Position numbers and translations under genes: made by a program. Below are positions 1-56,973 of a stretch of 56,973 nt of DNA, one piece after another (the first letter of the stretch is position 1; each line of letters opens with the position of its first letter). This DNA comes from Thermostichus sp. DRC_bins_24 (lineage in GTDB: Bacteria; Cyanobacteriota; Cyanobacteriia; Thermostichales; Thermostichaceae). The DNA lies in NCBI GenBank assembly GCA_039794845.1, contig JAUQVK010000094.1, positions 1-56,973 of the forward strand, in the 5' to 3' direction. The notes beneath the pieces are model-generated. The model saw only the letters and a list, made by a program, of their open reading frames with translations, ran no database searches and was not told where the DNA came from.

Positions 1-140
1 CGGCGTAACCGGGGAGCCAGATGTTCTCCAGCACCGGGAAGGGTTGCAAACCAACCTGCATCGGGAAGTGCCGTGAAACAACGAGCGATCTTGAGCGTCA
101 GTTCCGTTCAGCGTAGGAGTAACGGCTTTAACTGACCGAT
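1..140 (+). ncRNA. ssrS: Probable 6S RNA, 5' part outside the window
   Basis: Non-coding, nested imperfect pairings around an apical loop near 48 (GGTTG/CAACC, GCAC/GTGC, AGATGTTC/GAGCGATCT, CGGGGAGC/GTTCCG). The symmetry implies a rod of about 180 nt starting before position 1, which fits 6S architecture. Not confirmed with a covariance model. Confidence 0.45.
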
Positions 141-428
141 CAAGGTTTGAAGAAAGATTATGGAAGGTGTAGTCGCACCGTCCTCTGAGGATTTGTTATC
201 GAGAGAAGTACAGGGTGGGGCAAGTCGATATGTTGGTGGACATCAAGTGTCACGCGATACATGGTCGTCTCCCACCCTGCCTCCCGGTCCTGAGGCTGAG
301 CTTACACCCTCTGCTTCAGTCCTGTCCCCCCATAAAAGCGATATAGAGATGCGATGTAGGAAAGAGAAACGAGAAGTGAGTAATGAATCCTCCCCCTCAC
401 TCCTCACTTCTCCATCCTCACTTCTCCA

Positions 429-471
429 CGGCCGGTGCCACGCTGTGAAGGGGGGGAGGGAGCTGTTTCAG
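429..471 (+). repeat. Short dispersed repeat, copy 1
   Basis: CGGCCGGTGCCACGCTGTGAAGGGGGGGAGGGAGCTGTTTCAG is near-identical to 46921-46965. Confidence 0.75.
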
Positions 472-474
472 CCT

Positions 475-697
475 TACAGCCCTTTGCACCCAGTGCACGC
501 TAGTGCATTCGCCCATGGCAGCCTATAGGGCACTGCCAGTCACATGTAATAACTCCTGTAATAACTATGGAGGTTGAGATCTACCCTTTGGAGGGATAGC
601 CCTCCAGGCCCCGCAGAGCGGGAGGGTTGCTCCGCACCTCGCGGAGCGAGAACAGGAAGCGCAAGATCTGTCCTGGAAGACCCGCGCAAGGGCTGTA
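475..697 (+). mobile_element. MITE-like element, copy 1
   Basis: Terminal inverted repeats TACAGCCCTT...AAGGGCTGTA. The internal sequence is shared with copies at 3705, 30377, 30481 and 39934. Confidence 0.8.
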
Positions 698-707
698 ATG
701 GCAATGA

Positions 708-1250
708 CTATACCACCTGGGCAAGTTTTGCCGTCCACTGCTCTACCAGCAGGATCAAGGTTGCTGCCACTGCTGTTCGATCATTAGCGTTCAAAGAAGT
801 GTAGAGGTCTCCATCCCCCAGAACCAGTTGAATGTCCTCCTCCGGCCAAGCGTTGGGGTGATCGGTGTGGGTGATCCCCACTACCATCGGGGCCTGGGAA
901 CGGCTCTGCATAAAGGCTTTGATCTCTCGTGCTGCTTGCATCTGCTTCGGCAGATGAGCCGGCACCAACAGGATGTAGCCGTGAGCACGGCGGATCAGCA
1001 GATCCCACATGAAGTCAAAACGGGCCTGCCCTGGAGTGCCGTAGAGATGAAGCCACATGTCATCTCCCAAACTCAGTCGACCAAAATCCATGGCCACCGT
1101 GGTGTTGGTTTTGAGCTGGGCCGTTTCGTCGGTAGCGCGACGGTCGGTATCTACCACCTCAATTTCGCTAATGCTACGGATAAAGGTGGATTTTCCCGCC
1201 CCCACAGGTCCCGTCACCACTACTCGCATAATGTTCGTGTGCCGCTGCAT
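708..1250 (-). CDS. MglA/CvnD-like small GTPase (ATP/GTP-binding protein)
   Basis: G1 GPVGAGKST, G2 TTVAMDFG, G3 LYGTPGQARFDFMW, G4-like THTD. Confidence 0.9.
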   Translation of the reverse strand: MQRHTNIMRVVVTGPVGAGKSTFIRSISEIEVVDTDRRATDETAQLKTNTTVAMDFGRLSLGDDMWLHLYGTPGQARFDFMWDLLIRRAHGYILLVPAHLPKQMQAAREIKAFMQSRSQAPMVVGITHTDHPNAWPEEDIQLVLGDGDLYTSLNANDRTAVAATLILLVEQWTAKLAQVV

Positions 1251-1265
1251 GGCTTTACTGCCCAA

Positions 1266-1811
1266 CTAATTGGATACACCAGTCGCAATTAAGCGCTTGA
1301 AGAGAGCCTCACTCATGCCGGTTTCCTGTTGAACCGCGGAATAGGCTACCTCAATGTAGGCCTGCTCGATGAAGGAGAGGTCAATCATACAAATTTTGCC
1401 GAGGGATTCTCGTAACGCCTCCGGCTTACCTTCAGTCAGGATCCGTTTGCCCACCTCCTGTACCACGGTGGCCATAGCAGGCACCACATGTTGTGGGCCA
1501 ATCCCGATGCGTACATGCACCAAACCGATTTTCCAACGCCGCTGGGCATAAGCCTCTCCCCAGTCATCCATACCCGTAAACATCTCGGAAAACCAGTCCG
1601 TAAAAGTTGACACCAATCGCTCGCGATTGTGCTTCTGAATCACGGCTGCCATTTCTTCATCTCGATCCAGATAAGCATAAAAACAGCTGGCCATATCAGG
1701 AGCCAAGTGGGCCCCCCATTCAGCATTAGCCTTGAGAATTGCCTTGTCACTATCGGTGAGATCCGTACGACAGATCAAGATGGATAGCAACGCTTTTGGG
1801 TCAATAGCCAT
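1266..1811 (-). CDS. Stand-alone protoglobin / sensor-globin domain protein
   Basis: Globin-coupled-sensor signature RRWKIGLVHVRIGI (proximal His), FYAYL B-helix motif, 181 aa, no output domain. Confidence 0.85.
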   Translation of the reverse strand: MAIDPKALLSILICRTDLTDSDKAILKANAEWGAHLAPDMASCFYAYLDRDEEMAAVIQKHNRERLVSTFTDWFSEMFTGMDDWGEAYAQRRWKIGLVHVRIGIGPQHVVPAMATVVQEVGKRILTEGKPEALRESLGKICMIDLSFIEQAYIEVAYSAVQQETGMSEALFKRLIATGVSN

Positions 1812-1975
1812 GGGAGCCTCTCAAATGTGATTGGGTGTGGTACAAAATAGTAAAAAAATAGTATTTGTCTATCTACTAAAACCATCTCGGTTCACTTTTC
1901 CTCAATTCAAGGGATTGGATCAGCATCAAGTTTCCCTGATCCTGAGGTCTAGAAATCGCTGAAAAACATTCCAGC

Positions 1976-2347
1976 TTATTTAAGAACAAGGGTAATACTT
2001 TCAGTAACGCGCTTAATCTCTAAAAATAAAATCCCCTGCTTAACCTCAGCACTGGCCAAGGTTAACAAAACAGCATCTGGTCCACAGCTGGTCAACACAC
2101 CGTAGCCTTTGTCCCCCTGCACGAAAATCCGCTCGATTTCCCCACGGACTAGTTCTTTACCAATTCGCTCTCCGAGAGACAACATGGCGGCGGACATGGC
2201 AGCGGTTCGCTCCTCATCCAGCCCCGTGGGTAAAACGGATGACAAAGGCAGCCCATCGGGGGTGACCACAGCTGCTCCTTGTACATCTGGAGTACTTGAA
2301 ACAAAATTCTGTAGGATGGGTTGAATCGAGGCGATGTTAACGGTCAT
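1976..2347 (-). CDS. Roadblock/LC7 (MglB-like) protein
   Basis: VQGAAVVTPDGL...AAMSAAMLSLGERI motif, 123 aa. Confidence 0.92.
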   Translation of the reverse strand: MTVNIASIQPILQNFVSSTPDVQGAAVVTPDGLPLSSVLPTGLDEERTAAMSAAMLSLGERIGKELVRGEIERIFVQGDKGYGVLTSCGPDAVLLTLASAEVKQGILFLEIKRVTESITLVLK

Positions 2348-2428
2348 AGCAACTCCTAAAAGAATGAGATCACTAACTGATTGATATCTCTATTAAATGT
2401 ATCTTCATTAAATGGGTGTTCAGAGCCC

Positions 2429-3286
2429 TTATCGGATCCCACGCAAAACCGAGGTAAGACGACTCAGCAAAGAAAGATTAGGGCTAGCTCCCAACTCTGT
2501 GGAGACCGGGCTTGTCTCCCTTTGGGATCCTCTAGAGAGCGGATAGTCCAACCCAACCGAAACCGGGATCAAACCTGGAACCTCCAGTAAAGATTTTTGC
2601 AGCAGGCCAACCTGATGAAGTCGAGTACAAATCTTACGTACTTCCAAGAGATCCTCCTTGAGCTTTTGACTCACAGAGTGAATTCGTAACGGGGAAGTAC
2701 TGAGAACTTCCAGAACCGACCATTCCAGTGGGGCCAACTTGACTAGAGGGATCTCTAAACTTGTGCGCTCTAGAACCTGATCGGGCTGAAGCAAGTTTAT
2801 CTCGCTTGAAGAGCTGTTTTGAATGAACCTTAGCCCCTCAATCACAACATCCATAATGCCTTTGCTATGTCCCGTCATTTCGCCGTAGGGCAACATAGCT
2901 ATGCCGTCGAATTCAAATCCTCCCTCCTCCAGAGCAAAAAGGGGATATACGGCCCGTCTAAGTTGCTGCCGAAATAAGCTGGCTAGGGTTTGGGCAGTAA
3001 TCAATCCCTGACGATGAAGGCATACTCCCAGGGGCTCATTGATGTCACAGCGAGAGGTAAGCTTATCCAGAACACGGTTGGACAGTAACTCCTCCTCCGA
3101 GAGCATCTCCGCCAGGCCCATCTTACGACCGGGTTCTCTGGCAGCAACCACCCGCCCCTGATAGATCCAGATGCGGTGAATGCCATTGGGGCTAGCTACG
3201 GATAGCTGACCCGTCTTGTGCCCCCGCTTTAGGACCTGCATTAAGTCCGTCAGAGAGAAATCCGATAGGTTACCGGTGATAGCCAT
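2429..3286 (-). CDS. DUF4388 (PATAN-like) domain protein with probable C-terminal winged helix
   Basis: N-terminal MAITGNLSDFSLTDLMQVL...KTGQL...IWIYQGRVVAA and the EGGFEF motif. Confidence 0.85.
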   Translation of the reverse strand: MAITGNLSDFSLTDLMQVLKRGHKTGQLSVASPNGIHRIWIYQGRVVAAREPGRKMGLAEMLSEEELLSNRVLDKLTSRCDINEPLGVCLHRQGLITAQTLASLFRQQLRRAVYPLFALEEGGFEFDGIAMLPYGEMTGHSKGIMDVVIEGLRFIQNSSSSEINLLQPDQVLERTSLEIPLVKLAPLEWSVLEVLSTSPLRIHSVSQKLKEDLLEVRKICTRLHQVGLLQKSLLEVPGLIPVSVGLDYPLSRGSQRETSPVSTELGASPNLSLLSRLTSVLRGIR

Positions 3287-3602
3287 TTCTGGTACTGTCC
3301 AATGCTGATTCCAGTATTGAAGGCGTGAAATAAAACACCAATAGTGATAATACGGATTAGCAGCTTACAAAAGTTGTCTTTGATGCTGGAAATGTGAAGT
3401 CTTGCTAAGGTGGCTTAACAGTGTTCGCTCCCTTGGGTCGTAAACTCAGGAATTCCAGGATTCTCTTTTCATCAGAGGGGTGAAGTTGACGCCTATCGTC
3501 TTGAAGACAAAATTAACCCAGTTGCACCTCCCAGGTGCACCAGCACATCAAATAGAATGTAGCTTTTAATACTTATCGAAATATTCTGCAGATTGCTTGA
3601 GG

Positions 3603-3896
3603 CACTGTCGGCGGTTGCTCCCATACCCCATCAGAGGATTTCTCTGTGCGGTCATCCTTGATAGTTCCTCTATCGGATGGATCTATTGGAGATTCGGTAG
3701 AGATTCCGCCCTTGCGCGGGTTTTCTATAGCAGGGATTATGCTTCCTGCTCCCCAGAGGGCCATCCTTCTAGAGAGGGGACTCAACTTCCACAGTTGTTA
3801 CACGTGACTGGCGGTGCCCTATGGACCGCCATGGGCGCAAGGGGCTGTAAACTGCACGGGAGCGACCTTCTCTATCCAACCTTTGGGCCGATGGTG
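3603..3896 (+). promoter_or_regulatory. Candidate structured leader RNA upstream of mgtC
   Basis: 3603-3612 pairs with 3887-3896 and 3613-3622 pairs with 3858-3867 (20 bp, 3 G-U). An additional internal hairpin lies at about 3669-3701. Confidence 0.55.
3705..3849 (-). mobile_element. MITE-like element, copy 2 (inverted, one end eroded)
   Basis: GCCCTTGCGCGGGTTTTCT...CTCAACTTCCACAGTTGTTACACGTGACTGG...GGGGCTGTA is the reverse-complement homolog of 475-697. Confidence 0.78.
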
Positions 3897-4005
3897 ACAC
3901 ACCGACTCTGAGCCCTCGCCTTAAAGAAAAGCTCAAGCATAAACAGCCCTCGAGATAATAACGATAGGATTGCCATGCAAGAATTCTGATGCAGAGAGTT
4001 TTGCT

Positions 4006-4713
4006 ATGCCCCTGTCTTGGCTGGATTTCACCATTCGCCTGGGGGTTGCCTTTACCCTGGGATCCTTAATCGGCCTGGAGCGACAGTGGCGACAACGGAT
4101 GGCCGGCCTACGTACCAATACCCTGGTGGCAACAGGTGCAGCTTTGTTCGTCATGCTCTCGGTTCTCACCCCGGATGAGGGCAGCCCGACCCGCATTGCC
4201 GCCCAGGTGGTATCGGGGGTCGGCTTCTTGGCCGGTGGGGTCATTCTTAAGGAAGGAGCCACTGTACGGGGTCTGAACACCGCAGCCACCATCTGGTGTG
4301 CCGCAGCGGTGGGAGCTTTTTCTGGAGCAGGTTTTTTTCTGCAGGCCACGATTGGCGCCGGGGCGGTGTTGATCTCCAATGTTCTGCTGCGCCCCCTTGG
4401 GTATCGCATCAATCAGCAACCCCTGAAGGGCACAGAACTGGAATTGGTTTACGAGTGCTCCTTTACCTGCAAATGCCATGAGGAAGCCCATGTCCGAGCC
4501 TTGTTGCTGCAGGGGATAGCTCCCAGCCATTTGAAGTTGCGGGCTCTCCACAGCACCGATCTGGAAGAAAAGCCCGATTTGGTGGAAGTGGAGGCCGAAA
4601 TGGTAACCCAAACCCGCGATGACCAGTCTCTGGAGCAGATCGTCAGCCGCCTGAGCTTAGAACCCGGGGTGATCGCTGCCAGTTGGCGGATCATCGAACA
4701 AGAGTTTGGATAG
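4006..4713 (+). CDS. mgtC: MgtC/SapB family protein with C-terminal ACT-like domain
   Basis: IGLERQ, AGLRTNTLV, RIAAQVVSGVGFLAGG and GLNTAATIW motifs. Confidence 0.93.
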   Translation: MPLSWLDFTIRLGVAFTLGSLIGLERQWRQRMAGLRTNTLVATGAALFVMLSVLTPDEGSPTRIAAQVVSGVGFLAGGVILKEGATVRGLNTAATIWCAAAVGAFSGAGFFLQATIGAGAVLISNVLLRPLGYRINQQPLKGTELELVYECSFTCKCHEEAHVRALLLQGIAPSHLKLRALHSTDLEEKPDLVEVEAEMVTQTRDDQSLEQIVSRLSLEPGVIAASWRIIEQEFG

Positions 4714-4740
4714 GGATCCCTTAGAGCCGGCTGCGGAGAT

Positions 4741-5364
4741 TCAGCGGATCAACTCCCAACCTGTCAACAGGGCAAAACCCAAAAACAGGGATCCCCCAAT
4801 CCAATGAACTGCTCTTTCGGAGATATGCGCTGCCAGAAATCGTCCCCCCAGCACCGCGACTCCCACCATCAGGCCGTGCCCAAGGGTTGCCCCTGCTAAG
4901 ACACTGAGTCCGGGATGGGCTGCGGCCAAAGAAATGGTTGCCACTTGGGTTTTGTCTCCTAGCTCTGCCACAGCCGTTAAGGTAAACGCTTCCGAGACAA
5001 TCGCCCAAGCTCCGCCTCGACCTGCCCCTTTTTCTTCTGCTTGCTCCACAAGTTTCAGGGCTTCTTCTTCCTCTTCCAGTTCCTGTTTGGGAGTCATGTT
5101 GTAGGCTTGCCAGAGCATTCTCAGCCCAAAAGCCACAAACACCCCTGTTGAGAGGATCTGCACCCAAACCGCCGGAAACAGGCTGAACAACAACTGCCCC
5201 ACCCCTACTGCCAGCAGCGTCATCATCGCCAAAGCCAGCCAAGCCCCCACAAAGACCCAACGACGTGGATGCCGCATTGCCAAAATCAGGGGGGTGAAAA
5301 AGGTTTTATCCCCAAGCTCCGCTACCGTCACCAGCAGCAAACTCGCCAAAAAACCGGCCCACAT
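4741..5364 (-). CDS. UPF0016/TMEM165/GDT1 family Mn2+ exporter (MneA-like)
   Basis: Two ELGDKT motifs; yybP-ykoY riboswitch upstream. Confidence 0.93.
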   Translation of the reverse strand: MWAGFLASLLLVTVAELGDKTFFTPLILAMRHPRRWVFVGAWLALAMMTLLAVGVGQLLFSLFPAVWVQILSTGVFVAFGLRMLWQAYNMTPKQELEEEEEALKLVEQAEEKGAGRGGAWAIVSEAFTLTAVAELGDKTQVATISLAAAHPGLSVLAGATLGHGLMVGVAVLGGRFLAAHISERAVHWIGGSLFLGFALLTGWELIR

Positions 5365-5465
5365 CTTGTTACCTCCAACCTCTCTTGTGTGCAGAAGGGG
5401 TCACACAGCAGAGCGAGGTTGGAGAAGTCCAAGAGACTCACCAAGCTCACCCCTGCGTGAACTCA

Positions 5466-5581
5466 GTGAAAGTCTCGTCACCAGAAAGCCAAAATCAGCT
5501 GGATTCTGTCTTCTGCACCGGGCTGTTGTTGCCAGTATGTCGATGCAGAGGGCGGCAAACCGCCTGACTACTCCCTTTCAG
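5466..5581 (-). promoter_or_regulatory. yybP-ykoY manganese riboswitch
   Basis: The minus strand reads TGAAAGGGAGTAG...ATCGACATAC...GACGAGACTTTCA. P1 TGAAAG/CTTTCA closes the element and it sits directly upstream of a UPF0016 gene. Confidence 0.88.
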
Positions 5582-5791
5582 ACCTGAATAGTAGCACGCC
5601 AAGCCACAACAGAGAGAAGGTGTTTCATCCTTGCCAAGGGATCCCGTTGCTGGGGTTGGAAGGTCTCTCAGAGGGGTGACGGGTTAGGCCCTTCATCCAT
5701 AAACAGTCCGCCTACTGGGCAACCGATGGGACCGAAAAAAGGACAGCTTAGGTAACCAGGGGAGTTGGGCTAGGTTGGATCCAGTTCTTGT

Positions 5792-6574
5792 GTGGGCTCT
5801 CGGCCGGTGGCCAATTCTTCTTCACAAGTTGCTCTGCCCGATATCCTCACCGGGTTGGAGGAGGCGCTGGGATCCCTGGCGTTGGGGCATGTCCAAGTGC
5901 AGGCGCGCGTTTCCGGACACCGTCTGCTGCTGCGCCTGGAGGGGGATCCCCTACCCGAGCCGGATCCCTTATTGGCCGCTCTAGCGCCTACGTTGGAACA
6001 GATCGCTTCGGCTCAGGGGCATCGCCATGTGGAGCTGTTTGGCTTTCTGACCAACGAAGGGATCCCGGAATGGCACCGAGAGTGGCAGTGGCAGGTTCAA
6101 CCCAACCCCGATGGCCCTCTTTACCGTGCCCGACAGGGGGATGTGGAGGCGATTCACTATTTGTTGAACTACCTATTGCGCCCAGAAGGGATCCAAGCCC
6201 GGGTTCATCTCAATCGCAAGCTGGGCCTATTGCAGATCAACTTGCAAGCCGCAGAACCACCGGATCCTGCTTGGGCAAAAGACTTTGTTCGGCGCACCCT
6301 CGCCCGTTTGGAGTTGGGCTTTTTGCAACGGCTACGGCTTTCCGGTCAAAAAATCGGCTCGTTTCTCCCGGCTTGGAGTCAAGAATTTGATCTAAAACAG
6401 GCCGGCTTTTGGCAAGCCCCCAGGGTTCGCCCGACTTCTCCAAAACCCCTGACGGATCCCCTCCCAGAGCCAGAGCAGCCAGCAGCCTTCACCCCTAGTC
6501 TGGGTCCCTCTGAGAAAGGACAAACCCACCCGGAGGATGCGCCGCCCACCCGTGAGGATCCCTCACCCCCCTAA
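5792..6574 (+). CDS. Hypothetical cyanobacterial protein with Pro-rich C-terminus (start uncertain)
   Basis: 260-aa ORF filling the gap before fmt on the same strand. Confidence 0.7.
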   Translation: MGSRPVANSSSQVALPDILTGLEEALGSLALGHVQVQARVSGHRLLLRLEGDPLPEPDPLLAALAPTLEQIASAQGHRHVELFGFLTNEGIPEWHREWQWQVQPNPDGPLYRARQGDVEAIHYLLNYLLRPEGIQARVHLNRKLGLLQINLQAAEPPDPAWAKDFVRRTLARLELGFLQRLRLSGQKIGSFLPAWSQEFDLKQAGFWQAPRVRPTSPKPLTDPLPEPEQPAAFTPSLGPSEKGQTHPEDAPPTREDPSPP

Positions 6575-6604
6575 ACTGAAGGACGATTCTCCTTCTGTGC
6601 AGCC

Positions 6605-7573
6605 ATGCGGATTGTCTTTTTCGGTACGCCAGCATTTGCCCTGCCCTCTCTGCAGATCCTCCTGCAACGACCGGAGTTCGAAGTGGTGGGGCTGGTTTGT
6701 CAGCCGGATCGGCCCCAGGGGCGGGGGCAGAAGGTGATCCCCCCCGTTACAAAAGTCTTGGCACAGTCCTATGGGATCCCGATTTGGCAGCCGACTCGTT
6801 TACGGCGGGATGCAGATGTGTTAGCAGCCTTGAGCTCTTCAGCAGCCGATGCGTTTGTGGTGGTGGCCTATGGCCAGATTTTGCCCCCAACCGTGTTGCA
6901 AATGCCGCGGTTGGGTTGTGTGAATGTGCACGGATCCCTGTTGCCTGCCTACCGGGGGGCGGCACCGATTCAGTGGGCCATTGCCCATGGAGAAACCGAA
7001 ACAGGGATCACCACCATGCTCATGGATGAGGGCATGGATACAGGGGCGATGTTGCTCAAGGCCAGCCTGCCGATTGGGCCCGACCAGACGAGCGTAGAAT
7101 TGGCACCCCAATTGGCCCAACTGGGGGCAGAACTCTTGGTGGAAACCCTGTTGAAACTGGAAAAAGGAGAATTGACCCCGATTCCCCAAGAGGGATCCCT
7201 GGCCAGCTATGCGCCCTTGTTGAAAAAGCAAGATTTTCTTCTGGATTGGAGCCGCCCCGCTCAAGCCCTGCACAATCAAATTCGTGCCTTCTCCCCTCAG
7301 TGCTTCACGGGTTTGGGGGGGCAACGGCTCAAGATCATCCGTTCCGGCTCACCCCAACTGTATCCTCCTCCTCCAGAAATGCCCAAAGGGAACCCCGGAG
7401 AAGTGGTGGGCTTGGCCAAGGGAGAAGGGGTTTACGTGGCAACGGGGGAGGGATCCCTGTTGATTCAACGGGCCCAACTTCCCGGCAAAAAGGAACAGTC
7501 GGCTTGGGACTTGGTCAATGGAGGGCGGCTGGGGGTGGGCATGTGTTTCGAGGTGCCCACGGATTTTTCATAA
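6605..7573 (+). CDS. fmt: Methionyl-tRNA formyltransferase
   Basis: MRIVFFGTPAFA, QPDRPQGRG and NVHGSLLPAYRGAAPIQW. Confidence 0.97.
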   Translation: MRIVFFGTPAFALPSLQILLQRPEFEVVGLVCQPDRPQGRGQKVIPPVTKVLAQSYGIPIWQPTRLRRDADVLAALSSSAADAFVVVAYGQILPPTVLQMPRLGCVNVHGSLLPAYRGAAPIQWAIAHGETETGITTMLMDEGMDTGAMLLKASLPIGPDQTSVELAPQLAQLGAELLVETLLKLEKGELTPIPQEGSLASYAPLLKKQDFLLDWSRPAQALHNQIRAFSPQCFTGLGGQRLKIIRSGSPQLYPPPPEMPKGNPGEVVGLAKGEGVYVATGEGSLLIQRAQLPGKKEQSAWDLVNGGRLGVGMCFEVPTDFS

Positions 7574-7636
7574 CTTCAATAAACTTCATAACCTGAACTT
7601 AGGGAATCCCCTTTGCGCTGCTCAAATCTTTGGAGC

Positions 7637-7870
7637 TCACTCTTTTTCAGGGCCCATCACATAGCAACCTTGCTGACGAAACAGCTGCTCCAAGGGCCAA
7701 AGGCAGTGGCCACAGCGGATCCCAGACTGACAATGCACCCGCATCGCCTCCTCGAAAGGCAAGGGATCCCGTTGCTGGCGGCTGAGGATCTCGGCGTGCT
7801 CGGTTTCACTGCAGTAGCAGTAGGCGGGTCGGCGAGGGGGTGGGCGGCGACGGGAGGCAGAGAGGGTCAT
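7637..7870 (-). CDS. Small BFD-like [2Fe-2S]-binding protein
   Basis: CYC...CGHC spacing typical of BFD-type ferredoxins; starts 14 bp after the ferritin-like gene. Confidence 0.65.
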   Translation of the reverse strand: MTLSASRRRPPPRRPAYCYCSETEHAEILSRQQRDPLPFEEAMRVHCQSGIRCGHCLWPLEQLFRQQGCYVMGPEKE

Positions 7871-7884
7871 GGGCAGGCTGTTTT

Positions 7885-8583
7885 TTAGCTTGAGAGGGTC
7901 GCCAGTTTGCGGTTGAATGCCGCGATCGCCTTCGATTCCAGCTCCGCCACCTGGAGGGCGTAGTGACGGGCGCGGGCCTTTTGTTCATCAGTGACGCAGT
8001 AGCGGCTCAAAATCTGACGGCCCAAGTTGAGGTGAAAGCGCTCATCCGGCATGATCTTGCGCATCGTCTTCTGCAGATCGGGCGGCAAATGGGGCAAAAT
8101 GCTCTCGAAACTGCGGCAAGCCCCCGATTCTCCGGCCAAGTTGTGGGCGGCCAAGCGGGAAATGGTATCCGTCAGGGATCCATAGAAAGTTTCCACCCAA
8201 GCTTTGATCTCCGGGATCGGCTCCCACTCCTGTAAAGAAGCCCCCATCGCCTCCAAATGGCGGTTCAACCAGCGAAAATGGTTACTCTCATCCTCAATCT
8301 GATGACAGAGCAGCACCAGGGCGTCGGTTTCCGGCGTATTCTGCAGCCACTTGCTGATGAACAGAATCGCTTGATATTCGTAGTAGGTTTGGAAGCTGAG
8401 CCACTCCACCAGGCGCTCCCGTCCCCAGGGCCGGATCTCTGCTTCCGGCGGGGCAAAGGCTTGTTCGCGGGCTTCTGTAAGGGCGCGGTTCCGGTGAGCC
8501 TCAAGTTCCGCCTCGATCTCCTGCACAAAGGTCGCCCAGTTGTAGGCGCTGGCTACATCCTCTGGAGATAAAGTTGCCGTCAT
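7885..8583 (-). CDS. Ferritin-like (carboxylate-bridged diiron) domain protein
   Basis: E...ExxH...E...ExxH pattern: YYEYQA, DESNH, AGESGA, DERFH. Confidence 0.8.
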   Translation of the reverse strand: MTATLSPEDVASAYNWATFVQEIEAELEAHRNRALTEAREQAFAPPEAEIRPWGRERLVEWLSFQTYYEYQAILFISKWLQNTPETDALVLLCHQIEDESNHFRWLNRHLEAMGASLQEWEPIPEIKAWVETFYGSLTDTISRLAAHNLAGESGACRSFESILPHLPPDLQKTMRKIMPDERFHLNLGRQILSRYCVTDEQKARARHYALQVAELESKAIAAFNRKLATLSS

Positions 8584-9806
8584 TAGGGGATCTCCTCATT
8601 CACAGTTTCTACACCGACCCAGGCCGGTTGCCGACCTGCTAAGGGGGGCAGGGCATAGGGGGTATGGTCAATCTTCTGAAACCGACCGGCCCGACAAACG
8701 CCGCGGACTTTCAGCATCTGGCTAACGGATAACGTGCCGCCCCGACCATCGACCAATTCTGCCTCTTCTGCCACCAGCTCCGCCACCGTGAGATCCGCCT
8801 CTCGCCCCACCTGCAGGGATCCCAACTCGTCATTTTTTTGAATGGCCCGCGCCGCTGCACTCGTGACCGCTTGGATCACCTCCGGCAGGGTCAGGCCCAA
8901 GGCCAAAAACTTGCTCATGGTCGTGGCCAAATCCACCACGATCTCGGTGTTGAAAATGTTCAGATCGGTGGAGAGGGTGTGGGGGCGGATCCCTTGATCC
9001 AAGCCCAGGCGCGCCGTGTTAAAGGAAAAGTCGCTGCCGCTGTGGCCCACATCCAGCAAAACCCCCCGGTCTAAAGCCCGCCGTGCTGCCGGCAACAGGG
9101 ATCCCTCTGCATCGAACAGGCCAAAGCGCGGCTGATAGGTATGGGTGACAATATCTCCTGGACGCAGGCGATCCAACAAATCGGAGGGATCCAACACCCC
9201 ATCCATCGGGAAGCGGCCCAGATGAATCATGATCGGCAGATGATATTCCTCTGCCAAAATCAGCGCCGAAGCCAGGGTGGGGGATTCGGTTTCTCCGATC
9301 CTGACGGTGGGGCGAGCCTTAAAGCCGACGATGATCTCCCGCTGGTCTTCGATCACCTGCCGCGCCCGATCCAAATCCTGATTTTTCGGATCCACCGCAA
9401 AGCCCAGCCGATGGGCAATGAAATCGGAAGTGGCGATGTAGAGCAAAGACGGATCGATCAGCCCGTACACCCGCGTTTGGGCCCTCTGGGCCACGGTTTC
9501 TCGAAAAGCCGGAAAGGTGAGGGTGCCGGAAGTTCCCGCATCCACCACCGTGGTTACCCCAGAGCGGATCCCCACCTCATCCGCAGGCAGACAAAAGTCC
9601 CCCACAGACGTGAAGACATGGGTATGAATATCAATCCAGCCGGGGGTGAGGAGTTGTCCTTGCAAATCGATCACTTCCGCCCCAGCCACAGGCAAATGGC
9701 GCCCGATCGCGGCGATCTTTCCCTTTTCCACCCGCAGTTGACCGATCTCGTCCAGCCCCTGAGCAGGATCCAGTAAATGCGCATTGATAAAGAGGGTGGC
9801 AACCAC
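8583..9806 (-). CDS. Metallo-dependent amidohydrolase/deacetylase (dihydroorotase-like subgroup)
   Basis: PGWIDIHTH, GVTTVVDAGT, MIHLG, THTY, DVGH and STDL motifs. Likely GTG start at 9806 with GGAG upstream. Confidence 0.9.
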   Translation of the reverse strand: MVATLFINAHLLDPAQGLDEIGQLRVEKGKIAAIGRHLPVAGAEVIDLQGQLLTPGWIDIHTHVFTSVGDFCLPADEVGIRSGVTTVVDAGTSGTLTFPAFRETVAQRAQTRVYGLIDPSLLYIATSDFIAHRLGFAVDPKNQDLDRARQVIEDQREIIVGFKARPTVRIGETESPTLASALILAEEYHLPIMIHLGRFPMDGVLDPSDLLDRLRPGDIVTHTYQPRFGLFDAEGSLLPAARRALDRGVLLDVGHSGSDFSFNTARLGLDQGIRPHTLSTDLNIFNTEIVVDLATTMSKFLALGLTLPEVIQAVTSAAARAIQKNDELGSLQVGREADLTVAELVAEEAELVDGRGGTLSVSQMLKVRGVCRAGRFQKIDHTPYALPPLAGRQPAWVGVETVNEEIP

Positions 9807-9846
9807 TATAACTCCGTCCAGCAAAGCATTTGACCTGTTGTTTCGT

Positions 9847-9889
9847 AAGATAAAGCACTTTTTTCTTGCAATCTGTAGACCCGGCTACA
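9847..9889 (-). promoter_or_regulatory. Putative NtcA-activated class II promoter
   Basis: TGTA-N8-TACA at 9874-9889, then exactly 22 nt from the GTA-N8-TAC core to a TAN3T -10 box (TATCTT, 9852-9847) on the minus strand. Confidence 0.65.
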
Positions 9890-9936
9890 GAATCCCGGGC
9901 TGACAGGCCAACAATCTGAGCTTTGGAAATGGGATA

Positions 9937-9965
9937 CATCCCCTTCAGGGCGGGGAGGATGTCAA
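9937..9965. mobile_element. IS200/IS605-family end remnant
   Basis: CCCTTCAGGGCGGGGAGGATGTCAA is a subterminal hairpin ending in TCAA, typical of cyanobacterial IS605 ends. No tnpA or tnpB is present. Confidence 0.65.
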
Positions 9966-10039
9966 CGTGATGCCTGCTACATCTGCCGTTCCGGCGAACA
10001 GGCTCTAATATTGGGATGGTTGTTCCAGGAGCTACCTTC

Positions 10040-12976
10040 ATGACCTCTTCTCCCCGCCTGACTGCCGCAGAGCGGACTGTAAGTTCTACCAACGGGCTGG
10101 AGGAGACCCCCCTGCTTATGGAGCGGGATCCCTTGGCCCATCCGCTCCAGGTAGGCGAAGCTCTCACCCTGGGAAACAGCCTGTTGAATCGGCGGCTGCA
10201 ACTGGTGGAAGAACTGTGGGAATCGGTGCTGCTGCAGGAGTGCGGGCAGTCGCTGGTGGATCTGTTGCAGCGGCTGCGTTCCATGTGTTCCCCCGAGGGA
10301 CAAGCCCTGGAGTATCCGGTGCCGGAGGTGCTGCAGATCGTTGAGTATCTCAGCCTTGATGCCGCCATCCAAACCGCCCGTGCCTTTGCCCTGTTTTTTC
10401 AGCTCATCAACATTGTCGAGCAGCACTACGAGCGGGCGGAAGTCTCCGATATGCGCATGGTGGATAGTCAGCGGCGCACCGTGCGAGAAAACGAAAAATT
10501 TGAGCGGTTGTTTCCCTATCTGCGCGCCCAAGGGGTACCGCCAGGTCTGCTGCGCAAGCTGCTGGAGCAACTGCACATCCGTATGGTGTTTACCGCCCAC
10601 CCCACCGAGATCGTCCGCCACACCATCCGCGAAAAACAACGGGCCTTCTCCCGCCTGCTCAGCCAACTGGACTGGGCGGAACAATCCCAACCTCTGCAGG
10701 CCCAGATCCTCAAGGAGCAACTGGCGGAAGAAGTTTTGCTCTGGTGGCGCACCGACGAATTGCACCAGGCCAAGCCGACGGTGCTCAACGAGGTGGATTA
10801 CACCCTGCACTACTTCGAAGAGGTACTGTTTCAGGCCATTCCTCTGCTACACGAGTCCCTCAGCCGCAGCCTGAAAAACTCCTTTCCCCACCTGGATCCC
10901 CCCGCTGCCGGCTTTTGCAACTTCGGCTCCTGGGTGGGATCCGACCGCGATGGCAACCCCTCCGTGACGGCAGATGTTACCTGGCAAACGGCCCGCTATC
11001 AACGCAATTTGATCCTGGGCAAGTACATCGAATCGGTGAAAGCCCTCACCAAAACCCTGAGCATTTCCTTGCACTGGGGGGATGTGGACAGCCAGCTTCT
11101 CGATGCCCTGGAGCAGGATCACCGCCTACTGCCGGAGGTGTACGAGTCCTTTTCGTTGCAATATCGCCAGGAACCCTACCGCCTCAAGCTCAGCTACATC
11201 CAACGGCGGCTGGAACTGACCCGCGAGCGCAACCGCCACCTGGCAGATTCCGCCTGCTTGCCCGCCCCCCCACCCCTGGCCAACGCCTACGCCAATGCCG
11301 AGGAGTTTTTGGCGGATCTACAGCTGATTCAAAAAAGCCTGAAAAGCAGTGGTCTGGCCTGTCGGCAGTTGAACCACTTGATCCAGCAGGTGGAGGTGTT
11401 TGGGTTTCATCTGGCCCATCTGGATATTCGCCAAGATAGCAGCTACCACGAAGCCGCCCTGACGGAGATCTTTGACTACCTGCGCATTTTGCCCCGCCCC
11501 TACAGCGAACTGCCTGAGGCGGAAAAAACTGCTTTTCTGTTGCAGGAACTGCAAACCCGTCGCCCGCTGTTGCCCCTTGAGATCCCCTTTTCGGAAAAAA
11601 CGGCAGAATGGATTGCCACCTTCCGCACCCTGCGCCGCCTACAGCAAGAATTTGGCCTGGCCATCTGCCAAACCTACGTGATCAGCATGAGCCGCCAGAT
11701 CAGCGACCTGTTGGAGGTGCTGCTCATGGCCAAGGAGGTGGGCCTCTACGACCCAATTAGCGGTCAGGGATCCCTGGCAGTGGTGCCTCTGTTTGAAACC
11801 GTAGAAGACCTGAAACGGGCCCCAGAGGTGCTGCGGGGCCTGTTGGAAATCCCCTTTTACCGGCAGTATCTAACTCAGCAGGGGGATCTGCAGGAGGTGA
11901 TGCTGGGCTATTCCGATAGCAACAAAGATTCTGGCTTTTTAAGCAGCAACTGGGAGATCTACAAAGCCCAACAAATGCTGCAACTGGTGGCGGAATCCTA
12001 TGGGGTGAAGTTGCAGATCTTCCATGGTCGGGGCGGATCCGTCGGTCGCGGGGGGGGCCCAGCCTACGAGGCGATCTTAGCCCAGCCGGGGCGCAGTGTG
12101 GGTGGACGGATCAAAATTACCGAGCAGGGGGAGGTGTTGGCCTCTAAGTATTCCCTCCAGGATCTGGCCATTTTCAACCTGGAAACCGTGACCAGTGCCG
12201 TGATCCAGGCGAGCCTGCTGCGCACCTATCCCAACGATCTCCACGAGTGGTCCCGCCTGATGGAGTCTCTGGCGGATCGTTCCCGGCAGGTCTATCGGGG
12301 CTTGGTCTACGAGCAGGAGGGGTTTGTGGAGTTTTTCCACGAGGTCACCCCAATCGAGGCCATCAGCCAGCTGCAGATCAGCTCCCGTCCCGCCCGGCGC
12401 AGTGGCAACCAAAAGGATATCGGATCCCTGCGGGCCATTCCCTGGGTGTTTAGTTGGACCCAAAGCCGCTTTCTGTTACCCGCCTGGTACGGGGTGGGCA
12501 CCGCCCTGCAGGAATACGTGGCCAAGGGGGAGCACAACCTCAAGCATCTGCAACACCTCTACCGTGAGTGGCCCTTCTTCCGCATGGTGATCTCGAAGGT
12601 GGAGATGACCCTGGCCAAGGTGGACCTGCAAATCGCTCGCCACTACGTGCGGGAGATGAGTTCTCCGGAACGCCTAGAACGGGCGCTAGAGCTGTTTGAG
12701 CGCATCGCCGACGAGATGTATCGCACCCGGGAGATGGTGCTGCAAATTACGGGGCACAGTGAGCTGTTGGATAACGATCCCTACTTGAAGCGCTCGGTGC
12801 AGCTGCGCAACCGCTCCATTGTGCCCTTGGGCTTTATTCAGGTTTCGCTCCTCAAGCGCCTGCGAGAAAACCAGGGATCCCGCAGCAGCCGAACGCGCTA
12901 CAGCCGCTCTGAACTGCTGCGGGGGGCGATGCTCACCATCAATGGCATTGCCGCCGGGATGCGCAACACGGGCTGA
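10040..12976 (+). CDS. ppc: Phosphoenolpyruvate carboxylase
   Basis: [35 protein letters not shown] and C-terminal GMRNTG. Confidence 0.98.
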
Positions 12977-12996
12977 CGAACCCTAAGCGCAGGAGC

Positions 12997-13818
12997 CTAC
13001 AACAAATCGTCTTCATACTCTTCTGGATCCACCTCCTCCACTTCCACCTCCACAACCCGCCGGGGTGGGCGAGGTGGAGCCTCATCCCGGTAGTCTTCTT
13101 CTTCCGGTAGACGTGGGGGACGGCGGCGGGTGGCTGTGCTCGTGCCTGTGCCCCGTTCTTCCTGCACATCCTCCGGATATCCTCCAGCAGCGGGGCGCCG
13201 CGGGCGCCGGGTTTCTGGGGGCGGCGGGGCTGGCTCATCGTAGTCAGAATAGTCAGGGCGAGAACGGGGTTCCGGCTCATCGTAGTATTCATCTGCCGCT
13301 TCGGGGCGGCGCCGTGGGCGCACGCGGGTATCGCTGGTTAACTGGGGCCGCGGACGACGGCCGGAGGAAGGGCCGGGGTCTTCGCTACGTCCGGCAATGG
13401 AGCGGCCATAGGAGGAGGTATCGCGAATCCGGGATCCAGCAGCAGCACGGGTGGAAACGGTGCGCCCTTGCCCATATCCCTCCGGCGGGTAGGTACGGGT
13501 AAACCCTTGCCGACGAACCGTCGGACGAACTCCGCCCACTTGGCGAGCCTTTTCACTTAAGAGAATCCGCAACCGGAAGGTTTCGATCGCAAACCAACCG
13601 GCCATCACCGCCAACAGCACCTGAGCAAAAAACAGCAATGGAATCAGGCGCTGACCTTCTAGGAGCAGGCAGACGGAATAAATCAGGCCCATTGTAGCGA
13701 AAATAACATCGTACTCCGCGGAAGCCTCCCGCTTGATGAAGCGAACCGCAAAAATGGCTCCACTGGCAATCGCCACCAGCGCTGCCATCAAAAAATAAGG
13801 GCTTTGGGTGAGAAACAT
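12997..13818 (-). CDS. ycf66: Ycf66 family protein
   Basis: Three N-terminal TM helices (YDVIFA...QRLIPLLFFAQ...FAIETFRLR) followed by an R/P/E-rich tail. Confidence 0.8.
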   Translation of the reverse strand: MFLTQSPYFLMAALVAIASGAIFAVRFIKREASAEYDVIFATMGLIYSVCLLLEGQRLIPLLFFAQVLLAVMAGWFAIETFRLRILLSEKARQVGGVRPTVRRQGFTRTYPPEGYGQGRTVSTRAAAGSRIRDTSSYGRSIAGRSEDPGPSSGRRPRPQLTSDTRVRPRRRPEAADEYYDEPEPRSRPDYSDYDEPAPPPPETRRPRRPAAGGYPEDVQEERGTGTSTATRRRPPRLPEEEDYRDEAPPRPPRRVVEVEVEEVDPEEYEDDLL

Positions 13819-14034
13819 GCCAGGGATCCCTACAACGATGAGAACGGAGTCAAGTCAGTTTTTGCCCATTCCAAAGCCGATCCTAACATCGATCCCTCGG
13901 GTGATACCGGCAGCCCCTCAGGTTTGAGGCTAAGCGCAGCGGTGGGATCCCTTAATCCTCAGATGGGAGTCTGCTTTCCAGGCCAAGCCCCAAGCGTATC
14001 ACAACAGCCCCCAGTGGGTTTGGGTTGGGCTCGG

Positions 14035-15081
14035 CTACCCAGCCTCTGAGGAAGGAATCGGGATCCCTCCTTGAAACACCCGCCCAATCACCTCTTCGAT
14101 CGGCGGATCTGTCACCGTCAGATCCAGCACTTCCAGATCCGCCAGCAGCTTCGCCACCGTCTGGATGAGCCGCTCCCGTTGCACCCAGAGCCGCACCTCG
14201 CACCCCTCCGTCCCGCTGGGATCCCGGTCGTTGAGCACCTCCCCATAGGATTCCAATTGGGTGATCGGGCAAGGATGGGCCAATTTCAACTTGACCTCTC
14301 GGTAGGGGGCAAACCGCTCCAGCAGCTCGTCGAGGCCGCCATCGTAAATCAATCGCCCCGCATCGATCACCAGCACCCGCTCGCACAGGGCCGTGATATC
14401 CGCCATGTAGTGGCTGGTGAGCAGCACCGTCGCCCCATAGCGCTGGTTGTAGTTCCGCAAAAACTGCCGCACACCGGCCTGAGCATTGACATCCAATCCC
14501 AGCGTCGGCTCATCCAAAAACAACACCTGCGGGCGGTGTAACAGAGCTGCCAACAGCTCCGCCTTCATCCGTTCTCCCAAGGAGAGCTTGCGCACCGGTT
14601 GTGTCAGTTTGCCCTCCAGGTTCAGCAGCTCCGCCAGCTCCCCCACCCGTGCTTGAAAATCCTTCTCCGGGATCTCATAAACGGCGGCATTGATCCGCAG
14701 TGAGTCCATCGCCGGCAGATCCCAGAGCAACTGCTGTTTCTGCCCCATCACCAGAGTAATTTGCCGCAAGAAGTCGGGATCCCGGCGGTAGGGGGTGTAA
14801 CCCACCACCTGCACCGACCCGCTTGAAGGGTGAATCAACCCCGTCAGCATTTTCAGGGTGGTGGTTTTACCCGCCCCGTTCGGCCCCAAGAACCCCACCA
14901 CCTCTCCTGGCTGGATCTGAAAGCTTATGGATTGCACCGCCGGGATATAGCGATAGGTGCGCCGAAAAAAATGCCTTAGGGTGCCGACAAGGCCGGGATC
15001 CTTAAGGGCAACCGGATAGACCTTGCTCAGTTCACTGGCGGTGATGATCGGCCCAGGGTGGCGGGCAACAGGAGGGGCCAT
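14035..15081 (-). CDS. ABC-2 type transporter ATP-binding protein
   Basis: GPNGAGKTT, LSLGERMK and LFLDEPT. Confidence 0.93.
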   Translation of the reverse strand: MAPPVARHPGPIITASELSKVYPVALKDPGLVGTLRHFFRRTYRYIPAVQSISFQIQPGEVVGFLGPNGAGKTTTLKMLTGLIHPSSGSVQVVGYTPYRRDPDFLRQITLVMGQKQQLLWDLPAMDSLRINAAVYEIPEKDFQARVGELAELLNLEGKLTQPVRKLSLGERMKAELLAALLHRPQVLFLDEPTLGLDVNAQAGVRQFLRNYNQRYGATVLLTSHYMADITALCERVLVIDAGRLIYDGGLDELLERFAPYREVKLKLAHPCPITQLESYGEVLNDRDPSGTEGCEVRLWVQRERLIQTVAKLLADLEVLDLTVTDPPIEEVIGRVFQGGIPIPSSEAG

Positions 15082-15219
15082 GGCAACGGGATCCTTACCC
15101 CGGGAGACAAGCAGACCCGCTACCCCAACCCCAAGGCCAATGCCCTGAAGCTGGAAATACCGGATCTGTAGAGGGTTATTGCTCAGTATCTGGGGTAGCA
15201 GTTGGATTGGACAGGGGAA

Positions 15220-15423
15220 CTACAGCAGTCCCACATCGATGCCAGGCTTACCCGTGGCCAACTCCACCTTGAGGATGCGGCCACCGGACTTTTGGATGCG
15301 CTGCTGCTCCCGGAACCAGCTATCGTAGGGCACCAACTTCGTGAAGAAGGTATTTTGCAGCTCCCGCTGGGTGCGAATCCGGGTTTGGCTGGGCACACAG
15401 GCGGTGATTTTAAACATGCGCAT
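15220..15423 (-). CDS. apcC: Phycobilisome 7.8 kDa core linker
   Basis: MRMFKITACVPSQTRIRTQRELQNT. Confidence 0.98.
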   Translation of the reverse strand: MRMFKITACVPSQTRIRTQRELQNTFFTKLVPYDSWFREQQRIQKSGGRILKVELATGKPGIDVGLL

Positions 15424-15590
15424 GATAAGGGATCCCTAATCGACAACAAATGGGCTGAAATACTCTCGACCAGCAAAACAGGCGATTCACCTCAGAAAGC
15501 TCGCGTACCACGTCCAGCACACCAGATCCCTGCGGCAAATCGCCCGTCGTGCTCGTTGGACAATGCAAGCCGAGCCAACGGTCCTGGGGC

Positions 15591-16076
15591 TCAGCTCAAG
15601 CCAGAAGAGATATAGTCGAAGTACACACCCATCTCTTTACCGGCCTCAGCACCCACCAAAGCAGCGGTCACTTCCTTCATGGCTTGGATTGCTTGGATGG
15701 TGGCACCTACGGGTACGCCCAAAGAGTTGTAGGTTTCCTTCAACCCATTCAGCACCCGCTCATCCAGGATGGAGGTATCGCCGGCCAACATGGCATAGGT
15801 GGCATAGCGCAGGTAGTAGTCCATGTCGCGGATGCAGGCAGCATAGCGACGGGTGGTGTACATGTTGCCACCGGGACGGGTGAGATCCGAGTACAACAAT
15901 GCCTTGGCAGCCGCATCCTTAACGATGGTGGAGGCATTGGCCGCAATGGTGGCCGCCGCCCGCACCCGCAGCTCGCCGGTGGCAAAGAAGGACTTCAACT
16001 TGTCCATGGCAGAGTTGTCCAGATACTTGCCTTGGACGTCGTAGCTGTTGATTACAGCAGTAATCGCGTCTTGCAT
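15591..16076 (-). CDS. apcB: Allophycocyanin beta subunit
   Basis: [20 protein letters not shown]...[12 protein letters not shown]. Confidence 0.98.
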
Positions 16077-16138
16077 GATGAGCTTCCTAAATCCAAATCG
16101 GTGAACATCAACGGTTGTGCAGTCAAAACGATGAGGGG

Positions 16139-16624
16139 TTAGCCCATCGCCCCGACTACGAAGTCAAAGTAGTAGCCAGCCTCAGCCGCATCATCGGGAG
16201 ACAACAGACCGGTCGCCACCTGTTTCATTTGTCGCACGCTCTCAGCCACTGCCGGGATCGGGGTGCCTAAGGAGTTGTACATTTCCCGGACACCCACCAA
16301 GCCGATCTCTTCAATCGGGGTAACATCACCGGCGATGATGCCATAGGTGACCAGGCGCAGGTAGTAGTCCATGTCCCGCAGGCAAGTCGCAGTCATCTCT
16401 TCGCCGTAAGCATTGCCACCAGGGGAGACAACATCGGGGCGCTTCTGGAAGAGTTGGTCGGCAGCTTGCTTAACAATGCGCTCACGAGACTCGGTCAAGA
16501 CTTGAGCGATGCGCAACCGCTTCTCACCGGAGGTGACAAAGGATTTGATCCGATCCAATTCCCCTGGACTCAGGTAGCGGGCTTCCGCGTCCGCATTCAC
16601 AATCGATTTCGTGACAACGCTCAT
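16139..16624 (-). CDS. apcA: Allophycocyanin alpha subunit
   Basis: [26 protein letters not shown]...TATCLRD. Confidence 0.98.
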
Positions 16625-16884
16625 GGATATCTATCCTCAAGTCGATTTTTTTAAAGAGTATGACGAACATACCCGGAAGTTATTTTCGGATATGGCAGCC
16701 ATTCACCATCTCAGATCTTCATACTTCTTAAGATCTCTCCCAGAAAAGGGGCACCCCTGATCGGCTTTGACTACACCACGTCGCTCCGGCGCTCCTGCGG
16801 GAGAGTGGTTACAATTTAAAATAGCGAAGTGAGTCGCCAGGGGATCCCTGCGAGCTTGGCTTCAAAACGTGCGTTGAGGTCGTG

Positions 16885-17835
16885 ATGACGGATGCCTCTG
16901 GGTCGAAGGGAGCAAAGGTTGTTTCTGAGGGTTCGCCCCAATCTCTGCCGGATCACCTGATCCGAGCCACAGCTGCAGACGGCAAGATTCGGGTGGTGGG
17001 GTTGGTGTCCACCCAGGCGGTGCAGGAGGCGCGGGAGCGCCACAAGCTTTCTTACGTGGCCACCGTTGCTTTGGGTCGGGCCATGAGTGCCGGTTTGCTC
17101 TTGGCGGCCAATCTTAAGCGTCGCCAGGCGCGCATTAACCTGCAACTGAAGGGGGATGGCCCTCTGGGTAACATTTGGGTGGATGCCGGGCTGGATGGCA
17201 CGGTGCGCGGTTATGTGGGCAACCCGGCGATTGAACTCCCCCTTACCTCGGAAAGCAAATTAGATGTGGGTCAAGCGATTGGGCGCTACGGCTATCTGCA
17301 TGTGTTGCGGGATCTGGGGTACGGCCAGCCTTACACCAGTGCGGTGGAATTGGTGTCTGGAGAAGTGGGCGATGATGTCACCTACTACCTCTCGTCATCG
17401 GAGCAAACCCCTTCGGCGGTGCTTTTGGGGGTAAATCTCGACTCGTATCGGGTGCGGGCTGCCGGGGGTGTGTTGCTGCAGGTTATGCCCGGAGCCCCTG
17501 CCGGTTTAATTCCGGAGATGGAAACCCGCTTGGCCAAGGTAGAGGAATTCAGTCCCATGTTGGCGTCGGGAGGGGGCTTGCGGGAGCTGTTGCAGATCTG
17601 CCTAGGGGATTTGGATCTGAAGATTGCGCCGGAGATGCACACCATTCGTTTCTATTGCAAGTGCAATTCTGACCGGGTGAAAGGGGCTTTGCGCATGTTG
17701 GGGCGGGACGAGCTGATCGACATGATCCACACCGATAAGGGAGCAGAGGCCGTCTGTCACTTTTGCAATGAGGTCTATCGCGTCTCGGAAGCGGAGTTGC
17801 GCTCGATTGTGGCGGAGATGTCGGCGACCCTATGA
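16885..17835 (+). CDS. hslO: Hsp33 redox-regulated chaperone
   Basis: DHLIRATA...GDGPLG and the C-terminal CxC...CxxC zinc centre (CKC, CHFC). Confidence 0.95.
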   Translation: MTDASGSKGAKVVSEGSPQSLPDHLIRATAADGKIRVVGLVSTQAVQEARERHKLSYVATVALGRAMSAGLLLAANLKRRQARINLQLKGDGPLGNIWVDAGLDGTVRGYVGNPAIELPLTSESKLDVGQAIGRYGYLHVLRDLGYGQPYTSAVELVSGEVGDDVTYYLSSSEQTPSAVLLGVNLDSYRVRAAGGVLLQVMPGAPAGLIPEMETRLAKVEEFSPMLASGGGLRELLQICLGDLDLKIAPEMHTIRFYCKCNSDRVKGALRMLGRDELIDMIHTDKGAEAVCHFCNEVYRVSEAELRSIVAEMSATL

Positions 17836-17880
17836 TGGCTAAGCAAGGGATCCCTTTTGTGCCCTTCCGGTTGCCCCCAG

Positions 17881-18885
17881 ATGTTGGCCGAGCTGACTGC
17901 CCCTGAGTTATCCATTGTCATCCCCTGCAAAAATGAGGTGGATAATCTCGAGCATTTGTTTGAGCGCCTCAGCCAAACCTTGGCTCCGTTGCAGTTGAGC
18001 TACGAGATAGTCTGCGTGAATGACGGTAGCCAAGACAATACCCTAGAAAAGCTGATCACCTTTCACAAACAGGATCCCCGCATCAAAGTGGTCAATCTTT
18101 CCCGTTGTTTCGGCAAAGAGATCGCCCTTACCGCGGGGCTTGATTTCACCTCGGGAAAAGCCGTTATTCCCATTGATGCCGATCTACAGGATCCACCGGA
18201 ACTGATCCCGGAGATGCTGGAGCTCTGGCGAGAGGGCTACCAGGTGGTGTACGCGGTGCGGCGTAGCCGTCAGGGAGAGAGCTGGCTCAAACAATTCACG
18301 GCCAGCGGGTTTTACTGGGTCATCGATCAACTCAGCCAGGTGCGGATCCCACGCAATACCGGGGATTTTCGCCTGCTGGATCGGCAGGTGGTGGAAGCCA
18401 TTAAGCGAATGCGGGAGCGCACCCGCTTCATGAAAGGAATCTTTGCCTGGGTGGGCTACCGGCAGACGGCCATCTTTTACGACCGCGCCCCTCGGTTTCG
18501 GGGCAAAACCCAGTGGAACTATTGGCGCCTGTGGAATTTGGCTGTAGAAGGGATCACGTCCTTCAGTTCTTGGCCGCTGCGGGTGTGGAGCTACCTGGGG
18601 CTGATCATCTCGCTGCTGGCTTTGTTGTACGGAGCCTTTCTGGTGATTCGAACCCTACTCTTCGGGTCGGATGTGCCGGGTTATGCCTCTTTGGCGGTGA
18701 TGGTGTTGTTTTTGGGCGGGATCCAGTTGATCAGCTTGGGGGTAATCGGGGAGTACTTGGGCCGTGTTTTTGAAGAGGTGAAGGGCCGTCCACTCTACTT
18801 GGTGCAAGGGGCTTTTGGGTTCGACGGCACCCTCAGACGCAGCAAGGTGGGATCCAACCCCAGTTCCACTGGGAACTCCAAATAG
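17881..18885 (+). CDS. GT2 polyprenyl-phosphate glycosyltransferase (GtrB-like)
   Basis: VNDGSQD, FGKEIAL, IDADLQDPP, GDFRL and two C-terminal TM helices. Confidence 0.92.
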   Translation: MLAELTAPELSIVIPCKNEVDNLEHLFERLSQTLAPLQLSYEIVCVNDGSQDNTLEKLITFHKQDPRIKVVNLSRCFGKEIALTAGLDFTSGKAVIPIDADLQDPPELIPEMLELWREGYQVVYAVRRSRQGESWLKQFTASGFYWVIDQLSQVRIPRNTGDFRLLDRQVVEAIKRMRERTRFMKGIFAWVGYRQTAIFYDRAPRFRGKTQWNYWRLWNLAVEGITSFSSWPLRVWSYLGLIISLLALLYGAFLVIRTLLFGSDVPGYASLAVMVLFLGGIQLISLGVIGEYLGRVFEEVKGRPLYLVQGAFGFDGTLRRSKVGSNPSSTGNSK

Positions 18886-18903
18886 CGATTCAACGTCGGC
18901 CAT

Positions 18904-20136
18904 TCACTCCCAATCTTCATCCCTGAGGTTGTTTCGTCCAGAAGCGGCATAGTCACGGTATTGCTGCACAAACAGTTCCTGAATTTCGGATTCGGACAAC
19001 TGGATCCCTTCAATTTCGGCGCGAGCAATCGCTTTCATCACCTCAATATAGGCAAGGCCAATCGAGAGGGTGAGGGTGCCCGCTGTGGTGGCTTGGAGGA
19101 TGCCGCCCGCAATCGATCCCGCCCCGGGGATGAACTTGAGCAAGTTGGAAACAATTGCCCGCCCGGCCACCACCGCTCCGCCAATTCCGGCCAAAGCCCC
19201 CATTAGGGAATAATAAAAAGAAGGGGAAGCTTTGTAGCCAAAAATAAAGCTGACATTGGCGATCATGCCGATTTGTGCCGTCACCAACAGGGGCGCGTCG
19301 GCAAAAGGGATTGGCGTCGCCCCGATAAAGGCCGCACTGGCCACGTAGCCGGATACATACTTAAAAGCGGCCTGAGCTTTCAAATCCACCCGCAGCAGTT
19401 GTTGCCGAATAAAGGCAAGGCGGGCAACTTCTGGCAGCAGTTCCAATGTGCAGCCGATCAAGTGCTCCAGGCCGTGGGCGGGAATGGTGATGTGTCGGGT
19501 AATCGCTTTGTCGCGGGCCAAGAGGGGGACAATATAGCGCACCGGGAGGTTCTGGTGTTGTAGGTATTGCAAGAATTCGCTTTCTTCAGGAGCTTCTAGG
19601 TATTGGGTCAAAATTAAAATGACCGGCACATCTTTAAGCTCCAAAGTGCGCAACCAATCCAGCTCGGTGTCTTCCAGCCGGTTGGCCTCGTGATGAATGC
19701 AATACCAAATGATGTGGATATGATGTTCCGGAGGCTGCAGACGCAATTCATCAATACATTGGGCCACTTCCAGGCGGATCCCGGCATTTTGTTCGCCGGC
19801 CAATTCCATCCCCGGCGTATCGTAAATGGTGATCGGGCAATCCTGCTTGGAATACTTGCGAATGTGACGGGTCACGGGGCTACCGACGCCGGTGCGGGCC
19901 AATTCATCCTTAAAGACAGCATTCACCAAAGTGCTCTTGCCCACCCCTGTTTTGCCGATCACCATGACGTTGCAGTGGCCCATTTCTGCCTCCGCCTCCA
20001 ATAGGCTCTCTTTGAGTAGGTGACTGGCCCAATCCCAAGGTTGGGTGGAGTGGCCTTGGGCGCGAGCCACGGTTCGATGGGTGAGATGGATCAGCTTGTC
20101 AATCAGGGGCTGGCTTTCTGGATCAGTTGGGGGCAT
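18904..20136 (-). CDS. P-loop GTPase fused to DUF697-like membrane domain
   Basis: GKTGVGKST, DTPG and ATPIPFAD. ATG at 20136 has GGAG upstream. Confidence 0.85.
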   Translation of the reverse strand: MPPTDPESQPLIDKLIHLTHRTVARAQGHSTQPWDWASHLLKESLLEAEAEMGHCNVMVIGKTGVGKSTLVNAVFKDELARTGVGSPVTRHIRKYSKQDCPITIYDTPGMELAGEQNAGIRLEVAQCIDELRLQPPEHHIHIIWYCIHHEANRLEDTELDWLRTLELKDVPVILILTQYLEAPEESEFLQYLQHQNLPVRYIVPLLARDKAITRHITIPAHGLEHLIGCTLELLPEVARLAFIRQQLLRVDLKAQAAFKYVSGYVASAAFIGATPIPFADAPLLVTAQIGMIANVSFIFGYKASPSFYYSLMGALAGIGGAVVAGRAIVSNLLKFIPGAGSIAGGILQATTAGTLTLSIGLAYIEVMKAIARAEIEGIQLSESEIQELFVQQYRDYAASGRNNLRDEDWE

Positions 20137-20239
20137 TACTCTCCATTCCCAGGCCGGGATCCACAGGCGCATACCTCCAGTATGGATCTTGCAGATTACC
20201 CCTACCCAAAGGGATCCGACAGAAGCCCACCCCAGACCC

Positions 20240-22315
20240 TTAGGCCGCCAAGGTGTCTGTTCCCAACAGGGATCCCAGCTCACGAGGGGCCAAGGGGGGA
20301 TAAAAATGGGATCCCTGACCCGCTACACAGCCCAGGCGTTGCAGGTAGAGGGCCTGTTCGGAGGTTTCGATGCCGGGGGCCGTCACGGGTAAATCCAGGA
20401 TCTCGGCCAGGCGCAGGGCCGCCAACAGGGTTTTATCCGGTTCCAATTGATGGGGGCCGATCGGCTGTACTAAGGAGGCATCTAGGCGGATCCCCCGTAG
20501 CGGAAGAGTGCTGAGGCGTTGCAAACAGACATAGCCACTGCCGAATCGCTCCAGGATCAAAGCCACCTCCAGCAATTGCAGTTGATCCAGTTGCTGCTCC
20601 ACCAGGGAACTGGCCTCCATCAACATGGTTCCCGTTAGGCCCAGATGCAGCAAAGCTCCGGGGATCTGAAACTCTTGCAGATGACGATGCAACCGTTGGG
20701 CCAAATCGGGCTGGGCAAATTGCTGCGGGAGCAGGCTGAGGTGCAGAGGTAAATGGGCCATCCAAGGGAATTGGGCCCGCCACTGCTGCCACTGGTGTAG
20801 GGCGGTCTTGAGCAGCCAATCTCCCAACGGTACCGCCAATTCGGCCTCTTCGGCTACCCCAAGAAATTCCCGCCCGCTCAGCCAACCTCGCTCGGGGTGT
20901 TCCCAGTAGAGCAAGGCTTCGACCACTTGCCAATGGCCCGTGAACAAGTTCACCATCGGCTGATAACAGACCCGCAGTTGTTCTTGGTCTAGGGCACGCC
21001 GTAGCTCCTCTTCCCACTGGGCTCTGGCTTTGGCGTAGCGATGCAACAGCGGATCGAACACTTCGTACCGACCTGGCCCCTGCTGTTTGGCCCGGTACAT
21101 GGCGCTATCCGCCTGCCGCAGCAGTTGATCGGGATCCAACGCCTGGGATCCCGCCAGAGCAATGCCGATGCTGGCGCTGATCGTGATTTCGTGAGACTGA
21201 ATCTGGAACGGCACTTGCAAAGCTTGGTGAATGCGTTCCGCCACCCGGGTGGCATCGCTCACCTGCTGGATCCCTTCCAACAAAATGGCAAATTCGTCGC
21301 CGCCAAAACGGGCCAGGGTATCGATGGAGCGCACACAGGTTTCCAATCGTCGGGCCGTGCCCACCAACAGCTCATCGCCAGCGTGGTGGCCGAGGGTATC
21401 GTTCACCGCCTTAAATCGGTTCAAATCCAAAAACAACACGGCAAAACGCTCCCCAGGGATCCGCCGGGCCCGCTCCACCGCCCGCTGCAGTCGATCCATA
21501 AACAGGGCGCGGTTGGGCAGTTCCGTCAGAGCATCGTGTAGAGCACTGAGTAAACCGTGGGGGGATTGTCGCACCGTCAGATCCCGCAGCACCACAATCG
21601 ATCCTTTCGGTTGGCCGGTTTCGTCCCGCAAAGGAGCAATGCCATTGGCCACCGGCACTTCCGCCCCATCCCGCGCCAAGAGCAACACCGCTTCTCCGGA
21701 TCCCACCATCACTTGGCCCCGCAAGGCTTCCGCCCAGGGATCCGTCAGGGGCTGATGGGTACGAGCATCCACCATGCGCACAATTTCCGAGGCAGGCTTG
21801 CCCAAAGATTCCCCACGGCGCCAGCCGGTCAGAGCCTCCGCAACCGGGTTGATAAACGTAATTCGCCCCTGTAGATCCGTGGAGATAACGGCATCGCCAA
21901 CGCTGGTGAGGCTGGAGGCTAGCCACTGTTCCAGACTTTTGAGCTTGTTCTCGGCCCGATGCTTGTAGAGACAAAATTCGATCGCCGTACGCAGTGCTTG
22001 CGCATCGGTGGGATCCGACAGGTACAGGCCCGGCTCGATGCCCTGCCGCCGCAGCTGAGCTGCCGACGGCAACCCGGTGGCACCGGAATCAAAATAAACG
22101 ATCGGCCACCCTTGGGGCGGGATCCCAGCCCGATACCCCAGATCCCACAACACCAGCTCACTGTGGCCGGCCGCCATCGGCAACGGCAGGGAATCCCCTG
22201 TCTGTGCTACCCGCACCTGCAACCCAAACGAGCGCAACACCGGACACAGCTGCGAGGCCGTTTCCTGAGAAGTCACCAATAGCAGTTGCTCTGCTGCCAC
22301 AGGCACAATCACCAC
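20240..22315 (-). CDS. Pseudo-REC-PAS-GGDEF-EAL protein
   Basis: PAS (DAVISTDLQGRITFINP), RSID I-site with GGDEF, and a degenerate EAL domain. Confidence 0.92.
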   Translation of the reverse strand: MVIVPVAAEQLLLVTSQETASQLCPVLRSFGLQVRVAQTGDSLPLPMAAGHSELVLWDLGYRAGIPPQGWPIVYFDSGATGLPSAAQLRRQGIEPGLYLSDPTDAQALRTAIEFCLYKHRAENKLKSLEQWLASSLTSVGDAVISTDLQGRITFINPVAEALTGWRRGESLGKPASEIVRMVDARTHQPLTDPWAEALRGQVMVGSGEAVLLLARDGAEVPVANGIAPLRDETGQPKGSIVVLRDLTVRQSPHGLLSALHDALTELPNRALFMDRLQRAVERARRIPGERFAVLFLDLNRFKAVNDTLGHHAGDELLVGTARRLETCVRSIDTLARFGGDEFAILLEGIQQVSDATRVAERIHQALQVPFQIQSHEITISASIGIALAGSQALDPDQLLRQADSAMYRAKQQGPGRYEVFDPLLHRYAKARAQWEEELRRALDQEQLRVCYQPMVNLFTGHWQVVEALLYWEHPERGWLSGREFLGVAEEAELAVPLGDWLLKTALHQWQQWRAQFPWMAHLPLHLSLLPQQFAQPDLAQRLHRHLQEFQIPGALLHLGLTGTMLMEASSLVEQQLDQLQLLEVALILERFGSGYVCLQRLSTLPLRGIRLDASLVQPIGPHQLEPDKTLLAALRLAEILDLPVTAPGIETSEQALYLQRLGCVAGQGSHFYPPLAPRELGSLLGTDTLAA

Positions 22316-22654
22316 TTCACCTTGCCTTTATAATATGAAGCCGAGAAGCAAGGCCGCCAGTCTCCCCCTAGTTTAGAGTCGCGTCCCGCTCAAAGCCAAG
22401 GTTACACGCTACCGATAGAGTTGGGTTGGGTTCTTCACCGCATCTCAGTCTCTGTTTTTCCGCCACCGAGGGCGCATGAAGAAAACCTACATTCAACAGC
22501 AGCTCTTATTGACATCTATTCACAAGAGCAGTCTTTCTGTACTATGCTGAGACCTAGAGTGAAACCTAAAGTTGGCAGTAGGGGATCCCGGGCTCCCCTG
22601 GTGACCAAAGTTCCGTGCTCATGTTCGCTTACCTTCACCGGAGAACCTCGTGGT

Positions 22655-23218
22655 ATGTCTAGCGGTATGTCTAAAACTTCGACCTTGCGCCAGTCCTTCA
22701 GCAGCGTGCGGGACAACCCCATTTTGCTTGGCACCGAGGTGACCCAGCCAATATGCGAGGGCATGAACGCCCTTTTGGCCAGCTTCCAGGGCTTGTATCT
22801 GCAGTACCAGAAGCATCACTTTGTGGTGGAAGGCACCGAGTTTTATTCCCTGCACGAGTTTTTTAAAAATCATTATGAAGAGGTGAGCGATCACGTCCAT
22901 GAATTGGGGGAGCGCCTGGATGGACTCGGAGGTGTGCCGGTTGCCAGTTTTACCACCTTGGCCCAGCTCTGCTGCTTTACCCCTGAGCCCGATGGGGCCT
23001 TTGAGGCGCGGCAGATGCTGAGCAACGACTTGGCGGCGGAGCAAGCGATTATCGATCTGTTGCGGCGGCAGGCGGCCCAAGCAGAAAGTCTTGGCGATCG
23101 CGCCACCCGCTACCTCTACGAACAAATTTTGTTGAAAACCGAAGACCGGGCCTTTCACCTCAACCACTTCTTGGCCAACGACAGCCTGGTGCTTGGTTTG
23201 ATGAACGGCAGAGCCTAG
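22655..23218 (+). CDS. dpsA: Dps family ferritin-like DNA protection protein
   Basis: [22 protein letters not shown]...[13 protein letters not shown]. The ORF-track 5' extension is not protein-like. Confidence 0.92.
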
Positions 23219-23320
23219 CCCAATTGGTGAGAGGGAGGAGGCAGGTTCATTGAGCCTCTGGACCCACTAGGGCTAGGGGTTCGCGAAGTTTATCTGGCCC
23301 ACGTTTCTTTTTTTTGAGAG

Positions 23321-23340
23321 CTTATTGAGAATCATTTACT
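23321..23340 (+). promoter_or_regulatory. Possible Fur-family box
   Basis: ATTGAGAATCATTT resembles the Fur consensus and lies upstream of an Fe-S protein operon next to dps. Confidence 0.4.
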
Positions 23341-23380
23341 TTTTGTGTCTATCCGTATTTCCAAGCTGTTGATTCCAACC

Positions 23381-23659
23381 ATGAACCCTGTTTCTTTGCC
23401 CTCTGAGCGCAGCTATCGTTTGGACATTCCCTTTGGTGAGCGCTGGCGCATCTGTCGGCGGCTGCTGGAGCTGGGGATCCCGGCGGCCTGTACGGGGGAT
23501 GGTCGTTTGCAGGTAGAAGTTGGTACCCTGCTGGCGGCTCTGCAGGTGCGTAGCGTCATCCGTCAGCACACGGCGCGGCGGCAGGATCTGCTCCACAACC
23601 TAGAAGCCTGTTGGCAACTGAATACAGCCGCTGGGGGGCAAGATGAGCAAGTTTCCTAA
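23381..23659 (+). CDS. Asr1405/Asl0597-like small cyanobacterial protein
   Basis: ERWRICRRLLELGIPAAC...QVRSVIRQHTA.R..L...LE.CW; overlaps the next gene. Confidence 0.75.
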   Translation: MNPVSLPSERSYRLDIPFGERWRICRRLLELGIPAACTGDGRLQVEVGTLLAALQVRSVIRQHTARRQDLLHNLEACWQLNTAAGGQDEQVS

Positions 23660-24278
23660 ACAACGGATCCCTTTTGAGTCGGAAGGCCAGTTTTTGGGAT
23701 TTCTTCCCAATAAAGAGGGCAAGCTCAAATACCTGCGTTGGCAGGCGGGCTCGGAGATTTTTTCCGGCAAGATTCCCAAACCGCTGCGCTCGGCCCTTTA
23801 CCGCACCCTTAAGCCCGGGGATCCGGTGCAGATCTGCGGGGAACGGGAGGTGGATCTGCGCCAAGGGGAAGAAAAATGGGTGCTCTATCGGGTGCAGCCG
23901 GTTGGGGACAGAGCAGGTTCTTCACCTCCGGCAGGATTTTCCGCCCCTGCAGTCGGGTTGGATCCGGATCCTATGCCTAAAGCCAAAGGTGGTGTTAAGG
24001 GTAAGGTGTTGGTTTGCCAAAAATCCGATTGTTGCCGGCGGGGCGCTGGGGCGGTGATCCAAGCCCTGAACGCCCATTTGGCTGCCTATCCCGATTCGAT
24101 TCGTGTGCAGGGGGTGGGCTGCATGAAAGATTGCAAACACGGTCCCCATGTGGTCTTTATGCCGGATAAAGCTCGCTACAGCGGTGTTTCTGCCCAAGGG
24201 ATCCCGGCTTTGTTGGAGCGGCATTTCCCCCTTGCCTCACCGCAACCGCAGGAGGCTGAGACCCCTCTTTCTCTCTAA
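23643..24278 (+). CDS. Thioredoxin-like [2Fe-2S] ferredoxin domain protein
   Basis: VCQKSDC...GCMKDCKHGP. Confidence 0.85.
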   Translation: MSKFPKQRIPFESEGQFLGFLPNKEGKLKYLRWQAGSEIFSGKIPKPLRSALYRTLKPGDPVQICGEREVDLRQGEEKWVLYRVQPVGDRAGSSPPAGFSAPAVGLDPDPMPKAKGGVKGKVLVCQKSDCCRRGAGAVIQALNAHLAAYPDSIRVQGVGCMKDCKHGPHVVFMPDKARYSGVSAQGIPALLERHFPLASPQPQEAETPLSL

Positions 24279-24334
24279 GCTGGATGGCCGGCAAGCAGCG
24301 CCTAGAATATGGCTGGTGTTGCGCCGGGAGATTC

Positions 24335-25141
24335 ATGCAGGGACTCACAGGAAAAACGGTCTTGGTGACGGGGGCCAGTTCCGGAATTGGCCAGGCAATC
24401 GCCCTCCGCTTTGCCCAAGAGGGCTGCAATGTCGCCATCAACTATCGCAAAAGCCTCCAGGAAGCGGAAGACACCCAAACCGCCATCCTGGAAAAAGTAT
24501 GCACAGAGGTGGAGGCCTGCCATGTGCAGTCGCTGCTGGTGCAGGGGGATGTCTCCCAAGAAGAGGATGTGATCAACATGGTGGAGCGGGTGGTGCAGCG
24601 CTGGGGCCATCTGGATATTCTCGTCAACAATGCCGGGATCCAAACGGAACGGGCCGCCCACGAGATCAGCCTCGAGGAATATGACCGCATCCTCAATGTG
24701 AACTTGCGGGGTTCCTTTCTCTGTGCCCGAGAAGCCCTCAAGCATTTCCTCGAGCAGGGATCCGGCGTGATCATCAATGTCTCGAGCGTGCATGAGATCA
24801 TTCCCCGCCCCTTCTACCTCACCTACTCCCTCAGCAAGGGTGGCATGGGCAACCTCACCCGCAGCTTGGCCTTGGAATATGCGGGCCGCGGCATCCGCGT
24901 CAACGGCATTGCCCCCGGTGCCACCATCACTCCCATTAACGATGCCTGGGTACAGAACCCCGAGCAAAAAGCCGTGGTGGAAAGCCACATTCCCATGGGT
25001 CGGGCCGGTACTGCCGCAGAAATGGCTGCAGCTGCCGCCTTTTTGGCCTCCGATGAAGCTGCCTACATCACCGGACAAACCCTTTACATCGATGGCGGGC
25101 TCACCCTCTACGCCGATTTTCGAGAAGCTTGGTCTGCTTAG
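24335..25141 (+). CDS. Glucose 1-dehydrogenase-like SDR
   Basis: [17 protein letters not shown] and YSLSKGG. Confidence 0.9.
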
Positions 25142-25223
25142 GTTCAGCTCCAGACTCCAGCTCACTCAGGTTGGGTTCCACTCAGGATCCCAGCCAGCCG
25201 TTAAGAAAGGGATCCCAATCACC

Positions 25224-27923
<2,700 letters not shown>

Positions 27924-27964
27924 ACTTGTGGGGATCAAGGATTAGGGCACATCGAAGAATCCCG

Positions 27965-27988
27965 GCCTTATTGAGAATAGCGACGATA
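27965..27988 (+). repeat. 24-bp direct repeat, copy 1
   Basis: GCCTTATTGAGAATAGCGACGATA is 23/24 identical to 30355-30378. Confidence 0.75.
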
Positions 27989-28412
27989 GAATGGGGTTTC
28001 TGGCCTTATCTGATTTGCAACAAGGCAGTTAATCGAAGTGCCCATTCGGGCCCGAGCTACCCAATTCTCCCGGAAAACCCTCGCTCCATTACCCCAACGG
28101 CATCTTCTGGGATCATGGTTATCAGTGAAGTACCCGACGCTCATCCCGCTACGCGGGGGGCGGAGCACCACTGCTACGCAATAGAGCGCGGGCTTCTCTG
28201 ATCAACCGCGACTGCCAGGGTAGACTTACGTCTTCCTCCCTTTGGTCTTACGAGGAAGAGATATGGGCTAAGAGCCCTGGGCAGCCCGTATTATGCCCAA
28301 TGCTCCTGTATGTGATGATACGTTTGCTTTTATTAGATGAGCTTGCCCTGCTTCCAGAAGAAGTCATTTCTGATACCACTGGGAGCGTTACCAGCTCCTG
28401 ACTGAGCCTAGG

Positions 28413-30101
28413 CTATGAATCTCGATCTTTGCCCTTAAGCAGACCAATCCATTCCTCCACCTGCGCTGCCGCAATGGAACGACAACCCAATCCAAAAGCA
28501 AGGGCAATTGCCACAGCAATGGAGCCAAAGAGCAGTCCAAAGGCAAGATTAACAATGCTGAGGGCAATCCCCATTTGTTGCAGTGCCATTGCTCCCACAA
28601 ACGTCATGAGGGCAATGCGTGCCACCTGTCCCAAAAACCGGGCCTGAGTCCTTCCCGAACTGGCAAGGATGCGAAAGGCTAGGTTAGCAAAGTACAAGCC
28701 CACAGCCAAAATCAGAATTCCCAACAAGACGCGACCCAAAATCACCACCAGCCCACTGACAAACGCCGTGAAGGCAGGGATGTTCAGAACCTCCACTGCC
28801 GCAATTGCCCCAAAGAGAATGATACCCACCAAAACAACTATGCCGACAACCTCTGAAGGCTGTCGCCAAAGCTGGCGGGCGTCTGCAGGAGGTGTTTCCT
28901 CTGAGGTGATCTCAGAAGTAGCTGTCAGCCCCAACCAGACAAGAACTTGATCAAAGCCAGCGGTGCGCAGAAACCCCTGAACCGCTTCCGCCACGAAGCG
29001 ACCGATGGCATAGGACAAGATCAGAATAACTCCTGCCATACCCATTCGCGGCAATGCCGTCAGCACTTGGTTGAGCATCGCCGTTGCCGGTTCGCTGATG
29101 GCTGCAATTTGCAATGCATCAAGAGCAGCGATTGCCGTTGGAATCAGGATCAAAACATAAACAATTTCCCCAGCTATTGTTGCCAGGGATCCCCCTAAAC
29201 TAGTCTGTCCCATACCCAACTGCTGACCAATGCGCTGTGCCCCCATCGCCGTCATCAGGTTAATGACCAGCCCCCGCACAATACGGGCAATAAACCATCC
29301 CACAACTGCGATAACGCCGGCCTTGAGAATAAAGGGTAGCGCTCCCAGAAGATCGCTGAGGAGATTTTGCACCGGTTGCAGGGCCCCCTGAAGCTCGAGC
29401 ACGCTCAGAATCAAAGGCAAGAAAAAGAGAAGGATGAGCCAGTAAAGACCATTCCCCAGCATGTCACTCATAAGGATGGGTGGGGGGGCAGCCTCTCCAG
29501 AACCTTCTTCACCCTCTTTTTCACCATCTGATTGTTGCAGGGGGCGATCTAAATCTAATAACTTTGAGTTAAGGAAACGAGCAGATTGTACCGCCGTCGC
29601 TCTGGCAAGAGTGGCAACGGCCAAAGCCACTACAGCCAGAACAGCTGCTGCACCCAGTTTGGGAAGAAAACTAAAAATCTGGCTAAGAAAGACATTCAAG
29701 GGTTGAGAAGCGATTGTCAGGCGTAGGGCATCCAATGCGGCAACCACTGCCAACAAAAAGATCACCCAAAAGACAAAGCCTACAATAATTCCGGTAGCAG
29801 ATAGTTTGCTTAGAGGTTCATCCTTCTTACCCAAAATCCTTGACAAGCGTTGATCAAACTGAGCACGCTTGAGAAGAATTTGGGTTAATCTTGCCAAAGC
29901 TGTGGCAATAATCCAACCAACGATTAGGAGAACAACTGCAGTAACGATCTGAGTCAACAGCGACCATATATTATTGATGTTAAGGTCTAAACCTAACGGG
30001 TTCTGATTCGTCGCTTGGGGAATATCTTCCAATTGAGCAAACAGGAACTCCGCCTTGTCCAGTCGCTCCAGAGCAAGAAGATGCACGAATCTATCCTGCA
30101 T
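28413..30101 (-). CDS. CmpX-like TM-helix-repeat membrane protein (MscS-related N-terminal repeats)
   Basis: Repeated IVGWIIA/VVGWFIA units and a C-terminal IALAFGLGCR. Confidence 0.8.
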   Translation of the reverse strand: MQDRFVHLLALERLDKAEFLFAQLEDIPQATNQNPLGLDLNINNIWSLLTQIVTAVVLLIVGWIIATALARLTQILLKRAQFDQRLSRILGKKDEPLSKLSATGIIVGFVFWVIFLLAVVAALDALRLTIASQPLNVFLSQIFSFLPKLGAAAVLAVVALAVATLARATAVQSARFLNSKLLDLDRPLQQSDGEKEGEEGSGEAAPPPILMSDMLGNGLYWLILLFFLPLILSVLELQGALQPVQNLLSDLLGALPFILKAGVIAVVGWFIARIVRGLVINLMTAMGAQRIGQQLGMGQTSLGGSLATIAGEIVYVLILIPTAIAALDALQIAAISEPATAMLNQVLTALPRMGMAGVILILSYAIGRFVAEAVQGFLRTAGFDQVLVWLGLTATSEITSEETPPADARQLWRQPSEVVGIVVLVGIILFGAIAAVEVLNIPAFTAFVSGLVVILGRVLLGILILAVGLYFANLAFRILASSGRTQARFLGQVARIALMTFVGAMALQQMGIALSIVNLAFGLLFGSIAVAIALAFGLGCRSIAAAQVEEWIGLLKGKDRDS

Positions 30102-30354
30102 AACGGCAGCCTTCAGCTAAACTCAGAGTAAATTGGCTCAAATGCAAATGTAATCATATCCGATATATCCGAGGACTGTCTAAATATCAACGGAAATTAC
30201 TAATTTTTACAAGTTTTGATTTTTCAGAGCAAATGTCTGACAGAGTGAAAAGATATGGAAAGCCTATAGGGTAAGGATCAATCTTGGTATAGTAAAAAGT
30301 AGGCTCTTTATTGTCAACAAGGTCTACCCTAACGGGCACATTGAAAAAAACTAA

Positions 30355-30378
30355 GCCTTATTGAGAATAGCAACGATA
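30355..30378 (+). repeat. 24-bp direct repeat, copy 2
   Basis: GCCTTATTGAGAATAGCAACGATA; its final TA begins the MITE dimer. Confidence 0.75.
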
Positions 30379-30588
30379 CAGCCCTTACGCGGGTTTTCTA
30401 CGGCAGGGCTTGTGCTTCTTTAGCCCTGGGGGGTGGATCTCAACTTCCACGGTTGTTACATGTGACTAGCGCAAGGGCTGTACAGCCCTTGCGCGGGTTT
30501 TCTGCAGCAAGGATTGTGCTTCCTCAGCCTTCTGGAGAGCGGATCCTAACTCCCACAGTTGTTATACGTGACTAGCGAAAGGGCTGTA
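30377..30588 (-). mobile_element. Tandem dimer of short MITE (copies 3 and 4: 30377-30482 and 30481-30588)
   Basis: Each unit reads TACAGCCCTT...AAGGGCTGTA and the junction GGGCTG-TA-CAGCCC shares a single TA. Confidence 0.85.
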
Positions 30589-30749
30589 GGATGAGGACTC
30601 TAATCTTATCCGAACAGGGGTGTATCCCACTTTTGTCACCCCGTCAGAACCCAGAACCCCTTCTCCCTCCGCCTTCACCGGCCTTCGAGATAGGCTTTCC
30701 ACCCCTGGGCTTGTAGCTGGGTGTTTTGCTGCTGCAGCGATTGTTTTAA

Positions 30750-30915
30750 GTTGTTTTAAGCTTTCCCGGCAGGCAATCACCTGCTGGAGGAGGTCGGGAT
30801 CCGCGCTCGCCAAGATCTGCACCGCCAACAGCCCGGCATTTTGTCCATTGCCGATGGCAACGGTTGCCACCGGGATCCCTCGCGGCCTTTGCACAATTGA
30901 GTAGAGAGAATCCAC
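30750..30915 (-). pseudogene. purE: purE 3' fragment
   Basis: [34 protein letters not shown] is the PurE C-terminal third only, with the conserved Met changed to Arg. Confidence 0.85.
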
Positions 30916-31346
30916 TGGGGGATTTCATGGCTCAGATCCAAAGCCGTCATCACCGCTCCCAAGGCCCCAGAAGCCGCCCAAAGGGTGCCCAAGAAACTCA
31001 GAGACAACAAGCCCCGGTTTTGCCCAAAGCTGATATCACGCACGTAGCGATCCACCAGCCCCAGCGCCTCTTGGGGGGCGATCTGGCTCAACTGGCCCAT
31101 CAAGCGCTCAAAAGTCTGCTGGGAGGAGCCGGCAAACAACCCAACTGCCGTCAGCAGGGTGAGGATAAAAGGAAACAGGGCCAACATCGAGCTGTAGGCC
31201 ATTTCCGAAGCCAGACCGAACAGCCGGTAGCGCATGGCATTTTCACAGGCCAATCTCAGGGTCAACCCCACCAACTCTTGCTTTGGGAGCAGCTCCAGCC
31301 ACCGCTTCGGGATCCGCAATTTTCCTAATCGATCGATCAGCCTCAT
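30916..31346 (-). pseudogene. YihY/BrkB family 5' half, truncated
   Basis: LASEMAYSSMLALFPF...LWAASG...MTALD, which then runs into the purE fragment. Confidence 0.8.
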
Positions 31347-31359
31347 GGCTCTGGCCCAC

Positions 31360-31554
31360 ACACGTTTTGAGCTTAGTAACCTGATCGTGGCGGTGCGGCG
31401 GGCGGATGGAACGGCGATTTCTCGCCCGGATCGGGAACTGGTGTTGCAAGCGGGGGAGCGGGTGGTGGTGTTGGGGTATCGGGATGACATCCCCCAGTTG
31501 GTGTAGCGGTATGGCCGGCGACGGGAGCTGAAATATCGGGGGGCACAAAGTTAA
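31360..31554 (+). pseudogene. TrkA-C (RCK_C) C-terminal fragment of a K+ channel protein
   Basis: LIVAVRRADG...LQAGERVVVLGY.DDIPQL, an in-frame TAG at 31504, then RYGRRRELKYRGAQS*. Confidence 0.7.
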
Positions 31555-31626
31555 GCCGGCCTGCCGTGAGGGATCCGACCTGGCCGGATTAAGATCAAGG
31601 GCTAGGCCCCAACAGAGGAACCGTCC

Positions 31627-32112
31627 ATGCAGGTGGAGTTTCGGGAATGTGATCCGGCGGATCTGTGGATCTGGTTTGAGTTTACGGAGCCGCCCGTCAA
31701 AGCGGAGTTGGAGTATCTCAATGAGGTGCTGGAATCCTGGTATGTGCTGGGCAAGCTGGGGGGCTTTAACGCCGAGTGTCTGGTGGCCCAAGAGGCGGAG
31801 GTGGATCTGAGCTATCTCGATTACCCTGGCGAATCGGATCCGCTGCCCTCTCTCATGCACAACATGGGATCCCTGGAAGAAAAGGACAACTGGGCCCGTT
31901 GCTGGTTTGATCTGGGCACCGCCGATGCCATGGCCCTGGATGTGTTGATCAACGCTCTGCGCACCCTTAGCCTGGAATACATCAACCTGTCCCGGGTGAT
32001 TGTGGGCGGTCGCAACGAGGACTGGCCGACGGTTGACCCGGAAGAGGCGGACCGCTACGAATACAACGGGTACGCACAGGATCACTTTGGGGAAGAAGGC
32101 GATCTGGAATAG
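31627..32112 (+). CDS. DUF3531 family protein
   Basis: MQVEFRECDP.DLWIW.EF...SWYVLGKLGGFNAE...WFDLGT. Confidence 0.85.
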   Translation: MQVEFRECDPADLWIWFEFTEPPVKAELEYLNEVLESWYVLGKLGGFNAECLVAQEAEVDLSYLDYPGESDPLPSLMHNMGSLEEKDNWARCWFDLGTADAMALDVLINALRTLSLEYINLSRVIVGGRNEDWPTVDPEEADRYEYNGYAQDHFGEEGDLE

Positions 32113-32130
32113 CCTCAGCGGGATCCCTGC

Positions 32131-33837
32131 CTACTCCAGGTAGCCCAGCTCCTGCATTCGCCGTACCAAGTCGGCATCGCTTTCCACATCCACCCTGCGG
32201 GGGGCCGTGCTAGACCGGCGAGATTCCGCCCAGTCCACCCATTGTTTGAGCCCCCGCTGCAGTCGAGTCAGCCACATTTGCGGGGAAGGTTCACCAGAGT
32301 CTGGGTCTGGCTGGGGATCCCAGTTGCCCGCCAAGAGCAGATCCCGCAGTTCTGCCGGATCCTGTTCCAAGTTGTAAAGGCTGGGATCCTCCCCCGTTTG
32401 GATTAGCTTGGTTACCCCTTCGTAGAGGGCGCGGCGGGTGTCGTAACAGGCTCGACTTCGCAACAGCTGGTCATCCCGGTTTTCCATGGCGCGAATCAAG
32501 ATATGGGGCGGGAAGGCTTCACTGAGCACGATCCCCTGTTCGGGATCCTCCCCGGCAAGGGTGCGGGCCAAGCTAAGACGGGCGATCTCGCGGCGAACCT
32601 TGAGGCTAACCCGGGGGGCGCGGTTTTTGCCGAGGGAAAGGCTGGGGCTAAAGCCGGCGGCTTCCAGGAGGGTATGAAACAGCCTGCGGGTGGAAACCGG
32701 GGTGGAAATGCGTTTGCCGGCAGGAATATGACCGGGGTAGCGCAGCAGCAGGGGCACACGGATGAGTTCTTCGTACACCACAAAGGCATGGCCGACAAAC
32801 TCGTGTTCCCCTAAGCCTTCTCCATGATCCGCCACCACCGCTACCAGCGTATTGTGCTCCAGGCCGGTCTGGCGCAAGGTTTCAAAAACGGATCCCAGCA
32901 GATGATCCTGATAGGCTACCTCCGCATCGTAAATATCGCTGAGCACCTGTGCTTGCAAAGGCGAGAGGGGTTCTGGCAGCGGTGCCATCCAGCGATAGGG
33001 TTGCCCATTGTACTGGCGCAAAAAGTCTCGTGCCTCGCGGTTGCTCTTGAAGTAGGGGGCAAATTTCTGCACAAACGGCTCCGGTGGCCAATAGGGCAGA
33101 TGGGGCTCCATCAAATTGACAAAACAAAAGAAGGGTTGGGTGGTGGAGCGGGGATCCGACTGGCGGCGGGCCATCTGCTGCAAATACCGATTCAAATCCG
33201 CGATGGAGGCGGCAGTATTGCCCTTAAAATTCCCCAAGCGCGTCCAAATGGGCACCAACCAGGGCTGCAGGGCCAACTGAAACAGCTTATCGGAGCGGGC
33301 AAAGGCATTTTGGACAGGGTAGGAGAGCTTGCGCCAAAACTGGGTATAGGCGGCGATCAGCCGATTCAAAGGCTGTGGTAAGGGGTTGCCTTCGGCAGGG
33401 CGAGTGGGCAGGGCACCGCCATAGTTGTAGAAGGTTTCAAATCCCCGCCTGAGGCCATTTTTCAGGATCCCCACCAGCGGGTTGTTGCAAAAGCCCACGG
33501 TGGTATAGCCGCTGAATTTCAACAGTTCCGCCAACGTGGGGAAGGAGGGACTCAGCTCAATATCCGCCTGGACCGTCTGGTGGGTGCTGGGGTACTCCCC
33601 CGTAAACATCGAGGCATGGGAGGGGATCGTCCATTGGGCAGGGGAGATGGCCCGTTCAAACAGGGTGGATTCTGCCGCCAGTCGATCCAGGTTGGGGCTG
33701 GTATGAGGGCGGTTGGCCCGTTCCTCTACCGACCAGTAGCAAGAGAGGCGATCCGCCCGCTGGGTATCCAAAACGATCAACAGAAGATTCGGACGCTCCG
33801 CCGCATGAGCATTTGCAAACGCTTGAAAACTCACCAC
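32131..33837 (-). CDS. Sulfatase-like hydrolase/transferase (alkaline phosphatase superfamily)
   Basis: PNLLLIVLDTQRAD, WTIPSHASMFTG, ADHGE and C-terminal ELGYL. Confidence 0.88.
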   Translation of the reverse strand: MVSFQAFANAHAAERPNLLLIVLDTQRADRLSCYWSVEERANRPHTSPNLDRLAAESTLFERAISPAQWTIPSHASMFTGEYPSTHQTVQADIELSPSFPTLAELLKFSGYTTVGFCNNPLVGILKNGLRRGFETFYNYGGALPTRPAEGNPLPQPLNRLIAAYTQFWRKLSYPVQNAFARSDKLFQLALQPWLVPIWTRLGNFKGNTAASIADLNRYLQQMARRQSDPRSTTQPFFCFVNLMEPHLPYWPPEPFVQKFAPYFKSNREARDFLRQYNGQPYRWMAPLPEPLSPLQAQVLSDIYDAEVAYQDHLLGSVFETLRQTGLEHNTLVAVVADHGEGLGEHEFVGHAFVVYEELIRVPLLLRYPGHIPAGKRISTPVSTRRLFHTLLEAAGFSPSLSLGKNRAPRVSLKVRREIARLSLARTLAGEDPEQGIVLSEAFPPHILIRAMENRDDQLLRSRACYDTRRALYEGVTKLIQTGEDPSLYNLEQDPAELRDLLLAGNWDPQPDPDSGEPSPQMWLTRLQRGLKQWVDWAESRRSSTAPRRVDVESDADLVRRMQELGYLE

Positions 33838-33936
33838 GCACCACCCAAAACTTTTCCTAGGCTATCTTGTCACGCCGGTGGATTGCTTATGCTCCCGGCT
33901 CGCCGATAGGAACGGATCCCTATCCCTGCCCCTTCT

Positions 33937-34932
33937 TCAGGGCACGGTGAACTGGGTTTGGCTGTTGCCCCGTACCTGAGCAGTGCTGGTTTGCCAATCG
34001 AGAAGGGCCTCGTTACCACTGACGGTCAGGGTTTGGCCCGGCTGTCGGTAGCGCACATTGCCTCTGGCTTGCAACTGGGTGGAACCGATGCGCCAGCGGA
34101 TCTCTTCGGCTTCCAGTTCTTGTCCCGTTTGTTCGGCCAGTCCCTTCACCTTCTCCAACAGATGCAGCTCTGTAAAGGGCACCTGAGTGCGCAACTGCCC
34201 TCCGCTCAGGCGCAGGGCGTGTTCGGGGGCATACACCGCTACGGATCCAAGGGCCTGCACTTCTCCAGAGGCGATCTGCCAAAGGAACCGGGTGGCTGAG
34301 AGTTCCAAGTCGGGATCCCGATAGTTGGCTTGGACAGGCCGCCCGGGGTCGAGGTTGTCCAGTTGCATTTGATCTTGGCCAAAGTCGATGGTGAGGCGAT
34401 CCCCCCGCAGGGATCCCTGCTGATCGAGCAGCTTAATCTGGACTTGCCCGTGGGCCCGCAAGAGGCGCTCCTCCGGCAGCCATTCCACCTGTTCGGCTTG
34501 CAGGCGCAGGTTATCCCGTTCCGATTCCACTTCCACTTGGCCCCGCAGTTCCAGCCGACGTTCGCTCGGGTACACGGAGCCCCGTTCGGCCCGGGTACGG
34601 ATGGCGCGGTTGTCTTCGTCAAAAAATTCCCCTTGGATCGACTGCAAATGGGCGGATCCCAAGCGCACCTCAGCACCGGTGTCGTTGCCCCCATTCGCTT
34701 CGTATTCCGCCAGACGGGCCTGTAAGCGCCACAGGATCCCGCCATCCGGTTTGGCTTCTGTGAGGGTGATGTCTTCGTAGATCAACTGCGGCGTGGAAAT
34801 CGGCTCCGGATCCCTGACCTCCTCTGGGGGCGGCACTTCTAGCCCACCACACCCCACCGGCCCGCTCACCACGGCCAACAGCCCCAATGTACGTAAACAG
34901 TGACTTAAACAGTTGCGGTTGAATGGTTGCAT
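33937..34932 (-). CDS. lptC: LptC-like LPS export periplasmic protein
   Basis: Lipoprotein-type signal peptide and repeated beta-jellyroll segments (LWRLQA, ARGNV). Confidence 0.75.
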   Translation of the reverse strand: MQPFNRNCLSHCLRTLGLLAVVSGPVGCGGLEVPPPEEVRDPEPISTPQLIYEDITLTEAKPDGGILWRLQARLAEYEANGGNDTGAEVRLGSAHLQSIQGEFFDEDNRAIRTRAERGSVYPSERRLELRGQVEVESERDNLRLQAEQVEWLPEERLLRAHGQVQIKLLDQQGSLRGDRLTIDFGQDQMQLDNLDPGRPVQANYRDPDLELSATRFLWQIASGEVQALGSVAVYAPEHALRLSGGQLRTQVPFTELHLLEKVKGLAEQTGQELEAEEIRWRIGSTQLQARGNVRYRQPGQTLTVSGNEALLDWQTSTAQVRGNSQTQFTVP

Positions 34933-35048
34933 CGTTCTCCCCTTTCATCCCCTCATCGCCACCATATCCTTTGGCCCTACCCATACGGGATCCCGCCCTG
35001 GCCGAACCCATGGCATCATCAGTGCAACGTCGTTTCAGGGGCACCAGC

Positions 35049-35906
35049 GTGACCCAACTGTTGCAGCTTCTCATCTATGGCCTCGTCTTGGGCAGCATTT
35101 ACGCCTTGGGGGCAATCGGAGTTTCCCTCACCTTCGGCATTTTGCGCTTTGCCAATTTTGCCCATGGGGATCTCATGACCTTGGGGGCCTACTTCTGTCT
35201 CAGCTTTGTGTCTCTGGGTTGGCCGATTGGGGTAAGTTTGATCCCGGCAGCCCTGGCCACAGCACTCTGCGCCGTCGTCACCGATCAGCTGATCTATCGA
35301 CGCTTACGTCGGGAAGCCCCGGTGATCTTGCTCATCTCCTCCTTTGGCACCGCCCTTATTTTGCGCAGCTTGGTGCAGATCCTTTGGGGCCCCAACAACC
35401 AGGTGTACCGCAGTGGTATCCAACTGCCTTGGCGATTCTGGGGGCTGCGCGTCAAACCCGACTGGGTGGCGATCTTGCTGGGGGCAACCCTGTTGGTGGT
35501 GGCGCTGCACTTCTTTTTGCAGCGGACCCGGGTGGGCAAGGCAATGCGAGCCATGGCGGACAATTTTGATCTGGCCAAGGTCACCGGCATTGACACAGAG
35601 CGCATCATTCTCTGGACATGGGCCATTGGGGCTGTGTTGGCCTGTGCAGCAGGCATGTTTCTCGGCCTGGATACCCGTCTACACCCGACGATGGGCTGGC
35701 GGCTGCTGTTGCCGGTCTTCGCAGCGGCGATTTTGGGGGGGATTGGTCGCCCCTACGGAGCAATTGCCGGCGGGTTGGTGATTGGCATTGCGGAGGAACT
35801 CTCTACGTTGGTGATCAGCCCAGCCTATAAAACGGGGGTGGCCTTCGCCATTTTGGTGGTGATGTTGATCCTCCGGCCCACGGGACTGTTTGGAGGGCGG
35901 GCCTGA
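35049..35906 (+). CDS. Branched-chain/neutral amino acid ABC permease (LivH/NatD-like)
   Basis: GSIYALGAIG, NFAHGD, GKAMRA and AAILGGIG. Confidence 0.92.
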   Translation: MTQLLQLLIYGLVLGSIYALGAIGVSLTFGILRFANFAHGDLMTLGAYFCLSFVSLGWPIGVSLIPAALATALCAVVTDQLIYRRLRREAPVILLISSFGTALILRSLVQILWGPNNQVYRSGIQLPWRFWGLRVKPDWVAILLGATLLVVALHFFLQRTRVGKAMRAMADNFDLAKVTGIDTERIILWTWAIGAVLACAAGMFLGLDTRLHPTMGWRLLLPVFAAAILGGIGRPYGAIAGGLVIGIAEELSTLVISPAYKTGVAFAILVVMLILRPTGLFGGRA

Positions 35907-36859
35907 TGCTGAGCTACGGCATTTTCTTTTTGATTTTGGTCGGAATCTACGGCGTGTTGGTGCTGGGCCTCAATTTGCAGTGGGGCTATGCCGGCATGTT
36001 CAACATTGGGGTGGGCGCCTTTTTCGCCGTGGGGGCCTATGCCAGTGCCATCGTCACCACTCCCCTGAGCGGCGACCATTTGGGTGGGTTCGGCATGCCC
36101 TTTTGGGTGGGGTTTTTAATGGCTTTGGCGGCAGCCGGATCTATCGCCTTCTTGATTGGTCTAATTACCCTCAGGCTACGCTCCGATTACTTGGCCATCG
36201 CCACCATTGGTATTGCCGAAATTATCAGCCAAATCCTGAGAAATGAGGGCTGGCTTACCAACGGCGTACGCGGCATTACCCGCATTCCCCGTCCTTTTCG
36301 TGGCTGGATCCCGGGGCAAGATACATTGCTCTACTTGGGTTTGGTGCTGCTGGTTTTGCTGCTGGTGTACTGGGCCAGTGAACGGGCCTATCGATCCCCC
36401 TGGGGGCGGGTGTTGCGGGCGATTCGGGAGGATGAACCGGCGACGATGGCGGCGGGCAAAAGTGTGTTGAAATTCCGCCTGCAGGCGTTTGTGCTGGGAT
36501 CCATGATCATGGGGTTGGCGGGGGCTCTCTACGCTCATTTTGTCAATTTCATCAGCCCGGAAGCCTTTCAGCCGGAGTTTGCCACCTTCATCGTTTGGGT
36601 GATGTTGATCGCGGGGGGCAGTGGCAACAATCGCGGTGCTTTGCTGGGGGCGTTGGTGATTTGGGGGGTGTGGTCGGGGAGCGAACTCTTGACCAACCGT
36701 CTGCCAGCCCAATGGACGACGCGGGCAGGCCCTCTGCGCATTTTGCTCATCGGCGTCCTGCTGCAAGTTATTCTTCTGACCCGCTCCCAAGGGTTGTTGC
36801 CAGAACGTCCGCCAAAGCCGATTTTGGATACCTCCCGCAACCGGGATCCGGCAGGGTAG
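35906..36859 (+). CDS. Branched-chain/neutral amino acid ABC permease (LivM/NatC-like)
   Basis: GLNLQWGYAG, LRSDYLAIAT and SPWGRVLRAIREDE. Confidence 0.92.
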   Translation: MLSYGIFFLILVGIYGVLVLGLNLQWGYAGMFNIGVGAFFAVGAYASAIVTTPLSGDHLGGFGMPFWVGFLMALAAAGSIAFLIGLITLRLRSDYLAIATIGIAEIISQILRNEGWLTNGVRGITRIPRPFRGWIPGQDTLLYLGLVLLVLLLVYWASERAYRSPWGRVLRAIREDEPATMAAGKSVLKFRLQAFVLGSMIMGLAGALYAHFVNFISPEAFQPEFATFIVWVMLIAGGSGNNRGALLGALVIWGVWSGSELLTNRLPAQWTTRAGPLRILLIGVLLQVILLTRSQGLLPERPPKPILDTSRNRDPAG

Positions 36860-36922
36860 GATTGGGGCGGTTCCTGCTGTTGTTGATGTGTTCGAGACTA
36901 CTTAACCCCCCTTCTCTCTCCT

Positions 36923-39079
<2,157 letters not shown>

Positions 39080-39101
39080 AAAATATTTAATTTAAAAAAT
39101 T

Positions 39102-39133
39102 AAAAAAAGGGATCCCTTGGCAGCGGATCCCTA
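39102..39133 (-). terminator. Intrinsic terminator between convergent ppk1 and doxX
   Basis: AGGGATCC...GGATCCCT stem with an A-tract on its left (U-tract on the minus strand). Confidence 0.6.
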
Positions 39134-39158
39134 GGCAAGGTCAAACCATGGGTAGGGT

Positions 39159-39737
39159 TTAGGATTGAGCAGTCTTAGCGGCTTCAGCCTCTTCCTCACC
39201 CAACGCGATCACCCGTTCTGTGGCTTGCAAAGAAGACTGCAAACTCTCCAGCTTTTGTCGGCTAGAGCGATTGACCCCCGATTCAATGCCCTTCACCAAG
39301 AGTTGATCGAGGGAAAACCAGCCCCCCCCATTCACGGCAAAGGCCAGGAAGATGGCTGCGTAAATGGCCGATAGCTCCAGGTAAGGAATGCTAAACCCCG
39401 CCACCTTAATGTGGTGAAACATGGCCACAGCCATCGTGCTAAACAGACCCAAAGCCGCCACACGGGTGAACAAACCCAAAGCCACCAAGGGAGCCGCGAT
39501 CAACTCGGTAAAGGCGGCCACGTAAGCAAAAAAGATCGGGAAAGGCAACCCGATCACTTCTACATAGGCCACGGCAAAGCCTTCGATATCCGCCAGCTTG
39601 TCAAGGCCGTTGTGAATCATGAATAACCCTGCCACCACCCGCAAAACTGTCCAACCCAGTTGAGACCAGCGTGGGGCAATGCTGTCGTGGCGCAAGGCCG
39701 AGGCGAGCAGCACCGGAAACTGCTGAATGAGTGCCAT
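39159..39737 (-). CDS. DoxX family membrane protein
   Basis: LRVVAG.FMIHNGLDKL...AFTEL...LGLFTR...GGGWFSLD. Confidence 0.88.
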   Translation of the reverse strand: MALIQQFPVLLASALRHDSIAPRWSQLGWTVLRVVAGLFMIHNGLDKLADIEGFAVAYVEVIGLPFPIFFAYVAAFTELIAAPLVALGLFTRVAALGLFSTMAVAMFHHIKVAGFSIPYLELSAIYAAIFLAFAVNGGGWFSLDQLLVKGIESGVNRSSRQKLESLQSSLQATERVIALGEEEAEAAKTAQS

Positions 39738-39933
39738 GAGAGGAAACCTGCAATGCAAAGATGTCAACTATTGTAACGATTCTAAATATCTGTAACAAGG
39801 TAAGCGTAACAAGGTAAGCCGCCTATCCACTGGGCTCTTGGGGATCCGGAGCCTTACGGCGGTCTATGCCAACCCCCTGACGAGTCAAACGCAGGCTGCT
39901 TGCCGGAACAGCTTAATCTGTTGTTAATCTTGT

Positions 39934-40122
39934 TACATCTCTTCATGCCATGGGCGAACGCGCCAGCGTGCCCATGGCAGCTCCACCACTAATCACACAC
40001 AACAACTGTGGAACAACTGTGGAAGTTGAGATCTACCCTCTGGAGGGCTAGCCCTCCGGGCCCCGCGAAAGCGGGAGCAGGAAACACGAGCTCTGTTGTA
40101 GAAAACCCGCACAAGGGCTGTC
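39934..40122 (+). mobile_element. MITE-like element, copy 5 (eroded ends)
   Basis: GTTGAGATCTACCCTCTGGAGGG.TAGCCCTCC.GGCCCCGC and ACCCGC.CAAGGGCTGT match 572-697. Confidence 0.8.
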
Positions 40123-40148
40123 ATCTGCTGTGGCTCCCCGCCTACCCT

Positions 40149-41966
40149 CTAGCGGCGGGAGGGGGTCAACTGAGCTTTGCGCAGACGTACCGATTTGGGG
40201 GTGATCTCCACCAGCTCGTCCTCGCTGATGTATTCCAGGGCCCGCTCCAGGTTCATCTCCACAGGGCTTTGGAGGTGCACCAGTTCCTCGCCGCCGGCAG
40301 CACGGTGATTGGTCAGCTGCTTGGTTTTGCAGATATTTAACTCCAGATCTTGGGGGCGGTTGTGCTCACCCACCACCATGCCCTTGTAAACGCGGGTGCC
40401 GGGAGTGATGAAAAATACGCCGCGATCTTCGGCATTTTTGAGGGAGTAACTGGTGGCCACCCCTTCTTCAAAGGCAATCAACACCCCGTTGCGGCGCATT
40501 TCCATCTCAGCAGTCAGGGGGCGGTACTCTAGGAAGCTGTGGCTCATGATCCCTTCCCCTCGGGTTATGCGGATGAATTCCCCCCGAAACCCAATCAGCC
40601 CCCGCGCCGGAATAACAAACTCCAGTTGGGCTCGGCCATCGGAGCCGACCATCATGTTTTGCATCTCGCCCCGCCGCTGCCCCAGCCGTTCGATACAGGA
40701 TCCCATCGCCGATTCCGGCACATCCAACACCAGGCACTCGTAGGGTTCGTAGGGTTGGCCGTTCACTTCGCGGAAGATCACCCGGGGCTGACCCACCTGA
40801 AATTCGTAGCCCTCGCGCCGCATGGTTTCCAGCAGAATGCCCAGGTGCAGTTCCCCACGTCCCGACACCAAAAAGCGATCCGGCGAGTCAGTCTCTTCCA
40901 CCCGCAGGGCAACGTTGGTTTCCAGCTCCCGCATCAGGCGTTCCCGCAGTTGCCGCGAGGTTACAAAGGTGCCCTCCTGCCCGGCAAAGGGAGAATCGTT
41001 CACGCAAAGCACCATCTGCAGGGTGGGCTCATCCACCTTGATCAAGGGCAAAGCTTGCGGCTCATCGGGAGAGGTGAGGGTATGGCCGATGTTGGCCTCG
41101 GCAAATCCCGCTACCGCCACAATATGACCGGCGGTAGCTTCTGTGAGTTCTACCCGCTGTAGGCCCTGGAAACCAAACAATTTGGTCACCTTGCTTTTGG
41201 TGATCTTGCCCTCTTCCTTAACCAGGGCCAGTTGTTCCCCCAGACGAATGGTGCCATTGTGAATCTTGCCGATGACAATCCGGCCCAGATATTCGGAGTA
41301 CTCCAGGGTGGTGACTTGCAGTTGCAAGGGCTTGCTGGCATCCCCAATTGGCGGCGGCACATGTTTGAGGATCCCTTCAAAGAGGGGCTTCATGTCCAGG
41401 GATCCACTGTACTTGCCTTCCAAAAAGTCGCTGAGGTCTGCTTCTTCGAGGGCAAAGCCCTGCAACCCAGAGGCAAACAGGTAGGGGAAATCGCACTGAT
41501 CTTCGTCAGCCCCCAGTTCCAAAAACAAATCCAGCACTTTGTCGATGGCTTTGTAGGGTTCGGCGCGGGGCCGATCAATTTTGTTCACCACCACAATCGG
41601 GCGGAGGCCCTTTTCCAAGGCTTTGCGCAGCACAAAGCGGGTTTGCGGCATTGGGCCTTCGTTGGCATCCACAATCAGCAAACAGCCCTCCACCATCCCC
41701 AGCACCCGTTCCACCTCACCCCCGAAGTCGGCGTGGCCGGGGGTATCGACGATGTTGATCAGGGTTTCGCCGTAGCGGACGGCTGTATTTTTGGACAGGA
41801 TGGTGATGCCCCGCTCCCGCTCCAGGGCATTGGAGTCCATCACACAGGTGGGGATGTCCTCTCCCTCCCGGAAGGTGCCCGCCTGCCGCAACAGGGCATC
41901 TACGAGGGTCGTCTTGCCGTGGTCAACATGGGCGATGATGGCAACATTACGGATGGGGAGTGACAT
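40149..41966 (-). CDS. typA: Translational GTPase TypA/BipA
   Basis: [24 protein letters not shown] and [11 protein letters not shown]. Confidence 0.97.
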
Positions 41967-42184
41967 AAATCAGCCAGATGAGATAAGGCGCTTGAGGCAA
42001 GCTGCCGCGGGCAATTCGTTACAACTCTAACGCAAAGAAGCGTTACATCGCTAAACAGCTCATCCAACCTGACTGGATATTCACACGGACCCTAAAAGGG
42101 ATCCATCAGCCAAGCCATCAGGTCTGCTGGGGGTTTGAAAATTTCACTCGGCTCTCATCCCGACACCCATCTTCTGGGGTGCAG

Positions 42185-42300
42185 GGCCGGGAACAACCTG
42201 CGGTCTACCCGCCGATTAGCCAACCAGGCTTCCACCAGAGTCCCCGGTTGAGGCGTGGAGAATCCCCGAAAGGCAACCCCACGGGCTAGTACCCCGTGCC
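42185..42300 (+). mobile_element. Possible degenerate IS605/tnpB 3'-end remnant
   Basis: GGAACAACCTGCGGTCTACC is shared exactly with 52041-52060 and is followed by GAGAATCCCC and the hairpin CACGGG...CCCGTG. Confidence 0.4.
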
Positions 42301-42348
42301 AAAGATCAACCGGCTAACAGTGGCAGACACCCCCTCAGTTCATAACCT

Positions 42349-42456
42349 CTACATATCCGCTCCGCGCAGGTAGAGCAAAAAGATCACCGCCGGGCCTGCT
42401 AAGACGATCAAGGCCAGCAGCACCAACTGCACAAACACTTCGTACTGTCCGAACAT
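42349..42456 (-). CDS. psb30: Photosystem II subunit Psb30 (Ycf12); absent from the ORF track
   Basis: Translated by hand as MFGQYEVFVQLVLLALIVLAGPAVIFLLYLRGADM*. Confidence 0.92.
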   Translation of the reverse strand: MFGQYEVFVQLVLLALIVLAGPAVIFLLYLRGADM

Positions 42457-42568
42457 AACCCCAAATCCCACAGCTTACGTTTCGTATCCTAAGGTCAGCT
42501 CCCCACCCAGAATGAGAAAGCTGTTACAATTCTTCAACTTTTGCCAGAACTTTTCCGTTGAGGGATCC

Positions 42569-43864
42569 CTAGCGTTCCTGTTGCGCCTGAAACAGCATCG
42601 GATCCAGGTTAAACAGCTCCTGTAAGGTCTGCATGGCAGCTCGTCGGGCCTCGATATCCCGCTTGGCTCGCAGTTGCACCATCGGATCGTGGAGGATTTT
42701 GTTGACGATGCCTCGGGTTAGGGCGTCGATCACCTCCAGGTGTTTTTCAGCAAAGTCCTTGCCCAGACGGGAGAGGGCTTTTTCCATCTCCTGTTCACGG
42801 ATCGACTCAACTTTGTGGCGCAGGCTGGAGATGGTGGGCACAGTCTCCAGGGAGCGCCACCACTCCATAAACTGCTCCACCTCTTCCTCCACGAGGGCCT
42901 CGGCGGCCAGAGCCAGCTTTTGCCGTTGGGCGCGGTTTTCCTCGACGATGCGGGAGAGGTGATCCACATTGAAGACCTGCACCCCCTTCAGTTTCTCCAC
43001 ATCCGGGGCAATGTTGCGGGGCACGGAAATATCCACCAACAGAATGGGCTGATCCGGCTGGAGCACCCCTTCCAGTTGCTGGCAACTCAAAATCGGCTGG
43101 GTGGCGCCGGTGCTGGTAAAAACCAAATTCGACTCCGCCACACTGCTGAGGAGGGCTTCCCAGGGCAGTACCTGAATCGGTTGCTCGAATTGCTTGACCA
43201 GTTCTTCAGCTCGCTCCAGGGAGCGGTTCACCACCGTGATATCGACGGCCCCCTTGGCCAACAGGTGCTGCACCAGCAGGCGGGCCATTTTCCCCGCCCC
43301 CACCACGGTAATCTTGCCTTGGGAGAGGGATCCCTGTTCCTGTAGGGCCAGCTCCACCGCCGCTGAGCTGATGGACATGGCCCCGGTGCCGATCTCGGTT
43401 TCAGTGCGAATGCGCTTGCCGGCGGTGATGGCGGCCTTAAACAGGCGATTGAGGATGCGATCCATGCCGTTGCAGGCTTGGCCCAGTTGTTGGGCCTTCT
43501 TCACCTGGGAGAGAATCTGCCCTTCCCCCAGCACCAAGCTATCCAGACCAGCAGCCACCCGCATCAGGTGCATGGCGGCATCTTGGTAGATGAGGGTAAA
43601 CAAATGGGGACGCAGTTGGGCCAAGGGGATCCCTTTGGACTCGGCCAAAAACCGCATTGTCTGCTGCACACCACTCTCCATTTCTGGAGTGACGATATAG
43701 ACCTCCAGCCGATTACAGGTGCTGAGGATCGCAGCTTCCTCAATATGAGGGTAGGCGCAAAGCTGCTGGATCGTATCTCCCACCTCCATCTCAGGAATGC
43801 TGAGTTGCTCCCGAATTTCCACAGGAGCCGTGCGATGGCTAAGACCCACAACCGCGATAAACAT
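42569..43864 (-). CDS. hemA: Glutamyl-tRNA reductase
   Basis: [15 protein letters not shown] and GEGQILSQV. Confidence 0.98.
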
Positions 43865-44185
43865 GCCTCTCCGTTGTCTCTACACAGAAAGTTATTAAAA
43901 ACAGAAACTCTGAACAAAAGCAAATTTTGTTTCAGAGAGAACTGAAAGGGTGTAACCGATGCGGAGGAAGTTCCTTCGCTCGATTCCAGCAAGCTTAGGT
44001 AACTTTTCTCAGCCTACCTAAACCCTAGAACCAGTATCGAGCGGGTTTTGCAGGATTTTGCTGAAGAGTTATTACGTTTTTTCGGCGCCAAACTCGATAG
44101 ATTTCGTAACCTTCCCAAGAGAAGGGAGGCGACCTTCAGCACGGGAAAGTCGCCTCAATTTCCTATGGTGCGTATCGGGGATCCC

Positions 44186-45226
44186 TCAGCGCAGTTGCAA
44201 GCCGCGAGGCTGGCCGTCCTTCATGTGGATGGTGTCCACAAAGCGAACAGTGCGGGATTGGCTGGAGATGATCAAAGACTCGGTGCGGGCCCCTCCCCCG
44301 AAGAAGCGTACCCCCCTCATGAGGTCGCCATCCGTGATCCCTGTAGCTGCGAACAGCACCTCTTTGCCGCTGGCCAGCTCTTCGCACTCCCAAACCTTGT
44401 CGGGATCCTCAATGCCCTTTTCTTTCAGTTCCCGCCGGGTTTCTTCCACAGGGGGCAAATAGGTGCCCGCCTGCACCACCTCGGGATCGTAGATCAGCCG
44501 CCCCTGGAAGTGGGCCCCCAAGCAGCGCAGGGCCGCCGCTGAAATTACCCCTTCCGGAGCCGCCCCAATCCCCATCAGGGCATGGATGCCGGATCCGTTA
44601 AAGCCCGCCGAGAGGGCCGCCGAAATGTCCCCATCGGTGATCAGCTTCACCCGTGCGCCGGTGCTGCGAATTTGTTGGATGAGTTCAGCATGGCGTTTGC
44701 GATCCATGACGATCACCGTTAGATCGGAGACTTCCCGATCCAGGCTTTCGGCGATAATTTTCAGGTTCTTTTCCGGAGGATAGTCAATGTGGACTTTGCC
44801 CTTGGCTTGGGGGGGGGCCGCTAGCTTTTGCATATAGATGTCCGGGGCATGGAGGAGACCACCTTTTTCAGAAATGGCCAGCACCGCCATGGAGCCGTTT
44901 TGCCCCTTGGCCACCAGGTTGGTGCCCTCGCAGGGATCCACCGCGATATCAATTTCCACCAACTCTTCCAGGCGACAGAACTGGGCGGCGTCCGGGCGGG
45001 TACAAATGCCCACCTCTTCTCCGATGTAGAGCATGGGGGCTTCGTCGCGGGTACCTTCCCCGATTACGATCCGCCCGCGCATCAGGATCTGGTTCATTTT
45101 TTCCCGCATCGCTTCTACGGCTACCTGGTCGGCAGTCTTGTTGTCCCCTTTCCCCATCCAGCGAGCGGAGGCGATGGCGGCCTGTTCCACGACTTCGATG
45201 ATTTCCAGTCCCAACTTATTGTCCAC
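44186..45226 (-). CDS. glpX: Class II FBPase/SBPase
   Basis: VIGEG..DEAPML, DPCEGT, YMQKL and [11 protein letters not shown] start. Confidence 0.97.
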
Positions 45227-45485
45227 GACGTGCTCCCTTGGTGATGTCGGAATGATTAAGACCAACTTAAGGATGTCTTCAGATTGTTCTTCCTAGTTTA
45301 CCAGGGCAGGCTTCTTCTCGGGAGCGGATTTTCTTGCCCAGAATAACCTGAGAGAACAAATCGCCAAAAGTCAAGCAGCAAGAGCGATCCCCGTCTTGAG
45401 GGTTTGCTATTGTCGCCTGGGGATTGGGGGTGATACCCTGACTTAAAGGCAATAAGTTTTTCTTAACCCCGTTAAAAAAAGCGCA

Positions 45486-45767
45486 ATGAAAAGATACGCC
45501 TTCATCAATGGTTCCGGGCAGGTTCAGGTGATCCGAACGATCCCTGGTCATTGGGAGCGCACCCTCTTCCCTGGCCAGCGTGCCATTTTTGAGGCGGAAC
45601 CCGACGACTATCTGGAAATTTACAGCTGCTGCTGCTCCACTACCATTTTGGAAGAGCGCCGCCCCTGCCGCTGTTTGTTGGATTCTTCTGCTCCTCAGGA
45701 AGAATCCTCCCCCTATCAGTGGGTGGGGGCGGAGTTGGGGCTTTTGGCCGATGCAGTAAACGGTTGA
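45486..45767 (+). CDS. DUF1830 domain protein
   Basis: N.S..VQVIR...ERTLFPGQR..FEA....LEIYS. Confidence 0.75.
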   Translation: MKRYAFINGSGQVQVIRTIPGHWERTLFPGQRAIFEAEPDDYLEIYSCCCSTTILEERRPCRCLLDSSAPQEESSPYQWVGAELGLLADAVNG

Positions 45768-45798
45768 GGGACATTCCTAAGGCCGTAGAGGAATGAGG

Positions 45799-46065
45799 TC
45801 AATCTGGGGATCGCTTGTCCCCAGCTGGATCCCCGGTTTTTGTAGAGAGCTGGGGGGGTTCCGTGGGGTGTGGGTCAGGAGAGCGGGTTAGGCAACTGCC
45901 GCGCGCAGCATCGCGAAAGGTATCGATGCGCTCGATAACATTCTGAAAGCCACAGTAGGGGCAATACAATTGCTCCCCTGGCCGCGGATCCACATCCGCC
46001 TGGCTCCACCAGCGCTGACACCGATCACAACAGAAGTGGTAGAGGAACTCTAAAGCCACCCGCAT
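45799..46065 (-). CDS. Small zinc-ribbon protein
   Basis: EFLYHFCCDRCQRWWS...YCPYCG. Confidence 0.7.
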   Translation of the reverse strand: MRVALEFLYHFCCDRCQRWWSQADVDPRPGEQLYCPYCGFQNVIERIDTFRDAARGSCLTRSPDPHPTEPPQLSTKTGDPAGDKRSPD

Positions 46066-46249
46066 GGTAACGGGATCCCTTCCAGAACGGAGCAGGCGAG
46101 CCCGGAGACAGAAAGGCCTTCTCGAGGCCACCACCCGGCAGCGGATCGAGCAAGGCTTCTGTGGGCTCTTAAGACAAACTCATTATGAGTATGGTATATT
46201 AAGTCTGGTTTACATTTCTCCGTCACTTTACTACAAGGAGCGTTGACTC

Positions 46250-46852
46250 ATGCTTCAGGAAGGATGTCTGCGCGTTGGCCAGGCTGCTCCGGATTTTTCC
46301 GCCACCGCCGTCTACGACATGGAATTCAAGACGGTGAAGCTTTCGGACTACAAGGGCAAGAAGTACGTGGTGCTGTTCTTCTACCCGCTGGACTTCACCT
46401 TTGTCTGCCCCACCGAGATTACGGCCTTCAGCGATCGCTACGCCGACTTCGCCAACTTGGATACCGAAATCCTTGGCGTCTCGGTGGACAGCGAATTTTC
46501 CCACCTGGCTTGGACCCAAACCGACCGCAAAGCGGGGGGCGTGGGCGAGCTGAAGTACCCTCTGGTGTCTGACCTGAAAAAAGAGATCAGCGCTGCCTAC
46601 AATGTCTTGGATCCTGCCGCAGGTGTGGCATTGCGGGGCTTGTTCATTATTGACAAAGAGGGCATCATCCAGCACTCCACCATCAACAACCTCGCCTTCG
46701 GCCGCAGTGTGGACGAAACCTTGCGCACTCTGCAGGCCATCCAATACGTGCAAACTCACCCGGATGAAGTTTGCCCGGCCAACTGGCAGCCTGGCCAAAG
46801 AACCATGAACCCCGACCCGGTGAAATCCAAGGAGTTCTTCGCCGCTGTCTAG
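46250..46852 (+). CDS. 2-Cys peroxiredoxin
   Basis: [13 protein letters not shown] and EVCPANW. Confidence 0.97.
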
Positions 46853-46889
46853 TTCTACAGTCACTCCCAGTAAGAACGATACGCTTTTT

Positions 46890-46965
46890 GCCCCCCTCTC
46901 CCGCCCTGGGAGAGGGGCTACGGCCGATGCCACGCTGCGCGAAGGGTGTGAGGGAGCTGTTTCAG
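46890..46965 (+). repeat. REP-like hairpin plus short dispersed repeat, copy 2
   Basis: CCCCTCTCCC...GGGAGAGGGG stem followed by a segment matching 429-471. Confidence 0.7.
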
Positions 46966-46996
46966 AGTGGGTTGGAGCTTTTGTCTGGGTAGGCAT

Positions 46997-47025
46997 AAAA
47001 AATCTCCCAGCTAGGCTAGGAGATT
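46997..47025 (-). terminator. psaD intrinsic terminator
   Basis: Minus strand AATCTCCTAGC-CTA-GCTGGGAGATT-TTTT. Confidence 0.75.
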
Positions 47026-47069
47026 CCAGAATTCAGGGGTAACCAGAGCTAACCCGTGGGCATAGGGCT

Positions 47070-47504
47070 TCAGTCCCAGGGCTTTTGGGAGGTGAATTTG
47101 TAGGTGATCGGCTCTTTGTTTTTGCCGATGTTGTGATCCACTTTGCCGACGGTATCCCGACCTTCGTTGGCCTTCTCAGGGAAAACCCCATCCTTGGGAT
47201 GCACCAGCACCGGCTCCCCGCCCGCCGGAATGCGGAAGATCTGGTAGTCCTTGATCTTGTAGTCAGAGATCAGCTGGGCTCCCAGTGCCAGGCACTGTTC
47301 CTTGCGGGCCAAGGTGAGGAAATTCTTGCCCTCCACCATCTCGGCAGCCCCACCTGTGGGCATTTCAAAGACTTGCCCCGGCTTGCCTGTCCAGGTGATC
47401 ACGTATTTTTCTTCGGTTTCGGCTGCGCTCAACAGCCCTCCGGTGGAGCCCCCGAATAGGGGCAACTTAGCCCCCTGACGGGGATCGCCTTCCATCACAG
47501 CCAT
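47070..47504 (-). CDS. psaD: Photosystem I subunit II
   Basis: [11 protein letters not shown]...FEMPTGGAA...ARKEQCLAL...[10 protein letters not shown]. Confidence 0.98.
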
Positions 47505-47729
47505 AGCCTACCTTCTCGTTGTTGTTTGCTTCCTTGTTGGCTTTGTCCAGGCCGCGTTTGTCGTTGCGGCTTGGAGCACTTTGAATCTACCACCGACCCG
47601 ATTTTTGACCCCAGACCCGCCTGAGAACTGTAATCTTTCGTAGCAGACTCACCCTGGTTGGAGAGGGATCCGGAGGCACCCTGTGAGTCACCATGGAAAC
47701 AAGTGACATCCGGAAAAGGAACCGCACAC

Positions 47730-48578
47730 ATGGCCCGATGGTCACTCCATCCCAGCTCTCAGTCCGGCGCCCGGATTCTGTTGATCCCGACGGCTTTTGG
47801 CACCGATACCCAAGCGCCAATGGCGATTCTCAACGCCGGTTCCGAGCTGTGTGCCTTCGAACCGAAATTGGGGATCGATGTGGATGGGCTAGCGGTGGCG
47901 CAGTTGCCGGGGTTGGTGGATGAACCTCCCTACAGCATGTGTGAAGCGGCAGTGGCCCAGGCTTGGCGACGACAGCAATGGCCGGTGCTGCTGCCCTCGG
48001 TGTTGTCGGCAAGTTGGGGGGCGATTCGGGCCCTTTGGAAACATCACCCCAGCTTGAGCGTGGTGCATTGCAGTGCCCATGCCAACCTGATGCCCTCTCC
48101 CGAAATGATTCAGCCCGATCAAGATCTGGGCTACGGCAGCGCCGCTTGGGTGGAGTTGCTTTACCAGCATAAAATGCCCGTGGTGCATGTGGGGTTACGC
48201 AGTGGCAGTGCCCGCGCTTATGAATGGCTGCACAATCACCAGAGCCCGGTCTTTTGGGCCCAAGATGACTGGGATCCGCAGCAGGTGGTGGAAGCCCTGC
48301 CGGATGAGCCGGTGTTTTGGGTGTTGGATTGCGGCGTTTTGGATCCCTCGCTGGTGGAGGCGGTGCATCATCCAGAGCCGGGGGGCATGAGTTGGGGGCA
48401 ACTGTTACAAACCTGTGAGGCAGTTTTCGCCGCCCGGAATGTGGTCGGTCTGTCTCTGGGGGGAGTTGCGGTGGGATCCTCAACCCGACAAACCGCTCGT
48501 ACCGTAGCCCGCCTACTGAATTGGCTACTGGCTTGCCATGGCCGTTATGCTGCTGTCCCTCACCCGCAATCGGCCTAG
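47730..48578 (+). CDS. Arginase/agmatinase-fold protein with degenerate metal ligands
   Basis: AILNAGSEL, VHCSAHANL, HVGLRS, LDCGVLDP and PEPGGMSW. Confidence 0.8.
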   Translation: MARWSLHPSSQSGARILLIPTAFGTDTQAPMAILNAGSELCAFEPKLGIDVDGLAVAQLPGLVDEPPYSMCEAAVAQAWRRQQWPVLLPSVLSASWGAIRALWKHHPSLSVVHCSAHANLMPSPEMIQPDQDLGYGSAAWVELLYQHKMPVVHVGLRSGSARAYEWLHNHQSPVFWAQDDWDPQQVVEALPDEPVFWVLDCGVLDPSLVEAVHHPEPGGMSWGQLLQTCEAVFAARNVVGLSLGGVAVGSSTRQTARTVARLLNWLLACHGRYAAVPHPQSA

Positions 48579-48580
48579 GC

Positions 48581-49198
48581 ATGAACCTCTATCGTCGTGT
48601 GCTCTTCCCGCGCCTATTGGATCTGGCTCTCTCGGGAGAGACCGTGGGGCACTATCGCCAGGAACTGCTCGCTCAGGTGCGGGGGGCCGTTTTGGAGATC
48701 GGCTTTGGCACGGGCCTCAACCTGCCCCACTATCCCAAGCACATCCAAACCCTCACGGTGGTGGATCCCAATCCTGGCATGGGATCCCTGGCTCGTCGGC
48801 GCATGGCTCTTTCTTCCATTGCCGTGGACTGGCAAGTGGCGGATGCCCAAGAGCTGCTTTTCCCAAATCAAAGCTTTGATAGCGTGGTCAGCACCTGGAC
48901 CCTGTGCAGCATTCCCGATTTGGCCAGGGCTTTGCAGGAAATCCGGCGGGTGCTGCGGGTTGGAGGCGGGTTGTTTTTTCTGGAACACGGCCTGAGTGCG
49001 GATCCCAAGATTCAGGTTTGAGATCATCGCCTGAACCCCATCCAGAAGGTGCTCGGTGATGGCTGCAACCTAAACCGGGACATGGCCCGGCAGATCCAAA
49101 CGGCGGGGTTCCGGTTTGAGCAGCTGGAGCGGTTTTATATGCCCAACCAGCCCAAGTTCATTGGCTATACCTATCAGGGTGTTGCGGTTCCCATATGA
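48581..49198 (+). pseudogene. Class I SAM methyltransferase with in-frame TGA at 49019-49021
   Basis: LEIGFGTG, FDSVVSTWTLCS, LEHG; the same frame continues DHRLNPIQKVLGDGCNLNRD...VAVPI* after the stop. Confidence 0.85.
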
Positions 49199-49239
49199 TC
49201 CCCTAAGGAAGGGATCGCTCCCCAATCACTCACCCCGAT

Positions 49240-49761
49240 CTAATCACACAATTGCAGGCGAGACTGGGGCTGCCGCATGGCCGGATCCACCTCATGGGTC
49301 AGCTCAAAGTTGATCACTCGCCAGCGATTGGGGGATCCGTTTGAGTCGGGGTCATCTGGGGCACTGGAACTAAAGCTGACGGGCAGGCCATAAAGGCGGG
49401 GCGGGCCGGGGCGGCGATGGGATCCCTGCTCCAGATAGGGGGTGAGCAATTGGTGGTAGCGTTCGGCAACAACGACTTGAGTGGCCCGCATCCCTTGCAT
49501 GCGTAGGCGATCCAATTCTTCGTGAATCTCAAAGCGAATGCCGTCGGCGTGGGTGTGTTGCCGGAACCAACGACCTTCCCAAAAGCGCCAACGCCGTCCC
49601 GATTGCAGATGCACCAGTTCTTCTTGCTCAGGATCGGCCTCAAAGGCACCGTGCCGATGGCAGAGGTAGGTATCCGTCAGGGTGAGCGCAGCAATCGTTT
49701 GCCGACAGTGGGGGCACTGGATGCTGGGGCCGAAAATAGGATACGAAAAGGCAACCGTCAT
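49240..49761 (-). CDS. TIGR02652 family cyanobacterial protein
   Basis: YPIFGPSIQCPHCRQTIAALTLTDTYLC.RHGAFEA. Confidence 0.88.
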   Translation of the reverse strand: MTVAFSYPIFGPSIQCPHCRQTIAALTLTDTYLCHRHGAFEADPEQEELVHLQSGRRWRFWEGRWFRQHTHADGIRFEIHEELDRLRMQGMRATQVVVAERYHQLLTPYLEQGSHRRPGPPRLYGLPVSFSSSAPDDPDSNGSPNRWRVINFELTHEVDPAMRQPQSRLQLCD

Positions 49762-49962
49762 AAAGAACCCCACAAACGTGGCTGTGTGTCTGGGCAAGCC
49801 CGCAGTTGTCCACATTATAGATGTTGCCTTTCGTGGATTCCGGCATAGGGATCCCTCTGGCAAAATCCGGCCGGATCTCTTAAGCTAAATACAGGGGATA
49901 AAGCCTGTATGAAGCTCTTGGTTGCTCAGGGCGGTTCTCCGACAATCTCCGAAACAATGCCG

Positions 49963-49990
49963 GGGAGTGGGGTAGTACCCACTTTTTTTG
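49963..49990 (+). promoter_or_regulatory. rimP leader hairpin / attenuator
   Basis: AGTGGG-GTAGTA-CCCACT followed by a T-tract, the motif commonly found upstream of rimP. Confidence 0.7.
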
Positions 49991-50056
49991 TGTTTTTAAG
50001 GAGCTTTACGCCCCAGATTGGCCGCGACCCAACCTGGCTTTGATGGTCAGCTCACC

Positions 50057-50530
50057 ATGGTTCATCCTCTTATCCCACAGCTGGAAAGCCTAGCCCGCCC
50101 CCTGGCCACTCAACTGGGGTACGAACTGGTGCAGATGGTTTTTCACACCAACCAGCATCCGCCAGTCTTACGGGTGGATATTCGCCCGCTGGATCTCACC
50201 CGAGACACCAGCCATGCTGACTGTGAGGCCATGAGCCAAGTCCTGGAAGCGGAGCTGGATCGGGTGGATCTGATCCCTGGCCAGTACGTGCTGGAGATCT
50301 CCAGCCCCGGCCTCGACAACCTCCTCACCAGTGATCGAGACTTCGTGGTTTTCAGAGGGTTTGCGGTGGAGGTAGCCCTGGATCCCCCTCACAAGGGCAA
50401 AGCCCTCTGGTCGGGGCACCTGCTGGGCCGGGATGAAGAGACCGTTGCCCTATCCCTCAAGGGACGGCGAATTCGGTTACCCCGGGCCTCGGTGCAGCGA
50501 GTTTCCCTCTCCCAGGCAGAAACGGAGTAA
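50057..50530 (+). CDS. rimP: Ribosome maturation factor
   Basis: MVHPLIP...DCEAMS...YVLEISSPG. Confidence 0.95.
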   Translation: MVHPLIPQLESLARPLATQLGYELVQMVFHTNQHPPVLRVDIRPLDLTRDTSHADCEAMSQVLEAELDRVDLIPGQYVLEISSPGLDNLLTSDRDFVVFRGFAVEVALDPPHKGKALWSGHLLGRDEETVALSLKGRRIRLPRASVQRVSLSQAETE

Positions 50531-50602
50531 GGGAAGGGGGCCAGGGCTCCCTTTCTATGGATATTCCCTACGTAGACAAGGTTTATCAGGAGAACGGTTG
50601 TT

Positions 50603-51976
50603 ATGTCGATGGTGCCTTTACCCGGTTTGGCGGAAATGGTGGAAATGATCTCGCGGGAGCGCAACTTACCCCGTCATGTGGTCACAGATGCTCTGCGGGA
50701 GGCGCTGCTCAAGGGCTACGAACGCTACCGCAAAACCATTCAGCGCGATGCAGTTTTCGAGGAAGAACACTTCCACAACTTCGATGTGGAGTTGGATGTG
50801 GAGGCAGGGGGCTTTCGCGTTTTGGCCACCAAAACCATCGTCGAGCAGGTGCAAACCCCCGATCACGAGATCGCCCTTTACGATGTGCAGCAGGATTACC
50901 CCGAAGCTGAGGTGGGCTGGGAAGTTACGGACGATGTCACCCCCCAACAGGCGGAATTTGGCCGCATGGCTGCCATCCAAACCAAGCAGGTTTTGGCCCA
51001 AAAGCTGCGGGATCAACAGCGTCGACTGATCCAAGAAGAGTTCCGCGACCTGGAAAATACGGTGTTACAGGCTCGGGTGCTGCGCATGGAACGGCAGACG
51101 GTGATCATGTCAGTATCCAGCGGGTTTGGGCAGCCGGAAGTGGAGGCGGAATTGCTGAAGCGGGATCAACTGGCCAGCGATCGCTATACCCCCAATGCCG
51201 TTATGAAGGTTTATCTCAAAAAGGTACATGAGGGATCCCGGCGGGGGCCACAGTTGCAGGTTTCACGGGCCGATGCCGGTTTGGTGGTCAACCTGTTTGC
51301 CAACGAGGTGCCGGAGATCGAAGACGATGTCGTGCGGATCGTGGCAGTGGCACGGGAGGCCAATCCCCCTTCTCGCACGGTGGGGCCGCGCACCAAGATC
51401 GCTGTCGATACCGTCGAGCGAGATGTGGATCCGGTGGGGGCCTGTATTGGTGCCCGGGGATCCCGGATCCAGGCGGTGGTGGCCGAGTTGCGCAACGAGA
51501 AAATTGATGTCATCCGCTGGTCGCCGGATCCCGCTACCTACATAGCCAACGCCCTTAGCCCCGCCAAGGTGGTGGAGGTGTTGCTGGTGGATCCCGAAAT
51601 TCAGCAGGCCCACGTGTTGGTGAATAGCGACCAGCTCAGCCTGGCCATCGGCAAAGAGGGACAGAATGTACGTCTGGCAGCCCGCCTCACGGGTTGGAAG
51701 ATTGACATCAAAGAGGTGGAAAGTTATCGAAAGGCCGCGGAGGAGGCACAGGCCCAAGGGTTACCCTATCCCTTTATCAGCTCGGCAGCTCTGGAGCGCT
51801 TCCAACGGCGGGCAGAGCGGGCGGCCCTGGGTCTGGATGAAGAGGAATACGAAGAACCCCCCTATCTAGAAGAGGAAGATCTGGAAGATGAGGATCTGCT
51901 GGAAGGGGATTGGGTTGAAGAAGAGGAAGATTTCGACTACGATGCTGAGTTCGATGTTGCTGAGCCCAAAGTGTAA
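50603..51976 (+). CDS. nusA: Transcription factor NusA with acidic tail
   Basis: [26 protein letters not shown] and [14 protein letters not shown]. Confidence 0.97.
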
Positions 51977-52004
51977 CGTCTTCCCGACGCTGACCCTATA
52001 CTTA

Positions 52005-52075
52005 TGGCAGGCTAACGCCAACGGGTACAGTGCGAGCTTAGGAACAACCTGCGGTCTACCTGTCTGGGAGGTAAA
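52005..52075 (+). mobile_element. Possible IS605/tnpB 3'-end remnant
   Basis: Contains a 20-bp exact match to 42190-42209 and is non-coding. Confidence 0.4.
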
Positions 52076-52101
52076 CTAAAGCAAAGACCTCCCTTCCATC
52101 C

Positions 52102-52749
52102 TTGAGATCCTCCAAACCGATCATCCTAGGCATATCCGGCGCTTCGGGCATGCTCTATGCGGTACGAGCTTTGCACGTGTTGCTTAGCCTGGATTACCGC
52201 GTGGAACTGGTGGCTTCCAAAGCCGCCTACCGGGTGTGGCAGGGGGAACAGCGGCTGCAACTGCCTGTAGACCCAGAACAACAAGCCCAATTTTGGCGAC
52301 AACAGGCGGAAAGTACTGGCGGATCCCTGGTTTGTCACCGCTGGCAGGAGGTGGGGGCGCCCATTGCCAGCGGCTCTTACCGCACAGAAGGGATGTTGGT
52401 GATCCCCTGCAGCATGGGCACCGTTGCCAAATTGGCCGCTGGGTTGAGTTCTGATCTTCTCGAGCGGGCCGCCGATGTGCAAATGAAGGAGGGACGACGC
52501 CTGGTGGTTGTCCCGCGGGAAACCCCCTTCAGCCTGATTCATCTGCGCAACCTCACCACATTGGCGGAAGCTGGGGTGCGCATTGTCCCGGCCATTCCCG
52601 CTTGGTATCATCAACCGCGTACCATCTTGGACTTGGTAGATTTTGTCGTGGTTAAAGCTCTGGATCAGTTCGGCATCGACAGCGACTTGATTCAGCGCTG
52701 GCAAGGCATGCGCCAACAAAAGATCCTTACACTGCCACCTGAGGCTTGA
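52102..52749 (+). CDS. ubiX: Flavin prenyltransferase
   Basis: GISGASG, IASGS, PCSMGT, RAADV.MKE and PRETP. Confidence 0.95.
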   Translation: MRSSKPIILGISGASGMLYAVRALHVLLSLDYRVELVASKAAYRVWQGEQRLQLPVDPEQQAQFWRQQAESTGGSLVCHRWQEVGAPIASGSYRTEGMLVIPCSMGTVAKLAAGLSSDLLERAADVQMKEGRRLVVVPRETPFSLIHLRNLTTLAEAGVRIVPAIPAWYHQPRTILDLVDFVVVKALDQFGIDSDLIQRWQGMRQQKILTLPPEA

Positions 52750-52787
52750 GTTGAGAGGAATCCGGGATCCCCTGCTGACCAGACGGG

Positions 52788-53816
52788 TTAACCGGTCTTG
52801 GGTTCGACCCGGGTGCACGGCGGCAAGGTATAGCAGAAATCCAAACTGGCCGCCCATTCCCCGATCAGCATATTGACCCAATCGGGGAGCTCATCATGGG
52901 CACAGTGCCCCACCCCTGGCAACTTCACCAACGTGAGGGCGGGCTGCCAACGCTTAAACTGATCCGCTAAGAAACTGGGTACTGCCGGATCCTCTTGGCC
53001 CCAGAGCAACAAAATCGGCATTTTTAGAGTGGGCAACAGGCGTTTGGGGCTGTCGAAGCGGCGGCTGATGATTGCCCGTAAGCTGTCCAAAAACACATGG
53101 GAGGCTCCTGGATCAAAGGCTGGCCTCTGGAAAATCTGCACCAGCTCATCGTCTACTTGTTCATCGTGTTTGTAGACATTCTTGATCCAACCTCGCAACA
53201 CCTCTGTTTGTCGCAGCCAGTTAAACAAATGGGGATAAGTGAGCGGGCACCCCAGTACCGCCATGATGCCATCACAGAGAGCCTGCACCAAGCCATCCCA
53301 AGGAGCGGGCAACTCTTCAGGGTGGGGCCCATCCGCACAGCTGATCAAACACAACCCCTTCACCATCTGCGGGTAACGGGCGGCAGCAATCACCCCCACC
53401 AAGCCCCCAATGGAATGGCCCACCAGGATCATCGGCCGCTGAATGTGGGTTTGCCAAAATTCATACACCTGATCCACCCATAGATCGACACTGTAGGCGA
53501 TCTCCGGCTTGGCGCTACCCCCATACCCGAGCAGATCCAGAGCATAGACCGAGCGCTGGGATCCCAGAGGCAAAATGTTGTGCCGCCAATGGCCCACCGA
53601 AGCCCCAAACCCATGAATTAAGAGTGCGGGAGCCGCCGTGAGGTTCACCTGCCGGCTGGGGGTTTGGGCACGACTGGGGGTATAGGTGAAGTGGATGGGC
53701 CATCCCCGCCAATGCCAAGTTTGCGGGTGACCGTAGCGGGGCAGTGCTGAATTGGAATGAAGTGGGCTAGAATCCAATCCGCGTAAGGGAGGAGTGCGTG
53801 GCAACAACGGGCTCAT
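52788..53816 (-). CDS. Alpha/beta fold hydrolase
   Basis: IHGFGAS, GHSIGG, WGQED and GHCAHDE. Confidence 0.93.
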   Translation of the reverse strand: MSPLLPRTPPLRGLDSSPLHSNSALPRYGHPQTWHWRGWPIHFTYTPSRAQTPSRQVNLTAAPALLIHGFGASVGHWRHNILPLGSQRSVYALDLLGYGGSAKPEIAYSVDLWVDQVYEFWQTHIQRPMILVGHSIGGLVGVIAAARYPQMVKGLCLISCADGPHPEELPAPWDGLVQALCDGIMAVLGCPLTYPHLFNWLRQTEVLRGWIKNVYKHDEQVDDELVQIFQRPAFDPGASHVFLDSLRAIISRRFDSPKRLLPTLKMPILLLWGQEDPAVPSFLADQFKRWQPALTLVKLPGVGHCAHDELPDWVNMLIGEWAASLDFCYTLPPCTRVEPKTG

Positions 53817-53909
53817 CTCCAGCAGAATAGACCGATCTTAACGGGTTCCTTCGCCAATCCAAGGTGTACTTGGCTACCAGCCCTCCTCCCCAATGCCAAA
53901 CCTGACCGC

Positions 53910-54560
53910 ATGACAGCCGCCTTGCCTCCAGAGCCGATGGATGAAGCCTCGTTGGACCCGATCACAGCGGCCAGTTTTCGCCAGATCGATGCAGAGATCG
54001 GCCCTCACCCCTGGCATGGAATCCAATACGAAGTGGTACGACGCGCCATCCACGCCACCGCCGACTTTGAACTGCGGGATCGCTTTGTTTTCAGCTCCAA
54101 CGCCATCGAGCAGGGTTTGGCCGCCCTCCGGGAAAAACAACCCGTGATTGTGGATGTGGGCATGGTGGCCGCCGGGATCCACACGCGACTGAGGGCCGCC
54201 GGGATCCCCCTTCTTTGCGCCCTCGACTGGGTGGAAGAGAATCGCTTGCCTGGACAGACCCGCACCGCCAATGGCCTGCTGAACTTGGCACAACTTTACC
54301 CAGAAGCCCTGTTTGTGATCGGCAATGCTCCCACGGCGCTGTTGGGGTTGGTGGCAGAGATTCAGGCTGAGCGGGTACAGCCGTGTTTGGTGATCGGGGT
54401 ACCGGTGGGCTTTGTGGCTGTGGAAGAGGCCAAACGGGCATTGGCACAAACCCATGTCCCCCAAATTCGGGTGGAAGGGCGTAAAGGGGGATCCCCAGTG
54501 GCGGCAGCGATTGTCAATGCCCTGCTCACGGCAGCCCAACGGGATCCGGCAACAATCTGA
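53910..54560 (+). CDS. cobH: Precorrin-8X methylmutase
   Basis: RRAIHATADF, IGNAPTAL, PVGFV and GRKGGSPVAAA. Confidence 0.95.
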   Translation: MTAALPPEPMDEASLDPITAASFRQIDAEIGPHPWHGIQYEVVRRAIHATADFELRDRFVFSSNAIEQGLAALREKQPVIVDVGMVAAGIHTRLRAAGIPLLCALDWVEENRLPGQTRTANGLLNLAQLYPEALFVIGNAPTALLGLVAEIQAERVQPCLVIGVPVGFVAVEEAKRALAQTHVPQIRVEGRKGGSPVAAAIVNALLTAAQRDPATI

Positions 54561-54600
54561 CTAGAATCGAGAGAAGTCTTGAATTGGCAGCCCTGCCCCC

Positions 54601-55509
54601 ATGACCCCCGAACAAGAGGAATGGCTAATCCGCAATCTGCAGTACCAGCAGGAGCAGCTGCAAGAGATGCGGGCGGAAAATCAACAGCGTCGTGAGGAGT
54701 TTCAAACTCAGCTCCAGCGCAGTCAAGAACACTTTGAGGCCCAACTTGCAGAGATGCGGGCGGAAAATCAACAGCGTCGTGAGGAGTTTCAAACTCAGCT
54801 CCAGCGCAGTCAAGAACGCTTTGAGGCCCAACTTGCAGAGATGCGGGCGGAAAATCAACAGCGTCGTGAGGAGTTTCAAACTCAGCTCCAGCGCAGTCAA
54901 GAACACTTTGAGGCCCAACTTGCAGAGATGCGGGTGGAACATCGCCACTCCGCAGAACGCTTTGAGGCCCAACTTGCAGAGATGCGGGCGGAACATCGCC
55001 ACTCCGCAGAACGCTTTGAGGCTCAACTTGCAGAGATGCGGGCGGAACATCGCCACTCCGCAGAACGCTTTGAGACTCAACTTGCAGAGATGCGGGCGGA
55101 ACATCAACGCTCTGAAGAACGATTCCAAGCTCAAATGGCCCAGATGCGGGCGGAACGTCAGGCTTCAGAAGCCCAATTCCACGTTGAGATCCACGAAATT
55201 CGGGCACTCATTCAACAGAATCAAGAGCGTATCCGGTTGAACGAAGAACGGATTCGAGCCAATGAAGAGCGTGGATACTCCCTAGAAGCCTCGGTGCAGG
55301 AATATCGCCGCGACATGCAAGCGGGGTTTGCAGAACTGCGAGAAGCCCAAGCCCTAATGATGCAACAGTTTCGGGAACGGGATGGTCGTCTGATCGAAGC
55401 CCAGTTGGGGTTCATTCGGGAAATGCGGGAAATGCAACGAGAAGTGGCAGAACTGCGTCTGGATTTCCTTAATCACATGCGCCAGTATCATCCCCCTGTA
55501 GAGCGGTGA
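54601..55509 (+). CDS. Tandem-repeat coiled-coil protein of unknown function
   Basis: Q/E/R-rich helical ORF with no Pro except at the ends; overlaps the cbiET start (GTGA). Confidence 0.8.
   Translation: MTPEQEEWLIRNLQYQQEQLQEMRAENQQRREEFQTQLQRSQEHFEAQLAEMRAENQQRREEFQTQLQRSQERFEAQLAEMRAENQQRREEFQTQLQRSQEHFEAQLAEMRVEHRHSAERFEAQLAEMRAEHRHSAERFEAQLAEMRAEHRHSAERFETQLAEMRAEHQRSEERFQAQMAQMRAERQASEAQFHVEIHEIRALIQQNQERIRLNEERIRANEERGYSLEASVQEYRRDMQAGFAELREAQALMMQQFRERDGRLIEAQLGFIREMREMQREVAELRLDFLNHMRQYHPPVER
54664..55180 (+). repeat. Intragenic tandem repeats: 3 x 87 bp, then about 4.7 x 54 bp
   Basis: Units begin at 54664, 54751, 54838 (87 bp) and 54925, 54979, 55033, 55087, 55141 (54 bp), all with a (G/C)AGATGCGGG start. 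Confidence 0.95.
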
Positions 55510-56795
55510 GTGAATTCTTGGGGCCTACTCGCATCGAAGTGGTGGGGGTGGCGTTGGAGGGTTCTGTTGCCGCTTGGGGGATCCCACCTTTATCCCAAGC
55601 CAGAACCTTGGTGGGGATCCCCAGCCTGTTGCAGCACTTTGCCGCTCATCCGGCTCGAAAGGTGCCTTTACAAGGAAGTGTCGAGGGCTGGATCCCGCTG
55701 CTCAAGCAGGAGCTGGCCAAGGGATCCCTGGTGTTGCTGGCCACGGGGGATCCCCTCTTTTTCGGGATTGGGCGACTTCTGACGGAGCATTTTCCCCCAG
55801 AGCAATTGGCTTTTTACCCACAGGTCAGCTCGGTGCAACTGGCCCTGAACCGATTGCAGATCCCCTGGCAAGAGGCGACGATCCTGAGCCTGCATGGGCG
55901 GGGGGTGGAGGCGCTCGAACCCGCCCTGAAACAAGGAGCCTCCCCCATCGTGCTGCTAACCGATCCAGATCATTCTCCAGCCGCCTTGGCTCAGTTTGTC
56001 TTGGACTTACGGCTACCGATGCGCTATCGGGCTTGGGTGTGTAGCCAACTGGGATCCCCTCAGGAACAGATTTTCTCTTGCCAGCTTGAAGATATTCAGG
56101 GTCGGCATTTTCCCAGCCCTAACCTGATGGTGTTGCGGCGGGTTGAATCGGAACCGGATCCCAGTCGCTGGCCCCTGGTGGGGATCCCGGACGATCAATT
56201 TCACACCTTTCCCGATCAACCGGGCTTGATCACCAAGCAACCGATCCGCCTGCTCACCCTCGGATCCCTGCAATTGCCCCAAGAAGGAGTGGTGTGGGAT
56301 ATCGGTTCTGGCACAGGTTCGGTGGCCATCGAAATCGCCCGCCTCTCGCGGGGGTTGCAAGTGTACGCAATCGAGCGCAATGCTACCGGCATCTGTTTAA
56401 TTAAGCGCAACAGTGAGCGCTTTGGCCTTGAGAACCTCCAAGTGATCCCGGGGGCGGCCCCACAAGTTTTGGCCACTCTGCCAGATCCCGACCGGGTGTT
56501 GTTGGGGGGAGGTGGCAAAGGGATCCCCGATCTCTTGCCCGTTTTGCAGGCTCGTTTGCGGCCCGGAGGGGTTTTGGTGGCCAATTTCGCCACCCTAGAG
56601 ACCTGTTATGAAACACTGCAATGGCTGCGGGAGCACGGTTGGCAAGTTCGGCTAGAGCATATCCAGATCTCCCGTTCCGCTACCCTTGGCGGAGGCACAC
56701 GCTTTGCCCCCCTCAACCCGGTGTATTTGCTGCAGGGGATCCCTTCATCACAAAACACGAGGCTACCGTATCATCCTCATGCGGAACAGCTGTAG
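55506..56795 (+). CDS. cobL: Bifunctional precorrin-6Y C5,15-methyltransferase (CbiE-CbiT)
   Basis: LATGDPLFFGIG, SLHGR, ITK..IR and WDIGSGTGSV. Confidence 0.93.
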   Translation: MSEFLGPTRIEVVGVALEGSVAAWGIPPLSQARTLVGIPSLLQHFAAHPARKVPLQGSVEGWIPLLKQELAKGSLVLLATGDPLFFGIGRLLTEHFPPEQLAFYPQVSSVQLALNRLQIPWQEATILSLHGRGVEALEPALKQGASPIVLLTDPDHSPAALAQFVLDLRLPMRYRAWVCSQLGSPQEQIFSCQLEDIQGRHFPSPNLMVLRRVESEPDPSRWPLVGIPDDQFHTFPDQPGLITKQPIRLLTLGSLQLPQEGVVWDIGSGTGSVAIEIARLSRGLQVYAIERNATGICLIKRNSERFGLENLQVIPGAAPQVLATLPDPDRVLLGGGGKGIPDLLPVLQARLRPGGVLVANFATLETCYETLQWLREHGWQVRLEHIQISRSATLGGGTRFAPLNPVYLLQGIPSSQNTRLPYHPHAEQL

Positions 56796-56856
56796 CAGCG
56801 CGCAGTGGGGGATCCCCTCATACGAGAAGGTCAAAGTTCTGCTCAAAAGCTAACTC

Positions 56857-56886
56857 AAAAAAATCCCCCGGCCATAGCCAGGGGAT
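56857..56886 (-). terminator. Terminator downstream of psbA
   Basis: Minus strand ATCCCCTGGC-TATG-GCCGGGGGAT-TTTTTT. Confidence 0.75.
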
Positions 56887-56932
56887 CCCAATCAACTCAC
56901 TAGACCAATGATTCGAGTCGCTGAGTTAAGCC

Positions 56933-56973
56933 TCAGCCACGGATGGCCGGAGCAGACTCCACAGCCGCCAAAT
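56933..56973 (-). CDS. psbA: Probable 3' end of photosystem II D1 protein (partial)
   Basis: The minus strand reads (D)LAAVESAPAIRG*, resembling the D1 C-terminus after NFPL, followed by a terminator. Only 41 nt are visible. Confidence 0.7.
   Translation of the reverse strand, partial: LAAVESAPAIRG

Follow-up and report, generated by a model that had tools for sequence, protein, structure and literature searches.

Organization of the locus

The window analyzed here is the whole 56,973-nucleotide stretch of Thermostichus sp. DRC_bins_24 (contig JAUQVK010000094.1). Within it, three genes on the minus strand lie between fmt (6605–7573) and ppc (10016–12976), both of which are on the plus strand. 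An amidohydrolase gene (8583–9806; longest ORF 8583–9824) is followed by a gene for a 232-aa diiron-carboxylate protein (7885–8583) and by a gene for a 77-aa cysteine-rich protein (7637–7870). The TAA stop codon of the amidohydrolase gene shares one nucleotide with the ATG of the diiron gene (TAATG at 8583), and a 14-nt gap (7871–7884) separates the diiron ORF from the 77-aa ORF. The tight linkage of three minus-strand genes proposed in an earlier note on this DNA can thus be read directly in the sequence. The arrangement is also found elsewhere. The amidohydrolase gene is immediately 5′ of the diiron gene in eight of nine further genomes whose diiron gene is intact, and the small cysteine-rich gene is immediately 3′ at six of the eight loci with readable downstream DNA, so the neighborhood check agrees with co-conservation of the trio. 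The three genes are thus co-conserved and translationally coupled, and we consider it fairly probable, jointly with the overall explanation given below, that they form one operon.

The earlier note also raised the possibility that the putative regulatory site upstream of the trio was part of an adjacent IS605 end. No such end was found: the flanking genes are fmt and ppc, none of the 40 window ORFs scanned (those of at least 180 aa) carries a transposase domain, and the 45-bp segment at 9921–9965, unique to this genome's intergenic region, is single-copy. A riboswitch search of 14 loci, including the one in the window, gave no Rfam match at the gathering score.

The amidohydrolase

Translation of the amidohydrolase probably starts at GTG 9806, behind a GGAG, rather than at TTG 9824, where the longest ORF begins, because orthologues align from residue 7. 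The protein contains a DIHTH (HxH) motif, and its scores for Pfam Amidohydro_1 and Amidohydro_3 (54.6 and 54.9 bits) are both above the gathering thresholds of 25 and 29.7, which confirms its description as an HxH amidohydrolase. For NCBIfam NF006689 (PRK09237), the 413-aa ORF scored 367.2 bits and narrowly missed the curated cut-off of 371. Judged by sequence, the enzyme is a metallohydrolase of the cog3964/EF_0837-like clade, and we did not file it as an NF006689 equivalog. It resembles PDB entries 8wzy, 2ogj (Atu3266), and 2ics (EF_0837), with E-values of 1e-49 to 1e-54 over approximately 350 aligned residues, and the HxH, Lys, His, His, and Asp motif columns are all conserved. These residues make up the binuclear metal site of amidohydrolases. 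Literature searches returned only citations for cog3964, and no paper was found for 8WZY/8JE0. A known cog3964 member was reportedly described by Ornelas et al. in 2013 as a promiscuous deacetylase without a physiological substrate. Unlike the enzyme studied here, none of the known cog3964 members has been described with a diiron partner.

The diiron protein and its probable electron supply

The E/ExxH/E/ExxH ligands ascribed to the middle gene product hold up well: none of the residues E69, E99-x2-H102, E152, and E181-x2-H184 varies among the 23 family members aligned. In the AF2 model (pLDDT 88), the ligands are placed on helices 55–81, 86–112, 154–165, and 168–195. The predicted metal site follows the ferritin-like pattern, with two E...ExxH sets on a four-helix core. 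The family is small, with no more than 100 cluster representatives in a set of 1.84 billion proteins, and PDB sequence and literature searches found no solved structure and no characterized member. A PDB search with the diiron profile gave nothing significant (best E 0.06). The best Pfam match was DUF455 (PF04305; residues 95–219, 25.9 bits, E 9e-6), which is below the gathering threshold of 34.3. Of 26 close homologues, 24 carry a precomputed PF04305 annotation, and the protein atlas neighbors are partly DUF455. By these sequence comparisons, the protein is related to DUF455 without being filed as a member, and no function for DUF455 was described among the literature matches listed.

The predicted fold and the ligands point to different relatives. 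Across the whole chain, the closest structural matches of the model were HDO/TenA-fold proteins (3dde, HrmI, CADD, UndA, FlcD, and BesC), with Z of 16–19, rmsd of 2.7–3.3 Å, and 193–213 aligned residues spanning approximately 14–232. Foldseek E-values for these heme-oxygenase-like matches were approximately 6e-4 to 1e-3, and by these matches the model belongs to the seven-helix heme-oxygenase-like fold. However, sequence identity to these proteins is only 11–18%. HDOs have a His-rich third-helix motif, whereas the invariant residues here follow, in sequence, the ferritin-type pattern of ExxH pairs. In its (E-X29/30-E-X2-H)x2 pattern and four-helix core, the protein is instead like the ferritin-like diiron oxygenases, such as aldehyde-deformylating oxygenase, PaaA, R2lox, and toluene monooxygenase, to which the model aligns with Z of 14–16 over residues 50–232 or so. 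It differs from them in having no significant sequence similarity and an extra N-terminal helical part, and because of that part, the whole fold is nearer to the heme-oxygenase-like proteins. The label "ferritin-like diiron protein" is therefore apt for the ligand motif, which is classically ferritin-like, but not for the overall predicted fold.

The 77-aa protein carries CYC-x32-CGHC, and the CxC...CxxC reading of the earlier note stands, since C18, C20, C53, and C56, together with C47 and C69, are invariant in all 11 sequences. Its proposed identity as a BFD-like ferredoxin fared less evenly. The resemblance to Bfd is confined to cysteine spacing and predicted fold: with the small-protein model, P. 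aeruginosa Bfd chains took ranks 1, 2, 3, and 5 of the best ten Foldseek matches, although these matches are weak (TM 0.63–0.64, rmsd 2.4 Å, E 0.4–0.8). No Pfam family, including Fer2_BFD, was matched even at a maximum E of 10, and a PDB sequence search with the small-protein profile gave nothing significant. NCBI calls one of the orthologues a "(2Fe-2S)-binding protein." The 77-aa protein is probably a BFD-like [2Fe-2S] electron carrier. The pairing resembles Bfd–bacterioferritin in that a small C-x-C...C-x2-C protein is encoded beside a ferritin-superfamily protein, but the partner here has 232 aa and no Bfr or ferritin match, and the small protein is without the Fer2_BFD match.

Ferritin-like diiron oxygenases need electrons from ferredoxin. 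A rubredoxin-type C-terminal tail was recognized by motif in one homologue (P0028) and in 14 of 72 metagenome diiron homologues, and Pfam PF00301 confirmed it in all five fused ORFs scanned. The expectation that the diiron protein needs Fe–S electrons is supported by these fusions, which at the level of sequence provide independent evidence and imply an external Fe–S donor, as in the ferredoxin-dependent diiron oxygenases.

The same fusions are reminiscent of rubrerythrin, in which diiron and rubredoxin domains are likewise combined, and they bring up a different role for the protein. Rather than oxidizing a substrate, it could protect or handle metal for its partner in the way of rubrerythrin or ferritin. 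It might, for example, reduce peroxide, or donate iron to an Fe-dependent amidohydrolase or help repair it, with the Fe–S protein feeding it electrons as Bfd does for bacterioferritin. JGI names some homologues "rubrerythrin," which counts against an oxygenase, and the closest fold of the small protein is that of Bfd, which itself acts together with a ferritin-like protein. However, the weak Pfam Rubrerythrin match (17.7 bits, E 0.0048) is below the cut-off of 22.8, no rubrerythrin or Bfr sequence in the PDB was matched at E up to 1, and the best fold matches, over residues 14–232, are heme-oxygenase-like oxidases or TenA rather than ferritins. In addition, tight translational coupling links the diiron gene to catabolic amidohydrolases from two different clades, and a pathway enzyme therefore fits better than a general protectant. 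We regard a protective or metal-handling role as unlikely.

The promoter region

Upstream of the trio, on the minus strand, lies a TGTA-N8-TACA box of the NtcA type (TGTAGCCGGGTCTACA, 9874–9889), composed of TGTA at 9889–9886, N8 at 9885–9878, and TACA at 9877–9874. It is followed on the same strand by the −10 box TATCTT (9847–9852). The spacing from TAC to TATCTT is exactly 22 nt (9874–9853), as the earlier note had stated. GTA-N8-TAC-N22-TAN3T is the class II NtcA-activated promoter, and transcription of the trio would be expected to start near 9840. As in class II promoters such as those of glnA and ntcA, GTA-N8-TAC takes the −35 position, 22 nt from TAN3T, without a −35 consensus; a consensus scan of the trio–ppc intergenic region found no sigma-70-type −35/−10 pair. 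The genome encodes NtcA (TIGR03697, 392 bits against a cut-off of 245), the upstream region of ntcA itself was recovered by the same strict promoter pattern, and glnA of this genome is preceded by GTA-N8-AAC-N22-TAGGAT. The trio genes differ from those of established class II promoters in that they are not among the genes known to be regulated by NtcA.

Motif counts provide little discrimination. GTA-N8-TAC occurs five times in the window against 1.95 expected, a number reached in 4 of 100 shuffles. Genome-wide, the full GTA-N8-TAC-N22 pattern was seen 12 times against 12.3 expected, which counts against the NtcA reading. From the window shuffles and the genome-wide count, the motif alone is therefore not beyond chance. 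Unlike the motif itself, the position of the box and its conservation in orthologous promoters are beyond chance, as far as sequence comparison can tell. TGTA and TACA are invariant in all six Thermostichus loci that keep trio genes or their remnants, while five of the eight N8 positions vary among the same six loci, and the −10 in congeners reads TAyCyT or TACTTT. The spacer between the box and the −10 is conserved within the genus as well, a point against the NtcA reading that could reflect low divergence or another factor.

Outside the genus, GTAACA-N5-CAC, followed by N22/23 and TATCCT, TATTCT, or TAAGAT, lies upstream of the trio in three distant cyanobacterial lineages (L011, L014/L030, and L015/L031) whose flanks do not align. 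A related site thus recurs in orthologous promoters, although one half-site beyond Thermostichus is CAC instead of TAC, a departure from class II promoters that counts against NtcA. Also on the negative side, the cyanobacterial-looking locus L033 (66% identity), which has the amidohydrolase–diiron pair without the small gene, has no box detectable by the pattern used.

The box is palindromic and lies 5′ of ppc, 127 nt from its annotated ATG. It could accordingly serve the divergent ppc or another CRP-family regulator, or have no function at all, leaving the trio constitutive or otherwise controlled. Such a reading would accommodate the chance-level frequency of the motif and the persistence of the box in two congeners (G006 and G005) in which the operon is decayed or reduced. 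However, in a third congener (G003), the box has been lost along with the beginning of the decayed amidohydrolase gene. None of the four trio-less congeners searched yielded a box ahead of ppc, even though these retain the ppc-proximal block. In other lineages, where the trio does not adjoin ppc, a related box is still present at the class II distance, and in the ppc direction no −10-like hexamer occurs 22±1 nt from the box. By these comparisons, the box appears to travel with the trio and not with the neighboring ppc, and we think it improbable that its role lies elsewhere or that it has none.

Distribution and neighborhoods of homologues

The module is dispensable, which counts against the explanation favored below: of the 11 other congeners searched, 8 carry it in pseudogenized form or yielded no copy. 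The diiron family nevertheless recurs in marine and soil metagenomes, where distant homologues are 36–51% identical (mostly 40–47%). A cog3964-type amidohydrolase is encoded directly upstream of the diiron gene at 25 of 57 evaluable metagenome loci, and at 19 of 38 when only loci with at least 1300 nt of upstream DNA are considered. Against a fixed pairing, 31 of the 57 are without any cog3964 amidohydrolase, and one more has it in another arrangement. At no fewer than two of these (L040 and L066), the place immediately 5′ of the diiron gene is taken by a TRZ/ATZ-type amidohydrolase.

Among 38 loci of at least 5 kb, several of which are near-duplicates, TRZ/ATZ-type deaminases are encoded at 25, XDH-family large subunits at 14, 2OG-Fe(II) oxygenases at 17, and NMT1-type binding proteins at 10. 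Individual neighbors scored above curated cut-offs for 8-oxoguanine deaminase (L052 and L072), HpxZ (L062), and the cytosine deaminase PRK07583 (L058). ABC binding proteins and GntR/LysR regulators are further neighbors of the homologues. It is very improbable that the module is biosynthetic and, in the manner of many heme-oxygenase-like diiron enzymes, contributes to a nitrogen-containing secondary metabolite, for although the nearest folds include HrmI, BesC, FlcD, UndA, AetD, and PolF, all biosynthetic oxidases, and the distribution is sporadic, no NRPS, PKS, or tailoring genes occur in the flanks scanned, the neighbors are those just listed (deaminases, XDH-type hydroxylases, HpxZ, binding proteins, and regulators), and an N-starvation promoter suits scavenging.

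A candidate NtcA-activated oxygenase/hydrolase module

With the genes co-conserved, the site recurring in orthologous promoters, no IS605 end beside it, and full-text literature searches finding no described pathway of such composition, the interpretation in the earlier note, an N-starvation-induced oxygenase/hydrolase pair that releases ammonium from an amide or N-heterocycle, is supported. The explanation that we favor, and hold to be reasonably probable, is that the trio is a single operon, activated by NtcA, whose oxygenase and hydrolase together act on an N-heterocycle or cyclic amide. From the conserved promoter, we infer NtcA binding and induction: the trio would be transcribed from an activator-dependent class II promoter with an NtcA box in place of the −35, and when nitrogen becomes limiting and 2-oxoglutarate rises, NtcA would switch the operon on. 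The binuclear-metal amidohydrolase would then open a cyclic amide or remove an acyl or carbamoyl group. The small BFD-like [2Fe-2S] protein would reduce the diiron protein, which, with O2, would hydroxylate or oxidize the same N-heterocycle or its ring-opened product. The nitrogen of the substrate could thereby be released as ammonium or urea.

The family context allows "amide or N-heterocycle" to be sharpened, because distant homologues have nucleobase-catabolism neighbors. The substrate most likely belongs to a nucleobase-derived or similar class of N-heterocycles (purine, pyrimidine, pterin, or triazine-like), as these gene neighborhoods suggest. More tentatively, amidohydrolase plus diiron protein, with or without rubredoxin or a BFD-like protein, may represent an unrecognized, widespread O2-dependent step in the catabolism of nucleobase-type N-heterocycles that some cyanobacteria have captured and placed under NtcA, turning exogenous heterocycles into a nitrogen source. 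Such a step might be an alternative ring-oxidizing and ring-opening route beside the xanthine-dehydrogenase-type hydroxylases and TRZ/ATZ deaminases.

Although NtcA regulons have been studied closely, our searches turned up no described pathway that contains the trio. Once identified, the reaction of the diiron family would bring a further class of enzymes into organic-nitrogen recycling and point to a nitrogen source used by hot-spring and filamentous cyanobacteria. Experimentally, the trio can be approached directly through its conserved promoter.

The nucleobase context rests on the distant homologues and is mostly absent from the cyanobacterial loci, which counts against this choice of substrate. 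In the Thermostichus genome studied here, the XDH-type gene (contig C33) and the MMSDH gene (C15) have unrelated neighborhoods and no box, and they give no further hint of the substrate. At the cyanobacterial locus L011, a TRZ/ATZ hydrolase gene follows the trio, and at L011, L014, and L030, an MMSDH-type aldehyde dehydrogenase gene is oriented divergently to the trio.

Organization of the locus

The window, contig C94, belongs to a 3.5-Mb cyanobacterial genome, with closest relatives named by the sources as Synechococcus sp. Nb3U1 and Thermostichus vulcanus. Three minus-strand genes (the trio) lie between fmt (6605-7573, plus strand), which is convergent to them, and ppc (10016-12976, plus strand), which is divergent. 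The longest amidohydrolase ORF spans 8583-9824, and the ATG of the diiron ORF (7885-8583) shares one base with its stop codon (TAATG); the ORF for a 77-aa protein (7637-7870) follows after a 14-nt gap. Because orthologue alignments begin at residue 7, the true amidohydrolase start is probably a GTG at 9806, behind a GGAG. Further upstream on the minus strand are an NtcA-type box, TGTAGCCGGGTCTACA (9889-9874), and, 22 nt downstream of it, a -10 element, TATCTT (9852-9847). A consensus scan found no sigma-70 -35/-10 pair in the trio–ppc intergenic region, which, with the box and its spacing, gives the appearance of an activator-dependent promoter. An earlier note had proposed an NtcA-driven operon for scavenging organic nitrogen, and the three ORFs, box, spacing, and -10 that it listed are all in place.

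On the best-supported reading, the trio would form an NtcA-activated tricistronic operon that scavenges the nitrogen of an N-heterocycle or cyclic amide. A binuclear amidohydrolase would open or deacylate the substrate, an O2-activating diiron enzyme would oxidise the compound, and a dedicated small [2Fe-2S] protein would feed electrons to the diiron enzyme. Counting against this reading, the homologues that supply the nucleobase context share only 36-51% identity (mostly 40-47%), both the box and the small gene are missing from one lineage, and the module is often lost within the genus.

A hairpin at 7535-7573 (7-bp stem, GTGGGCA/TGCCCAC), followed by GGATTTTTCA on the plus strand, overlaps the final codons and stop of fmt and is absent from the consensus-scan listing; possibly it terminates fmt transcription. 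Read from the sequence, the trio's strand has no comparable T-run after the hairpin. Elsewhere in the window, two adjoining BPD_transp_2 ABC permease genes (34923-36859) and an arginase-family gene (47658-48578) are possible further nitrogen-related genes.

The encoded proteins

The amidohydrolase scores well over the Pfam Amidohydro_1/3 cut-offs and narrowly under that of NCBIfam NF006689 ("amidohydrolase/deacetylase family metallohydrolase"; 367.2 bits, cut-off 371). It aligns over ~350 residues to PDB entries 8wzy, 2ogj, and 2ics (E 1e-49 to 1e-54), with conserved HxH, Lys, His, His, and Asp motif columns. It falls in the cog3964 clade, on which the sole biochemical paper reportedly describes a promiscuous deacetylase.

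In the 232-aa diiron protein, E69, E99-x2-H102, E152, and E181-x2-H184 are invariant in 23/23 relatives. Its Pfam DUF455 match is weak (25.9 bits against a threshold of 34.3), sequence search found no PDB relative (best E 0.06), and of 1.84 billion cluster representatives, searched exhaustively, only 100 match at E <=1e-3 and 4 at E <=1e-30. The homologues that carry names are called "hypothetical" or "ferritin-like." Confidence in the AF2 model is high (pLDDT 88). In the fold search, the best whole-chain matches are heme-oxygenase-like (3dde, HrmI, CADD, TenA, UndA, FlcD, and BesC; Z 16-19 over residues ~14-232). Classical ferritin-like oxygenases match the model over core residues 50-232 (aldehyde-deformylating oxygenase, R2lox, and toluene monooxygenase; Z 14-16). 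Since helical bundles generically score high, we take from the model only a putative diiron four-helix core, extended at the N terminus. A less likely rival account gives the diiron protein a rubrerythrin-like protective role; the amidohydrolase genes recurring next to the diiron gene count against it.

Among distant family members, P0040, P0048, and P0057 in the wide alignment A4 have a conserved terminal ...(A/F)PGC tail, and the Marinobacter-type P0031 and P0039 have lost several metal ligands.

The 77-aa protein has six invariant cysteines, CYC-x32-CGHC among them, and no Pfam match. P. aeruginosa Bfd chains make up three of its five best Foldseek rows (four of ten) at TM 0.63-0.64 and rmsd 2.4 Å, with E values of just 0.4-0.8, as expected at so small a size. 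A metagenome scan gave 72 loci with diiron homologues 28-73% identical, 14 of which carry a rubredoxin-type CxxCG...CxxC C-terminal tail of ~70-78 residues; Pfam Rubredoxin (E ~1e-22) confirms it in 5/5 scanned fused ORFs, and family protein P0028 has the same tail. Fusion to an Fe-S electron-transfer domain is independent support for a redox-driven diiron protein. By analogy, the separate 77-aa protein would take the fused rubredoxin's electron-transfer role in cyanobacteria.

Gene neighborhood and distribution

The trio, on whose co-conservation the earlier note's proposal depended, recurs in other genomes: the amidohydrolase lies directly upstream in 8/9 with an intact diiron gene, and the small gene directly downstream in 6/8 with readable downstream DNA. 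In Leptolyngbya FACHB-36 (L012) the small gene is not adjacent to the diiron gene, and the small-protein search returned an NCBI-named orthologue from this strain. The congener G005 (L010) has lost the amidohydrolase by a precise deletion, lacks the small gene, and carries 5 extra nt in its promoter spacer. Of 11 other congeners searched, five yielded the diiron gene (intact in G004, G005, G008, and G010; a remnant in G006), and this search missed an additional remnant in G003; G006 (L006) and G003 (L107) hold remnants or pseudogene fragments only. Within the genus, L010, L006, L107, and L108-L111 form a decay series, the last four being clean ppc flanks in four congeners. Orthologues in distant cyanobacteria are 66-77% identical, and one of 400 other sampled genomes of the phylum has the diiron gene, weakly. 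Such a sporadic distribution is that of an accessory, probably transferred module.

In the metagenome loci, the gene directly upstream, on the same strand, is a cog3964-type amidohydrolase (40-47% identical) in 25/57 that have 300 nt or more of upstream DNA and in 19/38 that have 1300 nt or more; where ORFs were read, its overlap with the diiron gene is 4 nt. A second recurring architecture has a TRZ/ATZ-type amidohydrolase before the diiron gene and often a 2OG-Fe(II) oxygenase after it. All three are present in L040, L066 has the upstream TRZ/ATZ gene, and tblastn matches in L038, L039, L046, and L073 lie at fitting positions. Among 38 loci of at least 5 kb, several of them near-identical copies, so that counts are not independent, neighbors include a TRZ/ATZ-type deaminase (25), a 2OG-Fe(II) oxygenase (17), a xanthine-dehydrogenase-family large subunit (14), an NMT1/THI5-type binding protein (10), and an HpxZ-like gene (4). 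Curated NCBIfam cut-offs are exceeded by 8-oxoguanine deaminase in L052 and L072, HpxZ (oxalurate catabolism protein) in L062, and cytosine deaminase PRK07583 in L058; for the XDH subunits the top-scoring model is pucD, whose cut-off they do not reach. Of the cyanobacterial loci, L011 carries a TRZ/ATZ hydrolase behind the trio. A divergent MMSDH-type aldehyde dehydrogenase occurs in L011, L014, and L030 (over cut-off in the latter two), and L014 and L030 also have a type III glutamine synthetase nearby. A biosynthetic role for the trio is a further, unlikely rival to nitrogen scavenging, and the catabolic neighbors count against it.

The marine locus L075 has a second, divergent diiron paralogue (3976-4500), 29% identical to the window protein, immediately upstream of its amidohydrolase–diiron pair.

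The earlier note did not recognise the trio as a described pathway, and we likewise found no such gene set in full-text literature whose coverage excludes most subscription journals, leaving absence unproven. The searches covered diiron with purine catabolism; NtcA with amidohydrolase and ferritin-like; 8-oxoguanine deaminase/ferritin-like/rubredoxin/xanthine dehydrogenase; and heme oxygenase-like with diiron and amidohydrolase. Both the regulatory logic and the protein superfamilies of the trio are of known kinds; what is unfamiliar is the diiron family, together with its pairing with amidohydrolases and its reaction.

Conservation of the promoter

The promoter motif alone is not beyond chance. 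GTA-N8-TAC occurs five times in the window against 1.95 expected (4/100 shuffles reach five), and the genome contains 12 instances of the full N22 pattern against 12.3 expected from base composition. The case for the promoter rests on comparison. The other window palindromes lie between listed ORFs (3559, 23513, and 28308) or inside a BPD_transp_2 permease gene (36266).

At all six congeneric loci with genes or remnants (G000, G004, G008, G010, G005, and G006), TGTA and TACA are invariant, while five of the eight central positions vary; the -10 is retained as TAyCyT/TACTTT, and the flanks of the box-to-(-10) block diverge on both sides. We also sought ppc in five more congeners. G001, G002, G007, and G009 have no trace of the trio and keep the ppc-proximal block, and the box-spacer-(-10) block was not found upstream of their ppc; G003 has an amidohydrolase pseudogene whose start is deleted along with the promoter block. 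A less likely rival has the box serving ppc, to which it lies close, or another regulator; its retention with the trio and its absence from the trio-less ppc flanks assign it to the trio rather than to ppc.

Beyond the genus, ppc does not adjoin the trio, and CCGTAACA-N5-CAC (GTA-N8-CAC) occurs just upstream of the amidohydrolase in three lineages with unalignable flanks (L011; L014 with metagenome locus L030; L015 with L031), followed after 22 or 23 nt by TATCCT, TATTCT, or TAAGAT. One further lineage, L033, has no site of this type upstream. As a positive control, a strict-pattern genome scan gave 25 matches, among them the ntcA gene's own promoter (ntcA identified by TIGR03697 at 392 bits) and those of several ABC-transporter and LysR genes; glnA has GTA-N8-AAC-N22-TAGGAT.

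On the ppc side, a second NtcA-like box, GTGATGCCTGCTAC (GTG-N8-TAC; 9967-9980, plus strand), lies 25 nt upstream of TAATAT (10006-10011, plus strand), a spacing that differs from the canonical 22±1 nt. TAATAT ends only 4 nt short of the ORF's first ATG, which makes the ATG at 10040 the probable ppc start. In most congeners ppc is preceded by a related GTA-N8-(C/T/G)AC block (read on the minus strand); it is kept in three of the four trio-less ones and largely deleted in G001. Between the ppc-proximal block and the trio promoter lies a 45-bp stretch (9921-9965) present in this genome alone, where it occurs once; it is neither a repeat nor an IS end. No transposase domain turned up in the 40 window ORFs (180 aa or longer) that were scanned, and the IS605 end that the earlier note placed beside the promoter was not found.

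In the Leptolyngbyaceae locus L014, a tandem heptamer array (AGTGCTG/AGTGTTG units; ~4370-4450) lies directly upstream of the NtcA-like box, and it is shorter in the related L030.
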